Source: Patescibacteria group bacterium | GTDB taxonomy: Bacteria; Patescibacteriota; Kazan-3B-28 | Assembly: GCA_041649135.1 (NCBI GenBank) | Contig: JBAZNQ010000001.1 | Coordinates: 227,037-291,036, forward strand | Direction: 5' to 3' | DNA: 64,000 bases | Shown here: positions 1 through 64,000 of the stretch, piece after piece | How the letters are laid out: each line of letters opens with the position of its first letter | Position numbering within the stretch: the stretch's first letter is position 1 | Translations under genes and position numbers: made by a program | Notes under the pieces: model-generated | Seen by the model: the letters and a program-made list of their open reading frames with translations, nothing else | Databases searched by the model: none | Told to the model about the DNA's origin: nothing

Positions 1-661
1 ATCCGGCATCAACGCGGTGTCCGATTTTCTCAACAACTTTACCAGTAACCTTTTCAACACCACCCGCGGCTTCATCAGCAGTTTCACCGCCGTCTTAACT
101 GTTTTCGTGCTCACTCTTTATTTACTGTTAGATGAAAATGGTATTAAAAACTTTTTTGTTGCTCTCCTGCCAGTCAAGCAAAAGAGTCAATTGGTTAATA
201 TCGCCAACAAAATCGGATCTGGCTTAGGAGCTTGGTTGCGCGGCCAATTGCTATTGGGAGTCATCGTTGGTCTAATGGTCTACATCGGCTTGATCATTAT
301 CGGTGTGCCTTATGCTCTGACCTTAGCGCTACTGGCTGGCGTCTTAGAAATTATTCCGATTATCGGTCCCATCATTTCCGCCATTCCCGCCATTCTGATC
401 GCCCTAAGTATCAGCCCAACTATGGCGTTAATCGTCACCGGCTTTTATATCTTGACCCAAGAGCTGGAAAATAAGTTATTAGTGCCAAAAGTTATGCAAC
501 GAACTGTCGGTCTGCATCCGGTTACGATTATTATTGTCCTGTTGATCGGCGCCAAATTAATGGGTGTTCTAGGCATCCTATTGGCAGTCCCGATCGCTTC
601 CGTATTCTATATTATCTTGAAAGAGTGGAGTCGGATCGCTCGTCCAGCCCGCTCCCGTTAA
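1..661 (+). CDS. AI-2E family transporter (PerM/TqsA-like), C-terminal part; the gene starts before the window
   Basis: Multi-TM protein with the AI-2E family conserved C-terminal region (…[20 protein letters not shown]). The ORF is open to the window edge. Confidence 0.6.
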
Positions 662-2628
662 GCCTTTTCTTGTCGCAAAAACTCTATCCGGTCTCGTAGT
701 TCGGCTGCTTTTTCAAATTCTAGATTCCGTGCCGCCAAATCCATTTCATCTTCCAATTGACGCACCACCGACGCGATTTCTTCCGCATTGGCCTTCTTGG
801 CAAACTGATTCAGCTCTTCTTCCTCCGGCACATCTTCATGTTTCGTCGTATGAATATCTTTGATATCTTTCACGATCGATTTTGGTGTGATCTTGTGCTG
901 CTTATTGAACTCAACCTGTTTTTCCCGCCGCCGCGAACATTCATCCATTGCTCGTTGCATCGAACCAGTTACATGATCGGCATACATAATTACTTTTCCG
1001 TCCAAATGCCTCGCGGCTCGTCCGAAAGTCTGGATTAACGCCGTGTCCGACCGCAAAAATCCTTCTTTATCCGCATCCAAAATTGCTACCAGCGATACTT
1101 CCGGCAGATCCAAACCCTCCCGTAATAAATTGATGCCCACCAGCACATCATATTTGCCCAATCGCAAATCCCGAAGAATATCAATTCGCTCCAACGTTTC
1201 CACATCCGAATGCAAATACTGAACTTTAATTCCGGCTTCCTGCAAAAATGTTGTCAAATCTTCTGACATCTTTTTTGTTAGCGTTGTTACTAACACCCGC
1301 TGTTTCGCCACTACTCGTTTTTGAATTTCCTCCATCAAATCATCTATTTGCCCGTCTATTGGTCGAATTTCAATTTCTGGGTCCAACAGTCCAGTTGGTC
1401 GAACGATCTGTTCAACAACCTGTTTGCTATTGCTTAATTCTTCGTGGGCTGGTGTCGCTGACACATACACAACCTGATTGATCAGATTGTTAAATTCGGT
1501 ATCTTTCAAAGGGCGATTATCAAACGCACTCGGCAATCTGAAGCCGTGTTCTACTAATACTTCTTTACGCGCCCTGTCTCCGTTATACATTCCCCGGATC
1601 TGGGGTACTGTCATATGTGATTCATCAATAAACATCAAAAAATCATCAGGGAAATAATGAAGCAAAGTGGCTGGCGGACTGCCCGCCGGACGATTATCCA
1701 TAAATCGAGAATAATTTTCGATTCCCGACACATACCCAACCGTTTGAAGCATCTCAATATCGTAATTCGTTCTCTGCTCCAACCTTTGTACTTCTAATAA
1801 TTTATTAGCCGCCTTTAATTCTCCCAGCCGAATCTTCAGCTCCTCACGGATCGCCTCGATCGCTCCCTTCAGCCTCTCCTGCGGAGTTATAAAATGTTTA
1901 GCCGGAAAGATTATCAGTTCTTTCAGCTCTTCCAAGATCTCGCCAGTAAGATAATCAACTTGTCGGATCCGCGTTAATTCATCACCAAAAAACTCCAGCC
2001 GGTACGCCGTTTCTGAATATGACGGAAGGATCTCCATTACTTCGCCGCGCACTCTGAATGTTCCGCGAATAAAATTTATATCATTGCGTTGGTATTGGAT
2101 ATTCGTTAGTTGTAAAAGCAATTTTTCCCGTTTGTAAGACTTTTTTACTTTCAACTCAATGCTTAGATCCTTATACACTTCCGGATTTCCTAAACCATAA
2201 ATACACGACACCGACGCCACAATGATCACATCTTTGCGAGTCAGCAAAGCTTCGGTTGCCGCATTGCGCAACCGGTCAATTTCATCATTGATCGACGAAT
2301 CTTTTGCGATGTAAGTATCGGTCTGTGGGATATACGCTTCCGGTTGGTAGTAGTCGTAATACGATACAAAATAATGTACCGCATTATCGGGGAAAAATTC
2401 TCTAAATTCGCTCGCCAATTGCGCCGCCAAAGTTTTGTTGTGAGCGATGATCAAAGTCGGCTTCTGGATTTTTTCGATCACATTCGCCATCGTAAAAGTT
2501 TTTCCCGAACCAGTTACTCCCAACAATGTCTGGTACTGATACCCCTTTTCCAAGCCAGCTACCAAATGTTTTATGGCAGTTGGTTGATCCCCCGCAGGTT
2601 TAAAAGCAGATTTTAATTTGAACTTCAT
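658..2628 (-). CDS. uvrB: Excinuclease ABC subunit B
   Basis: 656 aa. Walker [10 protein letters not shown], the UvrB-specific [10 protein letters not shown] motif, helicase motifs and a C-terminal UvrB/C interaction coil. Confidence 0.95.
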
Positions 2629-2805
2629 CGATGATTTTTGAAATTATAAGTTAGCTGGCGCAGTCCGGCGTAGCTTTAGCGAAGACGGATAGCCCCTTTA
2701 CCAACTCCTGAATTGCTTCAGGCTGATCACCGGCCGGCTTCCACTTCGAGATTATTTTAAATTTTTTCGTTACTTTTGTCATTTTGCGTCCCCTCTCTGT
2801 CATTC

Positions 2806-3498
2806 CTAGCGACTATTTTTCTTACGCCACTCCTCCACCTTCCCGTGATGCCCCGACAACAAAACTTTCGGTACCTTGTGCCCTTCAAACACCTCTGGTC
2901 GAGTGTATTGCGGATGTTCCAAATTATTTCCTACTGAAAAACTTTCATACTTAGCTGATTCCTCATTGTGTAATACATCCGGTAATAATCTCGCCACCGA
3001 CTCCATTACCGTCAGCGCGCCCAATTCTCCACCCATCAATACGAAATCACCTACTGATAATTTTTCATCAACATAATATTTAATCCTTTCATCTACTCCC
3101 TCGTATCTCCCACACACAAACACCAACTCGTCATAGCTAGATAATCTCTTCACTTCTTTTTGAGTAAACCTCTTTCCTCTTGGATCTAATAAAATAATCC
3201 GCACCTTTTTACCGTCATTCCGAACTTGTTTCGGAATCTCCCCCCTTTTTAACTTTTCACTTTTAACTTTTAACCGTAATGACCGCAACGCCGCGACAAG
3301 CGGCGGCAAGGTCATTACTAGTCCCGCCCCTCCGCCATACGGCATATCATCCACCGTTTGATGCCTATCTTTCGTAAACTTCCTTGGACTAATAGTTTTA
3401 AGCTGAACTTGTTTCTTCTTTAAAGCTCGGGACAAAATCCCTTCCTTAAAATAATCCTCGATCAACTGCGGAAAAATTGTGATAACTGTAAAACGCAT
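2806..3498 (-). CDS. trmD: tRNA (guanine37-N1)-methyltransferase
   Basis: TrmD SPOUT motifs (MRFTVITIFPQL…DMPYGGGAG…). Sits in the rpsP operon context. Confidence 0.9.
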   Translation of the reverse strand: MRFTVITIFPQLIEDYFKEGILSRALKKKQVQLKTISPRKFTKDRHQTVDDMPYGGGAGLVMTLPPLVAALRSLRLKVKSEKLKRGEIPKQVRNDGKKVRIILLDPRGKRFTQKEVKRLSSYDELVFVCGRYEGVDERIKYYVDEKLSVGDFVLMGGELGALTVMESVARLLPDVLHNEESAKYESFSVGNNLEHPQYTRPEVFEGHKVPKVLLSGHHGKVEEWRKKNSR

Positions 3499-3688
3499 AG
3501 CTAAAGAATACCAGCCTTATCGCCCCAGAGCCAGTTTTCTCCCACATCGTCATTGCGAGAAATAAAATGACGAAGCAATCTGCCCATTTTACCATCCTCC
3601 CTCCTCTGCCGCTTTATGAGACGGCCGTCTTCTGAAGCGGCATATGATTTTTTCTGATCACGCCTGTTTGATTGATTCTTTATCAAAA

Positions 3689-3708
3689 ATCCCGACCGAG
3701 TCGGGATT
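3689..3708. terminator. Perfect hairpin ATCCCGAC-cgag-GTCGGGAT flanked by an A-run and a T-run (bidirectional terminator or attenuator between the KH gene and trmD)
   Basis: 8-bp GC-rich stem with a 4-nt loop. A T-run follows on the minus strand (TTTTTGATAAAG). Confidence 0.5.
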
Positions 3709-3734
3709 TTTGATAACTTAATTTCTAAGAGTAA

Positions 3735-4097
3735 TTATTCCTCGGCGATTGCTTTCAAATCGTCCTTGGTGGTAGTTTCCGGCATATCCACCACTGCATC
3801 ATTATCACTTCCCACGTTATCTAGATCAACATGACGGTTGCCACCCGTTCCACCTTCTGGTTCGGTAATCTTTAGATTCACTCGGGAATGATTCTGGGCA
3901 CCCAATACTCTAAGCAATGTGCGTACTGCTTTGGCTGTCCGACCATCTTTACCGATAATTTTGCCCATATCCGCTGGGTCTACCCCCAGTTCGAGCAAAA
4001 CGCCCATCTCATCAACACTCCGCTTGACTGTCACTTTGTCCGGATTGTCGACAATGGCTTTAACCACGTATTCCACAAATTCCTGATCGCGTTCCAT
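3735..4097 (-). CDS. KH-domain RNA-binding protein (YlqC/UPF0109-like)
   Basis: GKIIGKDGRTAKAVRTLL KH motif. Conserved position between rpsP and trmD. Confidence 0.75.
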   Translation of the reverse strand: MERDQEFVEYVVKAIVDNPDKVTVKRSVDEMGVLLELGVDPADMGKIIGKDGRTAKAVRTLLRVLGAQNHSRVNLKITEPEGGTGGNRHVDLDNVGSDNDAVVDMPETTTKDDLKAIAEE

Positions 4098-4130
4098 AAC
4101 TCTCCTGTTGATTAGTTATATGACTATAAC

Positions 4131-4664
4131 TTAAGCTTCTTTGTTAGTTTCTTCGATTGGAGCTTCAACTGCTGGCTCTTCCACTACTGCTGAAGTTTCT
4201 TCGGCTACTGGTACCTCTGTCACCGTTCCTTCGCCTGATTCTGTTACTGGAGCCGCCTCCTCATCTGCCACTAGCTCTTGGTCTACCATAGCTCCTTCAG
4301 GAGCGACAACGGAGTCCTCTGCCTTATCCACCGACTCAATAACAGCTGGGGATGGCTTATTTGCCGCATCTAGTTTCGCCTGGGCTTTCTTTCTTGGTTT
4401 GGCTTCAGCATTCATCTTAATTGGCAGATCAAACCCATTCATATTCAAAAGTTTGGCCACCGTGTTAGACGGCATCCCTCCCTTTGATAACCAAGCTTGA
4501 ACTCTTTCTTTATCAAAAACGAACGGCTTCTCTTTTGCCGCAGGCTCATAATGACCGAGGATCTCGACCACTTTACCATCTAATTTTTCGCCCTGCTCGG
4601 CAGCCACCAGACGGAATTTCGGCTGATTCCGGCGACCGGTACGGACTAAACGGAGTACTAACAA
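4131..4664 (-). CDS. rpsP: 30S ribosomal protein S16 with an acidic, low-complexity C-terminal extension of about 95 aa
   Basis: N-terminal ~80 aa match S16 (MLVLRLVRTGRRNQPKFRLV…). The tail is rich in E, A, V and P. Confidence 0.85.
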   Translation of the reverse strand: MLVLRLVRTGRRNQPKFRLVAAEQGEKLDGKVVEILGHYEPAAKEKPFVFDKERVQAWLSKGGMPSNTVAKLLNMNGFDLPIKMNAEAKPRKKAQAKLDAANKPSPAVIESVDKAEDSVVAPEGAMVDQELVADEEAAPVTESGEGTVTEVPVAEETSAVVEEPAVEAPIEETNKEA

Positions 4665-4730
4665 GTCATTTCAGCTTACCCGATATACATAGGGCATTTT
4701 AGCTTTCACCCCTCCCTCTGTCAAGCACTC

Positions 4731-4759
4731 TTGCCAGCCCTCAATTTATCTCCTATAAT
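4731..4759 (+). promoter_or_regulatory. Sigma70-like promoter (TTGCCA, 17 nt spacer, TATAAT) upstream of rpmF
   Basis: Consensus -10 and near-consensus -35 with a 17-nt spacer. A CT-rich leader of about 100 nt follows. Confidence 0.4.
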
Positions 4760-4867
4760 TCCCTCTGTAGATTTAGAGACGAGAGCATAGAGTCCAAGGG
4801 ATAAACCCCTGCCCTCTGTTCTCTCTTCTCTACTCTCTATTCTCTAATCTCTATTCTCTACCCCCAT

Positions 4868-5254
4868 ATGGCTGCATTACCAAAAAAGAAAATCAGCAAA
4901 GTTCGCGGGAAAACTCGCCGCGCTCATCAGCATATTACTATGCCGACTTTAGTTGCTTGCGCCAAGTGTAAAACCAAGAAACCGGCGCATATGGCCTGCC
5001 CAGAATGTGGTTACTACGGCCAAGCCAAGATTTTGAATACCAAAGCAGATAAAAAAATCGCTCAAGCCTTGAAATTGCAAGCTAAAGCCGAAAAGGCCAA
5101 AGAAACTGCTGAAGCAAAAAAGAAACGAGCCGAGAAAGTCAAAGCTGACAAAGCCGCCAGACAAGCCAAGAAGGCTGAAGCCAAACCAAGAAGTACTAAA
5201 AAAATTATTCAGACCCCTGCCCGTTCTGGCGAAGAATACAAAGCTGACGAATAG
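4868..5254 (+). CDS. rpmF: 50S ribosomal protein L32 with a Lys/Ala-rich C-terminal extension (128 aa total)
   Basis: N-terminal ~57 aa match L32 with a CxxC…CxxC zinc ribbon. The tail is KAEKAKETAEAKKKRAEK…. Confidence 0.8.
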   Translation: MAALPKKKISKVRGKTRRAHQHITMPTLVACAKCKTKKPAHMACPECGYYGQAKILNTKADKKIAQALKLQAKAEKAKETAEAKKKRAEKVKADKAARQAKKAEAKPRSTKKIIQTPARSGEEYKADE

Positions 5255-5376
5255 TTTTTTGCCTCCAGATTTGGTAAATTGATAGTGATAGATTCTGAAC
5301 CTAGTTCAGAATGACGCAGTATCCACAAGATTCTTCCATAACTATTCACTCTTAACTGTTAACCATTAACTACCCC

Positions 5377-5838
5377 ATGGCTTCCAACCGTCACTTCGCC
5401 CGTATCCTCGTTATGCAAGCGCTTTACGAATGGCAACAGCGCGACAGTTTGGATTTAACCGAAATCATGAAGCGCCATTTGGACAAGCACGATTTCGAAG
5501 AAAATAATCTCTTATTCATTCACAAATTGGTCGATGGCCTAAAAAAACATTCGGAAGAAATCGATCAAGTCATCACCGTATCTGCGCCAGAGTGGCCAAT
5601 CGCCCAAATCGCTCAAGTCGACCTTGCCATTCTGCGATTGGCAATTTTTGAATTATTATTCGATGACGAAGTTCCACCGAAGGCCGCCATCAACGAAGCC
5701 GTTGAACTAGCCAAAGCCTTCGGCGGAGAAAACTCCAGCAAATTCGTGAATGGTGTACTTGGCACCGTTTTTCGTAATTCCACCAAATACAACCCCGAGA
5801 CCGACGAAAAAACTTCTCGTCCCAAACCTTTAGAATAA
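5377..5838 (+). CDS. nusB: Transcription antitermination factor NusB
   Basis: ARILVMQALYEW… and NEAVELAKAFGGENSSKFVNGVLG motifs. Confidence 0.85.
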   Translation: MASNRHFARILVMQALYEWQQRDSLDLTEIMKRHLDKHDFEENNLLFIHKLVDGLKKHSEEIDQVITVSAPEWPIAQIAQVDLAILRLAIFELLFDDEVPPKAAINEAVELAKAFGGENSSKFVNGVLGTVFRNSTKYNPETDEKTSRPKPLE

Positions 5839-5959
5839 ATATTTTACGGGGTTCCGCGACGCTCTCATGAAATAAGCGGCGTCAAGAATGGAAATCCTTG
5901 AGCCCCAAAAGACAAACAGCAAATGTGATTTGTCATTAAAATGAAAGACTTTTGACGAA

Positions 5960-6640
5960 ATGGCTGATTTCTCTTCCCTTCAGAAACAACTCGGCACCAA
6001 ATTCAAAGACCTGTCCTTTTACGAACAGGCCTTTACTCATCGTTCCTACCTCAATGAGCACACTGATGCCCTAGGTCATAACGAAAGGTTAGAGTTTTTG
6101 GGTGATGCTGTCGTTGAATTATTGGTTACTCAATTTTTATATGACAAATTCCCCGAGAAACCCGAGGGTGAGCTAACCAATCTCCGCGCCGCACTAGTCC
6201 GCCGTAACACTTTGAGTGAAGTCGGCAAAGAATTAGGTTTTGAAAATTATTTGCGAATGAGCAAAGGCGAAGCCCGCAATGAAGGTAAGGCCAAGGCTAT
6301 GATCATTTCTAATGCCGCCGAAGCTTTTGTTGGTGCGTTATTTTTAGACCTAGGGCTAAAAGCTGTTGAAAAGTTTATTAATAAATTTCTCCTGCCTCGT
6401 TTGGAAAGTATCATCGCCGGTGAAACTCATATCGACGCCAAAAGCAAGTTTCAAGAGATTACTCAAGAAAAAAACGGCGCTACTCCGCACTATAAAACCG
6501 AAGAGGTTAGCGGACCCGATCACGACAGAAACTTTATTGTCGGCGTCTATGTTGATGACAAGTTAATTGCCAAAGGCGAAGGCAAATCCAAGCGCGAAGC
6601 CGAAACCGCCGCTGCCGCCAAAGCGTTAGAGAAACTGTAA
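5960..6640 (+). CDS. rnc: Ribonuclease III
   Basis: RNase III signature ERLEFLGDAV plus a C-terminal dsRBD. Confidence 0.9.
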   Translation: MADFSSLQKQLGTKFKDLSFYEQAFTHRSYLNEHTDALGHNERLEFLGDAVVELLVTQFLYDKFPEKPEGELTNLRAALVRRNTLSEVGKELGFENYLRMSKGEARNEGKAKAMIISNAAEAFVGALFLDLGLKAVEKFINKFLLPRLESIIAGETHIDAKSKFQEITQEKNGATPHYKTEEVSGPDHDRNFIVGVYVDDKLIAKGEGKSKREAETAAAAKALEKL

Positions 6641-6733
6641 ATAAAAGACCGACCATTCTCCTCACACCGCAATCGGTGTAATTTGAATGTCGGTCTAGTT
6701 CAAGAAATGGCTGTCTACGCCGATGGTCCCAGC

Positions 6734-7201
6734 TTAACCCAACCAGCAACCAGCCCTGACCGCCACCTCCGCCAAAAAACTGCGAGGCAGTTCTACCGCC
6801 CGCAATTTTAGAGCGCCCAGCCAAGCCATCGCCGTCTCGACGTCACCAGGTACCGTGAGATACCCAGTGGGATCAAGTCGCGACCAAGAGTGGTCAGCGA
6901 TGACAACCAGCAGATAGCCGTCGTCCAGGAATACTGCTATAGGGTTATAAGAGCTGTTGCGAATGAAGGGATGGATTGTCCCCTTATGTTCCAACACTCC
7001 ATACCGCGTCATCTTCATCGGCTCCGCTTTTGGACTCATCGACAATATGGCAGCCATCCGTGCATCGTCAACACAAATCATGCCATTACTATCGGTCAAG
7101 ATGTCAGTCTCTTCCTCTTTGGAGAGGCCATAGGATGTCCGACACATATCGAACCACCTCCGTGGACAGCCAAGTGCCATCATTGCTGATGTTTGTGTCA
7201 T
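6734..7201 (-). CDS. Hypothetical protein in a GC-rich orphan segment (possible Cys/His peptidase-like fold; function unknown)
   Basis: ORF lying between convergent terminators. Composition is atypical for this genome. The start could be at 7201 or 7312. Confidence 0.25.
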   Translation of the reverse strand: MTQTSAMMALGCPRRWFDMCRTSYGLSKEEETDILTDSNGMICVDDARMAAILSMSPKAEPMKMTRYGVLEHKGTIHPFIRNSSYNPIAVFLDDGYLLVVIADHSWSRLDPTGYLTVPGDVETAMAWLGALKLRAVELPRSFLAEVAVRAGCWLG

Positions 7202-7434
7202 TACTCCACCGAGTTTTGAATGTCGGTCTTGGACGAGTACTCGTGCCCTATTGGGCAACGGCCAACCGAGCCCTCGATTACCACGAGAGACGCGACCCCA
7301 AGTGGGGTTCATGGATTGAGGATGGTGGAGAACCTCTCCATGCTACTCATTGTCAAAGAAAGAGTCATTGTAACCCCATCGGGGGCTTTTTGTCAAGTTT
7401 TCCCGCTCCCAGAGCAGATTTTAGAAATCGAAAA

Positions 7435-7452
7435 CCGCCCCGAAGGGGCGGG
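7435..7452 (-). terminator. Rho-independent terminator (CCGCCCC-gaag-GGGGCGG followed by a U-run on the minus strand) downstream of nrnA
   Basis: 7-bp GC stem with a tetraloop, followed on the minus strand by TTTTCGATTTCT. Confidence 0.55.
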
Positions 7453-7511
7453 CGGGCGGATCGAGGATGACTTCATTTATTCATTATTTACACGATCGTG
7501 TAAATAATGAG

Positions 7512-8492
7512 TTAAATCACCCGCCAATCCTGATTTGGATTAGCTTCAATATCGATCGGCAATAAAAACCCTGCTGCTCGCGCATGCCCTCCACCACCCA
7601 TTAATTGAGCTAGCCGTCCTACGTTTACCTGTTCATTCTGCGTTCGCAAGCTGCCCTTTACTTCCCCATTGGGAGTCTCGGATAACAATAAAGAAAACTT
7701 CAGCCCCGGAACTGTATTCATTAAATTCACCAGCCCTTCTGCGTCTTCTTTGGTAGTCCCGGTTGTTTCCATATCCTCGCGTGTAATCGCCGACATAGTT
7801 ACCCCCGTTGTTTCGTCATACCGCATCCGTTGCAGCACAATCCCCCATAACTTCAGTCGCTCCACACTTTTTCCGACATACATTTTCTGCGCGATCATTG
7901 GCAAATTCGCTCCTTTTTGCATCAAATCCGCCGCAACCCGAAGAGTTTTCTCTGAAGTATTCACATGTTGGAAGGAGCCAGTATCAAAACAAATACCAGT
8001 CAATAGAGCTGTGGCAATTTCTATATTTATTGGCACATCCCAAATCTTTAACAAATCATACACCATCTCGGAAGTTGATGAAGTAGCCGGACCCAAGTAA
8101 TGTAATCCCGGCGTCAATGTAGCAGTAGCATGGTGGTCAATTACGATCAAATTATCCGGCCACGTGATATTCAATTCATCATCCTCAAACCAACCCGTTC
8201 TTGTCCATGCCGCGCAATCCAATAACACGACCGTATCAAAATCTTGTGGTTCAAATCCGTCCTGAATTTTGAAATAGTATGGCAGGTACATAAAACTCTT
8301 TGGCATCTCACCGTCCGCCACCATTACTACCTCTAAACCAAAATGACGCGTTAATGCGTCATACAATCCCACCATACTCCCTAAAGCATCCCCATCGGGA
8401 TTAATGTGAATCGTCAGCAGAATCTTCTTGGCTTTTGTGAGCGTCTCCCTGATTTGGTTGGTCAGATTGTCCATGACCACTAATCGTACCAA
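7512..8492 (-). CDS. nrnA: DHH/DHHA1 phosphoesterase (NrnA-like oligoribonuclease/pAp phosphatase)
   Basis: HINPDGDALGS DHH motif and a C-terminal GGGH DHHA1 motif. Confidence 0.8.
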   Translation of the reverse strand: MVRLVVMDNLTNQIRETLTKAKKILLTIHINPDGDALGSMVGLYDALTRHFGLEVVMVADGEMPKSFMYLPYYFKIQDGFEPQDFDTVVLLDCAAWTRTGWFEDDELNITWPDNLIVIDHHATATLTPGLHYLGPATSSTSEMVYDLLKIWDVPINIEIATALLTGICFDTGSFQHVNTSEKTLRVAADLMQKGANLPMIAQKMYVGKSVERLKLWGIVLQRMRYDETTGVTMSAITREDMETTGTTKEDAEGLVNLMNTVPGLKFSLLLSETPNGEVKGSLRTQNEQVNVGRLAQLMGGGGHARAAGFLLPIDIEANPNQDWRVI

Positions 8493-8823
8493 GGATATCC
8501 ATAATCCGGAAAGACTTCTCTGGATCGGACAGTTTTAGCTCAATTTCGGGGAATCGGCGTAAATCTATCCGCTCTGCGAGCCACTTTTTCAGCTCTCCTA
8601 TGTGTCGTCCAATCGCCGCAAAATCCCGTTCTGCCGCGTCTCTTTTCCACGGCGCAAAACTAATCCAGATTTCCACATGATGTAAATCTGGCGATACGAA
8701 TACCTGTTCCACTAAAACCAATGTATCCATTCCCCAATCGCGGTTATGTTCCACAAAGAACTCCGCCGTCGCTGTGTGAATTACCGATGCCATTCTTTCT
8801 TTGCGTAAATTTTTGTCAGACAT
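8401..8823 (-). CDS. rbfA: Ribosome-binding factor A
   Basis: RbfA pattern (RKERMASVIH…RFPEIELKLSD). Lies downstream of infB. The 3' tail overlaps nrnA by about 90 nt. Confidence 0.7.
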   Translation of the reverse strand: MSDKNLRKERMASVIHTATAEFFVEHNRDWGMDTLVLVEQVFVSPDLHHVEIWISFAPWKRDAAERDFAAIGRHIGELKKWLAERIDLRRFPEIELKLSDPEKSFRIMDILGTISGHGQSDQPNQGDAHKSQEDSADDSH

Positions 8824-8895
8824 AAATGACTAAATTACAAATAACAAGCTCAAATATCAAACAAATCCCAAATTCCAATGTTCTAAATGTTTTTT

Positions 8896-9057
8896 GTCAT
8901 CCTCGAACCGATAGCGATAGCGCATCGATATCGAGGACCCAGACAGAAACAAAAACATTTTTCTTTTTTCTTTCTAGATTCCCGTTTTCCTCCCAAGGCG
9001 GACAGGTCACGGGAATGACGACGGGGAGACTAGATCCTGAACTAAATTCAGGATGAC
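8896..9057. repeat. Composite bipartite palindromic element (GTC-ATCCTCGA hairpin, CCAGACAGAAAC spacer, ATTCCCG hairpin, GAC, then an ATCCTGAA hairpin)
   Basis: Member of the element family catalogued in the findings. GTCAT/ATGAC termini and internal perfect stems. Confidence 0.7.
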
Positions 9058-9083
9058 AATAAATAGGTAAATTTTGTTATTTA

Positions 9084-9169
9084 TACGATTCCTTGGCCGC
9101 GACCGCAGGCAGGCTGGGTGCGTCCTGCCCCAACGGGGCTCCTTCGGGGCTGACCTTACCAGAATGACT
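9084..9169. repeat. Partial family-B palindromic element (…CGATTCCTTGGCCGCGACCGCAGGCAGG…ACCAGAATGAC)
   Basis: Shares 40-60 nt with the copies at 14700-14771, 31870-31925 and 52590-52630. Confidence 0.55.
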
Positions 9170-9191
9170 AGCTTTTTATTTTTGTCTTTGC

Positions 9192-9341
9192 CCCTAGATA
9201 CTAGATACTGAATACTAGATACTAAATTGTGTTTCGGATTTCGGATTTAGGATTTGTTTGGTATTTCGTGCTTCGAATTTGTTTCGGATTTCGGATTTCG
9301 AATTTATCTCCCTAGATACTAGATACTGAATACTAGATACT
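9192..9341. repeat. Two 32-bp direct repeats (CCCTAGATACTAGATACTGAATACTAGATACT) flanking an 86-bp (TTTCGGAT)n-like low-complexity spacer
   Basis: Exact 32-bp copies at about 9192-9223 and 9310-9341. Not CRISPR (see rejected). Confidence 0.6.
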
Positions 9342-9346
9342 AGATA

Positions 9347-11125
9347 TTATGCCAACTTTGCCTTTTTGTAATCAACTTTCACAAATTCCGCTACATCATC
9401 CGGCATCACTTTGGCAGTCGTGGTAACCAAAAATCCAAAATCATTTCCCTGTGTCGCTTCACTTACTTCTTCTGTTAAATGTTTAATCAATTTTACCGTA
9501 CCCGAGCCAATTTCTTCATCGCCACGCATAAATTTCACTACATTGCCAAGCCCAATTCTGCCCGACAATACTTTCATCCCAATAATCTTTTCATGCCGAT
9601 CCTCGCGGAAAATCTTTAAGACAGTCGCCTTACCCGATTGGGTCTCAATTCGTTCTGGTTCAATTGATTCCAATAAAATCTTGGTCAAATCATCCGTCAA
9701 ATTATAAATAATATCGTAGCCCAAGATCTGAATTTTATCTTTCTTCGCCATACTAGTGGCTGACGGACTAACATCCACTTTAAATCCCACCACGATCGCT
9801 TTCTCACCTTCCGCCGCCAGAATATCGGACTCGCTAATATTACCGATCCCCTCGCTAATAATCTTTATTTCTCCCTTGTCAGTCCGGATTTTTGATAATT
9901 GATTTTTAATTGCCTCTAACGAACCTTGCATATCCGCTTTTAACACCACTGCGATTTGTGATGCATGCGCCGCTCGGATCTGGGCTGTCAGTCTGGACAA
10001 ATCCGAAGCACTGACGGAAATCTTGCGAGCCGTTGCTTGTTTTGATTTTTGCATCGCCAATTCCCGCGCTTGTTTTTCGCTTTCCACTACTTCAAAAAAT
10101 TCTCCCACATTCGGCACAGCACTAAACCCCGTGACCCTGACAGGCATCGCCGGCTCGGCTTCTTTTACTCGCCGTCCCAAATAATCTTCCATTGATTTTA
10201 CTTTGCCGGCTTGAGCTCCCACCACGAACGGATCACCAATTTTTAGCGTACCGTTTTGTACTAATAAAGTTCCCGTATAACCAACCTTGGGATCATGTTT
10301 AGTTTCGATCACAAAACCAGTCGCCGGCGCTTTTTTATCCGCAGTCAGTTCCTGTAGATCTACTGTCAATAACACCAAGTCCAACAGTTCATCCACACCT
10401 TCACCAGTTTTCGCCGATACTCCAATAATGACATCCTTACCGCCCCATTTCTCCGTTACGATATTATGGGTCGCCAACTCTTGTTCTACCCGCAAAATGT
10501 TCGCTTCTGGTCTGTCAATTTTAGTAATCGCAGTTACGATCGGCACATTCGCCGCTCGTGCCAATTCGATCGCCTCGATCGTTTGCGGTTTTATTCCTTC
10601 ATCTGCCGCCACTACCAAAATCACCACATCCGTTACCTTCGCACCCTGCGCTCTAATCGCCGAAAACGCCTCATGCCCCGGTGTGTCCAAAAAAGTAATC
10701 TTGTGACCTTTGTATTCTGCCTGATAAGCCCCAATATGCTGGGTAATACCACCAGATTCCCTTTCAGTAATCTTGGTCTTCCGAATGTAATCCAACAGCG
10801 AAGTTTTACCGTGATCAACATGCCCCATGACTGTTACGACCGGCGGTCTTTGATCTCCACCTTCCACTCGCTTTACCACTCGTTCTTTTTCGCGTTTTGC
10901 CTCGCTCTCCGCGCTCTGTTCCACGCTGTAACCTAAATCATCCGCCACGATCGCCGCAGTTTCAAAATCGATATTGTCGTTAATCGTCGCCAGTACCCCA
11001 TTGGCTAACAGTTGCTTAATGACTACCGTTACCGGCACACCAAATGATTGGGCCAATTCATTGACCGTCATCAATCCCGGCAAGACTATTTTCTTTTCTT
11101 CATTCATAACATTTTCGAATGTCAT
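9347..11125 (-). CDS. infB: Translation initiation factor IF-2 (short form, no long N-terminal domain)
   Basis: G-domain VTVMGHVDHGKTSLLD, DTPGH and domain II-IV conservation. The ORF runs open up to 11248 through a repeat element. The start is ambiguous between 11125 (ATG contributed by the element terminus) and 11107. Confidence 0.9.
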   Translation of the reverse strand: MTFENVMNEEKKIVLPGLMTVNELAQSFGVPVTVVIKQLLANGVLATINDNIDFETAAIVADDLGYSVEQSAESEAKREKERVVKRVEGGDQRPPVVTVMGHVDHGKTSLLDYIRKTKITERESGGITQHIGAYQAEYKGHKITFLDTPGHEAFSAIRAQGAKVTDVVILVVAADEGIKPQTIEAIELARAANVPIVTAITKIDRPEANILRVEQELATHNIVTEKWGGKDVIIGVSAKTGEGVDELLDLVLLTVDLQELTADKKAPATGFVIETKHDPKVGYTGTLLVQNGTLKIGDPFVVGAQAGKVKSMEDYLGRRVKEAEPAMPVRVTGFSAVPNVGEFFEVVESEKQARELAMQKSKQATARKISVSASDLSRLTAQIRAAHASQIAVVLKADMQGSLEAIKNQLSKIRTDKGEIKIISEGIGNISESDILAAEGEKAIVVGFKVDVSPSATSMAKKDKIQILGYDIIYNLTDDLTKILLESIEPERIETQSGKATVLKIFREDRHEKIIGMKVLSGRIGLGNVVKFMRGDEEIGSGTVKLIKHLTEEVSEATQGNDFGFLVTTTAKVMPDDVAEFVKVDYKKAKLA

Positions 11126-11220
11126 CCTCGAGCCGACAGTATTAGCGAGTCGACATCGGGGATCCAGACAGAAACAAAAACATTTTTCTTTTCTGGATTC
11201 CCGCCTTCGCGGGAATGACG
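11121..11220. repeat. Composite bipartite palindromic element (GTC-ATCCTCGA hairpin, CCAGACAGAAAC…TTTCTGG spacer, ATTCCCGC hairpin, GAC)
   Basis: Near-identical architecture to 8896-9057, 44453-44535 and 52646-52740. Confidence 0.7.
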
Positions 11221-11306
11221 GATAAAAAATCATTAAAATGACTGCCAAAACCCATCTTCAGCAACCATACATCTTCATCCTACCCCGAAATTAATCTCGG
11301 GGCTAA

Positions 11307-12647
11307 TTATTGCTTTTCCATTGCCAAAATAATTTTATCGGCGGTTGCTTTACCGATCGCCGGCAATGCTATCAGTTCTTCTTTGGTCTTACCTTGCAAA
11401 TCAGCTCGTTTAGTAATCCCTGCTGTATTTAATTTTTTGATCATCGCTGGAGTTAGCCCCAAAGCCACCAAATCGCTTGTTCCATCGTCATTAGCTACAA
11501 CTAATCCTTCGGTTTTCTCAACTACCGCTGGCTTCTGCATGGCTTTCAAACTCAACCCCAATCGGTGGCTCTCTGCCCCCAAATCGATCACTTTCAGCTT
11601 CAGCTTGTCGTCCACCTTCACGACCGCACTCGGATCCACCACGTGTTCATGTGACAGCTCGGAGATATGGATCAAGCCATCAACCTTGCCATCAATTGAT
11701 ACAAACACACCAAATGGCATGATCTGTGTTACTCTCCCCGTCACCTCCTGCCCGATCTGAAAGTTCTTGATCGTTGTCAGCCATGGGTCGGCTTCCAACC
11801 GTTTCATTGACAAAGAAATCTTGTCTGCATCAATCGCGATCACTTGCACCCTAACCTTGTCGCCCACCTGCGCAAAGTTGCTCGGATGATCAACTTTACC
11901 CCAACTAATTTCAGAAATGTGTACCAACCCTTCCAGTTGACCAAGCGACACAAAAATCCCGAAATCAACTACGCCAGAGACAGAACCTTCCAACACATCA
12001 TTAACTTTGATGTCGGAAACTAATTCATCAAATTCACCCTTCCGCGCGATTTTCTCCGAGAAAATTAATTTGCTGGTGCTCTTGTCCAAATCCAAAACTT
12101 TCACTTGCATCATCTCGCCTTCAAATTTGGCTAATCGATTTAGAATCTCGTCCTTATCGTTACCGACTCTGGGATAATGTTCTGGCGCCAATTGTGAAAC
12201 CGGCAGGAAACCTCGCAAACCATCCGCTTCGACAATTAAACCACCACGATTTGCTTCCACCACCTTCACGTCGAAGACTTCGTCCTTGCCCCTGCGCTCT
12301 TCCAAAGCCGTCCACCCTTGATTTTCCAGCGCATCACGCAAACTCAAAATCATGAAGCCTTCGTCATTCTCCGGCATCAACACCGAAGCTGTTACCCGAT
12401 CACCGGCCTTGTAATCCGGCGCCGAGATCCCTTCTTCGGCTAATTCTTTATTGCTGATAATACCAATAAACCGACCATCATCAATATCGATCCAAATCCG
12501 ATTTTTGGTTACTGCTGTTACTTCACCTGCCACCAAATCACCGGATTGATAAATCTTCAAATCCCCCGCACTACTGTCGAGGTATTTAGCGAAGGCTGTC
12601 TTTGCGCCTTTGGGGGAAACCCCATCGGAGACTTTCGTCTTGGCCAT
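11307..12647 (-). CDS. rpsA: 30S ribosomal protein S1-like (four S1 domains plus a C-terminal helix-hairpin-helix)
   Basis: Repeated S1 OB-fold motifs (GDLVAGEV…, GDRVTASV…). C-terminal HhH GITKRADL…LPAIGKATA. Confidence 0.8.
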   Translation of the reverse strand: MAKTKVSDGVSPKGAKTAFAKYLDSSAGDLKIYQSGDLVAGEVTAVTKNRIWIDIDDGRFIGIISNKELAEEGISAPDYKAGDRVTASVLMPENDEGFMILSLRDALENQGWTALEERRGKDEVFDVKVVEANRGGLIVEADGLRGFLPVSQLAPEHYPRVGNDKDEILNRLAKFEGEMMQVKVLDLDKSTSKLIFSEKIARKGEFDELVSDIKVNDVLEGSVSGVVDFGIFVSLGQLEGLVHISEISWGKVDHPSNFAQVGDKVRVQVIAIDADKISLSMKRLEADPWLTTIKNFQIGQEVTGRVTQIMPFGVFVSIDGKVDGLIHISELSHEHVVDPSAVVKVDDKLKLKVIDLGAESHRLGLSLKAMQKPAVVEKTEGLVVANDDGTSDLVALGLTPAMIKKLNTAGITKRADLQGKTKEELIALPAIGKATADKIILAMEKQ

Positions 12648-12689
12648 CTTTATCTATTAGTTAATTAATATAGCTCCTGATACTTTGCC

Positions 12690-12718
12690 ACTATAAAGGA
12701 GGAGGTCGTCCCAGTCAA
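12690..12718 (-). promoter_or_regulatory. Sigma70-like promoter (TTGACT, 17 nt spacer, TATAGT) about 35 nt upstream of rpsA
   Basis: On the minus strand: TTGACTgggacgacctcctccttTATAGT. Confidence 0.4.
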
Positions 12719-12768
12719 GCTTATGGACAGTCAAAGACTAGTGGATTAGTGACTCTAACAGCCCAGTC

Positions 12769-12914
12769 GTCATTCTGGGGAGTTCTGCTGGGCAACAGAA
12801 CGACACCAGAATCGTATATTAAGATTCTAGATGCGCCCTCTCTCCTCTGTCCCAATGGGACTCCTTAGAGGCCGGGCTTGCTGCCCGCCCATCGGCAAGC
12901 AAACTAAGAATGAC
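12769..12914. repeat. Family-B palindromic element (GTCATTCTGG hairpin … CCAGAATC …), expanded/degenerate copy
   Basis: Termini and stems match 31836-31925 and 52529-52630. Confidence 0.5.
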
Positions 12915-13216
12915 GGAGTAGGAAAGATTTTTAAAAAACCTACGCCTACAGCCCACGGTTCCAATATTGACAAGAATTGTTTGTTGTGCTAACTTACAAG
13001 CACTTGGGGAAATCAACGTCCACCTCAAGTCTCTAGGGTCGGAGTGTGACCTATTCCGTATCTACTATTTGTTTATTGCCTGCGTGGCTATGGTCCTGCG
13101 GGAGACGGCCGCAGTACTGTGCTCTTCCCAAGGAAGAAATCAGCAATAACCGCGGTATTCGCTGCTCGGGAACAGGCGACCACCTTAGTTGCACCTGTAA
13201 ACAGATTCCCCGTCTA

Positions 13217-13251
13217 CCTCCGGATTTATCCGGAGGTTTTTATTTCCTTTT
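13217..13251 (+). terminator. Terminator-like hairpin CCTCCGGAT-tta-TCCGGAGG followed by TTTTTATTTCCTTTT
   Basis: Perfect 8-9-bp stem with a T-run on the plus strand. No protein gene ends here, so a putative ncRNA 3' end. Confidence 0.4.
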
Positions 13252-14042
13252 GCAAGAGAAAAACGGGCAAAATGGACTCCACTCAAGAATGTTCTTGCCC
13301 CTATTCATAGGAGAAAAACCAATAAACTGGCTCTGGACGCCCAAAAAAGTGTTGACAACCAGAATACTCTGTAATACACTAAAGCCAATATGCCCTGGTC
13401 GTTCATTCGACCAAAACTATAGGGCGTAGGGAGCAAGGTATGAATGTTTTATCGCAGAATTCCCCTCACCTTAACATTGTGAACAACACCGAACGGAACG
13501 CCGGCAACGGCGACGCGAGCGACGGCAGCAGGACCAGGTCCTGAACGGCCGCGGCCCGGTGCGGGTTGACGAGAACTAGCAGCGCGGAGTGCCAAACAGG
13601 CAAAGCTCCTCGGTGACACCCTGCAACCCGCAAACAACCAAGCAGCAACCAAGAGGAGGCTAGATGTATAATCCACCGGACTAGTTAATAACTCCCCAAC
13701 CTGTATAAATAACGACGTGGTTGTGGGAGTGGTGAGACATAAGCGCAGGGGCACCAAGGCCTTTGAGCCTGACGCCCACCAGGAGACTGGAAAAAATGCG
13801 CAGTAACAACCAGCGGCAACACAGTCAGCTACTGTGTACTCGACCCCCGGCCTGTAATGGGTGCGGGGGACAATAGGGAGAACTCTTCCTTCGACGCTAG
13901 TGAGGAATACTGCCGAGGCCATTGGCAACTCGGTAACATCGAATTTCCTCCAGCCTCCCGAAGGGAGAACGAACCCCGAAAAACACAACCTAAACAGCAA
14001 CATTGTTTGAACCTTGTGGACCAACGACGAATAGTCTAAGCA

Positions 14043-14067
14043 GGGCGCCCCTCTGGGCGCCCTTTTT
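14043..14067 (+). terminator. Terminator-like hairpin GGGCGCC-loop-GGCGCCC followed by TTTTT
   Basis: GC-only 7-bp stem with a T5 run on the plus strand. It closes the GC-rich noncoding island. Confidence 0.4.
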
Positions 14068-14091
14068 CGTATCCAAATTCTAAACTTCTCT

Positions 14092-14508
14092 TTATTTTTT
14101 ATCCAAATACCGACGGAGATACTTTTCCTTCTCTTGTCCGGTAATTTTGCTTGCCCGCTTCTTCGGAAAATCTACCCGCGCGAACTTAATGATCAAACCC
14201 GCTTGTACTAACGCATAAATGATTATCAGCACCGGCCAAAACCTCCACGACAAATACCTAATTCCCTCATATCGGAAAAACAGCCAAACCAGCATTAACC
14301 AACCAAACACATTTGCTGCAGCCACCGACTTCAGAATCACTTGTCTTTGCAAAAATGCTAATTTCTTGGTTCGGTTTGGTACGATCATCACCGCCACGAT
14401 CAACCCTACCAATAACCCCACGATCACCCAGTATCCCCAACCCCAAAATGTCATCGACAAATTGCTGTCGAAATAATAAGTCCAGTTAAAGATATTAGCG
14501 AAAGACAT
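14092..14508 (-). CDS. Hypothetical integral membrane protein (about 4 TM helices)
   Basis: Hydrophobic helices and a K/R-rich C-terminal tail. No recognised family. Confidence 0.55.
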   Translation of the reverse strand: MSFANIFNWTYYFDSNLSMTFWGWGYWVIVGLLVGLIVAVMIVPNRTKKLAFLQRQVILKSVAAANVFGWLMLVWLFFRYEGIRYLSWRFWPVLIIIYALVQAGLIIKFARVDFPKKRASKITGQEKEKYLRRYLDKK

Positions 14509-14593
14509 AGTAGTTTAACTTTTAAGATTAAATATTTTTCTCGTCATTCTCTGACTTACCTGCCCGACTAGGGACCAGAATCTTACCCCCAGT

Positions 14594-14771
14594 CGTCATT
14601 CTGGCTTGTCCAGAATCTTATCAATAACAATATATTCTTGTATCGTCATCCTCGCTTGCGTTAGCCCTCCGTAGCTCGTAGAGCGAAGGACGGGTCGAGG
14701 ATCGTATAATCCTATCCGATTCCTTGGCCGCGACCGCAGACAGGCTGGAGTCGCTTTGCTCCCCAGAATGA
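14594..14771. repeat. Two or three concatenated palindromic elements (family B GTCATTCTGG hairpin, then GTCATCCTCG…CGAGGATCG, then a family-B 3' half)
   Basis: GTCAT…ATGAC termini. Shared segments with 9084-9169. Confidence 0.6.
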
Positions 14772-14795
14772 CGAGAACACTCCTCACTCCTCACT

Positions 14796-17700
14796 CTATT
14801 TCAATCTCCTTCTAACAAAACTATTCGAACTCTTTTTGGTCTGCAGCCTGGAAGTTGCCTTAGCCGTTGCTCGCTTAGCCAATTTCCGAGTCGTGAAACC
14901 AGATTTCTTCGAGGTTGATTTAACAATTGGCTTTTTCGATAACACCTTTTTCTTAAATACTGGCACAGGCTTCTTGACCACTCCTGACCGTTTGCTTACT
15001 CGACTAGGAACCATCTTTTTAATAACCGCCCGCTTGGCAACTGGTTTAATGACTTTCTTCTTAGCAACTGGCTTAATTTTTTTAGCTGCAGGTTTTACTA
15101 TCGCTGTTTTAGTCGCTACCACTCTTGCCGGCTTTACTTTTTTAACCTTAGTCGCAGTTGGCTTCGCTTTTATTACTTTCTCCGAGACACCTTTTGAATT
15201 GTCAGATACTCGCCCTGCATAGTTCTGCTTTTTTGCAGAACGAAGCATGGGTTCTTCGCCCTCTTCCTCAATTATTTCCTCACCAGAGTCTTCCATATCT
15301 TCCACCTCCGCTTCATGAACCTCGGGCTTGGGTAATTTTGCCAATTCTGCTTCAGTTAATTCTTCATTTGGATTAGTTAGTTTACCATCCGCCTCTTCCA
15401 TAAACAGTACCGTAAATGACGCCACATGGTCGCTAGCATTCTTCATTCGCATCAATCGGACACCTTGAGTTGCCCGACCTAGCGTTGGCACGGTTTTCAA
15501 TGGCAAGCGAATGATCTGACCTTCGGTCGAAGTTATGATCACATCCGCCACCAAAGTTCTCTCCACCAGTTTCGCCCCAATCACCTTCCCAGTCTTGGCT
15601 GTTACTTGCATGGTTTTTATCCCCACACCACCACGATGTTGTAAAGTGTATTGCGACAACAGAGTCTGTTTACCCAAACCATTCGCCGACACCACGAACA
15701 ATGCCGCCGGAATCCCCTTGCGGGCCACATCCGCCCCGATCACTTCATCATCTTTCCGCAGTTTAATCGCTCGCACCCCACGAGTTGATCGTCCCAGCGG
15801 CCTCGCATCGCTCTCCTTGAATTTTATCGACTGACCATCTTTGGTGATGATCATCACTTCGTCATCTTTTTGGCTCTTGCGCACCCATTTCAATTCATCT
15901 CCCTCATCCAATTTGATCGCAATTAAGCCATTACTACGAATGTTGGCATAAGCCGCGGTCGCTGTCTTTTTGATCACCCCTTGTTTGGTGATCATCACAA
16001 AATCACCCGACCAAGCCTTCTCTGGCATCGCCAGTAAAGCCGTTACTTTTTCCTCGGGCGCTAGCTGGATCACATTAACTGCCGCTGTCCCACGAGCAAT
16101 TCTGGACGCCTGTGGAATTTCAAATACCTTCTGGCGGAAAACCCGACCCCGATTAGTGAAGAACAAAATATCATCATGGTTTTTCGCTACCTGAATCGTC
16201 GAGATCTGGTCTTCTTCTTTGGTCGTCATCCCGATCACGCCCTTACCACCACGACGTTGTGTCCGATATTCATTAATTGACTGACGTTTAATGTAATTGC
16301 CAACCGACATTGTCACCACAACTTCCTCGTTCGGGATCAAATCCATGTCCGTAAAATCACCTACTGTCTTGCCGCTCATCTGTGTCCGACGCTTATCACC
16401 ATACCGATTTTTGATCTCCTGACACTCGGTTCTGATCAAGCCATCAATTTTTTTAGGATCTTTTAAAATTGCTTTCAATTCTGCGATCAACTTCTGCTTT
16501 TCAAGATATTCATCCTCAACTTTCTTCCGCTCCAGACCAGCCAAAGCCGACAACCGCATTTCCAAAATTGCCGAAGCCTGCAGTTCGGATAATTTGAACT
16601 TTTTTATCAAATTAGCATGCGCTTCTTCTTTGGTCGCCGATTTCTTGATCGTCGAAATGACCGCATCAAGATTATCTAAAGCGATCTTGAGCCCCTCCAA
16701 AATATGCGCCCGCTCTTCCGCTTTCTTTAATTCAAATTGAGTTCGACGAGTGATCACCACTCGTCGATGGTTCAAAAACTGTAACAATGCTTCCGCTAAA
16801 TTAAATACTCTCGGCTGGATACCGTTCTCCAACGCCAGCAAATTCATATGAAAAGTCGACTGCAACGGCGTCAGCTTAAATAATTGGTTTAGGATCTTTT
16901 TTGGATAAGCGTCTTTTTTCAGATCTACTACTACCCGAATTCCGTCCCGATCCGATTCATCCCGCAGATCGGCCACCCCGATCAATTTTTTCTCTTTCAC
17001 CAAATCGGCAATTCTCGTTACCATTTCGGCCTTGTTCACCTGGAATGGCAACTCCGAAATGACGATCCGATGAGCATTTCCGTCTTCTTCGATCTCTGCC
17101 ACCCCTCGCGTTACCACCTTGCCCTTACCAGTCGCATAAGCTTCCCGAATGTCTTTGGAATTAAAAATGATCCCGCCCGTCGGAAAGTCCGGCCCCGGGA
17201 TAAACTCCATTAATTTATCAACATCTGCGTCTGGAAAATCGATCAGATACATAATGGCATCCAACATTTCGCCCAAATTATGTGGCGGGATCGACGTCGC
17301 CATACCCACCGCGATCCCCATTGTGCCGTTTAGTAATAGTTGGGGAATTTTGGTCGGCAACACATCCGGCTCTTTTTTGGTGTTGGAATAGTTATCATGA
17401 AAATCGACTGTATCTTTATCCAAATCCGCCAACACCTCTTCGGCGATGGCTGTCATTTTGGCTTCGGTATATCGCATAGCAGCCGGACTGTCACCATCGA
17501 TCGAACCAAAGTTTCCCTGACCATCAACTAATGGATACCGCATACTCCACGGTTGAGCTAACCGCACCAACGTGTCATAGACCGCCATATCACCATGGGG
17601 GTGATAGAACGCGATTACACCACCAACCACCTCCGCGCTTTTGCGATATTTGACATTGTGTCGTAACCCCGATTCCCCCATCGAAAACAAAATCCGCCGG

Positions 17701-17840
17701 TGAACCGGCTTCATGCCATCCCGCACATCAGGAAGCGCTCGCGCCACGATCACACTCATTGCGTAATCCAAATAGGATTGCCGCATTTCGGTGTTGATCG
17801 ATCGGAGATTTACCTTCCCAATATTTTTGTCTTCATCCAT
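14796..17840 (-). CDS. gyrA: DNA gyrase subunit A with a ~180-aa Lys-rich (KPAAKK-type) C-terminal tail
   Basis: GyrA N-terminal catalytic domain (active-site Tyr region, AAMRYTE) and beta-pinwheel repeats. Histone-H1-like lysine-rich extension. 1014 aa. Confidence 0.95.
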   Translation of the reverse strand: MDEDKNIGKVNLRSINTEMRQSYLDYAMSVIVARALPDVRDGMKPVHRRILFSMGESGLRHNVKYRKSAEVVGGVIAFYHPHGDMAVYDTLVRLAQPWSMRYPLVDGQGNFGSIDGDSPAAMRYTEAKMTAIAEEVLADLDKDTVDFHDNYSNTKKEPDVLPTKIPQLLLNGTMGIAVGMATSIPPHNLGEMLDAIMYLIDFPDADVDKLMEFIPGPDFPTGGIIFNSKDIREAYATGKGKVVTRGVAEIEEDGNAHRIVISELPFQVNKAEMVTRIADLVKEKKLIGVADLRDESDRDGIRVVVDLKKDAYPKKILNQLFKLTPLQSTFHMNLLALENGIQPRVFNLAEALLQFLNHRRVVITRRTQFELKKAEERAHILEGLKIALDNLDAVISTIKKSATKEEAHANLIKKFKLSELQASAILEMRLSALAGLERKKVEDEYLEKQKLIAELKAILKDPKKIDGLIRTECQEIKNRYGDKRRTQMSGKTVGDFTDMDLIPNEEVVVTMSVGNYIKRQSINEYRTQRRGGKGVIGMTTKEEDQISTIQVAKNHDDILFFTNRGRVFRQKVFEIPQASRIARGTAAVNVIQLAPEEKVTALLAMPEKAWSGDFVMITKQGVIKKTATAAYANIRSNGLIAIKLDEGDELKWVRKSQKDDEVMIITKDGQSIKFKESDARPLGRSTRGVRAIKLRKDDEVIGADVARKGIPAALFVVSANGLGKQTLLSQYTLQHRGGVGIKTMQVTAKTGKVIGAKLVERTLVADVIITSTEGQIIRLPLKTVPTLGRATQGVRLMRMKNASDHVASFTVLFMEEADGKLTNPNEELTEAELAKLPKPEVHEAEVEDMEDSGEEIIEEEGEEPMLRSAKKQNYAGRVSDNSKGVSEKVIKAKPTATKVKKVKPARVVATKTAIVKPAAKKIKPVAKKKVIKPVAKRAVIKKMVPSRVSKRSGVVKKPVPVFKKKVLSKKPIVKSTSKKSGFTTRKLAKRATAKATSRLQTKKSSNSFVRRRLK

Positions 17841-17920
17841 AAGAAATTATCCTTCCTCAATTCCAAGTGCTTACCTGCAGACCAGCAAAGCCTCCCAACA
17901 GGTTGGCTAATACCCATATT

Positions 17921-18919
17921 TTAGGCCTTCTTCTGCCATCTGTCTATCAGCCAGCTATCCGTCTGTTTCAGCACCACGAACTCCCAAGTTTCGGTCAGAG
18001 TCTGCTTGTCCGGCGTCTTTTTCTCCAGTTGACCGGCGATCGTTACTTTTGCGACACCGTCATCCACCACCGACGCAGTAATTCTAAAATTCGTGATCTG
18101 TACTGAATCTTCCACGATCCCTGGCGAAAACTCTGCCTTAGCCGCTTTGGTCAATTTGGCTGACATCCCAGTCGCATCGCCGTCTTGCCACGCCTGAACA
18201 AATTGGTTCACTGCCTGTTCGGCCGCTTGTTGAGCCGCTTTTTGTTGTTCTGTTTGCGTCCCACCATCATCGATCTTCTTTTGCAACAGAGCGTTAACAT
18301 CACTCGCTGTATCAAAAATATCTCGCGGCAATTTGGCTTGGATCATCCCGCCGCCCACCAACAACAACTCATCATAAGACTGTTCCATTTTGGCTGTCGT
18401 CGATTTTAACGTATCTAGTTCTTTAATCTCGCTGATCTCCGCAACTCGCCCCAGAATGCGTCTGAATTCCGCCAACATCACGCTGTAATCATCCAAAAAG
18501 ATGCTCAATTTACTAGCGACTGTACTCGCTTTAATACTTAATCCCACCTGCGCCCGAACATCATATAAACCGTCTCGGACAGTCTGATTTGCCACATTCA
18601 CCACTTTGATCAGCGCCGTATCACCCGTGTCACCCAGTTGGTCAAAGCTATCCACCGACTGTAATTTGTTAACTACTGCGGTAGTGTCGCTCACCACCTC
18701 CGACCAAGTTGTTTTTAGCGCTTTTTCACCAGCCGCTCCTTGGCTTTGGAAACTATAGTAGTAATACGATGCTAGTCCGCCGATTAACACCACCAAAACT
18801 GACCCAAATACCGTCAACAACAGCCCCGGCGCTTTGGGACGTGGTCGCACTTTCATTGCTTTTGCCTCCGCCTCGATCTCTTCGGTTTCAGCATCGGTAA
18901 TTTCTTCCTCAAATTTCAT
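17921..18919 (-). CDS. Hypothetical single-pass membrane-anchored protein (acidic N-terminus, one TM, Q/A-rich region)
   Basis: One predicted TM (LLLTVFGSVLVVLIGGLA). No recognised domain. Confidence 0.55.
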   Translation of the reverse strand: MKFEEEITDAETEEIEAEAKAMKVRPRPKAPGLLLTVFGSVLVVLIGGLASYYYYSFQSQGAAGEKALKTTWSEVVSDTTAVVNKLQSVDSFDQLGDTGDTALIKVVNVANQTVRDGLYDVRAQVGLSIKASTVASKLSIFLDDYSVMLAEFRRILGRVAEISEIKELDTLKSTTAKMEQSYDELLLVGGGMIQAKLPRDIFDTASDVNALLQKKIDDGGTQTEQQKAAQQAAEQAVNQFVQAWQDGDATGMSAKLTKAAKAEFSPGIVEDSVQITNFRITASVVDDGVAKVTIAGQLEKKTPDKQTLTETWEFVVLKQTDSWLIDRWQKKA

Positions 18920-18990
18920 TGACTTGGCTGATTTAAATCAGCCTAATCATATCTGAAAAACCGTCTCTTTTCAAGCACCAACTCGACCCT

Positions 18991-19782
18991 CTACCGATCG
19001 AGCGCCAGCCTGATAAATTCCTCTACCTGCCGATATGCCGCCGGAGACATTCCACCAATATCAGCGTGGTCTTTCATCACCCGTAAAATCTTACCGCGAG
19101 GGAAAATATCTTTAAAATCCAACTCATTAGTCTGCCTAATAAATTTATCTCTCACATCATCTCTAACATTTAGTAACAGCGCTGGCGGTTCCAACAATCT
19201 TTTTTTCACCAACCAATCGCGTTGCAACACATCTCCCGCCATCCACAACGCATTCAGAGTTTGGCGAAAAGTGTTGTCTCGAGCGTAAATCGTCATCCAC
19301 TGTACTGGCCATCGCCAGATCCAGCGCATAATTCTTACCATCCAGATAAACACTCGCCTCGCATATTGATCTACCGTCGAGCCAAAATCTAGTTGAAATT
19401 GAGAAATCGGAGTTAGATTCTCTGGCTCAAACGGACTGGATAATGCCACCAAACACTTCACTCCCATATTCAATCGCCGCTTGCGCCAATATCGTAACAA
19501 CAAATATGCCAACGTTCCTCCAAATGACACCCCAACCAACACCACCCGCTTGTAATACAGCTGTTTAATCGTCGTTGTGATCCGTTCGTAAAATTTAAAA
19601 ATATCGAACTTATCTTCTGGATAATGAAACGCAAACACATCCCCAAATTTGGCGAACATTTCTATTTCCTTATCCAAATCCTCATAAGTCGGGATCAGCC
19701 CTGGGAAAATCAATATCGCCGTCCCTGCGCGACGCTTACTTTTTTTCCGAATCAAGCTCAAACAATCAAATTCCTCTGCCAT
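18991..19782 (-). CDS. Alpha/beta-hydrolase fold protein
   Basis: GxSxG nucleophile elbow (GVSFGG). About 260 aa. Confidence 0.55.
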   Translation of the reverse strand: MAEEFDCLSLIRKKSKRRAGTAILIFPGLIPTYEDLDKEIEMFAKFGDVFAFHYPEDKFDIFKFYERITTTIKQLYYKRVVLVGVSFGGTLAYLLLRYWRKRRLNMGVKCLVALSSPFEPENLTPISQFQLDFGSTVDQYARRVFIWMVRIMRWIWRWPVQWMTIYARDNTFRQTLNALWMAGDVLQRDWLVKKRLLEPPALLLNVRDDVRDKFIRQTNELDFKDIFPRGKILRVMKDHADIGGMSPAAYRQVEEFIRLALDR

Positions 19783-19806
19783 TAAATTTATTTTAACTAA
19801 CCTCGG

Positions 19807-20727
19807 CTAACTCACCACGCCTTTTTCATCCACCATTCTCACTTCTGTCTCCAAAGTAACTTTGCTGTCGCGCTTTACTTGGGCTTGAACCATCCGCGCT
19901 AGTTGTTTTATGTCTTTCGCAGTCGCACCACCAGTATTGATAATAAAATTCGGATGCTTAGTTGAGATCTGCGCTCCACCGGTTTTCTTTCCCCGCCATC
20001 CCGCCGCATCAATTAGCTTCCAGACTGCTATTCCCGACGGATTTTTAAAAAAACTCCCGGCCGATGGCTGATGCGGGTGCTTGTGCCACCGCTCCATCCG
20101 CTCGGCTTCGATCGCCTTTAACACCACCGATTTTTTCACCGGGCTCACTTTCATTTTCACTTCCGTTACTATCCAATTTGGTTTTGCTTTGCATAAAGAA
20201 TTCCGATATGAAAATTTCAATTGCTTTGGCAATAATACTTTCTCTTTGCCGGTTTTCATATCAAAAACCATTGCCGAAATTACATATTCACCGATCCCCT
20301 TGCCGTAACATCCGGCATTCCCAACTACTCCACCGCCCACACTCCCCGGGATATTCGCCAAAAAATCTATTCCTCCCAAATTTTTATTTGCCAAATCCCG
20401 CACTAACTTTTGCAACCGACATCCAGCATCCACCACCACTTGACGTTTATCGACTTTAATTTGGTCTGCCAAATTATGTACTATCACCCCCCGAAATCCC
20501 TGATCAGAAAACACCAAATTGCTTCCACCAGCGATCACAAAATAATTTAATTTTAGTTTCCGAATTACTTTCAACACTTCAATTAATTGCGCCTTCGTTT
20601 TTGCCTCGACTACCACATCCGCCACCCCACCTACTTTCATGGTGGTCAATCTCTTGATCGGGAAATTTCTTCTCGTTTTTCCCGAGAAGCTCTGCGTCAG
20701 CTCCAAATATGCTTTATTCGTGCGCAT
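19807..20727 (-). CDS. murB: UDP-N-acetylenolpyruvoylglucosamine reductase
   Basis: FAD-binding N-domain (KVGGVADVVV…AGGSNLVF) and the MurB C-terminal domain. Confidence 0.85.
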   Translation of the reverse strand: MRTNKAYLELTQSFSGKTRRNFPIKRLTTMKVGGVADVVVEAKTKAQLIEVLKVIRKLKLNYFVIAGGSNLVFSDQGFRGVIVHNLADQIKVDKRQVVVDAGCRLQKLVRDLANKNLGGIDFLANIPGSVGGGVVGNAGCYGKGIGEYVISAMVFDMKTGKEKVLLPKQLKFSYRNSLCKAKPNWIVTEVKMKVSPVKKSVVLKAIEAERMERWHKHPHQPSAGSFFKNPSGIAVWKLIDAAGWRGKKTGGAQISTKHPNFIINTGGATAKDIKQLARMVQAQVKRDSKVTLETEVRMVDEKGVVS

Positions 20728-21469
20728 ACACTCGCATCAGTAGTACCAATACCCCCAAACCAACCAACATCGCCAAGATCTGCCCCCACCGTTCATTCGT
20801 TTTACTATGAGCCCGAATTTCACCCATCAAATCCACCAAAGCGATATACATCAGTCCACCCGCCCCCACCGCTACAAAATACGGCACTAATCTCTCTACT
20901 CCGCTTAAGAAAAAGTAACCGAATAAACCGCCGACCATTGCCGTCAATGCCGACACCAAGTTCCATCCCAACGCCTGCGCTGGTTTGAACCCGCTATGAA
21001 CCAAGACCGCATAATCACCCAGCTCCTGTGGCACTTCGTGAATAATGACCGCCAAAGTTGTTGTCATACCCAAAATCGGACTTACCATAAACGCCGAGGC
21101 GATTAACACCCCATCCAAAAAATTATGCATCCCATCCACCAGCAATATCGAATAACCAGTTACTTTTTTTGGTTTACAATCATCACAATCGTGTCGATGT
21201 TCATGATGTAAATGTAATACTTGTTCAAACAACAAGAACACCAACAAACCACCCAAAATATAGGCTGACGCCACTTCCCCTAACATTGCAAAGCTCTCCG
21301 GTACTAAATCAAAAAAACTGACCGCCAGCAACGCACCGGTCGCAAACCCCACCATCAGTGGCAACCATCGCTCCACTCGCTTTTTTTGCCACAGCAAATA
21401 CACCGCTCCAACCAGCGAGACTAACCCTACCACCACCAAGCTCACCAAAATCCAACCCAAAATTGCCAT
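20714..21469 (-). CDS. zupT: ZIP family metal cation transporter (ZupT-like)
   Basis: His-rich loop HHEHRHDCDDC and the ZIP signature HEVPQELGDYAVL. Confidence 0.8.
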   Translation of the reverse strand: MAILGWILVSLVVVGLVSLVGAVYLLWQKKRVERWLPLMVGFATGALLAVSFFDLVPESFAMLGEVASAYILGGLLVFLLFEQVLHLHHEHRHDCDDCKPKKVTGYSILLVDGMHNFLDGVLIASAFMVSPILGMTTTLAVIIHEVPQELGDYAVLVHSGFKPAQALGWNLVSALTAMVGGLFGYFFLSGVERLVPYFVAVGAGGLMYIALVDLMGEIRAHSKTNERWGQILAMLVGLGVLVLLMRVYAHE

Positions 21470-21528
21470 AACCTAATTATGACACAACCAGTCAAGCGAC
21501 CTTATTATTTCGTCACCTCCCGTTTTTT

Positions 21529-21571
21529 GTCATTGCGAGAAAGCCGTTCGGACTCGGCTGACGAAGCAATC
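21529..21571. repeat. Short palindromic element (GTCATTGCGAG … GACGAAGCAATC)
   Basis: Same termini as the copies at 3549-3580 and 27909-28066. Confidence 0.5.
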
Positions 21572-21580
21572 TCATCTCAC

Positions 21581-22033
21581 CTATCTTGCCCGATATAGCC
21601 TTACCGCCGCAATCAACGCCAGCGTAAAAACCACTGCCCCCACCAAACAAGTGGTAAATTGGGGAATCCCAAAGTAACCAGCGCTACAACCCAAATCACA
21701 AGCTTCGCTAGTATAAAGTTTGGCTAGTGTATAACTGTAATTACCCCAACCGAACATTGTCCCCGCCACCAACAACCAAATTAATCGGAACTGACTTACA
21801 GCATTATAATTCGCGCGCAATTTGGCTGTCCAAACCAATGCAATAATAAAAAATATCAATCCCCAAAAACATGGTGTAGCCAACGGATTAATTAATCCAT
21901 CGGGAATTCTAAACTGTGTCCACGTCCCGCCCTGCGCCAAATACCGCTGTGCAATTAAGACCGTATTGTATCCCGCGAAAATTACCCCAAATGTCAGAAT
22001 ATAACTCTGCAAAATCAATAATTCCTTTTTCAT
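21581..22033 (-). CDS. Hypothetical 4-TM membrane protein with conserved cysteines (DsbB/VKOR-like?)
   Basis: Four hydrophobic helices, a CxxxC in a loop and additional Cys. The family assignment is tentative. Confidence 0.35.
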   Translation of the reverse strand: MKKELLILQSYILTFGVIFAGYNTVLIAQRYLAQGGTWTQFRIPDGLINPLATPCFWGLIFFIIALVWTAKLRANYNAVSQFRLIWLLVAGTMFGWGNYSYTLAKLYTSEACDLGCSAGYFGIPQFTTCLVGAVVFTLALIAAVRLYRAR

Positions 22034-22188
22034 ATCTTGTAGAATAATTTAGCAATATATTCTTTCTGTTCGACATCTCCGGTCAACTTACAAACTAGCA
22101 ACTACCCCCACATCTTCTAGTCAACATCACCGCAGATATTTTTAGACGAACAGTACTAAATTTCTCTACGGAGCATATCCCCAGTATA

Positions 22189-22218
22189 ACAAAACGGCGA
22201 ATCTTCGCCGTTTTGTTG
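22189..22218. terminator. Bidirectional terminator hairpin AACAAAACGGCG-aatctt-CGCCGTTTTGTT
   Basis: 12-bp perfect stem with A/T runs built into the stem ends. It bounds the accessory island. Confidence 0.5.
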
Positions 22219-22378
22219 TTATATAAGTTCAACTGAAGAAATAACTATTTCTTCTTCTTATTCTTCTTCTCCTTCTTCTTCTTTGGTGCCATGTCTTAAG
22301 TCCCCATAACTTATCTGGTATAACCCTTTAATTATTGGCTCTGTACCGTACAAGTCAAGAATCCATTTTGGGGACAAC

Positions 22379-23221
22379 TTACCTAGATGGCACGATCACA
22401 AACCTCTCCGCCAGCGTAATAGCGTATCTTACAAATTCCAGCGTCTCCAGATATCGTTTTTGGTCTGCTGGCTGATGGATAGAAATATCAGGATCTTGAC
22501 GCTCATTCCAGCAGTAATCGATCAGATCTGCCCAGTTATGGTCCAGATTCTCCTTCGCCCAAATCATACCCGTCAATTTGGAATCGATCGTACTAGTATG
22601 GAGGTCGTGCAACATCCGACAATAATTTAGCACCAGATAAGACTGATAGAACCGATTATTGATCTCGTCGGGATTGTTAAATATGACCCGCCCCCAACCC
22701 AACATGGTATTGCGGATCTCTCTCCTCAAATCGTTGGGATCAACTGGATTTGTGATACCACTAGCAGGTGGTCCAGCGATCGCAATGCCTTTGTTATACA
22801 GGGTCCACCGTGTTACTAACGTATTACAGTGATCATTTTTCTCAATAGTTTGGCTGCCATTATCGAAATACCACAGTTTTTCATTATCTTCATTCACTCC
22901 AGATTCAGTAAATGGAGACGACGATTGTTGTAATAATAGCAACGGGAAAAATGAATATTCCAAATGCTTCGCCCATTTCGTCTTCAGTTGATAAATATCG
23001 TCATGAATAGCTTGCACCTTTTTAACTTCACTTTCCGACAACTCGTTTTTCACAACCACAATAAAATCCACATCGCTAGTTTGATCAAAACCACCAGTCG
23101 CCAACGATCCTTGCAGATAGTAACCGACAAAATTATCGCCTAATCCAACCTGCAACATTTTTGCATGTTGAATAAAAAGTTCATCCAATTCGGGATAGTC
23201 CGTATATTTCTTTGATTCCAT
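22379..23221 (-). CDS. Aminoglycoside/lincosamide nucleotidyltransferase-like protein (AadA/ANT(3'')(9) family)
   Basis: Pol-beta NTase motif YLQGSLATGGFDQTSDVDFIVVV and IHDDI parallel the AadA/ANT(9) YGSAVDGG…SDIDLLVTV…HDDI motifs. Length (280 aa) fits an AadA-type protein with a C-terminal DUF4111-like domain. Confidence 0.7.
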   Translation of the reverse strand: MESKKYTDYPELDELFIQHAKMLQVGLGDNFVGYYLQGSLATGGFDQTSDVDFIVVVKNELSESEVKKVQAIHDDIYQLKTKWAKHLEYSFFPLLLLQQSSSPFTESGVNEDNEKLWYFDNGSQTIEKNDHCNTLVTRWTLYNKGIAIAGPPASGITNPVDPNDLRREIRNTMLGWGRVIFNNPDEINNRFYQSYLVLNYCRMLHDLHTSTIDSKLTGMIWAKENLDHNWADLIDYCWNERQDPDISIHQPADQKRYLETLEFVRYAITLAERFVIVPSR

Positions 23222-23323
23222 ATAACTATGTGCTTCTGGCCGAGTGTCTCAAGCTGGAACTTTTGGAAAGACAAACCCAGACAGCTATATTTCAGCTAGT
23301 TTTGTGACACCATCCCAAGTCAA

Positions 23324-23701
23324 CTAGCGCGGATAAATAATCCCTGCCCTTCCTTGCTGACCAGACGGAGTATAACACTTGTCGCACTCAAAGCACTTCC
23401 AGCCGTCACCCCATTCTTGAAGTCGTATCCTTTTACGCGAACCATCAAGACATTTCTGACAAAAAGGCACCGGATCGTCTTCTTTCCAATAAAGACCATC
23501 TTTCAAGTCAAAGTCTTGTGATGCTTCTAGTTGAAGCTTAATAATTTGGTTCTCTTCTTTTAGCGCGATATTCTCGTCCTTAAGAGCGACAATATACTCT
23601 CGTAGGCTTACGATTTTTTCTTGCAAATCAAGAGTAGCGGCTTTTTTCACTAACTCTGTCAATGACTCCAGAATTGATTTTACCTCTGTAAAATTCATCA
23701 T
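23324..23701 (-). CDS. Hypothetical coiled-coil protein with a C-terminal C4 zinc ribbon
   Basis: Heptad-rich N-terminal half. CQKC…CFECDKC. Confidence 0.45.
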   Translation of the reverse strand: MMNFTEVKSILESLTELVKKAATLDLQEKIVSLREYIVALKDENIALKEENQIIKLQLEASQDFDLKDGLYWKEDDPVPFCQKCLDGSRKRIRLQEWGDGWKCFECDKCYTPSGQQGRAGIIYPR

Positions 23702-23891
23702 GAATAATCTCCCATTATTTTAATTTTAGCCACTTATCAAAAACAGCTTCTCGAGCGGAACAACCTATCTCTCTTTGGCTGGGCAGACGGGTTGAGATTG
23801 CCACCCAAAGGAGATAATTTAGAGGTTCTGACAAGATCGGGAGAGGGACTGGTTTATTGTAGAACCTGAGGGCAAACAAGCCAACATTCTG

Positions 23892-24722
23892 CTATTTTTT
23901 CGGCTCAGGATTTGGCTTTTCAAGCTCACAGACCAGAGACACAATCTTGGGATATTTTAGGTCATCGTTAAACAGAACCCGATAGTAATGCTGTCTATGT
24001 AATTCTCTCTCCACTGAGTCAGTAATATAGGCAACATACTTTCCGAAATAGGTTGAGCTACCTGGGTTAAACAAGTTGAAAAATAGTTTATACTCTTTAT
24101 TCCTCGAGCGCCCCGCTAACTGTTTACGGTAGACGTAAATATTATCTTCTTGCCCACTGGCGGGGTACATCTCAGATGAACCACCCTTAACTTTGCTCGT
24201 AGCCACCGCACTTTCACGGAATCCCCAATCTTTTTTCTTAAGAGATTGCTTGGCTGCAGATTTAGCGGATTTATCTACGCTCTTCAGGATTGGGCTTGTT
24301 TTACCTTTATTCCAATGAATTTCCGTCCGAACACCAGTTTTGTATTTGACCGATAAATATTCTTTCCATAAATCTGGGTTCTCGATTGGTCGCCCTGAAG
24401 CATTGCGGTATCCAGCTTTTCTCCATGCCTCAGCTCTATTCTGGTTGTTGCTGACATATTCAGAATCGGTGAATATTAAAACTCTACCTATATCCACGCC
24501 AGCCAAATGCTCTCGAACCCATCTCATGGCTTTAATACAAGCCATCAGCTCCGCCCGACTGATATTGGTTTTATCAAATCCCTCGTTAAAGATCTCCTGA
24601 TCCTCTGTCATCCAGGAATCAGGGTATTCCACCCAACCAGCAATACCGCCTACGCCACCAGGATTGTTATAGGCAGATCCATCAATGTAGATTTTTAGAG
24701 CGTGTGGGTCATAAATAGCCAT
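23892..24722 (-). CDS. RNase H (type 1) domain fused to a ~125-aa C-terminal domain of unknown function
   Basis: IYIDGS (Asp), RAELMA (Glu) and IFTDSEYV (Asp) catalytic triad region, then W-KGK and a later Asp. The C-terminal half has no recognisable family. Confidence 0.65.
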   Translation of the reverse strand: MAIYDPHALKIYIDGSAYNNPGGVGGIAGWVEYPDSWMTEDQEIFNEGFDKTNISRAELMACIKAMRWVREHLAGVDIGRVLIFTDSEYVSNNQNRAEAWRKAGYRNASGRPIENPDLWKEYLSVKYKTGVRTEIHWNKGKTSPILKSVDKSAKSAAKQSLKKKDWGFRESAVATSKVKGGSSEMYPASGQEDNIYVYRKQLAGRSRNKEYKLFFNLFNPGSSTYFGKYVAYITDSVERELHRQHYYRVLFNDDLKYPKIVSLVCELEKPNPEPKK

Positions 24723-24821
24723 AGCCCTACACTTTAGCTCAAAATACCACTCTTTGCGAATGGTCAGACAGGGAGATAGGCTTACTACAGCATCTAGACA
24801 TTAGCTGAGACAATGGTGTTT

Positions 24822-25469
24822 CTATTTAATTCTTCTCTCTGCTTCGGCAAAATGTTTTTCTATTGTTTTTATATCAGAAATTATGTCAGTAATAACCTCA
24901 TAATTAACCCATTCGTAAGGTTCACGAACTTGATACACGCCCCCACCAGATTTCTTTTGTTTTAGCCGCTCGGGAAATCTTTCTTTCTCGTTCAATCTGT
25001 CAGGATGTTTTTTATCCTTTCTTTCGGGGTCATAGGTTCCATAATAATATTTTTCAATAGTAGACCAAGTCGCATTACGTAAATCAAGTAGGATATTGTA
25101 ATTGTTCTTATGTTTATTTTTTGCCTCTATAATAACCAGCTCGAACAATACTTTCAAATCATGACTTGCCCCATACTGACTGTGGATATTGATGTTCCCA
25201 AGTCCTTTCAACCACAGCTCAATTCCTTGTTTAAAATTAAAAATAATCGGCCAAATCAACTCATAATTAGAATGCCCTGAACGGAATCCTAATTTCCTAA
25301 AAATACTGCGGCTCGTATCATTAAGGTCAGAGTGTGACAAAAAATCACTACGCGGACATATCTCTTGTGCTGTATGCAATGCATTCGCAAGATAAGCTTG
25401 TGGCATAACTAGCCAATGATAACGTTTTCCTTTATTACTCTTTTGTAACCTGGGTAGTTTTGATGGCAT
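24822..25469 (-). CDS. Hypothetical protein
   Basis: 215-aa ORF in the accessory island. No recognised motif. Confidence 0.45.
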   Translation of the reverse strand: MPSKLPRLQKSNKGKRYHWLVMPQAYLANALHTAQEICPRSDFLSHSDLNDTSRSIFRKLGFRSGHSNYELIWPIIFNFKQGIELWLKGLGNINIHSQYGASHDLKVLFELVIIEAKNKHKNNYNILLDLRNATWSTIEKYYYGTYDPERKDKKHPDRLNEKERFPERLKQKKSGGGVYQVREPYEWVNYEVITDIISDIKTIEKHFAEAERRIK

Positions 25470-25509
25470 AAATCATAGGGGGTATAATCGTCTTTCTTTG
25501 TCTGGGTTT

Positions 25510-25992
25510 TCATTCTCCAATATACCCATAATGTTTTAAATAATTTGCAATTGCATAGGGATCCGGGAAAGAATCTACCGACTTTCTATTTTGGACTACC
25601 GAAATCCAACACGACTTTTTTGCATCTTGATCGAACCAAGGATCCGCAGTCGCATACTGAAGATAGACCACCAACAGAACAACCTGATTAAGATTCTCTT
25701 CTTTCGCTCGCTTAAAGATTGGCTCTGTTTTCTTTTCCTCTTCTTCAATTTGTTTTACACCCTCTTCCGATAGAGCAAATTTTGAATTCAAAATAAATCT
25801 AGCCCAAGCTTTGGCATCAGCAACTTTTTCAATTTGTTCGAAAAAGCGTTGATACTCAACTGGTTTTCTTCGTAGTTCGTTTAAATACTCGTCTGTCTCT
25901 GTCCCAAAAAGTTTAGATAAAAATCCCATAACAATAAAATTTAATTTATCAACCCATTTTATTTGACTAGGCACACGGGTCGCTTGACTCAT
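25510..25992 (-). CDS. Hypothetical protein
   Basis: 160-aa ORF immediately downstream of tRNA-Gln. No recognised motif. Confidence 0.45.
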   Translation of the reverse strand: MSQATRVPSQIKWVDKLNFIVMGFLSKLFGTETDEYLNELRRKPVEYQRFFEQIEKVADAKAWARFILNSKFALSEEGVKQIEEEEKKTEPIFKRAKEENLNQVVLLVVYLQYATADPWFDQDAKKSCWISVVQNRKSVDSFPDPYAIANYLKHYGYIGE

Positions 25993-26000
25993 GCACCTTC

Positions 26001-26075
26001 TGGCTGGGGCGGCAGGGATCGGACCTGCGAATCACGGGACCAAAACCCGTTGCCTTACCACTTGGCTACGCCCCA
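26001..26075 (-). tRNA. tRNA-Gln (anticodon UUG), CCA encoded
   Basis: Reverse complement reads UGGGGCGUAGCCAAGUGGUAAGGCAACGGGUUUUGGUCCCGUGAUUCGCAGGUCCGAUCCCUGCCGCCCCAGCCA. 7-bp acceptor stem with U1-A72, anticodon loop UUUUGGU, T-arm GCAGG/CCUGC, 3' GCCA. Resembles E. coli tRNA-Gln (UGGGG…CCCCAGCCA). Confidence 0.85.
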
Positions 26076-26175
26076 TCAATATCTAGATTATACCTTACTG
26101 CGACCAATAATTTAGCCCCACCTTGGTCATGGACAGCCATAGGGACAAGCTGTATCATAACGGCATCTCGGCAAC

Positions 26176-26403
26176 TTGCCAATGGAGCATAGAATGAACC
26201 TTTTCACTAGTGTCACCCTGATTGATCTGGGCATCTGTACCGCAGTAGGGTTGGGCTTGTTCTGGACACATGATCCCAACGTATTATGGGCACTGCTCAT
26301 AATTTTATGGGTTGGCGGCGAATGTACCCCCAGACCAACCCATGCCACCTGTCCCAAATGTAGTCATTTCTTCGCCTTGAAAGAGTCGAAGACAAAAGAC
26401 TAA
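26176..26403 (+). CDS. Hypothetical small membrane protein with a C-terminal CPKC
   Basis: One or two TM segments. Followed by a good plus-strand terminator. Confidence 0.35.
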   Translation: MPMEHRMNLFTSVTLIDLGICTAVGLGLFWTHDPNVLWALLIILWVGGECTPRPTHATCPKCSHFFALKESKTKD

Positions 26404-26447
26404 GACGATGAATAGTTGTCAAACAGGACCCAAACAAACCAGTAGAG

Positions 26448-26477
26448 GCGTCTAAATCACAATTTAGACGCTTTTTT
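26448..26477 (+). terminator. Rho-independent terminator GCGTCTAAA-loop-TTTAGACGC followed by T6
   Basis: 9-bp stem and a TTTTTT run. Confidence 0.55.
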
Positions 26478-26484
26478 ATACCCC

Positions 26485-26513
26485 TTGACACTCCTTCCCT
26501 CTCTTAGTATCAT
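26485..26513 (+). promoter_or_regulatory. Sigma70-like promoter (TTGACA, 17 nt spacer, TATCAT) upstream of the ArsR-family gene
   Basis: Consensus -35, 17-nt spacer and a -10 with a 5/6 match. Confidence 0.4.
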
Positions 26514-26587
26514 TTAGACAGTTGACTAAATATCTAATTATATTACCCACCCGCTAATTCCTAGTCCCTAACCCCTAATTCCTAGTT

Positions 26588-26851
26588 ATGAGTGCTGTTT
26601 CCAAAGCCTTTCAAGCCTTATCTGACCCAACCCGACGGGACATTCTTCAACTATTAAAAAAACACGATATGACACCCAGCGAATTGACCATCCACTTCCC
26701 TATCTCCGGTCCCTCCCTCTCTCACCATTTAAGTGTTTTAAAACAAGCCAACCTCATCACCGCTGAAAAACATGGCCAAAACATTCTCTACTCAATTAAC
26801 ACCACCGTCTTCTACGATATTATTAATGGCTTCATGGAAAGTTTTAAATGA
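26588..26851 (+). CDS. ArsR/SmtB-family HTH transcriptional regulator (SdpR-like)
   Basis: LSDPTRRDILQLL…LSHHLSVLKQANLI signature. Confidence 0.75.
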   Translation: MSAVSKAFQALSDPTRRDILQLLKKHDMTPSELTIHFPISGPSLSHHLSVLKQANLITAEKHGQNILYSINTTVFYDIINGFMESFK

Positions 26852-26893
26852 AGCCCCTCCGACCTAATCGGAGGTCCAAACCGAAACAAGAAA

Positions 26894-27181
26894 ATGACTA
26901 ATTCATATGTATATATCACAACCACTCAAATTAACGGAACGCTCTATGTCGGAGCAACTGGAAACCTAAAGAATCGTGTCTATCATCATCGGCTAGAAAA
27001 TCTAAACCATTTTACAAATAAACACAGGGTTGACCGATTAGTTTATTACGAGATACACCTCACGCCAGAAAGCGCATTTGCCCGAGAAAAACAACTCAAG
27101 AAATGGAACCGTAGCTGGAAAATAAAACTCATTGAAACAAAAAACCCAAGCTGGAAAGATTTATATCAAGATTTTTGTTAA
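26894..27181 (+). CDS. GIY-YIG nuclease family protein (YhbQ/UPF0213-like, 95 aa)
   Basis: YVYI…NGTLYVGATGNLKNRVYHH GIY-YIG core, then the conserved Glu and the LKKW motif. Confidence 0.8.
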   Translation: MTNSYVYITTTQINGTLYVGATGNLKNRVYHHRLENLNHFTNKHRVDRLVYYEIHLTPESAFAREKQLKKWNRSWKIKLIETKNPSWKDLYQDFC

Positions 27182-27240
27182 TGTTTGGATCCCCGATGTC
27201 GATGCTTCGCATCGGCTCGAGGACGAAAGGACTATCGATG

Positions 27241-27897
27241 CAAAAAATTCAGTTCACATTCAAGACCGAATGGCTGTCAGTACTATTAATCGTTGCCGTC
27301 GTTATTGCCGCCATTTGGGCATACCCCCTACTGCCCGACCAAGTGCCATCACACTGGGGTGTCAACGGACAAGTTGACGGCTGGACTACTCCATTAGGTC
27401 ATGTCTTGATGTTCCCCGGCATGATGATCGGAATGTACCTGCTATTTCTGATCCTGCCCCACATCGAACCACGCCGTCAGCACTTCATTGAATCATGGGG
27501 ATTTTATCAGATGATCCGTAACTTTATGATGGTGTTCTTCACTTTTATGTACGGATTAACTACTTACGCCGCTATTACAGCTAGTGAAGTCGCTGTTGGC
27601 AAGATTGTCCCCATTTCTATCGGCATCCTGTTCGTCTTCATCGGCAATTACTTAACTCAAGTAAAATCCAACTTCTTTATGGGCATCCGCACGCCTTGGA
27701 CATTAGACAGCGAAGACAACTGGCAAAAAACCCACCGCTTGGGCGCTTATACCTTCGCCTTCGGCGGTGTGTTATTCTTGCTCTCACCATTACTGCCAAC
27801 TCCATTTAATTTCTACATTCCGATGGTTGGTGTCGCTCTCGCTGGTGGGTTACCGATTCTGATGTCCTTCATCTGGTTTAAACAAGGTAATAAATAA
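27241..27897 (+). CDS. SdpI/YhfL family membrane protein (DUF1648 plus SdpI domains)
   Basis: PSHWGVNGQVDGW (DUF1648) and NFFMGIRTPWTLDSEDNWQKTHR (SdpI motif). The track ORF starts at 27175. The likely start is M at 27241, since the GIY-YIG gene ends at 27181. Confidence 0.7.
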   Translation, partial: QKIQFTFKTEWLSVLLIVAVVIAAIWAYPLLPDQVPSHWGVNGQVDGWTTPLGHVLMFPGMMIGMYLLFLILPHIEPRRQHFIESWGFYQMIRNFMMVFFTFMYGLTTYAAITASEVAVGKIVPISIGILFVFIGNYLTQVKSNFFMGIRTPWTLDSEDNWQKTHRLGAYTFAFGGVLFLLSPLLPTPFNFYIPMVGVALAGGLPILMSFIWFKQGNK

Positions 27898-27908
27898 CCT
27901 CCACCGGC

Positions 27909-28066
27909 CGTCATTGCGAGCAATACAATGACGCCCGCCCGCAACGATTCGCCAGCCCGCAGTAGATACAGCGTTTCTGGCGGGCGTAGCGATTCGGGCA
28001 GGAAGCAATCTCTTACCAGATTACCGCGTCGTCCCTCATCAGTACTTCGGGACTCCTCGCAATGAC
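27909..28066. repeat. Palindromic element (GTCATTGCGAG … GAAGCAATCTC … CTCGCAATGAC)
   Basis: Terminal inverted repeat GTCATTGCGAG/CTCGCAATGAC. Internal GC-rich hairpins. Confidence 0.5.
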
Positions 28067-28110
28067 ATAAAATCACGAACTCCGATTATATAAATTAATA
28101 ACGAAACACC

Positions 28111-28308
28111 ATGGAACAATTTATCACCACTTACCCTTGGATAATCTGGCTCGCTATCATCTGGACGCTACCTTGGAAAGGTGTCGCTCTCTGGAAAGCC
28201 GCCCGCGTTGATCACCTTGGCTGGTTTATCGCCTTAATGGTCATCAACACTCTGGGATTGCTGGAAATCATCTACATCTTCGCCGTTAACCTCAAAGCCA
28301 AGAAATAA
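28111..28308 (+). CDS. Small 2-TM membrane protein
   Basis: 65 aa. Two hydrophobic helices with W-rich interfaces. Confidence 0.45.
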   Translation: MEQFITTYPWIIWLAIIWTLPWKGVALWKAARVDHLGWFIALMVINTLGLLEIIYIFAVNLKAKK

Positions 28309-28424
28309 ATTCATTTTAGGTTAACCCCGATGTCCTGTGTCTAGCCCCCCCGCAATGGGAGAAACAAATTAGACACAAGCCAACCGCCCCCACCCTACTC
28401 TACTAAGCCAAACTTTAAACTAAG

Positions 28425-28458
28425 CACGTTGAGTTATGCGGCCGCATAACTCAACGTG
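28425..28458. repeat. 34-bp perfect palindrome CACGTTGAGTTATGCGGCCGCATAACTCAACGTG
   Basis: Exact self-complementarity. Partner copy at 29057-29091. Confidence 0.8.
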
Positions 28459-28506
28459 TTCGCTTATTCCAATTTTTCTTACCAAAACTACTGCCAAATA
28501 ACCAAA

Positions 28507-29037
28507 TTACAGTACCTTTTTGCCTTCTACAATATCAACATATCTGGCGATATCGTAAAGGTTGATTAGAAGTTCAATCTCCCGCTGACATGGGTATTGG
28601 TGTCGCCAGACACTATGCTGAATCTTCTTGAAACCCAACTGAACTAACTGACCGCGAAATACCTCCCTTGCCAACTTTTTTCGTTCTGGGATATCAAACA
28701 TCACAAAGCGATACAACCCATCCCATGGATCTTGTCGGGGAATTTGTATTTCGTCAGCCCGATATTCCAACACTCTCTGTTTGCCAGCTTTGGTTAAATA
28801 AAGTTTGGTCTTGCCGTTTTGTTCACTCGTTGCTATCAACCCGTCATCTTCGAGCTGTTGAAGTTTTCGCTTAATCACCGCCGGCTCTACACTACGACGA
28901 CGATACTGTTTCGCAAACGGCTTTAGTAACGCCGCTAAGCCAGGTGCTACTGCTATCAATACCAACACTCCGCCTGCCAATGCAATGCCGAGTAGAATAT
29001 CTCTCGCCAAGTTTAGCCTTTCCGCTCTCTCCCCCAT
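28507..29037 (-). CDS. N-terminal TM plus winged-helix domain plus PaaX-C/Cas2-VapD-like fold protein
   Basis: wHTH KRKLQQLEDDGLI. Motif WDGLYRFVMFDIPERKKLAREVFRGQLVQLGFKKIQHSVW resembles PaaX C-terminal and Cas2-like proteins. Confidence 0.45.
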   Translation of the reverse strand: MGERAERLNLARDILLGIALAGGVLVLIAVAPGLAALLKPFAKQYRRRSVEPAVIKRKLQQLEDDGLIATSEQNGKTKLYLTKAGKQRVLEYRADEIQIPRQDPWDGLYRFVMFDIPERKKLAREVFRGQLVQLGFKKIQHSVWRHQYPCQREIELLINLYDIARYVDIVEGKKVL

Positions 29038-29056
29038 ATACTCATTCTATCATTAG

Positions 29057-29091
29057 CACGTTGAGTTAAAGCGGCCGCATAACTCAACGTG
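29057..29091. repeat. 35-bp near-perfect palindrome CACGTTGAGTTAAAGCGGCCGCATAACTCAACGTG
   Basis: One indel relative to the 28425-28458 copy. Sits about 20 nt upstream of the PaaX-like gene start. Confidence 0.8.
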
Positions 29092-29117
29092 TATTCAAAA
29101 ACATCAATCCCCAAGAC

Positions 29118-30716
29118 TTAATTTCGACTCATTTTGGGACCGCTTGAGGTATCCTCTACCGCAAAACCTAATCTACTAATTTGTGTGCGAAGCTGGTCTG
29201 CCTTTTTCCAATTCTTAGCCTGACGCGCTTTTTCCCGCTCTGCTACCAGTTTTTTCACCTCCACGGGAATCGTTAATGGCTTATCATCTTTCAGCCCCAG
29301 CCCCAACACTCTATCGAAATCCAGTAGGGTGGTCTGCTTATCAGCCAATGACTTTTTTGATTTCACTAACTCCCAAACTACCGCCATCGCCTTTGACATA
29401 TTCAAATCATCATTCAGAGCCGACCCGAACCGTTTTTTGTATGTTGCGTCCACTTTCCCCTTGCCATTCTCCTGCTGTACAGCAGGACGGGAATCCATTT
29501 TTGTTTTTCCTGTCTGGATCCCCGATCGAGTCGGGGATGACGAGGAAGAGATGCTGAATACAGCTCGAAGTTTATTCAAGGAATTGCTAGCACCTTCCAA
29601 TGCCTGCAACGAGAACACAAGGTTACTACGATAATGGCTACCAATCGCCAAGTAACGAAAAGCAATTGGATCAACTTCATTTTTTACTAAATCAGCCAGA
29701 TTAATAACATTGCCTTTACTTTTTGACATCTTAATCATACCCATTTCTTCACCGCAAACTCCGCACTTGCCACAATAAACCAAAGTACCATCTGGTAGTC
29801 TCTTTCTAACTAGCTTTCTCTTGCTGATAGATGTTTCATGCCCCTTGCTACATACCATTTTATTGCTTACCCAGCCAATAAAACTCAATGGATCAATTAC
29901 CATAAAGGCATTATGGAACCAATATTTTGCCAACGGCTTATTGTATGCCGCTTCGCTTTGCGCAATTTCATTATTGTGATGTGTCGCAATATGATCCTCT
30001 CCGCCAGTATGAATATCAAATGGTTGACCTAATTCTTTAGTAGAAATTGCCGAACATTCAATATGCCAGCCCGGATACCCCACCCCCCAAGGAGATTTCC
30101 ACTCCTGTTGCCGTTTTTCTGTTCCAGAAAACTTCCACAGCGCAAAATCGGTCTGCCTCTTCTTTTCCTTGCTGTGCGCCACCCTCGCTCTGCTCGAAGA
30201 CCCCCCAAAGCCTTGGCGAAGGGGGGCCAGCTTGCCGTATCCCTTAAATTTTGCGGTATCAAAATAAATCCCATCAGTAGTTTTGTATGTGTATCCCTTT
30301 TTCTCTAATTTTTTAATTAAAGCTATTTGTTCCTTGATGTACTTACTCGCCCATGCAAATTTCACCGGCATTTCAATATTCAACGCTTTCAAATCTTTCA
30401 TAAACTGCTCGGCATAAAACTTGGTAATTTCCTTCGCGGTTTTGTGCTCTTTCTTTGCTTCTCGTTCTACCTTGTCTTCGCCCGTATCCGCATCAGACGT
30501 TAAATGCCCAACATCCGTAATATTCATTACCTGTTTCACTTTGTAGCCGTTGTATTCCAAAGTTCGGCGCAAAATATCTTCCGCCAAATATGCTCGTAGA
30601 TTACCGATATGCGCATACTGATACACTGTTGGTCCGCAGGTGTACATCGAAACCTGGCCTTTCTTCAAAGGCCTAAATTCCTGCTTCTTCCGACCTAGTG
30701 TATTGAATAGCTTCAT
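29118..30716 (-). CDS. cysS: Cysteine--tRNA ligase (532 aa) carrying an in-frame palindromic-element insertion in the linker before the anticodon-binding domain
   Basis: HIGN, KMSKS (KMSKSKGN) and a zinc-binding Cys. A ~25-aa extra segment is encoded at 29455-29541 by a GTCATCCCCGA…palindromic element. Confidence 0.9.
   Translation of the reverse strand: MKLFNTLGRKKQEFRPLKKGQVSMYTCGPTVYQYAHIGNLRAYLAEDILRRTLEYNGYKVKQVMNITDVGHLTSDADTGEDKVEREAKKEHKTAKEITKFYAEQFMKDLKALNIEMPVKFAWASKYIKEQIALIKKLEKKGYTYKTTDGIYFDTAKFKGYGKLAPLRQGFGGSSSRARVAHSKEKKRQTDFALWKFSGTEKRQQEWKSPWGVGYPGWHIECSAISTKELGQPFDIHTGGEDHIATHHNNEIAQSEAAYNKPLAKYWFHNAFMVIDPLSFIGWVSNKMVCSKGHETSISKRKLVRKRLPDGTLVYCGKCGVCGEEMGMIKMSKSKGNVINLADLVKNEVDPIAFRYLAIGSHYRSNLVFSLQALEGASNSLNKLRAVFSISSSSSPTRSGIQTGKTKMDSRPAVQQENGKGKVDATYKKRFGSALNDDLNMSKAMAVVWELVKSKKSLADKQTTLLDFDRVLGLGLKDDKPLTIPVEVKKLVAEREKARQAKNWKKADQLRTQISRLGFAVEDTSSGPKMSRN
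29455..29541 (-). repeat. Bipartite palindromic element inserted in frame within cysS
   Basis: Minus-strand sense: GTCATCCCCGA-ctcgat-CGGGGAT, CCAGACAGGAAAAACAAAAATGG, ATTCCCGTCC… This is the same architecture as the intergenic copies. Confidence 0.65.
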
Positions 30717-30724
30717 ATTTTTTC

Positions 30725-30853
30725 TTTCTGGATTCCCGCCTTCGCGGGAATGACGAGAAGGGAACGACTTAATGTATTAAATAGTTTTAGTATTTTTCGC
30801 CTGGTCATCCTGAATTAATTTCAGGATCTAGATTCTGAAACAAGTTCAGAATG
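30725..30853. repeat. Two palindromic elements (GATTCCCGCcttcGCGGGAATGAC, and a family-C element with ATCCTGAA and ATTCTGAA hairpins)
   Basis: Family termini and architecture. Confidence 0.6.
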
Positions 30854-30895
30854 ATAAATAATATGTATTAAGCTATTTTCCCCCTCTGGGTGTAT

Positions 30896-31801
30896 TTACA
30901 CCATTTTTAATCCAAAGATTCGTGGAAATATCAATCGCCCATCTACTATCAATGCGCCCAACAGTACCAACAACCCACCATAAATATTATGAGCGGTCAG
31001 ACTCTCGTGTAAAAATATTACTGACAAAATTGCCACCTGAATGATCATCGTACTATCCAGAATAGATGCTTCCAACACCTTCAGCTTGTCCAAAACATTT
31101 CCCCAAATCAATCCACCAAAAGCAAAAATCAGTGCCACCACTACTAAACTAACTACCAGCCGAATATCCCAGTTAATTGCCGGCATCCCATCAGTTAATA
31201 AACCAATCGGCACCAATACCATCGCAGCCACCCCATTGCCAATCAGCATTAACGGCAGAGTCACGTTATCAGTATGAGCTTTAGCAATTATGCGACCAAC
31301 CGAATTATTAAAGGCATATCCCACCTCTGCCAATATCAACAACGCTACCCCCAACAAAGTTCCGCCCAATACCTGATGGCCCAAGAAAATTACCAAGCCC
31401 GTCGCTACTAAAACCACTCCCAAATACTGTTCCAAGCGTGGTTTTTCTTTTACTAAAATACCCGACATCAACAAAGTAAACAGCACACTGGTGGCCGCAA
31501 CCAAACCAGCCGTGGCACCGGTCACGTACTGCAAACCAATCATTACAAATAAAGTCGCACCGCCATAGCCAACCGCCCCCGCTAACACCATCAAATATTT
31601 GTCCCGCACCGAAATTTTAAAAGAATACTTCTCTCGCTCAAACCACATATAAATCAGCAGCACAACCAACACCACCAACTGCAATACTGCCGCAAAGAAA
31701 TATGGCGGGATCTCTTCCAATCCCATCTTCAAAATAATTTTTGAGGCCGACCAGATAAATACTACGAACAGCCCCTGCAGTAGAAATGGTAATTTAGATT
31801 T
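30896..31801 (-). CDS. DMT-superfamily (EamA-like) transporter, about 10 TM helices
   Basis: Two EamA-like 5-TM halves. The start is probably M at 31801 (the track ORF runs open to 31840). Confidence 0.55.
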   Translation of the reverse strand, partial: KSKLPFLLQGLFVVFIWSASKIILKMGLEEIPPYFFAAVLQLVVLVVLLIYMWFEREKYSFKISVRDKYLMVLAGAVGYGGATLFVMIGLQYVTGATAGLVAATSVLFTLLMSGILVKEKPRLEQYLGVVLVATGLVIFLGHQVLGGTLLGVALLILAEVGYAFNNSVGRIIAKAHTDNVTLPLMLIGNGVAAMVLVPIGLLTDGMPAINWDIRLVVSLVVVALIFAFGGLIWGNVLDKLKVLEASILDSTMIIQVAILSVIFLHESLTAHNIYGGLLVLLGALIVDGRLIFPRIFGLKMV

Positions 31802-31835
31802 CATAGACAGAACTACTCCTTCACGATTTCTGTTC

Positions 31836-31925
31836 GTCATTCTGGCTTGCCTGCCCGCCTTGGGAGGGACCAGAATCTTATCGAATATCTATACGATTCT
31901 GGATGCGCTTCGCTTACCAGAATGA
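31836..31925. repeat. Family-B bipartite palindromic element (two ATTCTGG/CCAGAAT hairpins between GTC and GAC)
   Basis: Near-identical to 52529-52630. Confidence 0.7.
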
Positions 31926-31939
31926 CGGCTACCACAGGA

Positions 31940-31994
31940 CTTCACTCTTCACTCTTCACTCTTCACTCTTCACTCTTCACTCTTCACTCTTCAC
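31940..31994. repeat. Heptamer microsatellite (TCACTCT) x7
   Basis: Perfect tandem copies. Partial extra copies lie at 32029-32050. Confidence 0.85.
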
Positions 31995-32032
31995 TTCGTA
32001 GATCATCCCGAAGCCTTGTGCGAAGGGTGACT

Positions 32033-32665
32033 TCACTCTTCACTATTAACTTTTTCACCTGTCCCCATTATCTCACTCCTACCCTCTAATGCTCGCGTTA
32101 GGGTCAGCTCGTCAGCATATTCCAAATCTCCGCCCATCGGCAGTCCTCTTGCGATCCGCGACACCTTAATCGCCATTCCAGACAGCATTTTGATTACAAA
32201 AGTCGCCGTTGCTTCGCCTTCCACATTTGGATTGGTCGCAATAATTACCTCTTTGATCTCCGAGCTACTTGCTAATCGATCTCGCAAACTGGCGATCTGC
32301 AATTCATTGGGCCCGATCCCGTCTAATGGGCTAATTCGCCCACCTAGCACATGATACAAGCCGCCAAAACCAGCCCGCTCCAGCGCCATCACATCCAGCG
32401 GCTCTTCCACCACCGCCAACATCGACTGGTCACGCAGTTTATCTTCACAAATTTTACACGGGTTCTGATCGGCAATGTTGTGACATGTCTCACAGTACAC
32501 AATGTCTTCTTTTAAATTCAAAAACGCCTCACCTAAACTCTTGTGATCAACATTAGCATTTCTTAACAAATAGAAAGCCAACCGAGAAGCCGTCTTCGGA
32601 CCGATCCCTGGTAATTGGCTTAACTCGTTAATTAATCGCTCAATCGATTTTGGTAAAGTCTGCAT
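32033..32665 (-). CDS. recR: Recombination protein RecR
   Basis: HhH, C4 zinc finger (CETCHNIADQNPCKIC) and a Toprim domain. Confidence 0.9.
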   Translation of the reverse strand: MQTLPKSIERLINELSQLPGIGPKTASRLAFYLLRNANVDHKSLGEAFLNLKEDIVYCETCHNIADQNPCKICEDKLRDQSMLAVVEEPLDVMALERAGFGGLYHVLGGRISPLDGIGPNELQIASLRDRLASSSEIKEVIIATNPNVEGEATATFVIKMLSGMAIKVSRIARGLPMGGDLEYADELTLTRALEGRSEIMGTGEKVNSEE

Positions 32666-32734
32666 CTGTATTTAGGTAAAGCGCCGCAGGCGCTTCCAAA
32701 ATTATTCACCATTAACTATTAACTTTTCACTCCC

Positions 32735-33034
32735 TTAGATATTCAGTCCTAAATCCCCCGCTACACTCTTCATCTTCTGCGCCGAAGCCTGTTGAGCCTT
32801 AGTAATTGCCGCGTTGGCCGCTTGTCTCACAAATCGCTCAACCGCCGCCTTTTCAGTCGGTGCCAACAAATCCTCCGCAATTTCAACTGACTGTACCTTT
32901 TGTTCTCCATCTACTATCACTTTTACCTTGCCACCCAGTTCGATACCTTCAAACATCAACTCCTTCAATTCCTTTTGAATTGCTCGAGCCTTACTCTGTA
33001 ACTGCCACATTCTTTTTGCTTTATCGAATACCAT
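32735..33034 (-). CDS. ybaB: Nucleoid-associated protein YbaB/EbfC
   Basis: YbaB family pattern, 99 aa. Adjacent to recR. Confidence 0.85.
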   Translation of the reverse strand: MVFDKAKRMWQLQSKARAIQKELKELMFEGIELGGKVKVIVDGEQKVQSVEIAEDLLAPTEKAAVERFVRQAANAAITKAQQASAQKMKSVAGDLGLNI

Positions 33035-33122
33035 AGAAAATAAGTTAAAAGTTAACAGTTAAAAGTGAATAATTATGGTAAAAATCAAATTCCTCAATTG
33101 TTAACTGTTCACTGTTCACTAT

Positions 33123-33881
33123 TCACTGTTCACTAAGAGTTATCTTATTAATCACGATTGGTGTCTTCGGACGGCTAACCTCTCCTTGACCGTTATCTTC
33201 TACTGGCATTGCGGCAATCTTGTCCACCACATCCATTCCCTCCACTACCTTTCCAAAGATGACATAACTTTTTGGCAAATCTGTGGCATCCTGATGCACG
33301 ATAAAGAACTGACTACCGTTGGTATTCGCCCCTGAATTTGCCATTGCTACCGTTCCACGGCTATATTCACCAACTATTTTTTCATCATCAAACTGATATC
33401 CCGGTCCGCCAGTTCCGTCATCACTCGGATCATCGTCTTTAGAATTCGGATCGCCAGTCTGGATCATGAAATCTTTAATTACCCGATGAAACTTAATGCC
33501 GTCATAAAAATTCCTCTTCGCCAGCAACACGAAACTGGCCGCTGTCTTAGGAGTATTATCTGTATCTAACTCGATCTTGATATTACCCTGACTGGTTTCT
33601 AGTGTCGCGAATTTATTCTGGGCCAATTCCTCTTTTGTAATTTCTCCGAACGGACCCTTCACTTTTCCCGCCAAACCGTTCCAATCAACCTGTTGAAACC
33701 CCCAAATTCCGGCCCAAACCAACGCTCCCAATACGGCTAACCCGCCAAAACCCAAACCAATTCGTAACATCCATTTTCGCCATGGCGCCCATTCCAAACT
33801 CGCCCGCGCCCGCAACTCTTGCCGGATATTTTTTTCTTCAGCTAATTTTCGTGCTTTTCTTTCGCGTGATCTTCTAGACAT
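33123..33881 (-). CDS. ppiB: Cyclophilin-type peptidyl-prolyl cis-trans isomerase with an N-terminal membrane anchor
   Basis: Cyclophilin motifs (FHRVIKDFMIQTGD…MANSG…GSQFFI). Confidence 0.85.
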   Translation of the reverse strand: MSRRSRERKARKLAEEKNIRQELRARASLEWAPWRKWMLRIGLGFGGLAVLGALVWAGIWGFQQVDWNGLAGKVKGPFGEITKEELAQNKFATLETSQGNIKIELDTDNTPKTAASFVLLAKRNFYDGIKFHRVIKDFMIQTGDPNSKDDDPSDDGTGGPGYQFDDEKIVGEYSRGTVAMANSGANTNGSQFFIVHQDATDLPKSYVIFGKVVEGMDVVDKIAAMPVEDNGQGEVSRPKTPIVINKITLSEQ

Positions 33882-33942
33882 TTTTTCTCCTTGTTAACAG
33901 CAAAACCGGCTCGTTTCACCAGCCCCCACCCGATTTGTTAGA

Positions 33943-34146
33943 TTACTTATTATTCATCGACGACAACATCCCCCAATCAGCCGAAATGTTCGTCTGCCAG
34001 AAAATAATTTTCGGACCAGCCCAGTTGATAAACACGATCGAAACCAAAATCACGATCAACTGCCGCCAAAAGGAATTCGTAAAATTCTCTTGTCGTTTGG
34101 CTTCGGCTTTAAACGCTCGAACAAACTCATCGCTCACGATTTTCAT
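33943..34146 (-). CDS. Hypothetical small membrane protein (67 aa)
   Basis: Single TM. Weak evidence. An alternative opposite-strand ORF exists. Confidence 0.25.
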   Translation of the reverse strand: MKIVSDEFVRAFKAEAKRQENFTNSFWRQLIVILVSIVFINWAGPKIIFWQTNISADWGMLSSMNNK

Positions 34147-34194
34147 CTTCCTCTCTCGTTAGCCAGCTAGTAGTTGGTATTTCTTCTCTAATGG

Positions 34195-35490
34195 CTATTG
34201 GGCTGGCTTAAATATACTTTTTATCAGATTTTGCCAGAATCCCAACGGCGGTGCTGGTGTCTGATCAACCTGTGGGGCACTCTCACTAGTCGAACCAATT
34301 ATACCGGTTTTCACTAATTTCTGTAAAATCGCCTCTGTGGTGGTTTGAGCCTGCGGTAAGTCCTCGTATACTGGTACACTCGATAACGCATCGCTAATGT
34401 CCTTGAGCTCGGCAAAATTGTTTTTCTTTAGGGCTTTTGCTTGCTGTTCCGCCACAAAATCGTCAACTTTCACAAAATCTGCCTTCACCTCGGTCGGGGT
34501 ACGCAAACTTAACGAAGGTACTTCATTCGTCCCGCCCGTCGTTGAATTGCCACCTATCGTTGAATTGCCGCTGTCTGGCCCCACCGTCGCCCCAGATGTA
34601 ACCGTTAATGTTATGGTTACACTATCCTGTACCGCCGATACATCATCCCCCACTACTGTCACCACTAAGTTATAACTCGTCGTCGGTACCGTATCAGCCG
34701 TATAAATATTTAATTCCATTTCCCCCGGCAAATCGCCCAGTTGCGCCGGCATAAAGTTCGCCGTCATCCCTCCAACCAATCCCGAAACTTGAGCAGTTAC
34801 CTTGCTGGCGTAATTATTACTTGGTGTTACGCCGATCCTAAATACTGCCGTGTTACCTGCTTTTATCGGTTGGCTCGATGGCGTGGCGGTTACCGAAAAT
34901 CCTGCCGTCGATATTGTTCCGACCGTGTCATAAACACTCAAGCCACAAATTCCCCATGCATCCGATCCATTAAAACTCGAAAATACTAAATCAGCTGTAC
35001 CAGTATCGATTTGGGCTGTTAATGTCATCACTTGCCAACTGTCCGCTATAGTTGTCGTACCAGTCGCCAACGATCCAACCCGCATTCGAGTCGACAATTT
35101 AGTATCAGCCGATCCAACCGTCGCCTTAAACGCATAAATACCTTGTTCTAACCCACTAATTCTAAAAATCGCACCCGTTGGCCCACTATTACTATCTCGT
35201 TTCATTAAATCTGATACTGTTTTATTGGAAAATTCATTAATTCCCGCCGTTACCCAACCAAATTTATAATTTCCCGAAGTTTGCGGATACATCGACAACC
35301 CGCCCTTCACCTGCACCATGTTAGGAGCTTTGTCTGATAACGACGCCCCACCAAAATCAAAACTAACCAACAAAGTAGTCGCTGTCGCCGCCCAAGTTAC
35401 ACCAACCAAGATTGCTAACCCTAAAACCGCGGCCAGTACCGCCCTGATATCCCACCGGAAAAATTCAACTAACCAATGGCGATTATTCAC
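34195..35490 (-). CDS. Hypothetical N-terminally anchored, T/S/G-rich extracellular protein
   Basis: Signal/anchor helix then a beta-rich T/S/G-rich region. Probably cell surface. Confidence 0.5.
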   Translation of the reverse strand: MNNRHWLVEFFRWDIRAVLAAVLGLAILVGVTWAATATTLLVSFDFGGASLSDKAPNMVQVKGGLSMYPQTSGNYKFGWVTAGINEFSNKTVSDLMKRDSNSGPTGAIFRISGLEQGIYAFKATVGSADTKLSTRMRVGSLATGTTTIADSWQVMTLTAQIDTGTADLVFSSFNGSDAWGICGLSVYDTVGTISTAGFSVTATPSSQPIKAGNTAVFRIGVTPSNNYASKVTAQVSGLVGGMTANFMPAQLGDLPGEMELNIYTADTVPTTSYNLVVTVVGDDVSAVQDSVTITLTVTSGATVGPDSGNSTIGGNSTTGGTNEVPSLSLRTPTEVKADFVKVDDFVAEQQAKALKKNNFAELKDISDALSSVPVYEDLPQAQTTTEAILQKLVKTGIIGSTSESAPQVDQTPAPPLGFWQNLIKSIFKPAQ

Positions 35491-35696
35491 ATTCCCATTA
35501 TACCAGTCTTCGCTTCCTTAGTAGGAAGCTACGCCTGGCTGACGCCACTCTAATTTTCGCTAGAGCAACCAAGCCTGACTAATGTCACATAAAAAATAAA
35601 AGCGAAGACTGCCCTGCGTAGTCCTGCATAGCTGTTAAGCGACGCACGGACGAAGCATGGGCCCCATCCCCAGTTTCCCCTTCCTCCAAGAGTGTT

Positions 35697-37058
35697 TTAC
35701 ACCGGAGTTTCGATCAGAGCCTCTTCCGGCTCCTCCATCTGCCGTCGTTCCAAATCTCTAAACGTCATCCGACTAGCGTCAAAATAAAGTTCCACCTTAC
35801 CGGTCGGTCCATTGCGATGTTTAGCAATAAAGATATCGGCGATATTCTTTCGGCTGGTATCTGGTTCGTAATATTCCTCTCGATATACGAACAACACCAC
35901 ATCTGCATCTTGTTCGATCGAACCAGACTCTCGCAAATCTGATAGTTGGGGAATTTTTCTTGGTCGTTGCTCGACCGCCCGAGACAACTGCGATACTGCG
36001 ATCACTGGAATATTCAGTTCCTTAGCCAATGCCTTCAATGACCGAGAAATTTCCGAAATCTCCTGTACCCGCCCTTCATAACTACGCGAACCTTCCATCA
36101 ACTGAATGTGATCAATGATCAACAGATCCAAGCCCTTCTCGGTTTTCAGCCGCCGCGCTTTGGTGCGGATTTCCATCACTGTCATAAATGCGGTGTCATC
36201 AATATAAATCGGCGCATCGGCTAATTTACCCATCGCCTCCGACAATTTTTCAAAATCATCCGGCGCGAGATTACCCGTCCGCAGTTTCCATGCATCAATC
36301 CCCGACTGGGTAGACAATAATCGATCGATCAACTGTTCTTTAGACATTTCCAGGCTAAAAATTCCGACTGCAAAATGTCCGTCCCGAGCCGCGTTTAGCG
36401 CCATATTCAAAGCCAGTGAAGTTTTACCCATGCTCGGACGAGCGGCAATGATCATCAAGTCAGATCCTTGTAGACCTGCCAGCATATTATCCAAATCCGA
36501 AAATCCGGTTGGCACACCGCGCAATTGTCCCCGATTTTCGTGCAAACTATCAATTCTTTCAAAAGTTTCGTTCAAGACATCTTTCACCATTGTGAAACTA
36601 TTTTTCAAATGTTTCCGCGACACCGCAAACAATACCTGTTCGGACTTATCCAACGCATCATCTAACTTCATTTCAGAAGTCAGTGCCAATTCGCCAATCG
36701 TTGCCGACGCGCTGATCAATCGACGCAAAGTAGCTTTGTTCGCGATAATTTCGGCATACTGTCCGGCATGAGCTGTGCTTGGTGTACTGGCAGTCAGCGC
36801 CGCAATTTTAGTCGCCCCGCCCACCATCTCTAATTTTCCTAGATTAGATAACTTATCTGTTACTGTCACTAAATCAACCGGCTGTCGATCTTCGTATAAT
36901 TCCAAAATCGCCGAATACACCAATCCGTTTCTCTCATCATAAAAGTCGGCTGGCCGGACGACATCCGCTACCCGCACAATAATATCTTTATCGAGCAACA
37001 AAGCGCCCAACAACGATTTTTCCGCATCCAAATTTTGTGGGGGTAGTGTCTGTGTCAC
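35697..37058 (-). CDS. dnaB: Replicative DNA helicase
   Basis: DnaB N-terminal domain plus RecA-like domain with Walker A ARPSMGKTS. Confidence 0.9.
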   Translation of the reverse strand: MTQTLPPQNLDAEKSLLGALLLDKDIIVRVADVVRPADFYDERNGLVYSAILELYEDRQPVDLVTVTDKLSNLGKLEMVGGATKIAALTASTPSTAHAGQYAEIIANKATLRRLISASATIGELALTSEMKLDDALDKSEQVLFAVSRKHLKNSFTMVKDVLNETFERIDSLHENRGQLRGVPTGFSDLDNMLAGLQGSDLMIIAARPSMGKTSLALNMALNAARDGHFAVGIFSLEMSKEQLIDRLLSTQSGIDAWKLRTGNLAPDDFEKLSEAMGKLADAPIYIDDTAFMTVMEIRTKARRLKTEKGLDLLIIDHIQLMEGSRSYEGRVQEISEISRSLKALAKELNIPVIAVSQLSRAVEQRPRKIPQLSDLRESGSIEQDADVVLFVYREEYYEPDTSRKNIADIFIAKHRNGPTGKVELYFDASRMTFRDLERRQMEEPEEALIETPV

Positions 37059-37183
37059 AAATAGTTAAAAGTTAAAGGTGAATAGTAATAAGTTCTGGTA
37101 TTCCGGTAAAACCGGAATTTCAATCGTTTTTTACTTTTATTTGATTATTGGTTATTGATTATTGGTTATTAGCCACTATTGGC

Positions 37184-38731
37184 TTAGATTGCTTCTCCGA
37201 ACACTTCACTAATATTCCGAATATCGATTGGTTGTTCGGACATTGATTCTTCTACCACACATTTAATCTTACAAACATACCCAACCTCTTCGAACGCTTG
37301 GCGTAATAGTTGTAAACTAGCCGGTTGTTCCATTTTTTCTTTATGAAATTTCTGGCTAAATTTTATCACTACCACATCTTCCGACGGTTCCACCTGTACC
37401 CGACTCAACATCCCCGCCAAAGTCGGACTCAATAATCTTACCTGTTCCAATACCTTCGGCCAAATCTGTTGTAGCTCACTCAAGTTCAGCGTCGAAGGAG
37501 CGGCTAGTTGAGATTTTACCACGCCTGTTGGAGCCAAACTGGCTGGCGTCTGATTTGCCACTGTATCTCCTCCGTCCGTCGAAGAAACTCCTTTAGAGTC
37601 AGAAGATGTACCCCCGAGGGACCGAGGGGCTACCTTGTCATCTCTGTTCGAGGGACTACCTTGTCCCGCCAGTTTTACTACCGCGATCTCCAATGGCGTC
37701 TGTGGCACTACTGCCGATTTTATTTCTTGTCCTGCCCACATCAACTCCTGCATCATCACCACAATTTTTTGAACCGATAATTTATCTGCCAAACGCATTA
37801 ATTGTTGAACCTGTTCTTTGGTAATTGGCAACTGCCCCTGATTACCCAACTTTGTTGCCAAAATCTGTCGCACTAATGCGATCCATGTCGCCGTTAGTCG
37901 ATTTAGATCGTAGCCATTGTGATATAACTCATCCACTTTTGCTAAAATCTCTTTTGATCTATCGTCGACCAACCATTCTGTCATTTCGTATACCGTCTGC
38001 CAGTCCACCAACCCCAGCCATTCAGTCAATTTCGCTTGTGTAATTTCACCTTCCATAAAGGACGCTTGTTCCAACAGACCCATCGCATCCCGTAGACTTC
38101 CACCCGACTGTCGCGCAATAAATTCCAATCCATCCGACGAGATACTAATACTCTCTGATTTCGCCACCTCTGCCAGATGTTTCGCCGCCTCGTTCATCGG
38201 CACATATCGGAAATCAAACCGCTGACAGCGGGAAATTATCGTCGGCAACAATTTATCTGGATCGGTAGTCGCCAAGACAAAAATCGCATGAGCTGGCGGC
38301 TCCTCAAGCGTTTTTAGCAGCGCGTTACTAGCTTCTTTTGTCAGCTGGTGCGCTTCATCAATCACATAAATTTTATATTTGCCTTGGCTTGGCGCCAGCG
38401 CAATTTTGGAAATCAATTCCCGAATATTATCAATACTCCGATTTGATGCCGCATCAATCTCGATCAAATCCATCATTTGATTATTATCAAACGCGACACA
38501 ATGCGTACATTTGCCACAAGGTTCACCATGCTCACTATTTAAACAATTTACGCTCCTTGCCAGTATCCGCGCTACTGATGTTTTGCCCGTTCCTTTTGGT
38601 CCGGTAAATAAATACGCATGGCCGATCTGCCCGCTGGCTAATTGATTCCCCAAAGTTACTTTAATATAGTCTTGCCCGACTACATCAAATAACGTCTTCG
38701 GCCGATATTTACGATAAAGCGCCTGCCTCAT
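37184..38731 (-). CDS. dnaX: DNA polymerase III subunit gamma/tau
   Basis: AAA+ GPKGTGKTS and a zinc-binding CxxC…C module. Confidence 0.9.
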   Translation of the reverse strand: MRQALYRKYRPKTLFDVVGQDYIKVTLGNQLASGQIGHAYLFTGPKGTGKTSVARILARSVNCLNSEHGEPCGKCTHCVAFDNNQMMDLIEIDAASNRSIDNIRELISKIALAPSQGKYKIYVIDEAHQLTKEASNALLKTLEEPPAHAIFVLATTDPDKLLPTIISRCQRFDFRYVPMNEAAKHLAEVAKSESISISSDGLEFIARQSGGSLRDAMGLLEQASFMEGEITQAKLTEWLGLVDWQTVYEMTEWLVDDRSKEILAKVDELYHNGYDLNRLTATWIALVRQILATKLGNQGQLPITKEQVQQLMRLADKLSVQKIVVMMQELMWAGQEIKSAVVPQTPLEIAVVKLAGQGSPSNRDDKVAPRSLGGTSSDSKGVSSTDGGDTVANQTPASLAPTGVVKSQLAAPSTLNLSELQQIWPKVLEQVRLLSPTLAGMLSRVQVEPSEDVVVIKFSQKFHKEKMEQPASLQLLRQAFEEVGYVCKIKCVVEESMSEQPIDIRNISEVFGEAI

Positions 38732-38836
38732 AACTTATTCACCTCCTCTAACCCCTCGGAGACCACCCCGTAGCTTTAGCGAAGGGTGGCCAAAAGCACC
38801 TCCAATCATACCATGTGGATGATTTAGGCTGGATGG

Positions 38837-39715
38837 CTATTTATAAAAAACCTTGTTTGGGATTCGTAAATCTATGTATTCCCGCGGAGTATTATCTCCC
38901 ATTTCCCTCAATACTCGCACCAAGCTATTAAGTTGATCATCCGGTGGTCGAGTCGTGTCTAAAATAATCCGCCATTTCTGATTGGTGTACATCTCCACTT
39001 CAAATGTAGTTTCCGGGATCGTAATTCGCGAAATCGTAATGTTTGTTTTTCGCGGCAAATTCGCCACAAAACTAGTCACAAATTCAATAAAGTCCGGCGC
39101 TACCACTTTTTGATTAATACTCACCGGCACATTTTTTAAATCCTCCACCATGATCAATGGGGTGTTATCACTTGCCGTATCGTAAACTACCCCGTAGCGA
39201 TTTACCAAAAACTTTTCTCCCGCCGTCTGCCACACGATCGAAGTCTGATGTTCTTTTATCACTACTGTTAATGTATTGTTAATTAAATTTTTGCGGAAAC
39301 TTACTTCGCTAATTTGAGGGATCTTCGTCAGCAATCTGCGTTTAGCCATTCCCTCTGGCCAGCTCACGGCATTCGCCCCCTTAAAGCCCTTTGGGAATAA
39401 CACTTCGGTAATCTGCTCTTCCACCGCTAAGTGGTTACCTGAAATTTTCAGTTCATCCAACCAAAAAAAACTGCTTCCAAACACCAAATACACCACTCCC
39501 ATCAGCCCCGGGATCACTAACCAGCGATACCACTTCCCACCCCGTAATTGTCCGGCTCGCCACTTCCACCGCGTCGCCTGTGACGGAGTATTTTTTTGTA
39601 ATTGTTTCCGAAACTCCATCCGGTGACGCACCGCCTCATTTTGAACTAAAGGCGCCACTCCACTAATTTTTGTGCGCCTGCTTCGTAGACTAATTCTCCC
39701 CCACTGTAATTTCAC
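38837..39715 (-). CDS. ftsQ: Cell division protein FtsQ/DivIB (POTRA)
   Basis: Single TM plus POTRA and FtsQ beta domain. The true start may be M at 39619. Confidence 0.65.
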   Translation of the reverse strand: MKLQWGRISLRSRRTKISGVAPLVQNEAVRHRMEFRKQLQKNTPSQATRWKWRAGQLRGGKWYRWLVIPGLMGVVYLVFGSSFFWLDELKISGNHLAVEEQITEVLFPKGFKGANAVSWPEGMAKRRLLTKIPQISEVSFRKNLINNTLTVVIKEHQTSIVWQTAGEKFLVNRYGVVYDTASDNTPLIMVEDLKNVPVSINQKVVAPDFIEFVTSFVANLPRKTNITISRITIPETTFEVEMYTNQKWRIILDTTRPPDDQLNSLVRVLREMGDNTPREYIDLRIPNKVFYK

Positions 39716-41085
39716 TTTGATTTTCTTAATTCTTCCAGCAATTCCCGACCCAATACATCCGCTTGACCGGCCCCCAAAGTGATTACCACATCACCTGATC
39801 GAATATTCTGCATCACAAAATCTTTTATCTCTGGGAAATCACCAACATATTGAGCATTGTGGCTGATCGCGTTAATCGCTGATACCAATTGTTCGCTATT
39901 AACCGATTTTTTATCGTCGTCCGTATCTCGCACCGCATAAATCGGCGCCACTATTACCATATCAGTATCTTTAAAACTCTCCGCGAAATCATTCATCAGC
40001 AATCGTGTTCGACTGTATTGATGGGGATGAAATACCACTATTAGTCGCCGGTTTTGGAAATACTGCCTTGCTCCCTCCAATAACGCCCGAATCTCCGTTG
40101 GATGATGAGCATAATCATCCATAAAGGTAATTCCTTTGGTCGTCCCCAAAATTTCAAATCGCCGCGCCGCGCCCTTAAATTCATCATGTAACGCATGTTC
40201 CACGGTCGCATCATCAATCCCCAATTCTCTGGCTACCGCCCACGCCAGCACCGCATTGTGTACATTATGTCGCCCCGGCACATGCAAATGAAGCCGCGAA
40301 CCATTCATCGAAAAATATAAACTCCCCTCCACGAATTCCAAATTCTTCGCCTGGATCAGGTTATCTCCGCCAAAACCAGCCCAAACCACTCTCGGCGGTT
40401 TCGCCCGTCCCACCACCTCTCGAACATTAGCATCGTCACCATTGCCGATCACTACACCGTCTTTCGGCAGTAATTTTACAAAATCTACGAACGCCTGCTT
40501 AATATCTTCCATATCTTTGTAGTAATCCAAATGATCGGCTTCGATGTTCGTTAAGACAATAATTTTCGGCCGCAAATCCATAAAGCTTCGCCCATATTCG
40601 CAGGCTTCTACTACCAACGCCGAACCACTACCCATCATAAAATTAGACTTCATTGTTCTAACTTCAGCTCCGATCAATGCGGTTGGCTCTCGGCCCGCCG
40701 CCCGCAAAATAATCGCTATCATTGTGGTGGTAGTGGTTTTCCCATGAGTTCCGCTAATCGCAATCCCGATTTTTTCTTTCATCAATTCTCCGATCACTTC
40801 TAGTCGTCTCCGAGTTGGAATTCCCAATTTCTGCGCTTGTTGAATCTCCGGATTATTTTCCGGTATCGCCGCTGAATACAACACTTCATCAATGTCTTTT
40901 GTAATATGACTGGCATCGTGACCGACAAATACCGTAATCCCCTCGGTCTCTAAATCTGGCCGAGCCTCGAAATCAGTCATATCACTCCCCGCTACCCGAT
41001 TTCCAGTCTTGCTTAACAAGCGAGCTACAGCCTGCATCCCGATCCCCCCGATCCCTACCAAAAAGTAGCTCTTGGGTTGTTTCAC
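39712..41085 (-). CDS. murC: UDP-N-acetylmuramate--L-alanine ligase
   Basis: Mur ligase N-terminal GIGGIGM and ATP-binding GTHGKTTTT. Confidence 0.9.
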   Translation of the reverse strand: MKQPKSYFLVGIGGIGMQAVARLLSKTGNRVAGSDMTDFEARPDLETEGITVFVGHDASHITKDIDEVLYSAAIPENNPEIQQAQKLGIPTRRRLEVIGELMKEKIGIAISGTHGKTTTTTMIAIILRAAGREPTALIGAEVRTMKSNFMMGSGSALVVEACEYGRSFMDLRPKIIVLTNIEADHLDYYKDMEDIKQAFVDFVKLLPKDGVVIGNGDDANVREVVGRAKPPRVVWAGFGGDNLIQAKNLEFVEGSLYFSMNGSRLHLHVPGRHNVHNAVLAWAVARELGIDDATVEHALHDEFKGAARRFEILGTTKGITFMDDYAHHPTEIRALLEGARQYFQNRRLIVVFHPHQYSRTRLLMNDFAESFKDTDMVIVAPIYAVRDTDDDKKSVNSEQLVSAINAISHNAQYVGDFPEIKDFVMQNIRSGDVVITLGAGQADVLGRELLEELRKSK

Positions 41086-41167
41086 CTAGCCATTATACAA
41101 GAGAAACCCTCCCCACAAGCCAAACACCCCTTCTCCGCCATCGGAGGAGGGTCGTATTGAGTCAAAC

Positions 41168-41292
41168 AAATTAGCGCAGGCGAAGGCGTTGTTTGATCCC
41201 GCCATCCCATCCACAGCATTGTGGCGAGATGGGGACCGGTCGCTTAAAGGCGACCGGCGGGAGAGTTCGCCGAGAGCGAAGAAAGCTAATTT
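41168..41292. repeat. MITE-like element copy 1 (AAATTAGC … GCTAATTT 8-bp TIR, 125 bp)
   Basis: 5' AAATTAGCGCAGGCGAAGGCGTTGTTTGA and 3' GAGCGAAGAAAGCTAATTT are shared with the copy at 48973-49263. Confidence 0.6.
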
Positions 41293-41490
41293 GTTTAGAC
41301 GAACAGACCCGACGACTGGCGGGACGCTTTGGTTACTTTGGCAAGACAAAGTAACCGCGGTACAAGGGTCGCGCAGACCATTGAAAAGAAAAAAGAAAAT
41401 ATTATAAGATTCTGGTCAAGCCAGAATGACGAGCTTAAAGATAGCCCTCGGTTCCTCGGGGACACAAAACACAAAACCACAAAAGAAAAC

Positions 41491-42102
41491 TTATTTCACC
41501 AACTCTGCCACCACCACATATCTCTTCAAAGCCGTTCCTAATGGCCACGAGGTTTGCATGGTCAATAATTTTTGAGTCCGATCGCCCTGTGACAATACAC
41601 TCATGTCTTTCGCCTCCACTACTTTTTTGTCCCGCACCACATAACTAAATTGCCGTCCCGCTGAATTAGTAATTAAAATCTCTGCTCCAACTTCGATCCT
41701 CGGCAAAGTCGCAAACACAGTTTTGTAATTACCGTCTTTAAACGCATAATCCGAAGAATGACCAAAATAATACGCATTGCCAAATTCTCCCGGCGCCGCT
41801 GTGTTTGGATAATGTACCACCCCCTGTTCTAAACCATGTTGTACTGTTACCTCATCCGTCGCTTCCACTTCCACCAACGGTACATTCAAGCCCAGACTCG
41901 AGATTACCAACCGGTTTGGCTGATCGATCACCGTCATATCAGTCGACGTTGTGTTTAACACATCGTACAACCACCAAGCCGAAACTTGTTTGGCAAAATA
42001 ACTCCAATTTACCGCTACGATCGCTAATATCACTACCAAAGCGGTTTGCGCAACATCAATCCAAAATCGATTAATTAATTTCTTTGCCATGGGCAACCTC
42101 AA
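41491..42102 (-). CDS. Sortase-fold protein (class A-like) whose catalytic Cys position appears to be Ser
   Basis: N-terminal TM. The His motif FGHSS and the C-terminal Arg (KRYVVVA) are conserved. The TLxTC motif reads LTMQTS. Confidence 0.55.
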   Translation of the reverse strand: MRLPMAKKLINRFWIDVAQTALVVILAIVAVNWSYFAKQVSAWWLYDVLNTTSTDMTVIDQPNRLVISSLGLNVPLVEVEATDEVTVQHGLEQGVVHYPNTAAPGEFGNAYYFGHSSDYAFKDGNYKTVFATLPRIEVGAEILITNSAGRQFSYVVRDKKVVEAKDMSVLSQGDRTQKLLTMQTSWPLGTALKRYVVVAELVK

Positions 42103-43192
42103 TTATTAATTCCGCAATCGTTCTAGCTGCTTGTCGTGAATATTGTCCAAATCGAGAAATTTTCTCCGACAGGTTCTTCCTTTTATTATTATCCATCATC
42201 AACGCACTAATTGTATTCACTAGTCCCTCACCGTTCAACAACTCTGGTGCGATCATTACCGCCGCACCATCTTTCGCTAACGCCTCGGCATTTTTGCGTT
42301 GGTGATCGTTAGCCGAACCCAGCAAAGGTATCAGGATCGCTACTTTGCCTAATACCGCTAATTCAAATATAAACGAACCTGACCGCGACACTACCAAATC
42401 TGCTTGATGTAAACCAGCCAAGAAGATATTCCGATCAAACGCAAACGGCATATAGCTATTTTTTATCTCTGGGGCTAGATTTTCTTTAATCTGATTCGCC
42501 CGTTCCATGTCCAAATTCCCGGTTTGATGCACTACGTTATATTCTCGCAATAATTTATTCAATACTTCCCAAACCGTTACATTAATTGTCTGCGCCCCCT
42601 GCGAACCACCAGTTACCAAAATCATCGGCTTATCGTTATCAAATAATTTTTCTCCTCGCCAATTTAATAATTCTTCAACCATCGGTAAACCAGTATAGAC
42701 AAATTTGTCAGCATATTTACCTAAATTAGACGCATTCTGCCAATAAGTTTGGATCGGCCATGCTACGGCTAATTTTTTAGCGGATTTTAACGCCATCCGG
42801 TTAGACAATCCCAAATGACTATCCGACTCATGTACGATCACCGGGATCTCCAACTTTTTTGCCGCTAACACTACCGGTAACGATACAAATCCACCCTTAG
42901 CAAACACCACCTGCGGTTTAAATTTGCCTAATATCCTGCCGGCCTCCCAAATCCCCATCCAAAACCGAACCACATCAGCCACGTTTTCGAAACTAAAATA
43001 TCGCCGCAGTTTACCCGTCGAAATACTCCGGAAGTTAATTCCCGCCGATTCTACCAACTGCCGATCTTCAGCTCGTTTAGAGCCAATGTATAGCAACTCA
43101 ACTTCTGGCAGTTTAGCTTTTAAGGCCTTTGCGACCGCCAGCGTTGGTAAGATGTGACCACCAGTCCCCCCACCCGCCAACAAGATTTTCAT
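42071..43192 (-). CDS. murG: UDP-GlcNAc:lipid I N-acetylglucosaminyltransferase
   Basis: GGTGGH N-terminal motif. GT28 family. Confidence 0.9.
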   Translation of the reverse strand: MKILLAGGGTGGHILPTLAVAKALKAKLPEVELLYIGSKRAEDRQLVESAGINFRSISTGKLRRYFSFENVADVVRFWMGIWEAGRILGKFKPQVVFAKGGFVSLPVVLAAKKLEIPVIVHESDSHLGLSNRMALKSAKKLAVAWPIQTYWQNASNLGKYADKFVYTGLPMVEELLNWRGEKLFDNDKPMILVTGGSQGAQTINVTVWEVLNKLLREYNVVHQTGNLDMERANQIKENLAPEIKNSYMPFAFDRNIFLAGLHQADLVVSRSGSFIFELAVLGKVAILIPLLGSANDHQRKNAEALAKDGAAVMIAPELLNGEGLVNTISALMMDNNKRKNLSEKISRFGQYSRQAARTIAELIIEVAHGKEIN

Positions 43193-44297
43193 CTTTATGC
43201 GTGATTATCGTCTGTTTCGAAATATTAAGTAGAATGCCAGATGCCGCCAGAATCATCAATAGTGACGTGCCCCCCAAGCTGATAAATGGCAACGGAATAC
43301 CAGTTAATGGGAATAGCCCCACTAACGCTCCCATGTTTAATACCGCCTGATAGCCGATCCAACACGTAATCCCCAGCGCTAGCATCCGCCCGAACATATC
43401 CGGCGCTCTTCTGGCAATTAGTAATCCCCGCCAAATCACGATCGCAAATCCAATAATTAAAGCGACGCAACCGATCATCCCTAGTTCCTCACCAATTATC
43501 GCAAAAATCGAATCTGACGCCGTTTCTGGTAAAAAATTATATTTCTGTCGACTCCGACCATAACCCAGCCCGAATAATCCTCCTGAACCAATTGCCAACA
43601 AAGCTTGATTAATATGATAACCTGCTCCCAACGGGTCCGAACTCGGGTTTAAGAAAGTTAAAAATCGGCTTAACCGATATGGTTCCAGTTTGATCAGCAA
43701 GAATATTCCGCCCAAACCAGTTCCCACCAGCGCCGCTAGCTGTCCCCAAGTCGCACCAGCTACCATGTACATCGTTCCTGCCGTCAACGCCAATGACATC
43801 GCCGTTCCCAAATCCGGCTGTTGCATAATCAACAAAAATGCCACCACTAATATCATCACAAACGGTAAAAAGGTCGCATAAAAATCAGTAATTTTGTGCC
43901 CCTTATTTTCAAACCAATACGCCAAATAAACAATAATCGCTAATTTGGCAAATTCACTCGCTTGGAATGTTTGACCAGCAATGGCGATCCACCGTCGCGC
44001 TCCGCCGGATTCTACTCCGATCCCTGGGATCAATACCAGCACTAATAAAATTCCGGCAATGATCAGTAGGGTAGTCGCCCATCGCTTCCAGAAATGATAG
44101 TCCAATTTTGAAAAAAACCACCACGCAACAACTCCGGCCAGCGCAAAGCCGCTTTGTCTAAAAAAGTAAAAATTATTCGAACCAGTCGCCTGATACGATT
44201 GCACCACTGATGCCGACGACACCATCACCAATCCGAACACTACCAAAATAATGGTGGTAATTGCTAAATAATAATCTTGTTTGTGGTAAGCCCTCAT
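43113..44297 (-). CDS. ftsW: SEDS family peptidoglycan polymerase FtsW
   Basis: 10-TM FtsW/RodA family, in dcw context. Confidence 0.85.
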   Translation of the reverse strand: MRAYHKQDYYLAITTIILVVFGLVMVSSASVVQSYQATGSNNFYFFRQSGFALAGVVAWWFFSKLDYHFWKRWATTLLIIAGILLVLVLIPGIGVESGGARRWIAIAGQTFQASEFAKLAIIVYLAYWFENKGHKITDFYATFLPFVMILVVAFLLIMQQPDLGTAMSLALTAGTMYMVAGATWGQLAALVGTGLGGIFLLIKLEPYRLSRFLTFLNPSSDPLGAGYHINQALLAIGSGGLFGLGYGRSRQKYNFLPETASDSIFAIIGEELGMIGCVALIIGFAIVIWRGLLIARRAPDMFGRMLALGITCWIGYQAVLNMGALVGLFPLTGIPLPFISLGGTSLLMILAASGILLNISKQTIITHKDENLVGGWGDWWSHLTNAGGRKGLKS

Positions 44298-44452
44298 AAA
44301 TGATAAAAAATCTAAATTCTAATCTCTAAATCCCAAACAAATTCCAAATCCTCCAGAAAATCCTAAACTCGAAATTCTAAATCCTAAACAAATTCTAAAT
44401 TCTAAATTCTAATGCTTCAAACGTTTTCTCTGTCATTCCCGCTCTCTTCTTC

Positions 44453-44535
44453 GTCATTCCCGCGTAGGCGGGAATCCAGACAGAAACAGAAAAAAGTTTT
44501 TGTTTGTTTTGCTTTCTGGATCCTCCGGTCAAGCC
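44453..44535. repeat. Composite bipartite palindromic element (GTC-ATTCCCGC hairpin, CCAGACAGAAAC…TTTCTGG spacer, ATCCTCCGG hairpin, GAC)
   Basis: Twin of 52646-52740. A partial extra GTCATTCCCGC lies at 44432. Confidence 0.7.
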
Positions 44536-44618
44536 GGAGGATGACGAGTTTTATTTTAATCATTGGTATTTCGTGCTTCGGATTTGTTTAGTATTTCGAA
44601 TTTATTCACCCATCATCT

Positions 44619-46088
44619 TCAAAGATTATCAACTATTCTTTTAAATTGTTCACCTCTATCATAAGCATCTTTGAACATATCAAAACTGGCACAAGCGGGG
44701 GACAAAATTACTGCTCCACCATTTTTTACTTTCGCATAAGCTACTTTTACAGCCTCATCAAACTTCGCCACAATTTTCACCGGCGTAAACGGAGTATGTT
44801 TTTTAAATACTGCTTTAAATTTCTTCGCCGACTGGCCTATCAATGCCACAAATTTAACATCCGACTTAGCCACAATTTTTGCTAATTGCTTAATATCCCC
44901 ACCCTTATACACTCCACCAACAATCAACGCTTTTGGCATATCAGCAAAAGCCAATACTGCCGCCGCAGCCGCCTCTGGCGTAGTCCCTAAGGAATCATTT
45001 ATAAATACCGTTTTCCCGATCGTTCGCACAATTTCCAGTCGGTGATGTAATGGTTTAAACGCCTTTAACCTCTGCTCAATTCTTTTTATTGGCGCACCCG
45101 CCACGATCGCCGCTGCTATGGCTGGCAACACATTTTGGATGTTATGTTCACCCCGCAACTTGATCGCCGATACTGGTGCCACTACCTGTCGGCGACCAGT
45201 TTTTATATCCCGATAAATTATCTCGTCGTCAGTCAGATACACACCATGTCTCAAAATCTGTTTGGTCGATACCGGACAAATCTTCCCTTTGGTTTGTTGT
45301 AAAGCAATTCTGGTTGGTCCGAAATCCTTTGATGCCACCAAAATATCCGACTTTTTCTGGTATTTATAAATATTCTGCTTGGCAGCTAAATATTTCCCCA
45401 TTGTCTTGTGCCGGTCCAAATGTTCTGGCACCACATTTAACAAAACCGCAATCTGTGGACTCCTGTTCAAATCTTCCAGTTGAAAACTGGATAATTCCAA
45501 CACCACCACATCAATTTTTTTCAATTTTGCCAGCAGGGGAATGGGGGAGTGGCCAATATTACCCGCCAAGTAAATTCTTGCCTTATTATGAGTTCCCGAG
45601 CTCGCCGAGGAACTACCTTTAAGCAGATGGTAAATCAGACTGGTGGTGGTTGATTTCCCCTTCGTTCCTGTCACCCCCACTATCTTTGCCGGACAAAGTT
45701 CAAAAAATAGGCGAGTCGTACTGCTAATTTCCACACCCGTTCTCGTTGCTTTCTTAAATTCTTTTTGTTGCAAAGAAATCCCCGGACTTCTAAACACAAT
45801 TTGAAAATCCGTCAAATTTTGAAGATAATCCCCGCCCAACCGAAAATCCGCACCTAGTTTTTTCGCTTCCAAATACCGCGCTCCTAGTGCCTGCCGGTTA
45901 GCCCCGTCCAACACCGTAACATTGGCTCCTTGTCTAATTAAAAATCTGACGAGCTCCATCCCCTCGCGCCCAAGTCCAATTACCGCTGTTTGCTTCCCTT
46001 GTAACCCCGAGCGAAGCCGCCTGCCCGTCGTAGCCTTGGCGTAGTCGGGAGGGGCAACCTTATTGCCCTGTAAACCATTTTTTACCAT
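44619..46088 (-). CDS. murD: UDP-N-acetylmuramoylalanine--D-glutamate ligase
   Basis: GLGREG Rossmann N-terminus and GVTGTKGKSTT. The start is probably M at 46088 (the track start at 46136 would overlap the RT gene). The N-terminal ~30 aa may be encoded by repeat-like sequence. Confidence 0.9.
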   Translation of the reverse strand: MVKNGLQGNKVAPPDYAKATTGRRLRSGLQGKQTAVIGLGREGMELVRFLIRQGANVTVLDGANRQALGARYLEAKKLGADFRLGGDYLQNLTDFQIVFRSPGISLQQKEFKKATRTGVEISSTTRLFFELCPAKIVGVTGTKGKSTTTSLIYHLLKGSSSASSGTHNKARIYLAGNIGHSPIPLLAKLKKIDVVVLELSSFQLEDLNRSPQIAVLLNVVPEHLDRHKTMGKYLAAKQNIYKYQKKSDILVASKDFGPTRIALQQTKGKICPVSTKQILRHGVYLTDDEIIYRDIKTGRRQVVAPVSAIKLRGEHNIQNVLPAIAAAIVAGAPIKRIEQRLKAFKPLHHRLEIVRTIGKTVFINDSLGTTPEAAAAAVLAFADMPKALIVGGVYKGGDIKQLAKIVAKSDVKFVALIGQSAKKFKAVFKKHTPFTPVKIVAKFDEAVKVAYAKVKNGGAVILSPACASFDMFKDAYDRGEQFKRIVDNL

Positions 46089-46095
46089 AGCCCTA

Positions 46096-47079
46096 TTATA
46101 CCCCGACCCGTCTCCGCAGATGATAAGTATCTCCATGCTTTAACAACCCGGTATACGAAGCCACCACCTCTTGTTTAGGATTTTTTGCCAGCTTCCGAAT
46201 TGTTCTGCGTTTCGTGGTCGTCCGAATTTGTCGGTGATACGGAAAATGCACCCATCCCAAAAAATCTATCCCCGAAGCCATTGTGCTAATCGACACCTTA
46301 TTTGGATGTAATTCTAGTTTTAAAACCACCTTCAAATAATTCTGAATTTCAAACAATATTTGTTCAAGCCACACCTTATTATCTGACAACACTACAAAAT
46401 CGTCTGCATATCGAATGTAGTGTTTGATTTTGAGCTGATGTTTAACAAACTGGTCAAATTCATCCATATAAATGTTCACCAAAAGCTGCGATGTCAGATT
46501 ACCCAACGGCAACCCTTTACCAACTCCCGTGCTAGTAAAACTTTCTACGATGTTCCGCAACAGCCAAATAATATTTTGGTCTGGAATATATTGAACCAAA
46601 ATATCTATCAATATTTTGTGGTCAATCGACGCAAAAAATTTTCTAATGTCGCCCTTCAACACCCAAACCGTCCGAGTATGATTACAACTAACCTGTCTGG
46701 CAAAATGTCTCAATCGATCCAATGCTCGATGTGTTCCCTTGCCCCTACGACAAGAAAAAGAGTCTGCTATAAAAGTAGTGTCAAAAAACGGATATAGCAT
46801 TCTGTATACCGCATGATGCAGCAATCTATCGCATACGCTAGCCTTGTGAATGTTTCTCGGTTTCGGATCAGAGATATTAAATGCTAGGTACTCCCCATGC
46901 CGATAAGTCCTATTGCGCAAATCTTCATGTAAACTCCGAACATTATCCGCCAATCGATACCCAAATAATTGCACATCTGGCTTCTTGGTCTTGCCTCTAA
47001 AAAACTCCCGCCATGCTGCCAGCAAATTTTCTGGCGAGATGATATCATCATAGCTATGGACGAATTGTTTTCGACTCAT
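46096..47079 (-). CDS. DGR reverse transcriptase
   Basis: RT motifs including YADDFVVL (YxDD) and the DGR-diagnostic LGNLTSQ (SQ rather than the group II SP). An AGAAGG RBS precedes M at 47079. The upstream open frame to 47286 is probably noncoding. Confidence 0.85.
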   Translation of the reverse strand: MSRKQFVHSYDDIISPENLLAAWREFFRGKTKKPDVQLFGYRLADNVRSLHEDLRNRTYRHGEYLAFNISDPKPRNIHKASVCDRLLHHAVYRMLYPFFDTTFIADSFSCRRGKGTHRALDRLRHFARQVSCNHTRTVWVLKGDIRKFFASIDHKILIDILVQYIPDQNIIWLLRNIVESFTSTGVGKGLPLGNLTSQLLVNIYMDEFDQFVKHQLKIKHYIRYADDFVVLSDNKVWLEQILFEIQNYLKVVLKLELHPNKVSISTMASGIDFLGWVHFPYHRQIRTTTKRRTIRKLAKNPKQEVVASYTGLLKHGDTYHLRRRVGV

Positions 47080-47120
47080 CCTTCTAAGGTTACCCCCCCC
47101 CCGAACCTCTGCAACCAAAA

Positions 47121-47468
47121 TTGGTCGCTGTGGTTCTGAAATTGAAAGATAGCTACCGAATTTGGCAGGAGTATCTCGTTCACTTTCCCAGACAAAATCG
47201 CTACACCCTCGGCACCAGAATTGACGCTGTTTTTCTTTCTGCCATTGAGTATTGCTTTCTCGCCAGTTATGCGCCGAAGGATGCAAAACTTAGCCTACTT
47301 AGTAGAACCATCTCTCAAGTTGATTTGCTCAAGCTCTTGCTTCAACTGGCCTGGGAAATCCGCGCTCTTGATAACAAAAAATATGCCCATCTCGGCGAAC
47401 ATCTCACCGAAATCGGCAGAATGCTTGGCGGTTGGAAAAAGGGACTGTTATCAAAAACTCCCGTCTAA
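47121..47468 (+). CDS. Four-helix-bundle protein (bAvd-like accessory variability determinant)
   Basis: Matches the four-helix-bundle/23S-IVS family pattern (…YRIWQEY…FPRQNRYTLG…LSRTISQVD…EIGRMLGGW). Lies between RT and TR but on the opposite strand. Confidence 0.55.
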   Translation: MVAVVLKLKDSYRIWQEYLVHFPRQNRYTLGTRIDAVFLSAIEYCFLASYAPKDAKLSLLSRTISQVDLLKLLLQLAWEIRALDNKKYAHLGEHLTEIGRMLGGWKKGLLSKTPV

Positions 47469-47491
47469 GATTTTAGCGGGAGAAACTTGTG

Positions 47492-47607
47492 AGTTGCAAC
47501 AAGCACGCGGTTGTCATCGTTCCACTGATTGTCGTCAAGCTGGTTCGCGTTGAAGTTCCACTGCCGGTTGTCGGAGTTCCAGTTCACGTTAGCTGCAAAG
47601 ACCTCGC
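47492..47607 (-). repeat. DGR template repeat (TR)
   Basis: On the minus strand this copy carries A at all 16 positions where VR differs. Its translation is Asn(AAC)-rich (…AANVNWNSDNRQWNFNANQLDDNQWNDDN…), typical of a TR. Confidence 0.85.
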
Positions 47608-47917
47608 TTATTGTGACCAAAGCCATCCTTATCACTGCCCATTGATTACTCTTTGGGCTGTATTTTACTTGGGACATCATAAGTCCACCAACTCTGACCA
47701 CCAACTACTACTAGTTTTTGTTGAGGCAAATCAAGACACCCTTGCCCGAACCTTGGTCCGCACAAATCTCGTCATTGATTTGCTCAAAACTCTTTATCCC
47801 AGCCGTAACCGAGATAATACAAAAGTTCTGCCGTTGATTATATCAAAAAAGTCCCAAGGGCTCATCAGCATTTCTGCCGAAGAGCCCAAGGGACCAAGAG
47901 CCAAAGGACTGAAAGGA

Positions 47918-48541
47918 CTAACTGACCGAAGAGTCAGTAGTTGCAACAAGCACGCGGTGGCCATCGTACCACTGAAAGTCGTCAAGCCGGAACGCGCGGA
48001 AGCTCCACTGCCGGTAGTCGGAGTGCCAGCTCACGAAAGCTGCAAAGACCTCGCCATTAACACCGTACACATAGACGATGTTAACGTAGCCATTAGCAAG
48101 CAAGACTCCCCGCTTGCCATTGGGCTGCAAAGCTGTCAGTTTGGCGAAGCGAGCAAAGAACTCGCTAGCCGAGAGAACGTGATTCTCCGGCAGTTCGCTG
48201 ACTATCTGCTTGTCGTAGGCTGGCTTCTTTAGGTCGAATCTATGCAACCCTCCCTCTGGCAACGGACCGATTAGTTCAGCTGCCGGAAGAATGAACCGCT
48301 TCATGCCGTCCGACAGCCAGACATCGGAACGATCCAGTTCCTTCGGGTCGAAGACCTCGGTGGCAGGAAGCATGGCTGAAGCGATGGGCTTCAGGAAGTT
48401 GTAGACCTTCTTGACCTGCTCCACTGTGAACCGGATAGTGCCGTTAAGGATACCCTCGACGATTTCCATACCGCCGAGTTTCTTCGCCAAGGCATTGGCT
48501 TGCCCCAGTGTTAGACCCATCGCACAAAATTCCTTGCTCAT
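47918..48541 (-). CDS. DGR target (variable) protein with a C-terminal CLec-like variable region, 207 aa
   Basis: The C-terminal ~38 aa (…NGYVNIVYVYGVNGEVFAAFVSWHSDYRQWSFRAFRLDDFQWYDGHRVLVAT) are encoded by VR. AAGGAGA RBS. No obvious signal peptide. Confidence 0.8.
   Translation of the reverse strand: MSKEFCAMGLTLGQANALAKKLGGMEIVEGILNGTIRFTVEQVKKVYNFLKPIASAMLPATEVFDPKELDRSDVWLSDGMKRFILPAAELIGPLPEGGLHRFDLKKPAYDKQIVSELPENHVLSASEFFARFAKLTALQPNGKRGVLLANGYVNIVYVYGVNGEVFAAFVSWHSDYRQWSFRAFRLDDFQWYDGHRVLVATTDSSVS
47939..48054 (-). repeat. DGR variable repeat (VR), followed on the 3' side by the hairpin ACTGAC-cgaaga-GTCAGT (47921-47938)
   Basis: 116/116 alignable to TR with 16 differences, all at TR adenines. 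The first ~20 nt at the VR 3' end (47939-47958) are invariant, consistent with an IMH. Confidence 0.85.
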
Positions 48542-48972
48542 GGCAAGTCTCCTTGGGCTTAGTTGCCCATCAGAAATTTTGCCTCTGCCTCGAGGCCCGA
48601 GTTAGAAACCTAGCTTACATCACGCTAGATTTGAACATATCCCGACCGAAGTCGAAACCAGCTCCCAACCAGATGGCGAGGACTGCTACCAAAGCTATTT
48701 TTCAAGCTCCCCAAAGACCCCCAAATACTACCCAAAAAGCCGCCCCCAGTCAATAGAATTTCGCTCCCAGCTCGCCCCGTAGTGAAATCGTCGCCAGTTT
48801 GCCTAATCTAGCAAATCAAACATTTCTACTGCTGTTACTATTACTGGAGTCAAATTTCATCCCTGACCAAATATTGAACGGCCGTTCAATATTTGGCACC
48901 CCTCTATCTCTACCATCGAAGGAGGAATATATTGCCTGCCCGCGGACGCGGGACGCGGCCAGGGAGCCAATA

Positions 48973-49263
48973 AAATTAGCGCAGGCGAAGGCGTTGTTTG
49001 ACCCATCCCCAATTTTGTTTTTCGCGTAGCCCGTCGTCTGTGTCCGCCATAGCCTTGGCGATGGTGGAAGCTCGTAGAGCGAAGTCGGGTCATTCTGAAC
49101 CCTGGCTGCATCCCGCACCCGCGGGCAAACTGGTTTCAGGGTCTCTAGCCAATTTTGTTTCTATTCGTCATTCTGAACTAGTTTCAGAATCTAGATGCTG
49201 AACTAAATTCAGCATGACAAAACTGGTAATGGGAAGTTCTCCGAGAACGAAGAAAGCTAATTT
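48973..49263. repeat. MITE-like element copy 2 (AAATTAGC … GCTAATTT), expanded to 291 bp by nested palindromic-element insertions (e.g. family C at 49167-49218)
   Basis: The ends match copy 1. The interior contains GTCATTCTGAAC-type hairpins. Confidence 0.6.
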
Positions 49264-49563
49264 TATTAGGCGAACAATCGAAACGACCCCAAAGGAAGCC
49301 TTAGGCTCTGGTGGGCGACTTTGGTTACTTTTCTTTAAGTCGGAAAACAACCATTGCTAAAGCGCAATTCGGCACTTCAAAACCAATGAAAGAAAAAACT
49401 TATGCCGCTTCAGAAGACGGCCGTCTTCTGAAGCGGCAGGATCATAAGGTTCTGGACTCTCTCAACCAAGGCGGGCGGGCAAGCCCGAGGATGACACAAA
49501 AAAAGAATCAAGAATGACAAAAGCAAGAGACAAAAATGAAAAAATGATAGGGAAGTTTACTGT

Positions 49564-50181
49564 CTAAATTTTGGCTACCGGCTCAAAAATTTTCTTAATC
49601 CGTATCGGCCGCCCTAGTTCAACCTCAAATACATTGGCTTTACCAATACCACAATTCGCCTCACCAGTCGACTTCAGCTCTTCAGCCCTTAAGCTCGTCA
49701 TCAAAATTGTTAATGCTCCACCGTGCGAAACGATTAAAATATTACCAGCCGCAGATTGATCAGAAATAATTTTTTGCCAAGCCGCCATTACTCGATACTG
49801 AACTTGACTGGGTGTTTCCATGACACCATCACCGCGAAGTTGCATTTTCCAATACATTCCTCGGTTCGCTTTCCAGTCATCAAACGGAATTTTATTAGTA
49901 TATTCACCCAAATCCATATCACGTAAATCATCATTAACGATCACTTGGGGATGCCCGATGTTCAACTTAGCCACTATGCCAGCTGTTTCTTGTGCTCGTT
50001 CCCGTCCTGAAGTAAAAATTGCCGCAAGGGGAGTCGTGCTCAAAAACCGGCCAGCCTCTTCAGCTTGTCGTCTTCCCAATGCGCTCAATGGAAACCCCGG
50101 CAAATTAGAATAGACCATGTCGGTCGGATTCTGAACCGCCGCATGCCTCATCACCAAGATTTTGCGATTAGTCAAATTCAT
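49564..50181 (-). CDS. Histidine phosphatase family protein (PGAM-like)
   Basis: N-terminal RH(A) catalytic motif (LVMRHAAV) and SHGG later. About 205 aa. Confidence 0.7.
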   Translation of the reverse strand: MNLTNRKILVMRHAAVQNPTDMVYSNLPGFPLSALGRRQAEEAGRFLSTTPLAAIFTSGRERAQETAGIVAKLNIGHPQVIVNDDLRDMDLGEYTNKIPFDDWKANRGMYWKMQLRGDGVMETPSQVQYRVMAAWQKIISDQSAAGNILIVSHGGALTILMTSLRAEELKSTGEANCGIGKANVFEVELGRPIRIKKIFEPVAKI

Positions 50182-50432
50182 AAAAAATTATCATTTTTAT
50201 CATATTGAAAAAATCCTGAAAAAACACGAAAAAACGCAAAAAATCAGAATGTGATTTTGTGGTTTCACGCAAACCGAGCTAGTCCCCTGTCCCCAACCGG
50301 TAAAATCAGGTTAAAAATACGCTCCCAGAGCTGATTTTCTTGACTTTTCCTCCTATGAATGCTACTCTTAAACCAAGATTTCAACTCGGGAGGGTTGGGA
50401 TCAACAGCAATCTCCTACCAAAGGATGTACCC

Positions 50433-50777
50433 ATGAAAAGAGGGCCTAGCGGTTTCAAAAATTTCCGCCGCGCAATCATGACAGGAAACTTGATTGCGGC
50501 GGAAAAGTTGATTGATGGGCTAGCCAAGGAGCCCGATGGAGTCATTAGACTCCAAAAAATCTGCCGTACAGCCATGACACAGCTGTATGGTCAGATTCAG
50601 CCAGACGGAGAACTCCGGATTGAAGGTGAAGAGGCAGGAGGGTTCGCCACGTGGGTGGAAACTTACATCACTCCTCTTCTCACCCCGTCGCCGCACCCAA
50701 CCTGGTCTGCTGCAATGTCCATCTTTCTAGACCCGCAGAGCCCACTCCCCCAGTCCAATCAGATGCAAGGAACTTAA
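50433..50777 (+). CDS. Hypothetical protein (GC-rich, atypical composition)
   Basis: ORF ending just before a convergent terminator. No recognised domain. The track ORF starts at 50340. Confidence 0.35.
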   Translation: MKRGPSGFKNFRRAIMTGNLIAAEKLIDGLAKEPDGVIRLQKICRTAMTQLYGQIQPDGELRIEGEEAGGFATWVETYITPLLTPSPHPTWSAAMSIFLDPQSPLPQSNQMQGT

Positions 50778-50804
50778 CTTAAGAAACTCCTTGTATACAA
50801 AACA

Positions 50805-50824
50805 GGCCCCGCGCACGCGGGGCC
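50805..50824 (-). terminator. Rho-independent terminator GGCCCCGCG-ca-CGCGGGGCC followed by a U-run on the minus strand
   Basis: 9-bp GC stem. The minus strand continues GTTTTGTAT. Confidence 0.55.
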
Positions 50825-50857
50825 TTCTGCTTGTCTGGAGAAGAAGGGATCGTCGGC

Positions 50858-51085
50858 CTAGTTTCCCTTGGGATCATCAGACCAAGGCAAGCCGGGCAAC
50901 GCACGATGGGACGGCTTAGGTATCAACCACCGCAAGAACAGTACCAGAAGCAGTCCGACAACCCCCGCAGTCCCGACAATCATTAAAAATCGGGCATAGA
51001 GCATCAGCTCCGCTTCCATACCAGCCTCCAGACTAAAGTTCAACTCGAATGGCTTCAGCCTACGCCAAAACCTGCTCCCAATCAA
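50858..51085 (-). CDS. Hypothetical small membrane protein
   Basis: 75 aa with one TM. Confidence 0.35.
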   Translation of the reverse strand: MIGSRFWRRLKPFELNFSLEAGMEAELMLYARFLMIVGTAGVVGLLLVLFLRWLIPKPSHRALPGLPWSDDPKGN

Positions 51086-51105
51086 GAGAAATTCCGTACT
51101 GTCCC

Positions 51106-51603
51106 CTACGGCTCCAGCACCGCTTCCCGCTCGCCGTTATTTACCGTTAGTTTAATGTCATCAATCCCATCAATCGGAAACTGCCGAATCGTTCTGTCTA
51201 TTGTCTGGGAAATCGATCTCACCCGAGCCGAGCCGCCCATTGGAATGTCAAACTTTTCATTAAAATCTACCGTCAACGTATTGCCGGAAATTTTCACATA
51301 ATTTATTTCCGTACCAGAATTGAAACTGACCGACAAACCATCTCGGGCCTCTTCCGCCGTTGGCCCCTTAATTAATTCTTGCAAAGTCCGCTTGACCATC
51401 TCCTCAAACACATTGGTTTGAACAATTTCCCGATCCACCGATACAAACTCCATATCGGTATCAGTCATTCTCGTGAAAAACACTACTACCGAATCAGTCG
51501 TAGTATTATTTTGCTCCGCCCCCAGCCGTGGTGTATAAGTGTAAACCACAATTCCGACCGCCACCAAAATCACTATTCCAATAAACCACAAAAAATATTT
51601 CAT
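51106..51603 (-). CDS. GerMN domain-containing protein
   Basis: N-terminal anchor then a GerMN-like pattern (…GLSVSFNSGTEINYVKISGNTLTVDFNEKF…GGSARVRSISQ…). Confidence 0.6.
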   Translation of the reverse strand: MKYFLWFIGIVILVAVGIVVYTYTPRLGAEQNNTTTDSVVVFFTRMTDTDMEFVSVDREIVQTNVFEEMVKRTLQELIKGPTAEEARDGLSVSFNSGTEINYVKISGNTLTVDFNEKFDIPMGGSARVRSISQTIDRTIRQFPIDGIDDIKLTVNNGEREAVLEP

Positions 51604-51612
51604 TGTTGCTCC

Positions 51613-52074
51613 TTACTTATTCAGAATCCAAAAACTATATGCCAAATATGTCGCAAACGCCACCCAAGCTGCGTACGGCAATAATAATATCGCCGACCAT
51701 CTCCTCTGTTTCCACATTAGCCAGATCAGCACCAAAACGGAAATCTCAAGTCCGATCATTTCTGCAATTGCCCATTCCACCTGATGTTGAGCAAAAAACA
51801 GATAACTCCAATACGCATTCAAAAATCCATTTATTACAAACCACCACACGACTCTTGGATAATTCGCGTCCCGTTTTTTCTGGCTTAACCACAAAATCAA
51901 CGCCACCGCCGATAAAGCGTAAATTACCGTCCATACCCCGCCAATCACTGCTCCGGATGGCGCAAACGACGGAACGATTGACTGGTTTAAATACCAATCC
52001 AGCCCTTGGTTAGTTAAACAGCTCCCAATCCCAGCCGTTGCGATCACGCCCAGAATTGCCGCCAGATACTTCAT
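51613..52074 (-). CDS. tspO: TspO/MBR tryptophan-rich sensory protein
   Basis: 5-TM, Trp-rich, LNAYWSYLFF motif. Confidence 0.8.
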   Translation of the reverse strand: MKYLAAILGVIATAGIGSCLTNQGLDWYLNQSIVPSFAPSGAVIGGVWTVIYALSAVALILWLSQKKRDANYPRVVWWFVINGFLNAYWSYLFFAQHQVEWAIAEMIGLEISVLVLIWLMWKQRRWSAILLLPYAAWVAFATYLAYSFWILNK

Positions 52075-52493
52075 CAGAACTTCACATTCACTGAATATGA
52101 ATCAGCATTGGCTGGCAAACCAGATGGATTATCTTTCTCAAATACCAAAGTCCCCTGACTTCCCGCCGGTTGAGTTGGGAAGGTCAGGCTGGCAGTAAAA
52201 TCTACCAGATCTGTCGTCATCCAATCACCCTGCGCTTGCGCTATCGTCGTAGCCAAAACCTGATTATTGCTATTCATCAGTTTTATTGGAAATGACGCTT
52301 CAAAATACCAGTTCCCTACCGCCCGGCCAGAAATCGTCAACGGACTAGTAATTTTTTCTCGCCATGCCGGCTGGTCAATGCTGATATCAGGACGCGTCAC
52401 AACATTATTAGTACCCTGCTGGTTAGCCCAATACCACCAGAGTCCCACTACCACTACGATAAAAATCGGAACCCAAATTTTCATATTCATCAT
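52074..52493 (-). CDS. Gmad2 immunoglobulin-like domain protein
   Basis: N-terminal TM then a beta-rich domain (…PLTISGRAVGNWYFEASFPIKLMNSNNQVLAT…GDWMTT…). Commonly paired with GerMN. Confidence 0.5.
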   Translation of the reverse strand: MMNMKIWVPIFIVVVVGLWWYWANQQGTNNVVTRPDISIDQPAWREKITSPLTISGRAVGNWYFEASFPIKLMNSNNQVLATTIAQAQGDWMTTDLVDFTASLTFPTQPAGSQGTLVFEKDNPSGLPANADSYSVNVKF

Positions 52494-52528
52494 TAAGCCT
52501 TCCTTGTTTAGTACCTGAATCTCGCACC

Positions 52529-52740
52529 GTCATTCTGGCTTGCCTGCCCGCCTTGGGAGGGACCAGAATCTTATTAAAAACATCTATACGATTCTGGATG
52601 CGGTCGCCATGACGACCTTACCAGAATGACGAGACACTCTTCATCGTCATTCCCGCGTAGGCGGGAATCCAGACAGAAACAGAAAAAGATTTATTGTTTA
52701 TTGTTCTTTTCTGGATCCCCGGGTCAAGCCCGAGGATGAC
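52529..52740. repeat. Family-B element (52529-52630) directly followed by a composite ATTCCCGC / ATCCCCGGG-hairpin element (52646-52740)
   Basis: Near-identical to the 31836-31925 and 44453-44535 copies. Confidence 0.7.
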
Positions 52741-53375
52741 GGGTTGGAAGGTCTAGAATGACGCAGGAGAAAAGCTTCATTCTTCACTTCCTCCATCTTA
52801 ACACTTCCTTCCCGCAACACCATCGGCCGACCTCCCCCATCCAACCTAACTAATGTTGACGGCTTGCCCGCCAATTTGCCAACATCGACATAAAAATCCA
52901 CCCCACCGCCAAAATATTTCTGTGCCGCTCTCACCGTTTCGGCCTGTGGCTCCCCTGCCCAATTTGCACTCGGTGCTACCAACGGACCGGTTTGTTTCAG
53001 TAATTTTTCCAGTCCAGCATATTTCGGCCAACGGAAAGCCAATGTCCCACCACCCCGATGTAAGTATGTCCATTTTTTGCCGAAACATTTTAAGACCACG
53101 CTTACCGTCCCCGGCCAATATTGTTGTAAAAATTTTTTCTGATTTTTATTTAATCGAACTCCAAATTTCTCCAAATCTCTCAACCCGCTAATCAAAATGA
53201 TCATCGGCTTTTTCGTTGCCCGTCGTCGCAACTTATAAATCCGCTCCACTATTGCAGAAAGCAACGCCGAACCCATCAGTCCATATAATGTATCACTCGG
53301 CATCACCCCCACTTCTCCCGCCAAAATCTGCTTCACCAATTTGCCCGAACGCAACGTCTTATAATGTGGAATCAT
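52698..53375 (-). CDS. tsaC: L-threonylcarbamoyladenylate synthase (YrdC/Sua5 domain)
   Basis: YrdC motifs (…GEVGVMPSDTLYGL…KPMIILISG…). The start is probably M at 53375 (the track ORF runs open to 53438). Confidence 0.75.
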   Translation of the reverse strand: MIPHYKTLRSGKLVKQILAGEVGVMPSDTLYGLMGSALLSAIVERIYKLRRRATKKPMIILISGLRDLEKFGVRLNKNQKKFLQQYWPGTVSVVLKCFGKKWTYLHRGGGTLAFRWPKYAGLEKLLKQTGPLVAPSANWAGEPQAETVRAAQKYFGGGVDFYVDVGKLAGKPSTLVRLDGGGRPMVLREGSVKMEEVKNEAFLLRHSRPSNPSSSGLTRGSRKEQ

Positions 53376-53496
53376 ATTTTCATTATACTTTGTTAAACAT
53401 TGTCCCATTACTACATCAACAACCATTTCCACCAGCATTTAAGAAGGGCGGGTGCAGTCAAAAACTGCTCCCGCCCAAAATCTCTCTTCTCTCAAC

Positions 53497-54102
53497 TTAT
53501 GCTGTCGCCTCTTGTCTTGACCAACGCCCTTGTTGCCATTGCTGACGCGCTTCTTCAATGAGAGCCCGAAAACCCAACACCTTTTGCCATTCCCGATCTG
53601 TCACTCCATCCGGCCGTTCAAACCGTTTGTCATGAATATACATCTGGAATGTGGCATCAAGGTAAAATAGGTTCTCTTGTTCCCATCCACCGCCGTAGCG
53701 CAGTGGTACACCATGATGAACCTGCCCACACATACCAATCATCTTGCCGGAAATCGCACAGCGATAACCAGCTCGTTCCATACATAGCCATCTGGCTATA
53801 GCGCGGCGTTCAGACACAGACAACGAGCGCCTCCCGCTAATACCCGCAGCCATCTCATCCAGCGAGTATATCCTTTCACCAACCTCTTGTAGCGCCTTGT
53901 GATCATCGAACGCGTACCTCCGAAGGATCTTGAGATAAGCCTTGACTTGATGCCTAGAACCGCAGGTCTTCACCTGTGCCACCAGCCATCGAAGAGCCAA
54001 GATTGTCGAAGCAAACTCGGATGAAGGGAACATGACTTCACCCCTATCGTTAGCATAAGTTGTCAAAGGTACGACAACTATTTCCAGTATAACCCAACTC
54101 AC
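53497..54102 (-). CDS. HNH endonuclease domain protein (GC-rich, probably horizontally acquired)
   Basis: C-x-C…HHGVPLRYGG…N…H HNH motif in the C-terminal half. Confidence 0.65.
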   Translation of the reverse strand: MSWVILEIVVVPLTTYANDRGEVMFPSSEFASTILALRWLVAQVKTCGSRHQVKAYLKILRRYAFDDHKALQEVGERIYSLDEMAAGISGRRSLSVSERRAIARWLCMERAGYRCAISGKMIGMCGQVHHGVPLRYGGGWEQENLFYLDATFQMYIHDKRFERPDGVTDREWQKVLGFRALIEEARQQWQQGRWSRQEATA

Positions 54103-54131
54103 TTTTTGTCCACTACCGCTATACTGGAGAT

Positions 54132-55481
54132 ATGGCTATCTCAATTAAATTCATCGGCGCCGCTGGTATGGTTACCGGCTCCAGCTATTTAGTCACAACT
54201 TCAACCCAAAAGTTTTTAGTTGATTGCGGTCTCTTTCAAGGCGGTTACGAAGCCGACCGAAAAAACTACCAGCCCTTCTCTTACGATCCAAAAACAATCG
54301 ACTTTATGATTTTGACTCATTCGCATCTCGACCATTGTGGTCTGACACCTAAATTAGTCAAAAATGGTTTTAAGGGGAAAATTTATTCCACTCCAGCCAC
54401 TCGCGAACTTACCGAAACTCTGTTAACTGATGCCGCCCACATCCAAGAACATGGTGCCACCGATCGCAATATCGAAACTTTATTTATGCAAAAAGACGTT
54501 TTAAAAACTCTCCGGCAATTTGAAACTTACAACTACAACAGAACATTCACGATTGGCGATATCAAAATTAGGCTTCAAGACGCCGGCCACATTTTGGGCG
54601 CTGCGATCGTGGAAATCTGGGCGGACGGCAAAAAAATCGTCTTTTCTGGCGACCTCGGCAACAGTCCAGTACCGATCATGAAAGACCCAACATTAATCGC
54701 TGAAGCCGATTATGTTGTTTGCGAATCTACTTATGGTAATCGTTTTCACGAACCACCCGCTAATCGCGAGAAAAAATTACTGGCCGCCATTCGTCATGCT
54801 CACAAGCGCAATGCCAAACTTATCATTCCATCTTTCGCGCTAGAACGCAGTCAGGACTTACTTTACACTCTCAATCTTTTCCGTAATACCAACCAGATGC
54901 CACACATTCCGGTAATTTTGGACAGTCCTCTGGCTATTAAAGTTACTGCCATTTATAAAAAATACACCAAACTTTTTGATGAAACTTTTCAAAAATATTT
55001 AAAAGTTGATAAAGATTTATTTAGTTTTCCAGACTTTCAGCAAGCCAATACTACTGCTGAATCCAAGAGCATAAATGATCTCAAAGGCACCGCCATCATT
55101 ATCGCCGGCTCTGGCATGGCGGATGGTGGTCGCGTTCAGCACCATCTTATCCATCATCTTGGTGAAACCGACGCTCAAGTTGTGTTTGTTGGCTTCTGCA
55201 CCTCTGGTACGCTCGGTCGCAAATTGATCGAAGGCGCCGCTCGCGTTCGGATAAAAGACATGAATATTGCCGTAAAAGCTACTATTCGCACCATCAACGC
55301 CTATTCCGCCCATGCTGATCAAAACGGACTAATGGGTTGGCTTGCCGGTTTTACCAATCATCCAACTGTGATCTTAACTCATGGCGAAGATGAAGCACGG
55401 CAGATCTTATCAAATAAAATAGCCCGCCAATTAAAGTGGAAAGTCATTCTACCCAAACTCGGACAAGTCGTAAGTCTGTAA
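54132..55481 (+). CDS. MBL-fold beta-CASP ribonuclease (RNA-metabolising metallo-beta-lactamase, RNase J/CPSF-like)
   Basis: HSHLDHCG (HxHxDH) motif, beta-CASP module and C-terminal RNA-specificity domain. 449 aa. Confidence 0.8.
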   Translation: MAISIKFIGAAGMVTGSSYLVTTSTQKFLVDCGLFQGGYEADRKNYQPFSYDPKTIDFMILTHSHLDHCGLTPKLVKNGFKGKIYSTPATRELTETLLTDAAHIQEHGATDRNIETLFMQKDVLKTLRQFETYNYNRTFTIGDIKIRLQDAGHILGAAIVEIWADGKKIVFSGDLGNSPVPIMKDPTLIAEADYVVCESTYGNRFHEPPANREKKLLAAIRHAHKRNAKLIIPSFALERSQDLLYTLNLFRNTNQMPHIPVILDSPLAIKVTAIYKKYTKLFDETFQKYLKVDKDLFSFPDFQQANTTAESKSINDLKGTAIIIAGSGMADGGRVQHHLIHHLGETDAQVVFVGFCTSGTLGRKLIEGAARVRIKDMNIAVKATIRTINAYSAHADQNGLMGWLAGFTNHPTVILTHGEDEARQILSNKIARQLKWKVILPKLGQVVSL

Positions 55482-55541
55482 TTATAGTATTTATTTTATC
55501 GGCCGCACTTCGCCGTGGCCCCCGCCCCTAGATCCTAGATA

Positions 55542-56573
55542 CTACGCTGCCCCCAACATGCCGATCACGACCCCAATTACGGCAAACACTGCACCAATTA
55601 CCCAAAATCGCATGGTTACCTTCGGCTCTGGCCAACCGATCGCCTCAAAGTGATGATGGATCGGCGCGATCAGGAAAAGCTTACGTTTATAAATCTTTCG
55701 GTAAGTCATCTGTAAAATCACCGACAGAGTTTCAACGATCGGCACAAATGCTACAAACGGCAACACCGCCAGACCAACCCCATCTTTGATCAACATCGCC
55801 ACCACCCCAAGCGTTGCCCCAAAAGCTAGCGAGTAAGTATCTCCTCCGAAGAATCTAGCCGGAAAAATGTTGAACCACAAATAAGCCAACAACACTCCCA
55901 CCACCGTCCCGCAAAAGATCGCCAAGCTCACCTGACCATTAACTAGCGCCAACACACCATAAGCCGTATAAGCGACTCCAAACAAGCCCGCCGACAAACC
56001 GTCTAATCCATCCGTAATATTAAACGCATTCGCACACGCTATGATGACAAACATGAAAATCGGGATATACCACCATCCCAAAATAAAGTCACCAATCCCC
56101 GGCAGATGAACGCTATTAAACCCAAGTTTATAGAAAAACCACCATGCGCCCAAAGCCGCCACGACCAACAACCATAACATCTTATGCCGCGCTCGTACTC
56201 CCTTTACTCCACCGATCCCACGGATATTGAACCAATCGTCAACCGCCCCGATTACCCCCACTGACAGTAGAGCAAACAACGGCAGATAAGTTTGTGAGCG
56301 AGTTAAATTGAATTTCAGCGACACCAAAATCACGATCACCCAATATAAAATTCCCGCCATCGTTGGAATATGCCGCTTATGTTTTTCGGCATGTAGCTGT
56401 TGAAATACGGTCGCCTTCGTCCCGTACAACGTCTCTTCTTTCGGCTGTTTCCAAAATTTATATCTATACAGAAAATTCGCCCAGAACGGGGTCGCTAATA
56501 GTGCCACGAAAAATCCAATCGTGGTAATTAAAAATGTCCTCAATAATTCAACTTGTAATAGACTGTCTTGCAT
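55542..56573 (-). CDS. mraY: Phospho-N-acetylmuramoyl-pentapeptide transferase
   Basis: 10-TM MraY family, in dcw context. Confidence 0.9.
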   Translation of the reverse strand: MQDSLLQVELLRTFLITTIGFFVALLATPFWANFLYRYKFWKQPKEETLYGTKATVFQQLHAEKHKRHIPTMAGILYWVIVILVSLKFNLTRSQTYLPLFALLSVGVIGAVDDWFNIRGIGGVKGVRARHKMLWLLVVAALGAWWFFYKLGFNSVHLPGIGDFILGWWYIPIFMFVIIACANAFNITDGLDGLSAGLFGVAYTAYGVLALVNGQVSLAIFCGTVVGVLLAYLWFNIFPARFFGGDTYSLAFGATLGVVAMLIKDGVGLAVLPFVAFVPIVETLSVILQMTYRKIYKRKLFLIAPIHHHFEAIGWPEPKVTMRFWVIGAVFAVIGVVIGMLGAA

Positions 56574-56579
56574 TTTGAT

Positions 56580-57839
56580 CTAACAGCGGTGTTTCACCAA
56601 CTCACGCACCAGCCGATCTAAATAAATCGTTCTGGATGCCTTCACTAATACGGTATCACCATCCAGCAAGATGGGCAAAATCTGACGAATAGCTGGTTCA
56701 ACTTCTTCTGGTCCGCCCCGCCAATTAATTTTCAGAATTTTATTTGCGTCCATTCCAGCCGCTCCCGCGCCATCTGCGATTAATGCTCCGCCCTCACCCA
56801 TCGCAATTAATAAATCAACTTTCGTTGCTACCAATTCTCCAATTTGATGATGTTGGCTGATTTTTTTATCGCCTAATTCCCTCATCTCGCCCAGAATCGC
56901 CACCCTCCTTCGCCTAGGCTCCGCAGAGCTTTGCCCGTCGGTAGCAGCGATGTCCTGCAAACTCATCAAAGCCATCTGTGTTGATTCGGGGGCGGCATTA
57001 TAAGTATCGTCAATAATCGTCCATTGGTCGGTCTTTTCAATCTGAAATCTGCCGGCAACCGGCTGTAATTGAGATAAGCCGCTTTGAATTTGTTCCGAGT
57101 TCAAAGCGAATTCCTGTCCGACTGCCCACGCCATTAATGCCGCTGGCACAAATTGCCGACCGACCGGCAAACCAACTTCCATCACTTGTTCATGATGATG
57201 CAAGCGATATCGATTCTCGCTCACCAATTCCGCCCAATAATCATTATGCTCATTCCAACCAAATGTTGTTCTACGTTGATTGGGTTTTGCCACAAATGTT
57301 TGACACTGGTCACACTCACCATTAATTACCACCAATCCCTGCTGTTTCACCGCATCAGCCAATGCTAATTTTTCCGCTGTCAATTCCGCTTGATCTTTGT
57401 AAAATTCCAAATGCGTACTGCCGATCAAAGTTATTACCGCTATGTCATATTTAAACCATTTATTAAACCAGCGAATATCATTCGGCCTGTCAGCTGCCAG
57501 TTCCAAAACTAAAACTTGTGGATACTTTTGGCGAAACAACAATTTCATCTTCGCCTGCCAAACCAATTGGCAGTATTGCCCCAGACCAATCTTCGCCTTA
57601 CCATCAGCCGTAAACACCGGCTCAAAACCGGGGGCTATCACTGATGCGGCAATGCCCCATTCAGTATTAGCGTTATACAAACTTCGCTGTACGTCATACG
57701 CTTGCTTTAACACCGCAAAAATCGCCTCCTTGACCGTAGTTTTGCCAACACTGCCAGTAATGGCAACTATCTTCACTTGATACTTTTCGGCCACTAACTT
57801 GGCCAACCAAGCCAACAGATTAAGCGCTAATCGTTTCAT
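56580..57839 (-). CDS. murF: UDP-MurNAc-tripeptide--D-Ala-D-Ala ligase
   Basis: GSVGKTT P-loop and the MurF-type DDTYNA motif. No murE in the window. Confidence 0.8.
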   Translation of the reverse strand: MKRLALNLLAWLAKLVAEKYQVKIVAITGSVGKTTVKEAIFAVLKQAYDVQRSLYNANTEWGIAASVIAPGFEPVFTADGKAKIGLGQYCQLVWQAKMKLLFRQKYPQVLVLELAADRPNDIRWFNKWFKYDIAVITLIGSTHLEFYKDQAELTAEKLALADAVKQQGLVVINGECDQCQTFVAKPNQRRTTFGWNEHNDYWAELVSENRYRLHHHEQVMEVGLPVGRQFVPAALMAWAVGQEFALNSEQIQSGLSQLQPVAGRFQIEKTDQWTIIDDTYNAAPESTQMALMSLQDIAATDGQSSAEPRRRRVAILGEMRELGDKKISQHHQIGELVATKVDLLIAMGEGGALIADGAGAAGMDANKILKINWRGGPEEVEPAIRQILPILLDGDTVLVKASRTIYLDRLVRELVKHRC

Positions 57840-57856
57840 TATCTCCCTGCCTCCTT

Positions 57857-57881
57857 GTCATTCCCGCGCAGGCGGGAATCC
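57857..57881. repeat. Single-hairpin palindromic element GTCATTCCCGCGcaggCGGGAATCC upstream of murF
   Basis: Family terminus and stem. Confidence 0.55.
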
Positions 57882-58065
57882 ATTTTCCCCCTCCCACCCG
57901 TTCGTCTATAAGTCTATCTGTCTATAAGTCCATTCGTCTACCCGTCTATTAGTCTACCCAAAAATCCGCCCCCAGCCTAGTATTTCATTGAATCTCCGCC
58001 AATCCAAACAATCTCCACCCATATCTTTTTGGTTAGATTGGATTAAATTGGATAGATTGGTTAGA

Positions 58066-59793
58066 TTATCTCGTTGGTGCTATTCTCCAGTAATCCAACA
58101 AAAACTTGGCAATATCCCCAAACAACGGCGCCGCCGAACTTTCGGCATAAACCACATCTTTCGGGTGATCAATTCTCGTTATCATTACAAATCGTGGATT
58201 TTCTACCGGCCCAAATCCTACAAATGTACCGATCGTCGAGCCCACACCAGACATGTATCCACCATTTGGACTCGCTACCTGCGCCGTACCAGTTTTACCA
58301 GCGATGTAGTATCCATCCACACCAGCCTGCGTACCATGACCACGTTCTACTACTCCCACCATCATTGCCGACACCAGTTGTGCCGCTTGTGATGACACTA
58401 CCTGACCTTTTACATCCGGGCCAATACTGACTGCGCCAGAAGGATATAAAATCCTGTCCACCAAATGTGGTTGTAACAATTTACCATCATTCGCGATCGC
58501 TCCGATTGCCGCCAGCATTTGGATTGTCGTTACCGCAATCCCCTGACCAAACGCCATGGTTGCCAAATCCACATCGCTCCAATTCTTAATTTCCTTCACC
58601 TGCGCCGCCACTTCCCCCGCAGATTCCACACCAGTCGGCGCCAAAAACCCAAATGCCTCTAAATACTTGCGAAATAGATTTTTACCCAATTTTTGTACTA
58701 CATACACCGCACCCGTGTTTAATGATTTTTCCAGCACCTGCGTCATTGTTTGTTGCCCATGTGCCAATTTATCCGAGTTCTTAATCGTTCTATCATTCAC
58801 TTCCACCGACCCAGTATCAGTATAAGTCGTGCCTGGCGCCACTAGTCCCGCATCAATTCCCGCCGCCATCGTAATTACTTTAAACACCGACCCCGGCTCA
58901 TACACCTGCGACGTATTCATATTCGTAAATAATTCCAGCGCCGATGTATTGTAGCTGTTCGGATCAAAATTGGGATAGGCCGCCATAGCAATAATTTTGC
59001 CCGTCTTCGGATCCATCACAATTACGCTACCCTTCTCGGCCTTGTGTTTTTCTACTGATGCTTTTAATGCCTTCTCAACTTGATACTGGATCGCTCGATC
59101 AATCGTCAGCACCACATCCAACCCATCTTCGGGGTCCACGTTCTCTCGTTTGCCCAAAGCGATCTGACCACCAAACACATCCTGCTCTGCCTCCAGCAAA
59201 CCCGCCTCGCCTCCCAATTCTTTATCAAAATACCCTTCCAACCCGTATTGGCCAACCCCGTCGCGGTTGACGAAGCCTAACCCCTGCGCCAACATCGTCG
59301 CTTCTGGATAATAACGATATTGTTCCGACACTAAATAAACTCCCGTCAAATCCAAGTCAGCAATTTCCTGCGCTTCCTTCTCTTCAATTTTCCGTTTTAA
59401 TGGTGGCAGATACTTTGCCTTGGATGATAATTTTGTGATCAATTCACTTTCTTCTAGCCCACTACCGGACAAATACGGCATCAGTTTAGTCGCCACCAAT
59501 TCTGGTCTTTCGATTTGCGCCGGAACAACCTGCAAAGCAAATAATGTTACGTTGGTCGCCAACGGATACAACTCTCCATCATCATCTTCCACCAAAATCT
59601 TGCCCCTTTGTGCTGGCACAATCTGACTGTTCACATGCTGCTCCTTAGCCATCGTTGAAAAATGCCGATACTGAATTACCTGTCGCTCGAATAACATCAA
59701 AAACAACATAAACAACAGCAATCCAAATGCTCCGGCAATCAAACCGATCCGGTATCGCTGTTCATATTGTAATGAAGTCGCCCGATCTAACAT
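58066..59793 (-). CDS. ftsI: Penicillin-binding protein 2/3-type transpeptidase
   Basis: N-terminal TM, SVFK (SxxK), SxN and KTGT motifs. Confidence 0.85.
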   Translation of the reverse strand: MLDRATSLQYEQRYRIGLIAGAFGLLLFMLFLMLFERQVIQYRHFSTMAKEQHVNSQIVPAQRGKILVEDDDGELYPLATNVTLFALQVVPAQIERPELVATKLMPYLSGSGLEESELITKLSSKAKYLPPLKRKIEEKEAQEIADLDLTGVYLVSEQYRYYPEATMLAQGLGFVNRDGVGQYGLEGYFDKELGGEAGLLEAEQDVFGGQIALGKRENVDPEDGLDVVLTIDRAIQYQVEKALKASVEKHKAEKGSVIVMDPKTGKIIAMAAYPNFDPNSYNTSALELFTNMNTSQVYEPGSVFKVITMAAGIDAGLVAPGTTYTDTGSVEVNDRTIKNSDKLAHGQQTMTQVLEKSLNTGAVYVVQKLGKNLFRKYLEAFGFLAPTGVESAGEVAAQVKEIKNWSDVDLATMAFGQGIAVTTIQMLAAIGAIANDGKLLQPHLVDRILYPSGAVSIGPDVKGQVVSSQAAQLVSAMMVGVVERGHGTQAGVDGYYIAGKTGTAQVASPNGGYMSGVGSTIGTFVGFGPVENPRFVMITRIDHPKDVVYAESSAAPLFGDIAKFLLDYWRIAPTR

Positions 59794-59892
59794 ACCTCAT
59801 TAATCTAACCAATTTATCCAATTTAATCCAATCTCACCAAGAGGCTATTGGTAGAGATTGTTTAGATTGTTCAGATTGGTGAGATTTCCGTT

Positions 59893-60315
59893 CTACCGTT
59901 GTGCCAAGGCCGTGTAGCTTGGCAAATAGGTGTAGTGTTTCGATGGCACCAACTTTGGCGCACTCGGCACAAAGGTTACTGGAGTTTTGTTAGTTGTGGT
60001 GTCACTATCAGTCGTTGTTTTGTCATTATCTCCTACCTCCACTTGCCCGCTAGCATCAGCGTCAATCACCTGTAAAGATTTTAGTCTGGCCGCTTCCACT
60101 TCCAAACGTTGGTTTTGAGCTTCTAAGTCTCGACTGTCTATTTCCAACATCCGCAACTCTGTACCTTTATTTGATACGACATTCACCAACACAAAATAAA
60201 AGCCTCCCACCAAGAAGAAAAGTCCCAACATCAAATAAGTCATCGACTTAGGATTTAAATTAAATCTCTTGGTCAGATTGAAACTTGGCAATTTGAAACT
60301 GAATTTCTTTCGCAT
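59893..60315 (-). CDS. ftsL: Cell division protein FtsL-like (TM plus coiled coil)
   Basis: Single TM and a coiled coil. Positioned between rsmH and ftsI. Confidence 0.5.
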   Translation of the reverse strand: MRKKFSFKLPSFNLTKRFNLNPKSMTYLMLGLFFLVGGFYFVLVNVVSNKGTELRMLEIDSRDLEAQNQRLEVEAARLKSLQVIDADASGQVEVGDNDKTTTDSDTTTNKTPVTFVPSAPKLVPSKHYTYLPSYTALAQR

Positions 60316-60377
60316 CTTTTTTGAGCCTTATCATTTAACTAGTGGCTAGTGGCTATCCCCTAGTGGCTTTGTCGCGG

Positions 60378-61268
60378 CTATTCCCTAGTGGCTAACCTCT
60401 CTACCGCTCTTAATTTCGCACTGCGAGAACGTGAATTGCTACGCCGCTCCTCCCAAGAAGGCGGCAATGCCTTCTTGGTGAGCGGACGGGTTCTCCCCCC
60501 AGTGGCTTCGTTTTTAAAAAAGTTTTTAACGATCCGATCTTCTAGTGAGTGAAAGGTAATCACCACTAGTCGGCCTTGAGGTTTTAACAGCTCGATCGCC
60601 TGTGGTAATGCTTCTCTCAATGCTTGCAGTTCATCATTGACCGCGATCCGCAAGGCTTGGAACACTCTGGTCGCCGGATGGATTTTCCCCTGATGACCGC
60701 CTACAACTCGCACCAAATCCATCGTTGTAGCGATCGGCGCTCTCCGTCTGGCTTCCAAAATCCGCTTAGTAATCGCTTCCGCTTTCGGCTCTTCGCCATA
60801 TTCCGCCAAGATCCTGACCAGCTCGTTGTAGCTCGCGCGGTTCACCAGCTCTGCGGCAGTTGTCCCACCGCTCGTCGTATCCATCCGCATATCTAAAGGG
60901 GCATCGTGTAAAAAAGAAAAACCCCGAGTCGGTTCATCTATTTGAAAAGATGAGAAACCCAGGTCGAATAATATTCCGTCAACTCTTCGGTAGCCGGCAT
61001 TTTCAACCAACTCACGAAGATGGCGGAAATTGCCGTGTACCAAAACCACTCTGTCGTTAAAGCTTTTGAGATTGTCGTTTGCGATCTGTAAAGTTTGTTC
61101 ATCTTGATCAATTCCAATCAGTCGTCCGTTTGGGCCGAGTTTCTCTGCGAGTATCCGTGCATGGCCCCCCAACCCTACCGTTGCATCCACCAAAATGTCA
61201 TCCGGCTGTGGCGCCAGAAACTCGAGAGCTTCTTTGGCCAACACCGGAATATGGCTGGGTTTAGACAT
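60378..61268 (-). CDS. rsmH: 16S rRNA (cytosine1402-N4)-methyltransferase
   Basis: RsmH/MraW SAM-MTase motifs (VDATVGLGGH…). Confidence 0.9.
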   Translation of the reverse strand: MSKPSHIPVLAKEALEFLAPQPDDILVDATVGLGGHARILAEKLGPNGRLIGIDQDEQTLQIANDNLKSFNDRVVLVHGNFRHLRELVENAGYRRVDGILFDLGFSSFQIDEPTRGFSFLHDAPLDMRMDTTSGGTTAAELVNRASYNELVRILAEYGEEPKAEAITKRILEARRRAPIATTMDLVRVVGGHQGKIHPATRVFQALRIAVNDELQALREALPQAIELLKPQGRLVVITFHSLEDRIVKNFFKNEATGGRTRPLTKKALPPSWEERRSNSRSRSAKLRAVERLATRE

Positions 61269-61597
61269 CTAGTTAGTAATGAGTTATGAGTATCGAGTCG
61301 TGAGTGATGGGCAAAGAGTTATAAACCGTGTTTCTCATCTCTCATCTCTCGTCTCTCGTCTCTATTTGTTATCCATTAGTTTGGTTCGATTCGCCGGCAA
61401 CCTGATTTAGGAGGTTGTAAATTGTTTTACCCAAGGGGATGGGTGTTTGGAGGTTTGCAAACTTTTTTTAGGAGGTGAAAAGTTCAGCAAGATAATGACT
61501 AGATAACTAATTGTGTCAAGTTGCCGGCGTCGAACTCTGCGAAATATTAAAATTGTTTTTGCCTTTTTGGTTAGATTGGTGAGATTGGTTAGATTTT

Positions 61598-62041
61598 TCA
61601 AATAAACAACGCTTCTGCCATTTTTTCTGATTCTTTTTCAGTCTTCTTTTTGTATGCGTCCCAAGCCTTCTCACTCCAGATTTCCAATCGACTCATCAAT
61701 CCGGCGATAATTGAGCTACCCTTGAGTTGCGCAAAATCTATTAAATAATTTGGTAAATTAATTCTTCCCTGCGAATCAATTTCTACCATCATCGCTCCCG
61801 CCAGCATTAATCTAGCAAAAGCTCTCGCATTACCTTGAGAAATTGGCATTTGTGTTAATTTAGCAACCAACTTGCTCCACTCATCGGCTGTATATAAGAA
61901 CAGACAGCCGTCGAGTCCTTTGGTCACTACTGCACCTTTTTTCAATTTGCTACGAAATTTTGCCGGAATAGCAAGTCTACCCTTGTCGTCCAACTGATGT
62001 TTGTACTCACCAATAAACAGGTTATCCACTTTTGCCTCCAC
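61598..62041 (-). CDS. mraZ: Transcriptional regulator MraZ
   Basis: Duplicated DxxGR motif (LDDKGRLAIP…). GTG start. The start lies within GTGGRG direct repeats. Confidence 0.85.
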   Translation of the reverse strand: MEAKVDNLFIGEYKHQLDDKGRLAIPAKFRSKLKKGAVVTKGLDGCLFLYTADEWSKLVAKLTQMPISQGNARAFARLMLAGAMMVEIDSQGRINLPNYLIDFAQLKGSSIIAGLMSRLEIWSEKAWDAYKKKTEKESEKMAEALFI

Positions 62042-62391
62042 TTATCCCCACATTTCTCCACAACGTCTTTATTGTACACCACTTATCTTTTCATCTTCAA
62101 CACTTTTAATCTAAAACTTTAATAATTCGCTACCGAAGCGAATTATTTATATGCCAAAACTGGCAGACACTTAATTTGTCCACACCGATTTTCGTCAGAT
62201 TAACTGAAAAAGGACTTCCCAAGGGTTCACGATCTCGCATCCCTCTGACAAGTGCCGCAAAGTACCAAGATGCAGGTAGGGCTGGGGTAAATCTCCAACC
62301 ACCCTACCCGCTTGTGAGAAATACCAGGTTCCTATCGCAACATACCAAACCCAATTCCCATCAGTCAATTACCCGTTCTCTGCTAAATAAA

Positions 62392-62415
62392 ACTGCCTTC
62401 TTAGAAGAAGGCAGT
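62392..62415 (-). terminator. Rho-independent terminator ACTGCCTTCT-taga-AGAAGGCAGT followed by a U-run on the minus strand
   Basis: 10-bp stem. The minus strand continues TTTATTTAGC. Confidence 0.5.
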
Positions 62416-62428
62416 AGCCACACAATGT

Positions 62429-62680
62429 TCAACGGAACCGGTCTGGATCCCCCATAGCAGGAACCAACTTACCAATCTTTGTCTCATCTCTGTCTACTTG
62501 AGCCCGACCTTCATTCGCAAGCTGGGAATTACGAATACCAACCTCCTGTCGCAACTTTTGTTGCTGCTCACCTGTAAAGGTCGGCCAATAGGCGACAGCA
62601 CTCACCCAACGCATTACCTTAAAAAGCTGTGGGTGATCGTTAGCCCTTTTGATCTCGGCTCTAGCCTGCTCAAAGGTCAT
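62429..62680 (-). CDS. Hypothetical protein (83 aa)
   Basis: ORF followed by a terminator. No recognised motif. Confidence 0.35.
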   Translation of the reverse strand: MTFEQARAEIKRANDHPQLFKVMRWVSAVAYWPTFTGEQQQKLRQEVGIRNSQLANEGRAQVDRDETKIGKLVPAMGDPDRFR

Positions 62681-63054
62681 TATCTCACCTCTTTCGTCGC
62701 TACATCACCTGCTGCGCTTGCCACACCCAATGACAGCGATCGCTTATTAGGTGCTACGGGGTGTACCGTCCGGTAACAATCAAAGCAGATCCACCCATCG
62801 GTTCCTTTCAGACAGTGGTTGCAGCAAAAAAGTCTTCCGCACCTAACACAGCGATATAGACCGAGCTTGGTATACCTCTGCCCGCATCCACTGACCGCAC
62901 ATTTACCATTACCCGACTTCTCTGCCAAGGTACCGCTCCTCTCGGAAAATTTAACTACACTATTAATGACAGAGACTTCACTCCCAGTCAAACTTTTCCC
63001 ATCCCATTCCATTTCCGCCATTGGAGCCCAACCATCCTTATCCTTCTCCCTCAA
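62680..63054 (-). CDS. Cys-rich zinc-finger protein (hypothetical)
   Basis: CAVSGCGQ…YRCVRCGRLFCCNHC…WICFDCY, i.e. multiple CxxC pairs. Confidence 0.4.
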   Translation of the reverse strand: MREKDKDGWAPMAEMEWDGKSLTGSEVSVINSVVKFSERSGTLAEKSGNGKCAVSGCGQRYTKLGLYRCVRCGRLFCCNHCLKGTDGWICFDCYRTVHPVAPNKRSLSLGVASAAGDVATKEVR

Positions 63055-63110
63055 TTGCGCCTACCCACACCTCTGGAGGGCTAGCTAACCAAAGAAAATC
63101 AACCAGCATA

Positions 63111-64000
63111 TTAGCCTAGTTTAGCTTCCAGCCATTCCATGATCCCTGCGATTGGCACCCGTTCCTGTTTCATTGTGTCTCTGTCACGAACCGTTACCAT
63201 ATTGTCTTCCAACGAATCAAAATCTACCGTAATACAGTACGGCGTACCGATCTCATCTTGCCGACGATACCGCCGACCAACTGTCCCCGATTCGTCATAT
63301 TCTACAAACCATTTTTCTTTTAATTGATGTAGAATTTCTTTGGCTTTTATGATCAGCGGCTCTTTTTTTATTAATGGGAACACCGCCGCCTTAATTGGCG
63401 CCAATCTGGGGTGGAACTTCAATATTATTCTCTCTTCCCCACTTACCTGCTCATCCGCTAACCCGCTAACCCGCTCTTTCGTGTAGGCATCCACCAAAAA
63501 CGCCAATACTGCCCGATCTACCCCACCTGATGGCTCGATCACATGCGGCAAAATTTTTGTCTTGGTCTCTTCGTCAAAATATTTTAATTCTTGCCCCGAA
63601 AACTTCTCGTGTTGGCTTAGATCATAATTTCCTCTATTGGCAACCCCTTCCAGTTCCGAAAAACCAAATGGAAAATTATACTCCACATCAGTTGCCTCGA
63701 TTGCATAATGCGCCAGCTCCGTTTTCTCATGTTCCCGCAATCGCAAATTGTCTGACTTAATCCCCAAGTTTTTATACCAATCAAACCGCGCCTTCACCCA
63801 TTCATCAAATGCTTTTTTTGCCTCGAGAGCGCTTTTCACAAAATACTCAATTTCAAATTGTTCAAATTCCCGAGTTCGGAATGTAAAATTCCCCGGCGTA
63901 ATTTCATTCCGAAAAGACTTTCCGATCTGTGCCACCCCGAACGGCAATTTATTGCGGGTAGTATCAAGGATGGTTTTGAAATCCACAAAAATTCCCTGCG
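63111..64000 (-). CDS. glyQS: Glycine--tRNA ligase (alpha2-type GlyQS), C-terminal portion; the gene continues beyond the window
   Basis: Class II motifs (FRNEI…FRTREFEQFEIEYF) and a C-terminal anticodon-binding domain. The ORF is open at the window edge. Confidence 0.85.
   Translation of the reverse strand, partial: QGIFVDFKTILDTTRNKLPFGVAQIGKSFRNEITPGNFTFRTREFEQFEIEYFVKSALEAKKAFDEWVKARFDWYKNLGIKSDNLRLREHEKTELAHYAIEATDVEYNFPFGFSELEGVANRGNYDLSQHEKFSGQELKYFDEETKTKILPHVIEPSGGVDRAVLAFLVDAYTKERVSGLADEQVSGEERIILKFHPRLAPIKAAVFPLIKKEPLIIKAKEILHQLKEKWFVEYDESGTVGRRYRRQDEIGTPYCITVDFDSLEDNMVTVRDRDTMKQERVPIAGIMEWLEAKLG

Follow-up and report, generated by a model that had tools for sequence, protein, structure and literature searches.

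Hairpin repeats of a candidate division Kazan genome as probable Ssn-related motifs of a GIY-YIG nuclease encoded among them

Oriented palindromic repeats of the kind considered here are best described from Neisseria. There, the sequence dRS3 flanks the spacer families, RS segments of 50-150 bp grouped in arrays, of NIMEs (neisserial intergenic mosaic elements), a class called Neisseria-specific (Parkhill 2000; Bentley 2007; PMC1797815), and it serves as the integration site of Nf/MDA prophages (PMC1797815). The 28-nt NTS, CGTCATTCCCGCGMAVGCGGGAATCYRG, has been generalised to the "Ssn-related motif" (SRM), which is linked across phyla to SsnA, a small single-domain GIY-YIG protein (cd10448) (Chenal et al., Nat Commun 2025, PMC11893778). 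The survey behind this generalisation was based on RefSeq reference and representative genomes and counts Rickettsia among the SRM-rich genera; the Ssn system itself was characterised in Neisseria and Wolbachia (PMC11893778). Binding of the hairpin by SsnA takes place in single-stranded DNA only, neither RNA nor double-stranded DNA being bound, and cleavage falls upstream of GTC by a few nucleotides. For cleavage, the three nucleotides that precede the palindrome have the greatest weight; for binding, it is the C that follows it. Typically, the motif stands on either side of the gene, in the order NTS-ssnA-NTS. In N. meningitidis, the Ssn system lowers transformation by NTS-bearing DNA, and 2% of the NTS lie inside genes (PMC11893778). 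In a benchmark published as a preprint in 2026, SsnA-associated NTS repeats make up one of the classes of natural repetitive elements. A 21-mer of the same Neisseria repeat, ATTCCCGCGCAGGCGGGAATC, is regarded elsewhere as a population of REPINs with a Group 2 RAYT as its partner (bioRxiv 10.1101/2021.07.10.451892).

The DNA analysed here, called the window throughout, is a stretch of 64,000 nucleotides from a metagenome-assembled genome (MAG). Its CysS shows 62-89% identity to homologues from candidate division Kazan MAGs and one Patescibacteria MAG, and the gene order is conserved, so the host is a CPR bacterium. An identity as small dispersed repeats or heptamer repeats of cyanobacteria was considered first and then dropped, as the gene content and the relatives of CysS indicate candidate division Kazan. 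A preliminary description of the window, made from its letters, had reported a family of palindromic elements and held their architecture to be distinctive. The family is in fact an already known one (described as dRS3/NIME from 2000 on, and as NTS/SRM with Ssn from 2025 on), the ATTCCCGC copies being the Neisseria dRS3/NTS sequence (PMC1797815; PMC11893778). With the Ssn/SRM system the window shares the CGTC, the AT.C stem, the C after the stem and the CYRG, a small GIY-YIG gene, the order SRM-gene-SRM and a strong enrichment; it differs in its host, a CPR MAG of candidate division Kazan, and in having two copies in frame in essential genes. As in NIMEs, 20-bp ATTCCC-N8-GGGAAT hairpins alternate with spacer families, but an array has no more than 1-4 units and is found among operons of housekeeping genes, whereas NIMEs are found next to surface-protein genes. 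Hairpin repeats with a conserved head, whose inverted pairs are the likely replicating unit, are a feature shared with REPs, REPINs and BIMEs, and a single-copy cognate gene between its own repeats recalls REPIN-RAYT systems. Here, however, the presumed cognate enzyme is a GIY-YIG nuclease instead of an HUH Y1 transposase, and GTC takes the place of GTAG as the head. The palindromic elements of Rickettsia (RPEs), likened by description and not by sequence, are similar in that palindromic repeats stand in frame in protein genes and are kept for long (the cysS insert is found in three species). In the report of the Ssn system (PMC11893778), no discussion was found of a CPR host, of the breadth of stems within one genome, of a filled versus an empty cassette site, of gene-less inverted pairs or of conserved in-frame insertions.

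Some 34 hairpin units, each with an orientation, are spread over about 20 loci of the window, a density of about one unit per 2 kb (Table 1). A unit begins with (C)GTC, followed by a stem starting with AT.C, a loop, a second arm ending in G.AT, a C and finally CAGA, TAGA, TTAT or GTATA, with CAG or TAG as the usual continuation; within this frame, (C)GTC-AT.C...G.AT-C, the inner stem is variable and self-complementary. No single hairpin has both GTC and GAC as flanks, and the pattern GTCATYC-N(10-40)-GRATGAC has no match in the window. The unit is therefore asymmetric, with GTC on its 5' side and C(CAG/TAG/TTAT/GTATA) on its 3' side. The elements that were described as bipartite are two such units in inverted orientation, with their 3' extensions in common. 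About nine inverted pairs of this kind are present, and the remaining copies are single units or arrays. The statement that every copy is bipartite thus holds for the inverted pairs and fails for the rest, and the hairpins are not all perfect either, several stems being imperfect (8896, 11121, 52711 and 9086-9168). Similarly, the span 8896-9057, first taken as one element, resolves into one pair (8896-9019) and one single unit (9033-9057). An element was present at every position listed in the preliminary description, and extra copies were located at 3214, 26855, 27186 and 41408.

Table 1. Coordinates of hairpin units, pairs and arrays in the window
Position	Strand	Feature	Sequence and context
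3214-3274	+	single unit (ATTCCGAA stem) and heptamer array	in frame in trmD; encodes LKVKSEKLKRGEIPKQVRNDGKK
3549-3580	+	type D unit	GTCATTGCGAG...GAAGCAATC
5291-5315	-	single type B unit	
8896-9019	both	type A inverted pair	between rbfA and infB; GTC-hairpin-CCAGACAGAAAC-A/T-rich-TTTCTAG-hairpin-GAC; plus-strand letters GTC-ATCCTCGA...TCGAGGA-C-CCAGACAGAAAC-(A/T-rich)-TTTCTAG-ATTCCCGT...ACGGGAAT-GAC
9033-9057	-	single type B unit	GTC ATCCTGAA tttag TTCAGGAT CTAG; plus strand CTAG-ATCCTGAA-ctaaa-TTCAGGAT-GAC
9086-9168	-	single type C unit	long GC-rich loop, imperfect stem ATTCTGG / CCAAGGAAT
11121-11219	both	type A pair	called start codon of infB (11125-11123) inside GTCAT end
12769-12914	both	type C-like pair	long loops
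14595-14772		array	type C single unit 14595-14617 and pair 14645-14772
21529-21571	+	type D unit	
26855-26893	+	ssn cassette, left end	degenerate SRM CCTCCGA-cctaa-TCGGAGG-T-CCAAACCGAAAC; runs into ssn start codon
27186-27226	-	ssn cassette, right end	SRM GTC-CTCGAGCCGA..TCGGGGAT-CCAAAC; directly after ssn stop codon; 8896/11121 subfamily
27910-28010 and 28019-28066	forward and reverse	type D pair	long loops; downstream of SdpI-like gene
29463-29541	both	degenerate type A pair	in frame in cysS, protein residues ~363-403
30731-30754	-	canonical single NTS	upstream of cysS
30804-30855	both	type B pair	upstream of cysS
31836-31926	both	type C pair	at the recR-eamA junction; stems ATTCTGG, spacer CTTATCGAATATCTATACG
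41408-41430	-	single type C unit	
44432-44442		half copy GTCATTCCCGC	precedes the 44432-44545 type A pair
44432-44545	both	type A pair	between ftsW and murD; four-way-junction fold, z = -8.0
49167-49218	both	type B pair	GTC-ATTCTGAA hairpin-CTAG-ATGCTGAA hairpin-GAC
52529-52630	both	type C pair	
52646-52741	both	type A pair	right unit overlaps 3' end of called gene 52698-53438(-)
57857-57880	+	canonical single NTS	TGTCATTCCCGCGCAGGCGGGAATCCAT; between Mur ligase gene (56580-57839) and PBP gene

The three spacer types reported earlier were found again: type A reads CCAGACAGAAAC...TTTCTGG with an A/T-rich interior (TTTCTAG at 8896), type B is CTAG and type C is CTTATCGAATATCTATACG. Type D (GTCATTGCGAG...GAAGCAATC) has the outer frame of the other types and keeps GTC...C, with G-C at stem position 4 versus C-G elsewhere. 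At least eight stem variants occur within the 64 kb, and most of them fall outside the published SRM regular expression, owing to A/T-rich stems, loops of up to ~70 nt and the 3' extensions CTTAT and CGTATA. Exact dRS3 copies (ATTCCC-N8-GGGAAT) number five (11197, 30732, 44456, 52649 and 57860); most hairpins of the window have other stems, and the narrow dRS3 definition fits part of the family only. The 28-nt NTS pattern is fitted exactly by 11193-11220 and 30728-30755, both on the minus strand, by 44452-44479 and 52645-52672 except for a T at the M position, and by 57856-57883 except for the first and last bases.

Anchor-plus-hairpin scans against dinucleotide shuffles were used to assess enrichment. 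Among the 157 GTCAT sites on both strands of the window, 25 are directly followed by a perfect stem of at least 7 bp (mean 0.82 and maximum 4 in 100 dinucleotide shuffles), while control pentamers in place of GTCAT gave 0-3 hairpin-linked sites; a C stands directly 3' of the hairpin in 24 of the 25. The published SRM regular expression, used in the form HGTCWYN(0-2)YYVSBRHN(0-5)WNVSBRGN(0-2)RNCYNB, matches eight times versus a mean of 0.19 in 100 dinucleotide shuffles, so that only 8 of the ~34 units fit it. An alignment of 22 units shows no variation in GTC, in the AT at the stem base, at stem position 4 (C-G) or in the C that follows the stem, and the invariance of GTC and of this C matches the mutagenesis map of SsnA (PMC11893778). 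Five of the eight stem pairs vary on both sides, with a covariation score of 0.54 versus 0.20 in shuffles, a value reached by 0 of 500 shuffles, and pairing is lost when the 3' partner is slid. As these units were preselected for perfect stems, the percentage of pairing is itself no evidence; what counts is the number of pair types and the contrast to the shuffles. Within this limit, i.e. for perfect-stem units, the earlier observation that stems vary with kept pairing was borne out. The contig beyond the window carries more units with new complementary stems, ATTCCCGA and ATTCCGGA. Folded as single-stranded DNA, the inverted pairs reach z values of -4.3 to -8.0 against shuffles, and the type A fold is a four-way junction with the outer stem CGTCA/TGACG. 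Co-occurrence of SRM units with heptamer tandem arrays was not significant (intergenic segments, 5/10/5/29, Fisher p=0.25).

With a loose GIY-YIG sequence pattern, a single-domain ORF of 95 aa was found at 26894-27181 (+), which is absent from the gene calls of the contig. PF01541 (GIY-YIG) is the sole Pfam domain of the predicted protein (E=3e-14). It shows 52% identity (E=4e-35) to an ORF on a contig of 66% GC (L107) that has an NTS of the exact Neisseria definition on both sides. A hidden Markov model built from 80 metagenomic homologues scores the window protein at 138 bits and a second GIY-YIG subfamily at 25 bits; a PDB sequence search returned a marginal match only, the UPF0213 GIY-YIG protein 1zg2 (E=0.34). 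Judged by its likeness to the NTS-flanked L107 ORF, the 95-aa protein is probably a homologue of the Ssn family. The predicted cognate gene is thus of a probable Ssn type, and not the HuH/RAYT or TnpB-like gene for which the preliminary description proposed a search. This gene, referred to here as ssn, lies between two SRMs (26855-26893 and 27186-27226) whose GTC ends point outward, which is the published NTS-ssnA-NTS layout, and the end of the left SRM, ...TCGGAGG-T-CCAAACCGAAACAAGAAAATG, merges into the ssn start codon. The interior of the type A pair aligns with both cassette ends, on the left as ...GGGAAT-CCAGACAGAAACAGAAAAAAG (type A) versus ...GGAGGT-CCAAACCGAAACAAGAAAATG (cassette), on the right as TTTGTTTGTTTTGCTTTCTGGATCC versus GATTTTTGTTAATGTTTGGATCC. 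Through these short A/T-rich matches, the type A pair resembles an ssn cassette in which the gene is missing, in the manner of MITEs that arise from insertion sequences.

A search of metagenome contigs with the 95-aa protein yielded 80 homologous loci (48-63% identity, contigs of 29-69% GC), 70 of which have both flanks present. With a unit defined as GTC-hairpin-C within 200 nt, a forward SRM lies upstream in 52 of these 70 and a reverse SRM downstream in 53, SRMs being present on both sides in 43. The 3' context CCAG was seen in 63 of the 92 units that flank metagenomic ssn homologues. Of 25 non-redundant cassettes, 20 carry stems of unlike sequence at their two ends, each of them self-pairing. 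Since a cassette with unlike paired stems at its ends is presumably served by one nuclease, the protein appears to read the frame and the hairpin shape and not the inner stem sequence, which would explain the pattern of constrained termini and variable stems. Hairpins of the form GTCATTCCCGC-N4-GCGGGAAT were also found in at least 120 stretches of viral contigs (32-72% GC), with the oriented consensus GTC-ATTCCCGC-GNAG-GCGGGAAT-CCAG and with many inverted pairs among the matches listed. Types B and C extend beyond the Kazan host, as GTCATYCTGAA-N5-TTCAGRATC was seen in 71 stretches of viral contigs and GTCATTCTGG...CCAGAATC in 39, often in arrays alongside further "GTCAT...ATC" variants and paired with canonical NTS (for example L286 and L287). 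Mixed pairs or arrays that include types B and C are found at 8896-9168 in the window and on L286/L287. No Ssn gene was located near the type B/C hairpins in these 110 viral-contig stretches, and throughout this analysis types B, C and D were never found flanking an ssn gene. The link of types B and C to Ssn therefore consists of the shared frame and co-occurrence only.

Comparison with relatives of the host indicates that the elements change at fixed places. In the Patescibacteria MAG L125, ssn occupies the equivalent site, between the genes of an ArsR-type regulator and an SdpI-like protein, whereas in the Kazan MAG L127 these two genes abut (TTTTTTGCATCATTTGAA), leaving an empty site. The filled site of L125 and the window, set against the empty one of L127, shows the cassette of ~384 bp to be a discrete insertion or deletion. 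SRMs are present upstream of cysS in four of four relatives, in subfamilies other than those of the window, and the recR-eamA junction, which carries a type C pair in the window, has none in the four relatives (L125-L127 and L132). The arrays thus vary in content among relatives at fixed chromosomal positions, as those of NIMEs do. Loci of the relatives gave 0-4 raw scan matches per 8-21 kb, ~0-3 of them genuine, and the window is far denser (~34 per 64 kb). An assembly artefact, named earlier as a possible refutation, does not account for the elements, which are carried by independent Kazan MAGs, in one case at the equivalent position in cysS.

The location of copies in conserved gene clusters and within coding sequence, as given in the preliminary description, was confirmed, the coding copies being those of cysS and trmD. 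The degenerate type A pair of cysS contributes ...SSSSSPTRSGIQTGKTKMDSRPAVQQENGKG... to the window protein. In the CysS alignment, an equivalent insert is present in L127 (...MDSRLRGNDKG) and L125 and absent in L126 and archaeal homologues; as the window, L127 and L125 have it in common, the insert is old and tolerated in an essential enzyme. In trmD, ~20 extra residues (LKVKSEKLKRGEIPKQVRNDGKK) derive from the heptamer array and one unit, and in the profile alignment 229 residues of TrmD stand against 209 profile positions.

Taken together, the elements very probably belong to the SRM family, which includes NTS and dRS3 of Neisseria, and are oriented DNA hairpins of the Ssn-type GIY-YIG nuclease encoded in the window. 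By analogy with SsnA, such a nuclease would bind the hairpin on single-stranded DNA and cut upstream of GTC. The fixed positions (GTC, AT, C4/G and the C after the stem) would fit the recognition determinants of the protein; elsewhere in the stem, pairing would be the sole requirement, so that the sequence would drift with compensation. We infer that the Kazan protein cuts the hairpins of the window, types B, C and D included. Of the earlier suggestion of a protein-recognised DNA cruciform, the DNA hairpin read by a protein is supported and the cruciform is not, the substrate being single-stranded DNA according to the published result for SsnA (PMC11893778). The judgement that the elements are not junk was right, and the likeness to REP and MITE families fits, as the pairs are REPIN-like.

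Inverted SRM pairs resemble REPINs or MITEs, with type A retaining the sequences of both cassette ends, and the cassette and the gene-less pairs would spread as mobile DNA. On a more tentative level, SRM-ssn-SRM may be an autonomous mobile element of a mechanistically new kind, a GIY-YIG nuclease with hairpin ends, and the inverted pairs may be its non-autonomous miniatures; we consider this possible, yet somewhat less probable than its opposite. A single cut in single-stranded DNA by a GIY-YIG nuclease is not by itself a mechanism of transposition or insertion. If the proposal is true, one 95-aa nuclease reads a fixed frame plus any paired stem, which lets stem variants coexist; copies could settle in frame in essential genes of a reduced CPR genome; and dRS3/NIME, the 'GTCAT...ATC' hairpins of phage and CPR and possibly other in-frame palindromes form one superfamily. 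A role in the control of DNA uptake may also be envisaged, dprA being located 1.2 kb beyond the window.

Among other explanations, mobilisation in trans by a RAYT (HUH Y1) encoded elsewhere fares best, although it is unlikely. The elements would then be REPINs, and the GIY-YIG gene a passenger or an exploiter of the hairpins. The inverted pairs do have the geometry of REPINs, in which two inverted repeats form a longer hairpin, and the Neisseria 21-mer mentioned above has been treated as a REPIN of a Group 2 RAYT. Against this, no RAYT (Y1_Tnp, PF01797), IS110 or other transposase family was detected in 83 kb of the contig, and the gene flanked by hairpins is ssn, both in the window and at 43 of the 70 independent loci. 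A GTAG or GTGG head is typical of RAYT-type REPs, and the hairpins of the window are without it.

Less probable still is that the elements act as structured RNA (terminators, attenuators, or processing and stabilising sites), with the covariation reflecting selection on RNA structure. Strong hairpins between the genes of operons would suit such a function. REP elements of E. coli affect mRNA stability, and by this precedent secondary effects on transcripts are plausible. An Rfam scan of the window at gathering thresholds, however, returned tRNA-Gln only, no U-tract follows the stems, and copies stand in frame in cysS and trmD. The units are divided evenly between the strands (~16 plus, ~18 minus), whereas the genes of the window, which is 83% coding, lie nearly all on the minus strand. 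The conserved flanks (GTC and C) moreover match a DNA-binding nuclease whose described representative, SsnA, does not bind RNA (PMC11893778), and the structured RNA of the preliminary description is not upheld.

It is least credible that the hairpins serve an IS110/Piv-type recombinase, from an insertion sequence or a filamentous phage, as sites of attachment or targeting, i.e. as landing pads and not mobile DNA, for although dRS3 is a prophage integration site in Neisseria (PMC1797815) and the hairpin occurs in the viral-contig stretches counted above, no IS110-type gene or prophage adjoins any copy in the window, and the ssn cassette and the gene-less pairs apparently derived from it would be left unexplained. 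Use as an attachment site by IS110 elements or phages is compatible, as a secondary use, with membership of the SRM family.

With the elements assigned to the SRM family, the Ssn/SRM system, so far characterised in Neisseria and Wolbachia, reaches into a CPR lineage that is uncultured and episymbiotic. The filled and empty sites, the gene-less pairs, the cassettes with unlike ends and the in-frame insertions in cysS and trmD add comparative evidence, not taken up in the Ssn report, that bears on the mobility of the Ssn cassette and on the specificity of the nuclease. There are also consequences for annotation, as in CPR genomes SRM repeats give rise to spurious starts, shifted ends of genes and false ORFs of short length, and ssn itself was missed by the gene caller. 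In the window, the called start codon of infB (11125-11123) falls within a GTCAT end, and the 3' end of one gene lies within a unit.

Some hairpins of the SRM units (oriented DNA hairpins with the frame GTC-stem-loop-stem-C) carry long GC-rich loop inserts, both in the window and in L125, a stretch from a related Patescibacteria MAG. The inserts themselves recur among copies, e.g. cttgcctgcccgccttgggaggga, which suggests that the hairpin loops contain elements of a nested or modular kind. At one site of the window, a complete NTS, the canonical Neisseria form of the unit, is preceded at a distance of about 10 nt by a half copy, GTCATTCCCGC, and this arrangement is repeated in many unrelated contigs. 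The half copy might be the footprint of an insertion or cleavage process. Tandem arrays of heptamers or octamers adjoin SRM units at six sites in the window, and in unrelated viral contigs (L010, L018, L026, L035, L055) arrays of a similar kind come after NTS copies. Among the intergenic segments of the window, the co-occurrence of arrays and SRMs is not significant (Fisher p=0.25).

The ssn gene, encoding a single-domain GIY-YIG nuclease between two SRMs, starts 43 nt past the stop codon of an upstream ArsR-type gene, in the identical reading frame, and the stored gene calls of the ENA contig do not include its ORF. The same contig harbors dprA (DNA processing protein A), located in stretch L141 about 1.2 kb past the left end of the window. 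DprA is used in natural transformation, and its proximity would matter if Ssn targets single-stranded DNA entering the cell. In L125, a second GIY-YIG gene of a different subfamily adjoins a putative tRNA gene, which was judged by eye and shows a CCA end. The first bases of this putative tRNA stretch (ATTCCCGGGTCGTC) occur again upstream of the GIY-YIG gene, so that the latter looks as if it had been inserted into or beside the stretch.

CysS of the window contains, directly before the KMSKS motif, an extra insert of about 45 aa that is rich in Cys (...CSKGHETS...CGKCGVCG...) and was found in none of the relatives compared. This insert resembles a zinc ribbon and has no relation to the insert of SRM origin in the same protein. 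The window also harbors a diversity-generating retroelement, whose template and variable repeats (116 nt) differ exclusively at template adenines, with 22 A-to-N changes counted.

Coordinates of the features (window positions unless a stretch is named)
Feature	Position	Strand	Remark
ssn	26894-27181	+	95 aa
dprA	L141 13805-14659		
Locus of second GIY-YIG gene and putative tRNA gene	L125 18700-19160		
Half copy upstream of NTS	44432-44442		
Half copy and NTS, further sites	L004:2737; L011, L012, L026, L048, L094, L096, L099, L111		
Hairpins with long GC-rich loop inserts	8977-9019, 31836-31877, 52529-52570; L125 9861-9914, 10982-11035		
Heptamer/octamer arrays	3247-3274, 5339-5372, 9194-9346, 31940-31995, 44325-44412, 57901-57959		
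Cys-rich insert of CysS	about 29760-29900		CysS residues about 250-296
Diversity-generating retroelement	46096-48541		
Reverse transcriptase gene	46096-47286	-	
Template repeat	47492-47607		
Variable repeat	47939-48054		C-terminal end of the 207-aa ORF
207-aa ORF with variable repeat	47918-48541	-

Follow-up and report, generated by a model that had tools for sequence, protein, structure and literature searches.

Which function, if any, resides in the 1444 nt that separate rpsA from memb138, the gene for a membrane-like protein, in the genome of an uncultured CPR bacterium (Kazan/Patescibacteria)? This gap (12648-14091) is without a credible ORF, and the retention of 1 kb of noncoding DNA in very small genomes suggests that it has a function. 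To our knowledge, almost nothing is known about the ncRNAs of bacteria from the Candidate Phyla Radiation, and we know of few extensively structured bacterial RNAs of more than 500 nt. The gap was analysed within the window, i.e. the whole stretch of 64 kb of DNA, and by comparison with up to 77 related loci; its features are collected in Table 1.

We consider it reasonably likely that the gap is lineage-specific DNA at a variable memb138-rpsA junction and carries two independent ncRNA genes on the plus strand. These units, termed U1 and U2, are probably new, lineage-restricted ncRNA genes that match no known family. Being neither a known RNA nor a decayed gene, they represent a credible but unproven lead to new RNAs.

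Table 1. Features of the rpsA-memb138 gap and its flanks. Positions refer to the window.
Feature	Position	Strand	Elements or basis of assignment
rpsA	11307-12647	minus	Pfam S1 domains; one flank of the gap
rpsA 5′ UTR and promoter	12648-12718	minus	-35 TTGACT (12718-12713), -10 TATAGT (12695-12690); promoter scan
REP-like hairpin repeat copy	12767-12813	plus	TCGTCATTCTGG...CCAGAATC; dispersed repeat family
U1 promoter	12967-12995	plus	TTGACA, 17 nt, TAACTT; TGc extended -10
U1, structured small RNA candidate (~240 nt)	13002-13245	plus	Covariance model R1 and compensatory changes
U1 intrinsic terminator	13216-13237	plus	9-bp stem, then TTTTTATTT; T-run on plus strand only
Upstream module of U2	13307-13351	plus	ATAGGAGAAAAACCAATAAACTGGCTCTGGACGCCCAAAAAAGTG; A-tract/UP-like element, conserved across lineages
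U2 promoter	13352-13380	plus	TTGACA, 17 nt, TACACT; promoter scan 10/12
U2, highly folded GC-rich, A-rich RNA candidate (~685 nt)	13387-14070	plus	Fold stability; without conserved ORF
34-codon ORF near U2 5′ end	13440-13544	plus	GGGAG ahead of start
191-aa ORF, antisense to U2	13449-14024	minus	Mechanical ORF; gene callers: 184-aa 'hypothetical protein' (three assemblies)
Local-hairpin block (165 nt)	13696-13860	plus	In window strain, missing from sister strain L057
U2 intrinsic terminator	14042-14063	plus	9-bp stem with 8 GC pairs, then TTTTTCG; T-run on plus strand only
memb138, membrane-like 138-aa ORF	14092-14508	minus	Other flank of the gap; stop codon at 14092

Two gene-like units

The GC content is 0.53-0.61 over 13400-13999, compared to 0.40-0.50 in the flanks and 0.453 in the whole window, and the GC-rich core described in an earlier note on this DNA is thus confirmed. 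The complete gap sequence was found with 100% identity on contigs of two further samples; in a third sample, 998 nt are covered. An assembly artefact is ruled out because the gap sequence is identical in three independent assemblies.

The anatomy of both units is gene-like. Each has a perfect promoter site ahead of it, and after 240 nt (U1) or 685 nt (U2) there is a GC-rich hairpin of 9 bp whose T-run is found on the plus strand only. The two plus-strand terminators reported before are real and strong, and are placed here at 13216-13237 and 14042-14063. Perfect TTGACA-N17-TAnnnT sites occur four times in the 64 kb, where 0.56 are expected, and two of the four are in the gap, both on the plus strand. 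One of these is the TTGACA...TAACTT site at 12967-12995 that had already been noted; it fails the -10 rule of the promoter scan, yet it is among the four perfect sites, and its elements are conserved in two other lineages. The other one, which is the best promoter-like site of the region, had been overlooked. With this second promoter at 13352-13380, the gap resolves into two separate plus-strand units, and the notion that the GC-rich core is part of one block behind a single promoter had to be abandoned.

In this reading, both genes are equipped with near-consensus sigma-70-type promoters and strong intrinsic terminators of their own. The promoter hexamers appear to be kept by selection, as they are conserved among relatives while the spacers diverge (U1: L058, L034; U2: L053, L027, L057). 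Neither of the plus-strand terminators is followed by a gene on the same strand, the next gene being memb138, which is convergent. As only this convergent end lies downstream, it is improbable that U1 or U2 serves as an mRNA or a cis-leader. U1 would be transcribed divergently from rpsA as a stand-alone structured small RNA, and both units would most likely work in trans through their folds, be it as scaffolds that bind proteins or as regulators. A 9-bp complementarity between U1 (13091-13099) and U2 (13528-13536) is, by our estimate, compatible with chance in 1.4 kb.

Coding potential of the gap

A coding signal is lacking throughout the gap. All gap ORFs have codon-usage scores of -0.2 to -0.43 per codon (34 window genes: +0.32 ± 0.16), nine of them were compared to Pfam together with memb138 without a meaningful match, and frames are broken in the sister strain L057. 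The earlier statement that 12648-14091 has no credible ORF therefore holds.

The GC-rich core could nevertheless be a decayed or horizontally acquired protein gene, represented by the 191-aa ORF on the minus strand or by a pseudogene on the plus strand. That a protein was called here in three assemblies, and that the GC content departs from that of the genome, speaks for this possibility. However, a phmmer search of the 191-aa ORF against 1.84 billion representative proteins recovered nothing beyond copies of the ORF itself, its counterpart in L057 and a single weak match (25% identity, in multiple stretches), and a word-indexed search of 5.8 billion clusters had the same outcome, without a true homologue. 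The ORF has no Pfam match, its sense-strand purine fraction is 0.44 (0.56 ± 0.04 for genes), its codon score is -0.22, and it is shortened and frameshifted by the indels in L057. Six-frame fragments of the gap had no tblastn match in the 77 related loci, including the genes inserted there, and BLAST searches against phages and plasmids for distant matches, with the gap as query, found none. We judge the 191-aa ORF to be spurious. The protein-gene reading, which the earlier note had considered in the form of a foreign or pseudogenised fragment, is already largely refuted and we regard it as very improbable.

Alternatively, U2 might be the mRNA for a 34-aa protein with a long structured 3′ region. 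The GGGAG is located 6-9 nt ahead of this ORF, and L057 retains start, stop and frame through the patch of greatest divergence (33 codons, with a net 3-nt indel). In relatives, this locus offers parallels in the form of units with small ORFs behind strong Shine-Dalgarno sites: in L027, the promoter module known from U2 precedes a 59-aa membrane ORF with two helices, and L001 and L003 have ORFs of ~51-57 codons behind a common AAAGGAG-ATG. On the other hand, both strains have a codon score of -0.43 per codon here, far under that of every gene in the window. Thirteen of 33 residues differ, with one synonymous change among the kept residues (counted by eye), and the peptide is hydrophilic, of low complexity and without a Pfam match. 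Furthermore, 34 open codons are not improbable by chance in T-poor sequence, and ~520 nt of the transcript would be left unexplained. A small-protein mRNA is therefore considered distinctly unlikely.

Comparison with known RNA families

At the gathering score, no Rfam family was matched in the gap or in 12 related loci; a tRNA-Gln (26001-26075) was the one RNA detected in the window. When 12500-14250 was searched on both strands at E <= 10, terminator-like fragments were the only result. The models for 6S, RNase P, tmRNA, SRP, ROOL, GOLLD and OLE as well as those for riboswitches had no match in the gap even at E <= 10. For raiA, HEARO/IscB omega RNA and group I/II introns, no Rfam model match was obtained in the window or in the 12 related loci, and ARAGORN detected no tmRNA in the gap.

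CPR genomes are divergent and only few CPR sequences are contained in Rfam seed alignments. It is thus conceivable that U1 or U2 is a version of a known RNA too divergent for the models to recognise (6S, RNase P, tmRNA, SRP, OLE, ROOL, GOLLD, raiA or an IscB/TnpB guide RNA), and the size of U1 would fit a 6S RNA. Apart from the negative model searches, this is opposed by the lack of conservation of the 6S-type closing helix and by the fact that many close relatives have neither unit, unlike what is expected for a housekeeping RNA at a fixed locus. We consider it highly unlikely that a known family has escaped detection.

The relation to 6S RNA (RF00013 and related) deserves attention, since a ~240-nt 6S-like hairpin closed by the helix GGGGAAATC/GATTCCCC had been proposed for this region. 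U1 resembles 6S RNA in being a stand-alone unit of ~200-240 nt with an intrinsic terminator at its end. The proposed helix does exist as a pair in the window, and it is also paired in L057. It is, however, lost in two of the three lineages, L058 and L034, where gaps or mismatches interrupt it, and shows no covariation. U1 is predicted to be multi-branched, whereas 6S RNA is a long hairpin with a central bubble. The 6S-like hairpin was therefore rejected.

A riboswitch or another type of cis-leader was not supported either, as U1 (in L034 and L058) and U2 precede the convergent memb138 and not a gene on the same strand. U1 is also not a leader of U2, as it occurs without U2 in L034 and L058.

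U1, a small RNA candidate with compensatory changes

Covariance model R1, which represents U1, has matches in the window (12997-13245), in L057, in L058/L026/L059, and in L034/L076/L077. Full-length copies occur solely at the same locus position, in three related Kazan lineages. Compensatory changes were found in 13 of 45 pairs, compared to 5.5 ± 1.8 in shuffled alignments and 0-2 in slid controls, with three independent lineages only contributing to this count; 95.9% of the cells in the alignment are paired. The minimum free energy is on par with that of shuffled sequence (z = -0.15).

Two hairpins, one of them at the 5′ end, and a three-way-junction domain make up the predicted fold, and the domain contains the invariant segments GAAGACGGC, GGGAACAG and CCGUCU; the 5′ hairpin and this domain represent the conserved fold. 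The loop GAAGACGG may pair via AGACGG with CCGUCU just 5′ of the terminator, both segments being invariant. The terminator stem (helix 8) is preserved in L058 and L034 via compensatory changes, and in both of these the convergent end of memb138 follows directly after the terminator. The -35 element and the TGcTAnnnT extended -10 element are also kept in these two lineages, the counterparts being TTGACA/TGCTAAGCT in L058 and TTGAGC/TGCTACAAT in L034, with divergent spacers. A sequence pattern derived from U1 had five matches in IMG/VR, every one of which was rejected by R1.

U2, a long RNA candidate with excess fold stability

U2 is more stably folded than shuffled sequence (z = -5.3 for the whole unit). 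When the terminator is excluded, z is -4.8, a value reached by none of 120 shuffles, while the antisense strand has a z of only -2.45. Local z-scores on the plus strand are below zero all along 13501-14001. A accounts for 49% of the unpaired bases and GC for 69% of the paired ones; U2 would be composed of GC-rich helices joined by A-rich linkers. The earlier proposal of one or more structured ncRNAs is in this way supported for both units, by covariation for U1 and by thermodynamics that favour the sense strand for U2.

U2 is known from one species only among the up to 77 related loci, and the two strains of this species differ considerably. The indels in L057 are +1, +1, -1, +11, +15, +3, +6, -165, -1, -6 and -1 nt, and blocks with ~90-95% identity are found beside blocks with ~55% identity. 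The terminator is the same in L057 and is convergent with the memb138 stop codon. In the predicted helices, all 12 one-sided changes keep a G-U or standard pair and four pairs are compensated, the structure being derived from the same alignment. Such values are reached by 31 of 500 shuffles, and the two variants are too few for covariation. A covariance model for the U2 3′ domain (R2), with which the nearest lineages were searched without filters, found nothing credible, the best match (E = 0.026) being inside a coding region.

Rapid evolution and tolerance of large indels, as seen in U2, would also be expected of neutral DNA. It could be that U2, and possibly the spacers, are neutral DNA at a hot spot for insertion and recombination, maybe transcribed and functionless: leftover foreign or duplicated sequence that came to lie by chance between an inherited promoter and a terminator. 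The restriction to one species, the loss or gain of a 165-nt block together with many smaller indels between two strains, the GC content of 0.55-0.61 in a genome with 0.45, the extreme plasticity of the junction and the recombination mosaicism around the locus all speak for this reading. However, the excess of fold stability favours the sense strand, and A-rich loops combined with GC-rich stems are unexpected in random or decayed DNA. Neither the promoter hexamers nor the terminator have been damaged, and both are conserved. In blocks of 80-120 nt, identity between the strains is 92-95% despite ~18% synonymous divergence at third positions of memb138, which served as the neutral yardstick, and no donor was found in the phage, plasmid or viral collections searched. 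We therefore consider neutral DNA unlikely and prefer to interpret U2 as an ncRNA gene candidate.

With the GC-IGR approach, orphan large or high-ranking ncRNA candidates have been found in long GC-rich intergenic regions, examples being OLE, ROOL, GOLLD and raiA (PMC6429828, PMC8632094, PMC11109978). U2 is similar to these in being located in a long intergenic region with a GC content above that of the genome, in having its own promoter and terminator but no ORF, and in its many predicted helices and A-rich unpaired segments. It differs from OLE, ROOL, GOLLD and raiA in that it has no sequence or structure match to them, is found in one species, and has big blocks that come and go between strains.

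Another comparison is offered by CsrB/CsrC, RsmX/Y/Z and CrcZ/CrcY, which have a common upstream activating region or promoter and divergent RNA bodies. In a similar way, the ~45-nt block and promoter of U2 are better kept than the transcribed bodies, and multi-hairpin bodies of varying size are predicted behind this module in the Kazan clade. A CsrB-like sponge was rejected, as GGA is not enriched in U2, where it occurs 14 times (14.0 ± 2.7 expected) and AGGA four times (3.4 expected). A moderate enrichment was found only for AAC, CAAC and GCAAC, and these motifs are not all retained in L057.

The junction in related genomes

The memb138-rpsA junction is an insertion hot spot that is very plastic among relatives, with recombination mosaicism around the locus. 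It has only 50-90 nt in L065-L069, where both units are missing. Protein genes are found there in L008, L021, L063/64 and L027, and unrelated small cassettes in L053, L061, L001 and L003. L053 has an RNA candidate of ~530 nt (z = -7.8), a hairpin module of which resembles 13820-13871, the 3′ part of the 165-nt block of U2, with collinear matches. When up to 77 related loci were searched with the gap by blastn and nhmmer, alignments other than those to same-species copies were confined to the rpsA promoter, part of U1 and the U2 promoter module.

The module upstream of U2 is found in L053 with 94% identity over 35 nt, and in L027 its identity is 80%. The promoter hexamers are kept in both of these and the spacer is not, and the promoter together with the ~45-nt upstream block is also present in L057. 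In L057 the module is doubled, and the duplicate precedes a different RNA of ~90 nt (predicted); L058 has a remnant without a -35 element. Within the window, the module is unique, and its pattern has no matches in IMG/VR. The module is possibly a regulator-binding site. It appears that a conserved upstream module drives differing cargo in different lineages, and U2 would be one case where promoter and module were reused by related lineages for other cargo.

This observation can be extended to a cassette-like 'RNA island', in which the cargo would comprise U2, the RNA candidates of L053 (~530 nt) and L057 (the extra one of ~90 nt) as well as the units found in L027 and L061, with U1 as a conserved companion. 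A promoter/upstream module of ~45-70 nt would be duplicated and recombined ahead of fast-diversifying RNAs built from hairpin modules, all at one chromosomal hot spot. If true, the island would be a system that generates and exchanges large structured RNAs in Kazan-group CPR bacteria. We offer this as speculation that is quite unlikely to be correct.

As many relatives have neither of the units, neither RNA is essential to the clade, and neither U1 nor U2 is a core function of it. Their impact is limited by a narrow distribution, which comprises three lineages for U1 and one species for U2. If transcribed, U1 and U2 would represent two additional RNA families in a group whose genomes are very small. 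The conserved promoter module ahead of differing cargo in neighbouring lineages is a concrete entry point to further ncRNAs of CPR bacteria.

The rpsA promoter and 5′ UTR, which do not belong to the RNAs, form a block of ~70 nt. It is the sole segment of the gap kept across all relatives, and this block marks the left boundary of the 'extra' DNA. The segment at 12767-12813 is a copy of a REP-like dispersed intergenic hairpin repeat. The pattern TCGTCATYCY-N8-38-RGRATC occurs 13 times in the window, where 0.02 copies are expected. U1 and U2 differ from this family of repeats in being single-copy in the window. A 17-nt exact repeat of the REP-like segment is found at 14588-14604.

Two candidate RNA genes in a gene-free gap

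The source organism is an uncultured member of the Patescibacteria (CPR) from the candidate division Kazan lineage; relatives of its S1 protein (11307-12647, minus strand) come from MAGs labelled Kazan, Patescibacteria or "Saccharibacteria", and the gene order gyrA - memb138 - rpsA - infB is kept throughout relatives. The 1444 nt gap between memb138 and rpsA, described as gene-free in the earlier note, is indeed the longest ORF-poor stretch in the window, and its GC-rich core is equally real (0.53-0.61 over 13400-13999, whereas the flanks have 0.40-0.50 and the window as a whole 0.453). On the plus strand, A is in strong excess over T. Contigs of two other samples contain the complete gap at 100% identity, and a third sample has 998 nt of it, so it is not an assembly artefact. 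The best-supported reading, which we consider probable, is that the gap carries two lineage-restricted ncRNA genes, U1 and U2, for which transcription is predicted.

Features of the memb138-rpsA gap and of related loci (window positions unless a locus is named)
Feature	Position	Strand	Remarks
rpsA 5′ UTR and promoter	12648-12718	minus	sole part of the gap conserved in all relatives
Hairpin repeat	12767-12813		dispersed; one of 13 copies in the window (0.02 expected)
U1	promoter 12967-12995, RNA ~13002-13245, terminator 13216-13237	plus	
Conserved upstream module	13307-13351		~45 nt, between U1 and the U2 promoter
U2	promoter 13352-13380, RNA ~13387-14070, terminator 14042-14063	plus	
memb138	14092-14508	minus (convergent to U2)	138-aa membrane-like ORF
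Other hairpin repeat sites	8977-9021, 14541-14617, 29517-29543, 30731-30756, 31834-31877, 41408-41432, 44451-44547, 49165-49191, 52590-52669		
Module cargo	L053:305-838	minus	~530-nt ORF-free unit, z = -7.8 (reached by 0 of 100 shuffles)
Module cargo	L027		~155-nt leader and 59-aa two-helix membrane ORF
Module cargo	L057:899-1137	minus	extra 238-nt cassette: second module copy, ~90-nt RNA, terminator
Module cargo	L061		~150-nt unit
U1 lineage 1			window's species: L057 (98% identical), L060
U1 lineage 2			L058, L026, L059; rpsA 80% identical
U1 lineage 3			L034, L076, L077; rpsA 78% identical

The TTGACA...TAACTT site reported earlier is present upstream of U1, though it fails the -10 rule of the scanner, while a better-scoring site upstream of U2 (TTGACA-N17-TACACT) had been overlooked. 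There are four perfect TTGACA-N17-TAnnnT sites in the 64 kb (0.56 expected), and two of them, both on the plus strand, are the U1 and U2 promoters. The two plus-strand terminators, already recognized before, are strong, each with a 9-bp stem that is followed by a T-run on the plus strand only. U2 ends 22 nt short of the stop codon of the convergent memb138.

The junction is a hot spot

Between memb138 and rpsA, the spacer is 50-90 nt in L065-L069 and 110-530 nt in many other relatives. Protein-coding insertions (L008, L021, L063/L064, L027) and other short promoter-to-terminator units (L053, L061, L001, L003) occur at this junction, which is a hot spot. As the spacers of relatives are short or differently filled, the 1.4 kb of the window are lineage-specific extra DNA rather than ancestral. 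Compared to the window, the sister strain of the same species (L057) is 99-100% identical in rpsA and infB and just 91% in memb138, and L060 is 100% identical in the gap and about 90% in gyrA; 12648-17840 is a recombination mosaic inside the species.

At the junction, small ORFs with strong Shine-Dalgarno sites were seen in L027 (minus strand, 171-350 and 701-1075; the 59-aa membrane ORF and a 124-aa ORF) and in L001 (~5650-5820) and L003 (~51-57 codons). The latter two have promoter, Shine-Dalgarno site and ATG in common and are unrelated further downstream.

Coding potential of the gap

By codon-usage log-likelihood trained on 34 window genes, all gap ORFs score below zero (-0.20 to -0.43 per codon), whereas genes score +0.32 ± 0.16, with a minimum of -0.14, and memb138 scores +0.30. 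The sense strand of the 191-aa minus-strand ORF annotated by gene callers is rich in pyrimidines (purine fraction 0.44, as opposed to 0.56 ± 0.04), and the ORF has no Pfam match. Searches of 5.8 billion clusters and 1.84 billion representatives recovered the ORF's own copies, its L057 counterpart and a single multi-stretch match with 25% identity, but no other homologue. Six-frame fragments of the gap do not match the genes inserted at the locus in relatives, and nothing in phage and plasmid collections resembles the gap. A pseudogene or foreign coding fragment, which had been considered earlier, is thus not supported.

A minor alternative is that a 34-codon ORF (13440-13544) behind GGGAG is translated. 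In L057, where it has 33 codons, start, stop and frame persist through the patch that diverges most. Both strains score -0.43 for its codon usage; the encoded peptide is hydrophilic and of low complexity, and the strains differ at 13 of 33 residues.

U1

U1 homologues occur in three lineages with unchanged position and orientation. In the promoter, the -35 and the extended -10 (TGCTAACTT, TGCTAAGCT, TGCTACAAT) are kept while the 14 nt between them are divergent. The RNAalifold consensus folds into two hairpins, one of them at the 5′ end, and a three-way-junction domain that GCCUG/CAGGC closes, in addition to the terminator. Of the cells, 95.9% are paired, with both-side changes in 13 of 45 pairs (column shuffles, 5.5 ± 1.8; partner-slid controls, 0-2). 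With only three lineages, this covariation is good but not conclusive. Fold stability is unremarkable (z = -0.15 without and -1.65 with terminator). Loop GAAGACGG, GGGAACAG, and CCGUCU directly before the terminator are single-stranded and do not vary, which suggests loop-tail pairing or binding sites; their invariance precludes a covariation test. U1 is thus a candidate structured RNA of ~240 nt with comparative support, in line with the structured ncRNAs of the earlier note. The 6S-like hairpin also proposed there is rejected, because its closing helix GGGGAAATC/GATTCCCC is confined to the window's species.

In L034 and L058 the convergent memb138 end directly follows U1, which rules out U1 as the leader of any gene, U2 included. 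A search with the U1 covariance model through ~0.5 Mb of related loci and through viral contigs brought up no additional copy. For both U1 and U2, the most likely mode of action would be in trans, in the form of a folded RNA.

U2

U2 (685 nt) is much more stable than dinucleotide shuffles (z = -5.3 for the whole unit; -4.8 without terminator, a stability reached by 0 of 120 shuffles; -2.45 for the antisense strand), and 200-nt windows on the plus strand have negative z throughout 13501-14001. In the minimum-energy fold, 49% of unpaired bases are A and 69% of paired bases are G+C, a partition typical of structured RNAs.

A true homologue was found only in L057, reached via a spurious ORF match; the model of the conserved 3′ domain has no match in other lineages. 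Third positions of the adjacent memb138, taken as the neutral yardstick, diverge by ~18%; by that measure U2 is a mosaic, with ~90-95% identity at 13498-13576 and 13862-13981, ~55% at 13418-13497 and 13982-14021, and indels of +1, +1, -1, +11, +15, +3, +6, -165, -1, -6 and -1 nt. Pairing in the joint structure survives all 12 one-sided substitutions, and four pairs are compensated; this carries little weight for two sequences from which the structure itself was derived. The 165-nt block, made up of local hairpins, is specific to the window; in its 3′ part, 13820-13871 is similar to a hairpin module of the L053 RNA, which hints at modular exchange. The main rival would make U2 neutral DNA carried along as a passenger at a hot spot of recombination; this seems unlikely to us. 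We favour U2 as a candidate ~685-nt RNA that is highly folded in the models, fast-evolving, and placed under a conserved, reusable promoter module.

The promoter module and its cargo

L053 matches this module (AAACTGGCTCTGGAnGCCCAAAAAAGTG followed by TTGACA) at 94% identity over 35 nt, and L027 matches it at 80%. The module is present twice in L057, where direct module repeats of ~55-70 nt flank the cassette just upstream of U2, and it persists without its -35 in L058, which lacks U2. The cargo differs between lineages, and the module is better conserved than what lies downstream. This pattern fits a promoter that carries an UP element or a regulator site and has been duplicated or recombined before varied cargo. 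The L053 RNA, folded even more strongly than U2, has a single hairpin module in common with it. In L053 (S1 84% identical), a (GATACTA)n tandem repeat follows the ~530-nt unit.

Known RNA families

None of the Rfam families scores above threshold, either in the window or in 12 related loci, and relaxing the cut-off to E <= 10 brings up only terminator look-alikes. ARAGORN found no tmRNA. A CsrB-type sponge is disfavoured by the lack of enrichment in GGA motifs; AAC, CAAC and GCAAC show moderate enrichment (z = 3.5-4.3). Our literature searches turned up no CPR counterpart. Long GC-rich intergenic regions have been successfully exploited by the GC-IGR pipeline (PMC6429828, PMC8632094, PMC11109978), and the same logic applies to this gap.

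Other features of the window

The hairpin repeat family (TCGTCATYCY-(8-38 nt)-RGRATC) is intergenic, and its exact-pattern copies are dispersed over both strands. A variant at ~11205-11230, just upstream of infB, lies inside the mechanical 633-aa infB ORF, to which gene callers assign 592 aa. Past its usual C-terminal domain, GyrA (14796-17840) has a Lys/Val/Pro-rich tail of roughly 170 residues. A third perfect promoter-like site (TTGACA-N17-TATCAT, 26485-26513, plus strand) is located in a 900-nt gap (25993-26893) near tRNA-Gln (26001-26075); the next ORF on the plus strand starts ~380 nt downstream, at 26894. The site is a possible promoter of another ncRNA or of a long leader.

Follow-up and report, generated by a model that had tools for sequence, protein, structure and literature searches.

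Gene content of the tRNA-Gln locus

The stretch of DNA analysed here (the window, 64,000 nucleotides, from an uncultivated bacterium of the Patescibacteria) carries a tRNA-Gln(UUG) gene, five minus-strand open reading frames and a strong hairpin (Table 1), all of which are present where a sequence-only reading had placed them. That reading described a tRNA-adjacent accessory island of five monocistronic-looking genes, reaching as far as the hairpin. The spacers from tRNA-Gln to the nucleotidyltransferase (NTase) gene measure 8 (or 71), 40, 99, 190 and 102 nt, and the genes could not be confirmed as monocistronic, since a consensus scan found no terminators between the five. The palindrome has 14-nt arms of perfect complementarity and folds into a stem of 13 bp closed by a 4-nt loop (ΔG -21.7 kcal/mol on the minus and -24.1 kcal/mol on the plus strand), with U-rich flanks on either strand. 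The G+C content of the five-gene block is 0.37-0.42 and thus lower than in the flanks (~0.45). The earlier domain calls agree with our profile results: AadA_C and NTP_transf_2 were found in the NTase and RNase_H in the fusion protein, domain searches gave no family match for the Zn-ribbon protein, ORF4 and ORF5, and none of the five proteins matched an integrase.

Table 1. Features at the tRNA-Gln(UUG) locus (positions in the window)
Feature	Position	Strand	Description	Basis
tRNA-Gln(UUG)	26001-26075	-	anticodon ttg, CCA end encoded; insertion target	ARAGORN; Rfam tRNA model, 60.1 bits
ORF5	25510-25992	-	160 aa as called	
ORF4	24822-25469	-	215 aa	
RNase H fusion (RNase HI-OB)	23892-24722	-	276 aa	
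Zn-ribbon/coiled-coil protein	23324-23701	-	125 aa	
NTase	22379-23221	-	280 aa	
Palindrome	22188-22217		terminator-like hairpin, bidirectional, 3' of NTase gene	
Strain-variable cassette	23784-26000	-	2,217 bp; ORF5, ORF4 and RNase HI-OB gene	absent from L063
Direct repeat CCCAGCCA, proximal copy	26001-26008	-	8 bp; last 8 nt of tRNA	L063 overlap, three-way alignment
Direct repeat CCCAGCCA, distal copy	23776-23783	-	8 bp; far cassette end	L063 overlap, alignment
19-nt motif ACCCGTCTGCCCAGCCAAA	23774-23792	-	distal cassette end, overlaps distal repeat	local alignment
19-nt motif, second copy ACCCGTGTGCCTAGTCAAA	25962-25980	-	between tRNA and probable ORF5 start	local alignment

A presence/absence polymorphism at the tRNA 3' end

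The empty site is documented by one short contig only (L063, 1,400 bp, JGI sample 3300037067). By blastn and alignment, this contig joins window positions 26839->26001 (99.3% identity) to 23783->23217 (100% identity). The tRNA-Gln 3' end is thus connected directly to the DNA upstream of the Zn-ribbon gene, which defines positions 23784-26000 as the variable block (an indel of 2,225 bp if one copy of the repeat is included). The two blastn segments overlap by 8 nt, as in the three-way alignment, and the join restores a complete tRNA-Gln exactly. The occupied junction is found in the same sample (contig L003), so both alleles co-occur, and L063 stems from a distinct strain because it differs from the window by 6 SNPs on one flank. 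Hence one Patescibacteria population is polymorphic for the presence or absence of the cassette, which abuts the 3' end of tRNA-Gln(UUG) exactly; the 8-bp repeat that bounds it, CCCAGCCA, regenerates the tRNA 3' end. L063 contains the Zn-ribbon gene with 100% identity, so that this gene occurs in both alleles and is not part of the indel, and the NTase gene likewise lies outside the polymorphism.

A lone contig of 1.4 kb, assembled from a complex metagenome, could be an assembly chimera, with no polymorphism behind it. For L063 we regard this as extremely improbable. The junction identity of 8 bp is far below any assembler k-mer and cannot cause a k-mer chimera, the complete tRNA is restored exactly at the join, the SNPs fit a second strain, and another assembly made independently (Logan SRR8542065) also has branches, both in the tRNA and no more than 20 nt from the site. 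The Logan branch at 23774-23803 lies 20 nt off the branch point predicted for this indel, an offset that is unexplained.

The cassette genes have GC3 values of 0.29-0.42, compared with 0.476±0.051 for the other genes of the window; ORF5 (0.29) and ORF4 (0.315) are both more than 3 SD below that mean. What stands of the proposed island is therefore variable, compositionally foreign and integrase-less DNA 3' of tRNA-Gln, although only 23784-26000 varies and the end is not the hairpin at 22.2 kb. The att-like repeat of the tRNA 3' end, expected there, does mark the far end as a direct repeat, at 23776-23783 and not near 22.2 kb. A general search for tRNA 3'-end repeats gave nothing above noise, and searches of the window yielded neither an integrase nor terminal inverted repeats nor a pseudo-tRNA.

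No close relative with at least 60% identity in the flanking genes was found for synteny analysis. In two of three related lineages (L052 and L055), tRNA-Gln is followed on the same strand by an NTase homologue (70% and 55% identity). In L052, the NTase gene starts 26 nt after the tRNA, with neither cassette genes nor the Zn-ribbon gene; in L055, 4.9 kb of other genes follow the tRNA, together with a partial tRNA-Gln pseudogene (39.8 bits). Both loci are without ORF5, ORF4 and RNase HI-OB. Comparison of the locus thus shows the cassette to be absent from L063, L052 and L055, but the NTase, retained in the empty-site strain and linked to tRNA-Gln elsewhere, is a resident flank and not cargo. 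Since this linkage persists while the DNA between the two differs, the 3' flank of the tRNA is a recurrent insertion hotspot.

Resident and cargo proteins

The NTase matched the Pfam profiles AadA_C (2.9e-9) and NTP_transf_2 (2.5e-6) and has at least 485 homologues, many of them from Patescibacteria; its codon usage and GC3 are host-like. It shares the two-domain NTP_transf_2 plus AadA_C build with AadA/ANT(3'')(9) and ANT(9) (PDB 4CS6, 5G4A, 6SXJ; PMC6065190), and the ATP/Mg2+ residues S36, S46, D47, D49, E87, R192 and K205 are all conserved with respect to AadA22. The determinants of spectinomycin and streptomycin recognition in AadA are W112, D182 and H/N185 (PMC6065190). These are replaced across 120 members of the NTase family; W112, D182, E183 and H/N185 give way to D/E/K, R, Q and Y/F. 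The ANT_9 model scored 47.6 bits against a cut-off of 340, and none of more than 5,000 aadA-carrying plasmids showed BLAST similarity. The likeness to aminoglycoside or lincosamide adenylyltransferases thus holds for the architecture, whereas assignment as an ANT enzyme was rejected on the score and the missing determinants. Assignment as an MNT antitoxin was also rejected: the protein is full-length AadA-like without a HEPN neighbour, it scored 18.1 against the MntA model (cut-off 60), and the grouping with MNT antitoxins that would have spoken against the sequence-only reading was not seen. Judged from these residues, the NTase is of AadA architecture (formerly DUF4111 type) with a predicted intact two-metal nucleotidyl-transfer site and a substrate pocket that appears to differ from that of aminoglycoside ANTs. 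It falls into the class described as having 'similar architecture' but possibly 'different function' (PMC6065190).

The Zn-ribbon protein consists of a coiled coil and a CxxC...CxxC motif. No family scored above threshold (phrog_1244, 6.8e-4), and its one full-length relative (28.7% identity, E 2e-5) is encoded by a temperate phage of Latilactobacillus, as a hypothetical gene.

Among the cargo, ORF5 belongs to a rare family, for which a search of 1.84 billion proteins gave only 26 representatives (E<=1e-3) and which has the conserved motifs YQ..F, LQY..AD and W..V.NR..D.FPD; some homologues have N-terminal membrane domains (DUF6804 or RDD). Searches of PDB, Pfam and phage proteins gave no match. 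The matches begin at query residue 24-32, and homologues and one gene caller favour M22 (position 25929), which is probably the true start. ORF4 is a near-ORFan with five homologues in 5.8 billion proteins; its N-terminus is conserved among these, indicating that the 215-aa start is real. Two ORF4 relatives (P0125 and P0124) reached 20.2 and 17.5 bits with Pfam HEPN, under the cut-off of 22, and window ORF4 gave nothing, while its residues 159-213 match PDB 3hlz (E 5.9e-4). ORF4 may accordingly be a distant HEPN-like protein. The locus resembles type VII MntA/HepT systems in having an NTase and, within the same 4 kb, a protein that may be HEPN-like. Here, however, they are not adjacent but separated by two genes, the NTase is a 280-aa protein with an AadA_C domain, and the two belong to different evolutionary units, one resident and the other in the cassette.

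In the RNase H fusion, residues 8-156 match RNase_H (9.5e-14; PF00075 at 52.2 bits, cut-off 25.8), and the C-terminal ~110 aa match no Pfam family, as the sequence-only reading had noted; structure prediction then gave an OB fold for this part. The catalytic residues D14, E58, D86 and D150 of the RNase HI domain (~1-160) are invariant or nearly so among homologues. The AlphaFold2 model has a pLDDT of 94.5 and a pTM of 0.89, and Foldseek aligned the RNase HI domain with E. coli RNase HI at TMt 0.75-0.85. The C-terminal domain (~190-268) has the topology b1-b2-b3-helix-b4-b5, and its best folds are LEF-3, RecO, PriB and SSB-type OB folds (TM 0.46-0.57, all E>=5e-3). The model is thus that of an intact RNase HI followed by a canonical OB-fold domain, the latter called from topology and weak Foldseek E-values.

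The DEDD active site and the fold, with TMt up to 0.85, are common to RNase HI-OB and E. coli RnhA, and the alignment region corresponding to the basic protrusion of the E. coli enzyme is retained. The score with the rnhA equivalog model (68.5 bits) is nevertheless below the cut-off of 160. Whereas E. coli RnhA relies on SSB for targeting, the window protein has its own predicted C-terminal OB-fold domain; moreover, the window gene is dispensable, because the empty-site strain lacks it. Known fusions of bacterial RNase HI carry a hybrid-binding domain at the N-terminus or a CobC-type phosphatase at the C-terminus; an OB fold is not known as a fusion partner. With at least 140 clusters of full-length homologues at 40-50% identity, RNase HI-OB belongs to a widespread unnamed family. 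Its homologues sit among ORFan genes, one of them 630 nt from an integrase/excisionase pair on a temperate-phage contig (L064). The most likely activity of the protein is cleavage of the RNA in RNA/DNA hybrids, and the fused OB fold would anchor it to neighbouring single-stranded DNA, be it at primers, at R-loops or at intermediates of phage replication.

Origin of the cassette and relation of its genes

A tyrosine integrase that acts at the 3' end of a tRNA requires just 7-8 bp of identical overlap, as shown for mv4 Int (bioRxiv 10.1101/2023.11.06.565760), and island ends are marked by regenerated tRNA genes and displaced fragments (PMC4383910). Like Islander-type tDNA islands, islets and prophage remnants (PMC4383910), the cassette directly borders the 3' end of a tRNA gene, regenerates the tRNA with a direct repeat of its 3' end at the far boundary, is strain-variable and of foreign composition and carries cargo without known function. 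Unlike these, it has no integrase gene, measures only 2.2 kb, and its repeat is of overlap-region size (8 bp) with no recognisable displaced tRNA fragment. [quoted passage not shown] Such entry implies what is left of a larger integrative element or temperate phage, or else an islet that is non-autonomous and was moved in trans, and an origin of this kind at a tRNA insertion hotspot is most likely.

Whether the polymorphism between L063 and the window itself arose by insertion is about an even call. The repeat has only 8 bp, and CCCAGCCA has three chance occurrences on each strand of the 64 kb. To meet it again a few kb or less on the downstream side is thus not unusual, and the empty allele could be a RecA-independent microhomology deletion between two chance copies, the occupied allele being ancestral; only deletions restoring the tRNA 3' end would survive selection. 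The end of identity after 8 bp (4/12 upstream positions match) and the lack of integrase and inverted repeats fit such a deletion, which we consider possible though somewhat doubtful. Against it speak the strongly foreign composition of ORF4 and ORF5 and the 19-nt motif over the distal repeat, which recurs 21 nt inside the proximal end with 16/19 positions identical. These copies are the only matches in the window, and the alignment score of 13 (background 8.4±1.5, reached by 1.4% of background segments) is of modest significance because the test was made post hoc. Furthermore, the three genes are missing at the outgroup loci L052 and L055, so they were inserted at some time even if the present polymorphism is a deletion.

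A single five-gene island from tRNA to hairpin, maybe a defence or resistance module, is in line with the shared strand, the non-core genes and reduced G+C, the closing hairpin, the absence of the Zn-ribbon gene from L052 and its lowish GC3 (0.39), the weak HEPN signal in ORF4 relatives and a PADLOC match of the NTase domain to the candidate PDC-S09 (2.6e-8), the one match from the block. It is largely refuted by L063, which retains the Zn-ribbon and NTase genes, and we consider it highly unlikely; the NTase is tied to tRNA-Gln in two other lineages, has host-like codon usage and lacks the aminoglycoside determinants, and no tRNA-end repeat was found near 22.2 kb. In addition, the block genes did not co-occur in five other RNase HI-OB, two ORF4 and three NTase contexts, which leaves a functional module unsupported.

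Only a little less improbable is a new three-gene anti-phage system on a mini-island. ORF5, ORF4 and RNase HI-OB are closely spaced on one strand and were gained or lost together at a tRNA hotspot, with the HEPN-like hint in ORF4 and RNase HI-OB homologues among ORFans and beside a phage integrase. Yet the partners are absent from all the other RNase HI-OB and ORF4 contexts, PADLOC had no match for the three, and the numbers of RNase HI-OB clusters (at least 140), ORF4 (5) and ORF5 (26) homologues make an obligate partnership impossible.

The whole is thus probably best explained as a composite, in which a strain-variable 2.2-kb cassette at a tRNA-Gln hotspot adjoins resident Zn-ribbon and NTase genes. 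The locus is a tRNA insertion hotspot of the ordinary kind rather than a resistance or defence island of five genes, and the three cargo genes are independent passengers, not one system.

Gene order and an empty-site allele

The window is part of a Patescibacteria MAG, on a contig of 420 kb, and the same strain was met in at least three other data sets. The sequence-only reading had placed a five-gene accessory island between tRNA-Gln and a hairpin at 22.2 kb. The gene order, the tRNA, the hairpin, the domain calls and the lack of an integrase were all recovered as described by ORF, ARAGORN, repeat and domain scans.

Features of the tRNA-Gln locus (window coordinates)
Feature	Position	Strand	Remarks
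tRNA-Gln(ttg)	26001-26075	-	encoded CCA end; cassette begins at next base
ORF5	25510-25992	-	
ORF4	24822-25469	-	
RNase H fusion	23892-24722	-	
Coiled-coil/zinc-ribbon protein	23324-23701	-	
Nucleotidyltransferase (NTase)	22379-23221	-	
Perfect palindrome, 14-nt arms	22188-22217		folds as 13-bp hairpin, -21.7 (minus strand) and -24.1 (plus strand) kcal/mol

The spacers among the five ORFs measure 40, 99, 190 and 102 nt, and the true start of ORF5 is probably M22. Unusual structuring was confined to the ORF5 leader and the NTase 3' region (z -4.4). The 71-nt leader, which runs from the tRNA to the probable ORF5 start (25930-26000, minus strand), folds into two hairpins (-19.5 kcal/mol, z = -3.3). 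Past the NTase stop and ahead of the terminator hairpin, an (AAG)n-rich tract holds a tiny ORF (22240-22287, minus strand; MAPKKKKEKKNKKKK followed by a stop) that has a GGGGA motif 8 nt upstream of its ATG and was called by no gene caller. On the other side of the block, 0.8 kb upstream of the tRNA, lies a small GIY-YIG gene (26894-27181, plus strand) of markedly low GC3 (0.33). The cysteinyl-tRNA synthetase (29118-30716, minus strand) appears to have a Cys-rich, zinc-ribbon-like insert (…VCSKGHE…YCGKCGVCGEE…) just before KMSKS and a Ser-rich low-complexity insert further along.

A search for contigs encoding exactly the same zinc-ribbon protein led to L063, a 1,400-bp contig of JGI sample 3300037067 in which the upstream neighbours of this gene differ from those in the window. 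In blastn comparison, positions 3-841 of L063 matched window 26839->26001 with 99.3% identity (6 mismatches) and included the 5' end of ArsR, a small ORF and the whole of tRNA-Gln. Positions 834-1400 matched window 23783->23217 with 100% identity and included the intergenic stretch, the zinc-ribbon gene and the beginning of the NTase gene. Both segments have 8 nt in common, CCCAGCCA, of which the window has a second copy at 23776-23783. The 2,217 bp encompassing ORF5, ORF4 and the RNase H fusion (23784-26000, here termed the cassette) are carried by one strain and missing in another; the indel comprises 2,225 bp and is located at the exact tRNA 3' end with the 8-bp repeat. ARAGORN found tRNA-Gln intact in L063, hence the tRNA is intact in both alleles. 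Since the zinc-ribbon gene and the NTase start are retained in the empty-site strain, a five-gene island reaching to 22.2 kb had to be abandoned. The att-like repeat of the tRNA end expected at that border does exist, but 1.6 kb away from it, so that two of the five genes are left out.

An occupied junction (contig L003) is present in the same JGI sample, indicating that both alleles coexist, and 8 bp of identity do not suffice for an assembler to create a chimera through shared k-mers. The Logan assembly SRR8542065, which is independent, is likewise interrupted within the tRNA and at 23774-23803, where contigs L002 and L058, covering 26052->23774 and 23803->15540, share exactly 30 nt. Branching occurs 20 nt inside the cassette instead of at the 8-bp repeat, which hints at a third allele with the last ~20 nt of the cassette in common. 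Exact-protein look-ups with the 150-aa membrane protein and ArsR returned the same strain only. Searches for close relatives for synteny yielded at most 42% identity with the ZIP transporter in genome contigs and at most 36% over full length with MurB in metagenomes, and neither set could be used for the comparison.

The tRNA-Gln hotspot and the origin of the cassette

The G+C content of the block is 0.37-0.42 compared with ~0.45 in the flanks. GC3 values of ORF5 (0.29) and ORF4 (0.315) are more than 3 SD under the mean of the window's other genes (0.476±0.051), the zinc-ribbon gene takes a middle position with 0.39, as does the RNase H fusion with 0.42, and both the GC3 (0.44) and the codon-usage score of the NTase gene are host-like. 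The genomic context of the NTase was examined in three independent relatives. In L052 (70% NTase identity), tRNA-Gln(UUG) is located 26 nt upstream of the NTase gene on the same strand. In L055 (55% identity) it is found 4.9 kb upstream, again on the same strand, and the interval is filled with unrelated genes (methyltransferase, aldo-keto reductase, PEMT and others). The third locus, L051 (71% identity), has no tRNA within 3.1 kb upstream. A specific tRNA would be expected by chance within 5 kb on one side at well under 1% of loci, so the linkage is ancestral. In L055, a related Patescibacteria contig, the intact tRNA-Gln is followed at a distance of 43 nt by a partial tRNA-Gln(UUG) pseudogene (1119-1173; 39.8 bits over tRNA model positions 9-63), a scar of integrase activity of the classic type at the same tRNA. 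L055 likewise has a GIY-YIG gene, which abuts its tRNA-Gln, and a second copy of it. The variable DNA is that between tRNA-Gln and the NTase gene; the NTase is the resident flank and the tRNA flank is the hotspot.

The cassette would have arrived by site-specific recombination at the tRNA 3' end. By the Islander definition, tDNA-integrated genomic islands lie at the 3' side of an intact tRNA or tmRNA gene, and their ends are normally marked by a regenerated tRNA and a displaced tRNA fragment (PMC4383910). The cassette shares with such islands its position 3' of an intact tRNA, its presence or absence among strains (L063 versus L003 and the window) and its atypical composition. However, Islander-type islands encode a tyrosine integrase, whereas no integrase was detected among the five proteins with Pfam, NCBIfam, PHROGs or PADLOC, and tblastn of the window with the integrase of L064, an IMG/VR phage contig, gave nothing credible. 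Given the absence of an integrase from the cassette, it would represent a remnant or a non-autonomous islet.

What recurs at the far end is no more than the terminal 8 nt of the tRNA, a repeat which was noticed only once the empty-site contig was known and which fits a tyrosine-recombinase overlap and chance microhomology alike. Tyrosine integrases acting at tRNA 3' ends need identity over a 7-8-bp overlap only, as described for mv4 Int (bioRxiv 10.1101/2023.11.06.565760). The region 23650-23950 contained no match to a tRNA model, and neither a 25-mer search for the tRNA 3' end with 3 mismatches nor general local alignment returned anything above noise. The main rival to integration is a deletion in the sister strain via microhomology, and the window contains three copies of the 8-mer on each strand; even so, the outgroups and the composition mark the three genes as foreign.

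Besides the 8-bp repeat, a 19-nt imperfect direct repeat (25962-25980 and 23774-23792, 16/19 identical) is located near the two cassette ends. The 8-bp repeat of the tRNA end forms part of its distal copy, and its proximal copy lies 21 nt inside the proximal end. This motif, whose score is matched by 1.4% of background segments and which is absent from IMG/VR, could represent a scar or the site of a recombinase. The proximal copy resembles a degenerate version of the tRNA-end repeat (CCTAGTCA compared with CCCAGCCA). Two further modes of acquisition were rejected. An integron-like cassette array had been suggested by the small same-strand ORFs with spacers, but Pfam/NCBIfam scans showed no integrase of any kind and a repeat scan no imperfect inverted repeats in the spacers. 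DDE-type transposition was discarded for lack of terminal inverted repeats (9/23 end positions matching by eye).

The nucleotidyltransferase and the RNase H fusion

The NTase consists of NTP_transf_2 and AadA_C domains and has at least 485 homologues with 50-74% identity, many of them in Patescibacteria, annotated for instance as 'aminoglycoside adenylyltransferase domain-containing', 'DUF4111' or 'predicted nucleotidyltransferase'. Its best PDB match is AadA-type (E 6e-4). With ANT(3'')(9) and ANT(9) enzymes it has in common the NTase N-domain, AadA_C and catalytic D47, D49 and E87. We compared it and 120 family members with plasmid-derived AadA22 in a MAFFT L-INS-i alignment, on which the residue assignments depend. 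The ATP/Mg2+ ligands S36, S46, D47 and D49, the catalytic base E87, R192 and K205 were conserved in 100%. Spectinomycin is recognized via W112, D182 and H/N185, and streptomycin additionally requires W173 and an insertion at 177-178 (PMC6065190). In the window protein W112 is replaced by D, D182 by R and H/N185 by Y. The 120 homologues have D, E or K at 112, R at 182 (100%), Q instead of E183 (all) and Y or F at 185 (100%), leaving W173 as the sole aminoglycoside determinant kept in the family. Scores against NCBIfam were 47.6 bits for ANT_9 (cut-off 340) and 27.6 bits for ANT_3pp_I (cut-off 375). These family scores and the replaced substrate determinants rule out an ANT(3'')(9)/ANT(9) enzyme. 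In tblastn, none of more than 5,000 aadA-carrying plasmids matched; plasmid matches were restricted to 22 'domain-containing' genes from Deinococcus, Bacillus, Priestia and Legionella.

An MNT antitoxin, the other assignment considered for the NTase, was likewise excluded. MntA-type antitoxins are NTases of ~100-140 aa beside a HEPN toxin, whereas the NTase studied here is a full-length two-domain protein of 280 aa with a C-terminal AadA_C domain, scores 18.1 against the MntA model (cut-off 60 bits) and has no HEPN neighbour in the window, L051, L052 or L055. As judged from its residues, the protein is a predicted active nucleotidyltransferase whose substrate pocket differs from that of aminoglycoside ANTs. 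AadA-like proteins of this kind may differ in function (PMC6065190).

In the RNase H fusion, residues 8-156 match RNase_H (PF00075, 52.2 bits, cut-off 25.8), and the ~110 C-terminal residues fall into no family. The housekeeping rnhA equivalog cut-off was not reached (68.5 versus 160 bits). We found at least 140 full-length homologues (40-50% identity, ~95% coverage), named only 'ribonuclease HI', with Patescibacteria and Neomarinimicrobiota among the named sources. D14, E58, D86 and D150 are invariant or nearly so, and conservation extends to the C-terminal part. In an AlphaFold2 model (pLDDT 94.5, pTM 0.89) the N-terminal domain could be overlaid on that of E. coli RNase HI by Foldseek (E 4e-13, TMt 0.75-0.85), and by both sequence and fold the protein is a genuine RNase HI, ruling out a transposase. 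The predicted C-terminal domain has the order b1-b2-b3-helix-b4-b5 of a canonical OB-fold. Its nearest folds are the ssDNA-binding OB folds of baculovirus LEF-3, RecO, PriB, phage SSB and DUF669, all weak matches (TM 0.46-0.57, all E >=5e-3), and it has no Pfam family and no sequence relative in the PDB. E. coli RNase HI gets its ssDNA targeting from SSB. By analogy, the modelled OB domain would supply such targeting in fused form. We found no description of this RNase HI-OB fusion in the literature.

Cultured phages and plasmids carry the RNase H domain alone. In an IMG/VR profile search one of 324 RNase H matches was full-length (L064), and single-sequence searches of viral contigs with four of the proteins returned nothing. 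The L064 homologue lies 630 nt from the integrase/excisionase pair of a temperate phage with terminase genes. In L064 150-2939 it stands directly beside the integrase/excisionase-like genes, and next come genes for HNH endonucleases, a sigma-like factor and terminase. In three cellular contexts the fusion gene is surrounded by ORFan genes. We infer that it travels as an accessory gene; it is dispensable, as the empty-site strain lacks it.

The remaining proteins and the meaning of the locus

Domain scans assigned ORF4, ORF5 and the zinc-ribbon protein to no family. Among 5.8 billion proteins, 5 homologues of ORF4 were detected, two of which gave sub-threshold HEPN scores (20.2 and 17.5 bits, Pfam cut-off 22). 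The window protein itself did not match Pfam HEPN, no Rx4-6H motif was seen by eye among its invariant residues, and its C-terminal 55 residues are matched by PDB 3hlz. The possible HEPN likeness is a lead and nothing more. In L049 an ORF4 homologue is followed by a gene (805-1347) whose 180-aa product matched no Pfam family but contains WRNILAHQW, an R-x4-H motif of the kind typical for HEPN RNases. For ORF5, a search of 1.84 billion proteins gave 26 representatives, and some relatives have N-terminal membrane domains. The single full-length phage relative of the zinc-ribbon protein is encoded by a temperate Latilactobacillus phage, between a DNA-binding protein and HNH/terminase genes.

A defence or resistance module formed by the five genes is not borne out. 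No two of them co-occurred at the other loci examined, and the very unequal family sizes rule out obligate partnership. PADLOC-DB 2.0 returned nothing for RNase HI-OB or ORF4, a weak REase_II match for ORF5 (1.3e-3) and, for the NTase domain alone (residues 10-106), the single-gene candidate PDC-S09 (2.6e-8). We consider it highly improbable that the cassette is an autonomous, integrase-independent unit, be it a new defence islet of HEPN-like ORF4, RNase HI-OB and ORF5 or an element whose RNase HI-OB aids its own insertion at the tRNA CCA end via an RNA/DNA-hybrid intermediate. If insertion were aided in this way, the 19-nt subterminal/terminal repeat would be the recognition site.

The locus is an ordinary tRNA-associated variable islet, mapped here to single base pairs in a lineage not in culture, and none of these results overturns current understanding. 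For annotation, they avert the misreading of an NTase family common in the candidate phyla radiation (CPR), which includes Patescibacteria, as an aminoglycoside-resistance gene. They also draw attention to the RNase HI plus predicted OB-fold architecture, which is widespread and unnamed (at least 140 sequence clusters over several phyla and at least one temperate phage) and would be an easy biochemical target. Patescibacteria are uncultivated, have small genomes and are regarded as poor in classical mobile elements. For this group, the cassette documents at base-pair resolution a gene flux between strains at a tRNA hotspot.

Follow-up and report, generated by a model that had tools for sequence, protein, structure and literature searches.

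In phage lambda the cI repressor gene lies between OL and OR, its own operators, whose cooperation through looping tunes autoregulation and which also control the lytic promoters. In the REP/REPIN-RAYT systems a gene is flanked by its cognate short palindromes, with a distinct repeat sequence for each gene lineage, and in CRISPR an insert is bracketed by direct repeats that are ~30 bp long and partly palindromic. Single-gene units bounded by imperfect palindromic sites are further known in the form of integron attC cassettes and IMEX at dif, and the lox, FRT and dif sites share a layout of arms flanking a 6-8-bp centre. The Patescibacteria are typified by tiny genomes with few recognisable regulators, and to our knowledge almost nothing is known about gene control in them. 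PaaX, the phenylacetyl-CoA-responsive regulator of Escherichia coli and Pseudomonas (PDB 8a39, 3l09), combines a winged helix with a following PaaX_M domain; its operator is TGATTC-N27-GAATCA, spanning 39 bp, and it represses its own Px promoter by steric hindrance of RNA polymerase (PMC9493321).

The locus considered here, from a window of 64 kb (the whole stretch of DNA that was analysed), contains a gene for a small PaaX-like protein (WC553_01340, from a Patescibacteria MAG whose relatives belong to candidate division Kazan) that is bracketed by two copies of a long palindrome (Table 1). The downstream copy has 17-nt arms with zero loop and lies 48 nt past the stop codon in a convergent intergenic region. 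The upstream copy lies 19 nt ahead of the ATG, at about -20 to -54 relative to it, and its inner arms are unequal by one indel-type change, with AA in one against T in the other, such that the ancestral TTAAAG is kept on one side and TTATG is found on the other. These distances agree with the preliminary description, which had placed the sites 50 nt downstream and, with one indel, 20 nt upstream of a 176-aa gene; its characterization of both 34/35-bp sites as perfect palindromes applies to the downstream one alone.

Table 1. Positions in the window of the gene, its two flanking sites and the candidate promoter element
Feature	Position	Strand	Description and basis
Downstream site	28425-28458		Perfect 34-bp palindrome, CACGTTGAGTTAT / GCGGCCGC / ATAACTCAACGTG = CACGTTGAGTTATGCGGCCGCATAACTCAACGTG
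Gene	28507-29037	minus	176-aa truncated PaaX-like protein; ORF, PF20803, AF2/Foldseek
-10-like element	29044-29052	minus	TG-extended, TGATAGAAT; read from sequence; ends 6 nt before ATG
Upstream site	29057-29091		35-bp imperfect palindrome copy, CACGTTGAGTTAAAGCGGCCGCATAACTCAACGTG

The 12-nt arm occurs four times in the window, always inside these two sites, against an expectation of 0.25, and the 34-mer palindrome was not encountered in any of 100 shuffles; a chance origin of the pair is therefore excluded. The central GCGGCCGC is likewise present only twice in the window, both times in these palindromes. The preliminary description had held that a palindrome abundant genome-wide and unlinked to this gene family would speak against its interpretation, and within the 64 kb there are just two copies, both flanking the gene. 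Beyond the palindromes the flanks share 1 nt (5') and 2 nt (3'), no target-site duplication was found around the palindrome-gene-palindrome unit, and no paralogs of the gene are present elsewhere in the window. Searches with the exact 34-mer in a genome-contig collection and with the arm-gap-arm pattern in a metagenome-contig collection gave no matches, the source MAG lying outside both collections.

Sequence profile analysis with Pfam recovered the PaaX_M domain (PF20803) at residues 103-174 of the protein with strong significance (E 9.6e-18, 64.5 bits against a cut-off of 24), along with weak winged-helix and Cas2 matches and none to the PaaX N-terminal family. The PaaX equivalog model TIGR02277 reached 37.1 bits, far under its cut-off of 264.55, and the Cas2 profiles also remained under their cut-offs (PF09827, 15.1 against 23.8; TIGR01573, 21.3 against 24.5), with PADLOC Cas2 models matching residues 109-155 only, at E ~1e-5. 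The protein nevertheless contains a Cas2-like beta1 motif, hhhhFDIPE, with its conserved Asp (FDIPE), and a QxSVW motif. An AF2 model from an alignment of 88 relatives (pLDDT 84.4) retrieved E. coli PaaX (8a39) as the best PDB match in Foldseek (E 3.1e-5, 173 columns), with F93 and AspA, both DNA-binding winged-helix proteins, next in rank and then Cas2; the PadR winged helix was also recovered. A sequence search of the PDB with the family profile gave no match, and PaaX was reached by fold comparison alone. A PHROGs search returned a weak, generic 'transcriptional regulator' match and nothing else. The predicted domain order is a hydrophobic N-terminus, a probable winged helix and a Cas2-like PaaX_M domain. 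The protein ends at residue 176, directly after PaaX_M, with no Pfam match to the PaaX_C ligand-binding domain, and this absence implies that it does not sense PA-CoA.

The first 25 residues are strongly hydrophobic (Kyte-Doolittle 2.6) and resemble a transmembrane segment, as they do in 60 of the 88 relatives; the stretch is missing in some family members, e.g. the 156-aa protein of locus L098. The AF2 model places it as the helix 1-strand-helix 2 of a PaaX-type winged helix, with residues 21-50 at pLDDT 59-70, and this fold of the hydrophobic N-terminal half of the domain may be wrong. The stretch may thus be a true membrane helix or a part of the winged helix; in the former case the locus would be anchored to the membrane by its own product. 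Of the combination of TM segment, wHTH and PaaX/Cas2-like fold originally proposed for this protein, the latter two are supported by PF20803, AF2 and Foldseek, whereas the TM-like hydropathy of the first competes with its folding into the winged helix. Comparisons of the gene with its orthologs gave dN/dS values of 0.05-0.09 at a dS of 1.3-2.3, i.e. strong purifying selection with saturated synonymous sites. The neighboring genes are cysS, those for DUF5652 and SdpI-like proteins, and other housekeeping genes, with no paa genes nearby. No transposase or recombinase is encoded within or beside the unit, the wHTH-PaaX_M protein being its sole ORF.

The resemblance to Cas2 comprises the ferredoxin-like fold, the two motifs and the sub-threshold profile and Foldseek matches. 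Unlike Cas2, the protein is a winged-helix fusion, the insert bracketed by the repeats is its own gene, and neither cas1 nor a CRISPR array was found in the neighborhoods of the 80 loci examined; the 64-kb window also has no CRISPR-array-like repeat family.

Is the bracketing a property of this one gene or of its family? A profile search of 1.84 billion representative proteins (E <= 1e-30) indicated that the family comprises 1,411 clusters at 50% identity. A scan using one genome per species found 168 relatives, of which 80 loci were analyzed; all 80 are from Patescibacteria, frequently with several paralogs per genome, and a separate scan of viral contigs found no relatives. Comparison of these loci reveals a repeat shared between the two 120-nt flanks for 69 of the 80 family genes, against 2 of 263 other ORFs of the same loci. 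One of the latter two proved to be a simple AT repeat, and the other belongs to a gene for a 23S rRNA IVS protein, which has an inverted repeat of its own; both were set aside. The pairing of palindromes with genes of this kind is a property of the family. The reverse test gave a comparable picture, with 75 of the 99 long zero-loop palindromes in 539 kb falling within 200 nt of a family gene. Additional full sites are few (~5 in 500 kb of sequence flanking 73 family genes), and all are within 2.5 kb of the gene. Bracketing recurs in orthologs at 60-82% protein identity: in those at 82, 79 and 67% a ~36-bp palindrome occupies both positions, in one case in a different neighborhood, with drifted arms (e.g. 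TACGCTGAGTTAAAGCG..., TACGTCCAGTTAAAGCG... and TACGCCCAGTTCGGACG...). No conserved gene neighbors were found over the 80 loci beyond local synteny, the ORF clusters being those of housekeeping genes only.

These observations bear on the reading of the palindromes as a generic REP-like intergenic repeat that lies beside the gene by coincidence. The window is certainly rich in such elements, having many hairpin repeat families and a further three long palindromes with zero loop, which are centred on CGATCG or CGGCCG and distant from any family gene. However, the sequence under study is confined to the two flanks, and the arrangement recurs in orthologs and across the family and not around control genes, making a coincidental repeat extremely improbable. 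The REP/RAYT systems also combine a gene with cognate palindromic flanks of a sequence particular to each lineage, but here the HUH/Y1 transposase domain is absent, the copies are mostly direct, and they are not dispersed (2 in 64 kb). The three orphan palindromes, at 7481, 48867 and 49403, have no homologs among the fetched loci and may be scars or unrelated hairpins. The pair at 48867/49403 was also considered as a decayed cassette and rejected, as there is no protein similarity between the two positions.

Across the family the sites display a combination of variable arms and restricted centres. The arms of paralogs within one genome are wholly different, while those of orthologs are kept between different genera, e.g. 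TCCAATTTGGTACTATAGTACCAAATTGGA in five genomes. The centres are nearly always CTATAG (28 counted), CGATCG (16), CGGCCG (13, the type found in the window) or CGACCG (17 together with CGGTCG), with CTATCG/CGATAG seen 4 times. In the clade of the window gene the 18-nt half-site has conserved ACG (positions 2-4), AGT(T) (8-11) and CGG (16-18) blocks, and positions 5-7 and 12 vary freely; judged by sequence, this is the pattern expected of contact blocks with spacers. Between orthologs whose synonymous sites are saturated the palindromes still align, and the surrounding flanks do not; the palindromes are conserved beyond neutral decay.

The position of the upstream copy provides a further clue. No Shine-Dalgarno sequence precedes the ATG of the window gene, whose start appears to be leaderless, and the TG-extended -10-like element is conserved in orthologs at the same place (TAGAAT/TAAGAT/TAGGAT); a generic sigma-70 scan, which requires a -35 element, did not call it. 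Across the family a -10 hexamer with at least 5/6 matches is found 5-45 nt 3' of the dyad at 56 of 73 upstream copies as against 29 of 73 downstream copies, and one with the TG extension at 34 of 73 as against 8 of 73. The box mostly ends 5-10 nt short of the ATG, so that the upstream site would cover the -35/spacer region of a leaderless promoter, which is a position suited to a repressor. Hence, the overlap of the upstream copy with a promoter/RBS region, as first described, persists for the promoter, and the RBS drops out with a messenger that looks leaderless. For the downstream copy, a role as operator of the following gene in the window was rejected, the next gene being convergent.

Given the location of the upstream copies just before the -10 box and leaderless start, and the match in size to the PaaX operator, we consider it moderately probable that the palindromes are cognate sites of the protein encoded between them, the whole being one self-contained, self-repressing unit. 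The dimeric operators for autoregulation that the preliminary description had envisaged are consistent with this reading, as are the pairing of genes with sites and the paralog-specific arms. The parallels to PaaX extend to a predicted winged helix ahead of PaaX_M, half-sites set far apart in a long dyad (an operator of 39 bp in PaaX, predicted sites of 34-36 bp here) and, by inference from sequence in the present case, repression of the own promoter. The family differs from PaaX in the lack of a ligand domain and of paa genes nearby, the hydrophobic N-terminus, the occurrence of sites to either side of the gene, which are full palindromes and have a conserved centre, and, in the loci sampled, its restriction to Patescibacteria.

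In mechanistic terms, the protein might be seen as a PaaX-type regulator cut down to its winged-helix and Cas2-like dimerisation domains. The outer blocks of the arms (ACG and AGTT in the clade of the window gene) would be occupied by the two winged helices of a dimer, with the conserved 6-bp centre under the dyad either contacted by the Cas2-like dimer or serving as a required bendable step. Occupancy of the upstream site would then block RNA polymerase, resulting in negative autoregulation like that by PaaX at Px. The downstream site might be a second operator, probably looping with the first or acting as a roadblock to convergent or read-through transcription, and could double as the 3' hairpin of the transcript; its function under this model is a conjecture. 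A repressor gene between its own (here predicted) operators is reminiscent of lambda CI, from which the unit differs in the fold of the protein and in that looping is conjectural. Three features sit uneasily with operators of this kind: the sites are much longer and more perfectly symmetric (arms to 27 nt) than one dimer requires; a regulator with detectable sites only around its own gene lacks an obvious output; and the two copies of a locus differ in ways, described below, that a shared binder alone does not explain.

Comparison of the four half-sites of each locus distinguishes two classes. In the symmetric class each copy is a near-perfect palindrome and the differences between the two affect both arms (46 positions). 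In the asymmetric class, mostly with a CGACCG centre, only the outer ~8 nt form inverted repeats and the copies are direct repeats of each other (69 positions). The rarest pattern (12 positions) is a mirror one, as in attL/attR, which is clean in L006 and L012, where the outer halves match each other and the inner halves match each other; seen only in these two loci, it was rejected as a general rule. The both-arm changes (46 against the 12 of the mirror pattern) need either selection on a hairpin or template-switch homogenisation of quasi-palindromes, a known mutational process.

This raises the alternative that the sites function as RNA, namely as stem-loops that terminate or insulate cysS and the gene itself or stabilise 5'/3' ends, possibly bound by the RRM-like Cas2 domain, with the likeness of the two palindromes a by-product of duplication. 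In addition to the perfect symmetry and the compensated both-arm differences between the copies of one locus, this alternative can point to the downstream copy of the window, which in a simple scan is terminator-like on the minus strand, that of the gene (15 pairs, tail CTTAGTTTAA). T tracts (at least 6 T in 8 nt) also follow 15 of 73 downstream copies and 7 of 73 upstream ones, a roughly twofold difference, but as a fraction of all downstream copies they are few. In the raw counts, sense-strand mismatches were biased towards G.T (124, with 47 for A.C), which initially suggested tolerance of G.U pairing; the bias vanished once related loci received less weight (12.5 against 9.5, p 0.5; 15 against 7.6, p 0.2), and this strand-specific signal was rejected as evidence for an RNA hairpin. 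Moreover, the -10 box is 3' of the upstream palindrome, which therefore lies outside the mRNA of the gene, and the CGACCG-centre class pairs only in its outer 8 nt. No Rfam family was found at threshold, with a sub-threshold hairpin match to Spd-sr07 (30 against 55 bits). RNA hairpins also leave unexplained the arms kept across genera, the restricted centre and the bracketing of this family only, and as the primary role of the sites they appear very unlikely.

Presence and absence of the unit in relatives, which the preliminary description had suggested checking, offers a different line of evidence. The locus L097, recovered by a metagenome scan with the clade half-site, shares synteny with L001 to either side (82-96% nucleotide identity). 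It has a solo palindrome (2815-2849) that aligns with both L001 palindromes, the intervening 634 bp being missing. Five further loci from more distant relatives (L110, L111, L112, L113 and L114) with the PPIase-YbaB-RecR-EamA-CysRS...DUF5671...SdpI synteny lack both the gene and the palindrome after cysS, and gene and palindromes therefore arrived together; in L115 a solo site, of another type, may be present. In a poorly resolved CysRS tree carriers and non-carriers are interleaved, with L097 as the sister of L001. Within the clade of the window gene 3 of about nine loci are inactivated, namely L097, L009, with a nonsense codon in the family gene, and L014, in which the 5' 350 bp are lost and a perfect downstream palindrome is kept. 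Therefore, the gene and its palindromes are acquired as a set, and recombination between the repeats can remove them again; no sign of a dedicated enzyme was seen. The retention of one repeat at the empty site fits such repeat-repeat recombination and not the excision of a transposon.

Further rearrangements are seen elsewhere in the family. A solo palindrome of the window type lies 30 nt beyond the CGATCG-type pair of another family member in L098, in an unrelated neighborhood, and one site type occurs in four different neighborhoods, two of them (L060 and L079) within one genome. In L089, a paralog from the L001 genome, there are four palindrome copies with duplicated flanks in the layout A-pal-B, A-pal...pal-B, with XRE and HicA genes between, and L090 has a 48-nt outer direct repeat.

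All of this could be accommodated by a mobile or selfish cassette, in which the palindromes are primarily recombination or insertion sites rather than operators, and the protein or a host recombinase moves the ~0.65-kb unit. The 6-bp centre would then be the region of crossover or cleavage and the variable arms would provide element-specific recognition, a layout resembling that of lox, FRT and dif sites. Such a cassette would account for the exact replacement of the unit by a solo site, the patchy distribution, the solo, shared and duplicated sites listed above, the attL/attR-like halves of L006 and L012, the inactivated copies and the setting among unrelated housekeeping genes, and it would give a role to the Cas2-like motif with its conserved Asp and the Cas2 profile matches. 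Against it are the absence of a recombinase or transposase in or beside the unit, of a target-site duplication, of additional copies in 64 kb and of members on viral contigs, and the rarity of the mirror pattern (12 positions, as opposed to 69 direct and 46 symmetric). Further, direct repeats of 35 bp can give rise to a precise deletion without a dedicated enzyme, the gain could be ordinary horizontal transfer, and the strong purifying selection and the promoter built into the upstream site suit a regulator. We regard a primarily mobile element as unlikely. The terminal inverted repeats of a ~670-bp mobile cassette, offered earlier as the alternative to operators, fare similarly: the loss in L097, the empty loci and the solo site of L098 speak for a cassette, but the copies are mostly direct repeats, and neither a transposase nor a target-site duplication nor, in the 64 kb, additional copies were found. 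A more specific version, in which these are autonomous single-gene cassettes of Patescibacteria whose Cas2-like/winged-helix protein recognises its own ~35-bp direct repeats and joins in recombination, either as the recognition subunit or as a nuclease at the 6-bp centre, appears quite unlikely; if it were to hold, solo palindromes such as those at 7481, 48867 and 49403 would be scars. The integron attC cassettes and IMEX resemble the present units in being either precisely present or absent, in leaving a solo site and in having arms around a 6-bp centre, but here there is no tyrosine recombinase nearby, there are no arrays, and the unit has its own promoter and gene-specific sites.

The operator and cassette readings do not exclude each other, and the less probable mobile-cassette and RNA-hairpin roles are partly compatible with operators. 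In the self-repressing unit that we favor, recombination between the 34-36-bp direct repeats would delete the gene precisely and leave a solo palindrome, thereby making it a cassette that is subject to gain and loss.

Thus, the components of this system, i.e. a PaaX_M protein, a palindromic operator and autoregulation, are known, but self-bracketing throughout a family, a 6-bp centre common to its sites and gain and loss in the manner of a cassette appear not to have been described before; full-text literature searches yielded no paper in which PaaX and Patescibacteria are both mentioned. With each family gene flanked by its predicted DNA target, the family would furnish dozens of protein-site pairs with different arms and a common centre, a natural set from which the recognition code of a winged helix could be deciphered and orthogonal repressor-operator parts drawn. 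Being cleanly gained and lost, with solo sites as scars, the units may also serve as a tractable marker of genome flux in Patescibacteria. If the protein does join in recombination, the units would constitute mobile cassettes of a new type, based on a Cas2-like fold, and a Cas2-fold protein acting on repeat-insert-repeat units outside CRISPR would, if true, bear on the origin of Cas2 and of the CRISPR repeats.

The gene of the small PaaX-like protein, which combines a winged helix with a Cas2-like PaaX_M domain, and the near-identical palindromes on its flanks are found in several relatives in altered arrangements. In a 700-kb Kazan genome (locus L014, the same as L105) 81 codons are missing from the start of the family gene, and what remains of it is joined to the cysS end; here the upstream palindrome has been lost and the downstream one is still a perfect 34-mer. 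Two types of site meet in locus L098, where a 156-aa member of a different subfamily, devoid of the hydrophobic N-terminus, possesses its own palindrome pair (TGAACGATCGTTCA), and a solitary palindrome of the window type (GCACGTTGAGTTAAAGCGGCCGCTTATACTCAACGTA) lies 30 nt outside this pair, 3' of a penicillin-binding-protein gene.

Additional repeats are seen in three further relatives' loci. L089 carries a paralog from the genome that also contains locus L001, and its palindrome is present in four copies: the family gene is flanked by A-pal and pal-B halves, while one intact A-pal-B site is situated 1.1 kb upstream, with an XRE-family gene, a 74-aa ORF and a HicA toxin gene between the palindrome sites. 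In L090 the family gene and its two palindromes lie between the copies of a 48-nt direct repeat (92% identity), an arrangement reminiscent of the duplication or insertion of a larger segment. Tandem repeats with a spacing of about 94 nt occur upstream of the family gene in L024, each containing one half-site of the L024 palindrome (GTCAA(A/C)TTTGCGTCAC). Among the control genes, i.e. neighboring ORFs of the same loci, only two showed flank similarity, one of them being the L021 gene for a 23S rRNA intervening-sequence protein (PF05635), which lies between the arms of its own inverted repeat of about 25 nt.

The intergenic regions of the window are filled with short hairpin repeats that have a GC core and belong to several families, including two 47-nt copies that are 100% identical and 20.7 kb apart. 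Examples of such hairpins in the window are GTCATTCCCGCG..GGGAATCCAGA and CTAGATCCTGAAC..GTTCAGGATGAC. A REP-like copy of repeat family D14 coincides with an in-frame 26-aa insertion (SISSSSSPTRSGIQTGKTKMDSRPAV) in the CysRS encoded by the window; this is similar to the palindromic elements found in frame within genes of Rickettsia, and the cysS of L014 has an insert of the same kind. A second CysRS insertion of 51 aa, relative to a 448-aa relative, contains a C..C...CGKCGVCG motif that looks like a zinc ribbon.

Positions of genes, palindromes and repeats in the window and in relatives' loci
Feature	Locus	Positions	Details
Zero-loop perfect palindrome	window	7481-7510	centre CGATCG
Zero-loop perfect palindrome	window	48867-48896	centre CGGCCG
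Zero-loop perfect palindrome	window	49403-49438	centre CGGCCG; degenerate copy 3606-3652
cysS (CysRS gene)	window	29118-30716	minus strand
26-aa insertion	window	29478-29555	
D14 repeat copy	window	29501-29526	
51-aa insertion	window	29748-29900	
Short hairpin repeats, e.g.	window	11182-11220, 30717-30755, 44444-44499, 52637-52692, 57848-57903	
Short hairpin repeats, e.g.	window	5288-5317, 9030-9059, 30828-30857, 49191-49220	
47-nt hairpin repeat	window	31835-31881, 52528-52574	
Tandem heptamer repeat	window	31940-31995	(CTTCACT)n; degenerate copies 32031, 32704, 33093-33134
Truncation and fusion of family gene	L014	about 2990-3010	
156-aa member and sites	L098	1430-1464, 1505-2040	
Paralog and sites	L089	3632-5614	
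Direct repeat	L090	4831-4878, 5611-5658	
Tandem repeats	L024	2326-2880	
PF05635 gene	L021	2073-2435	

These three other long zero-loop perfect palindromes of the window have no family gene near them in the window, and no homologs of them were found among the fetched loci. They share the centre type of the family sites, with unrelated arms. They may be solo scars that mark where cassettes were lost, or may serve as targets for paralogs whose genes lie elsewhere; plain terminators are a third possibility.
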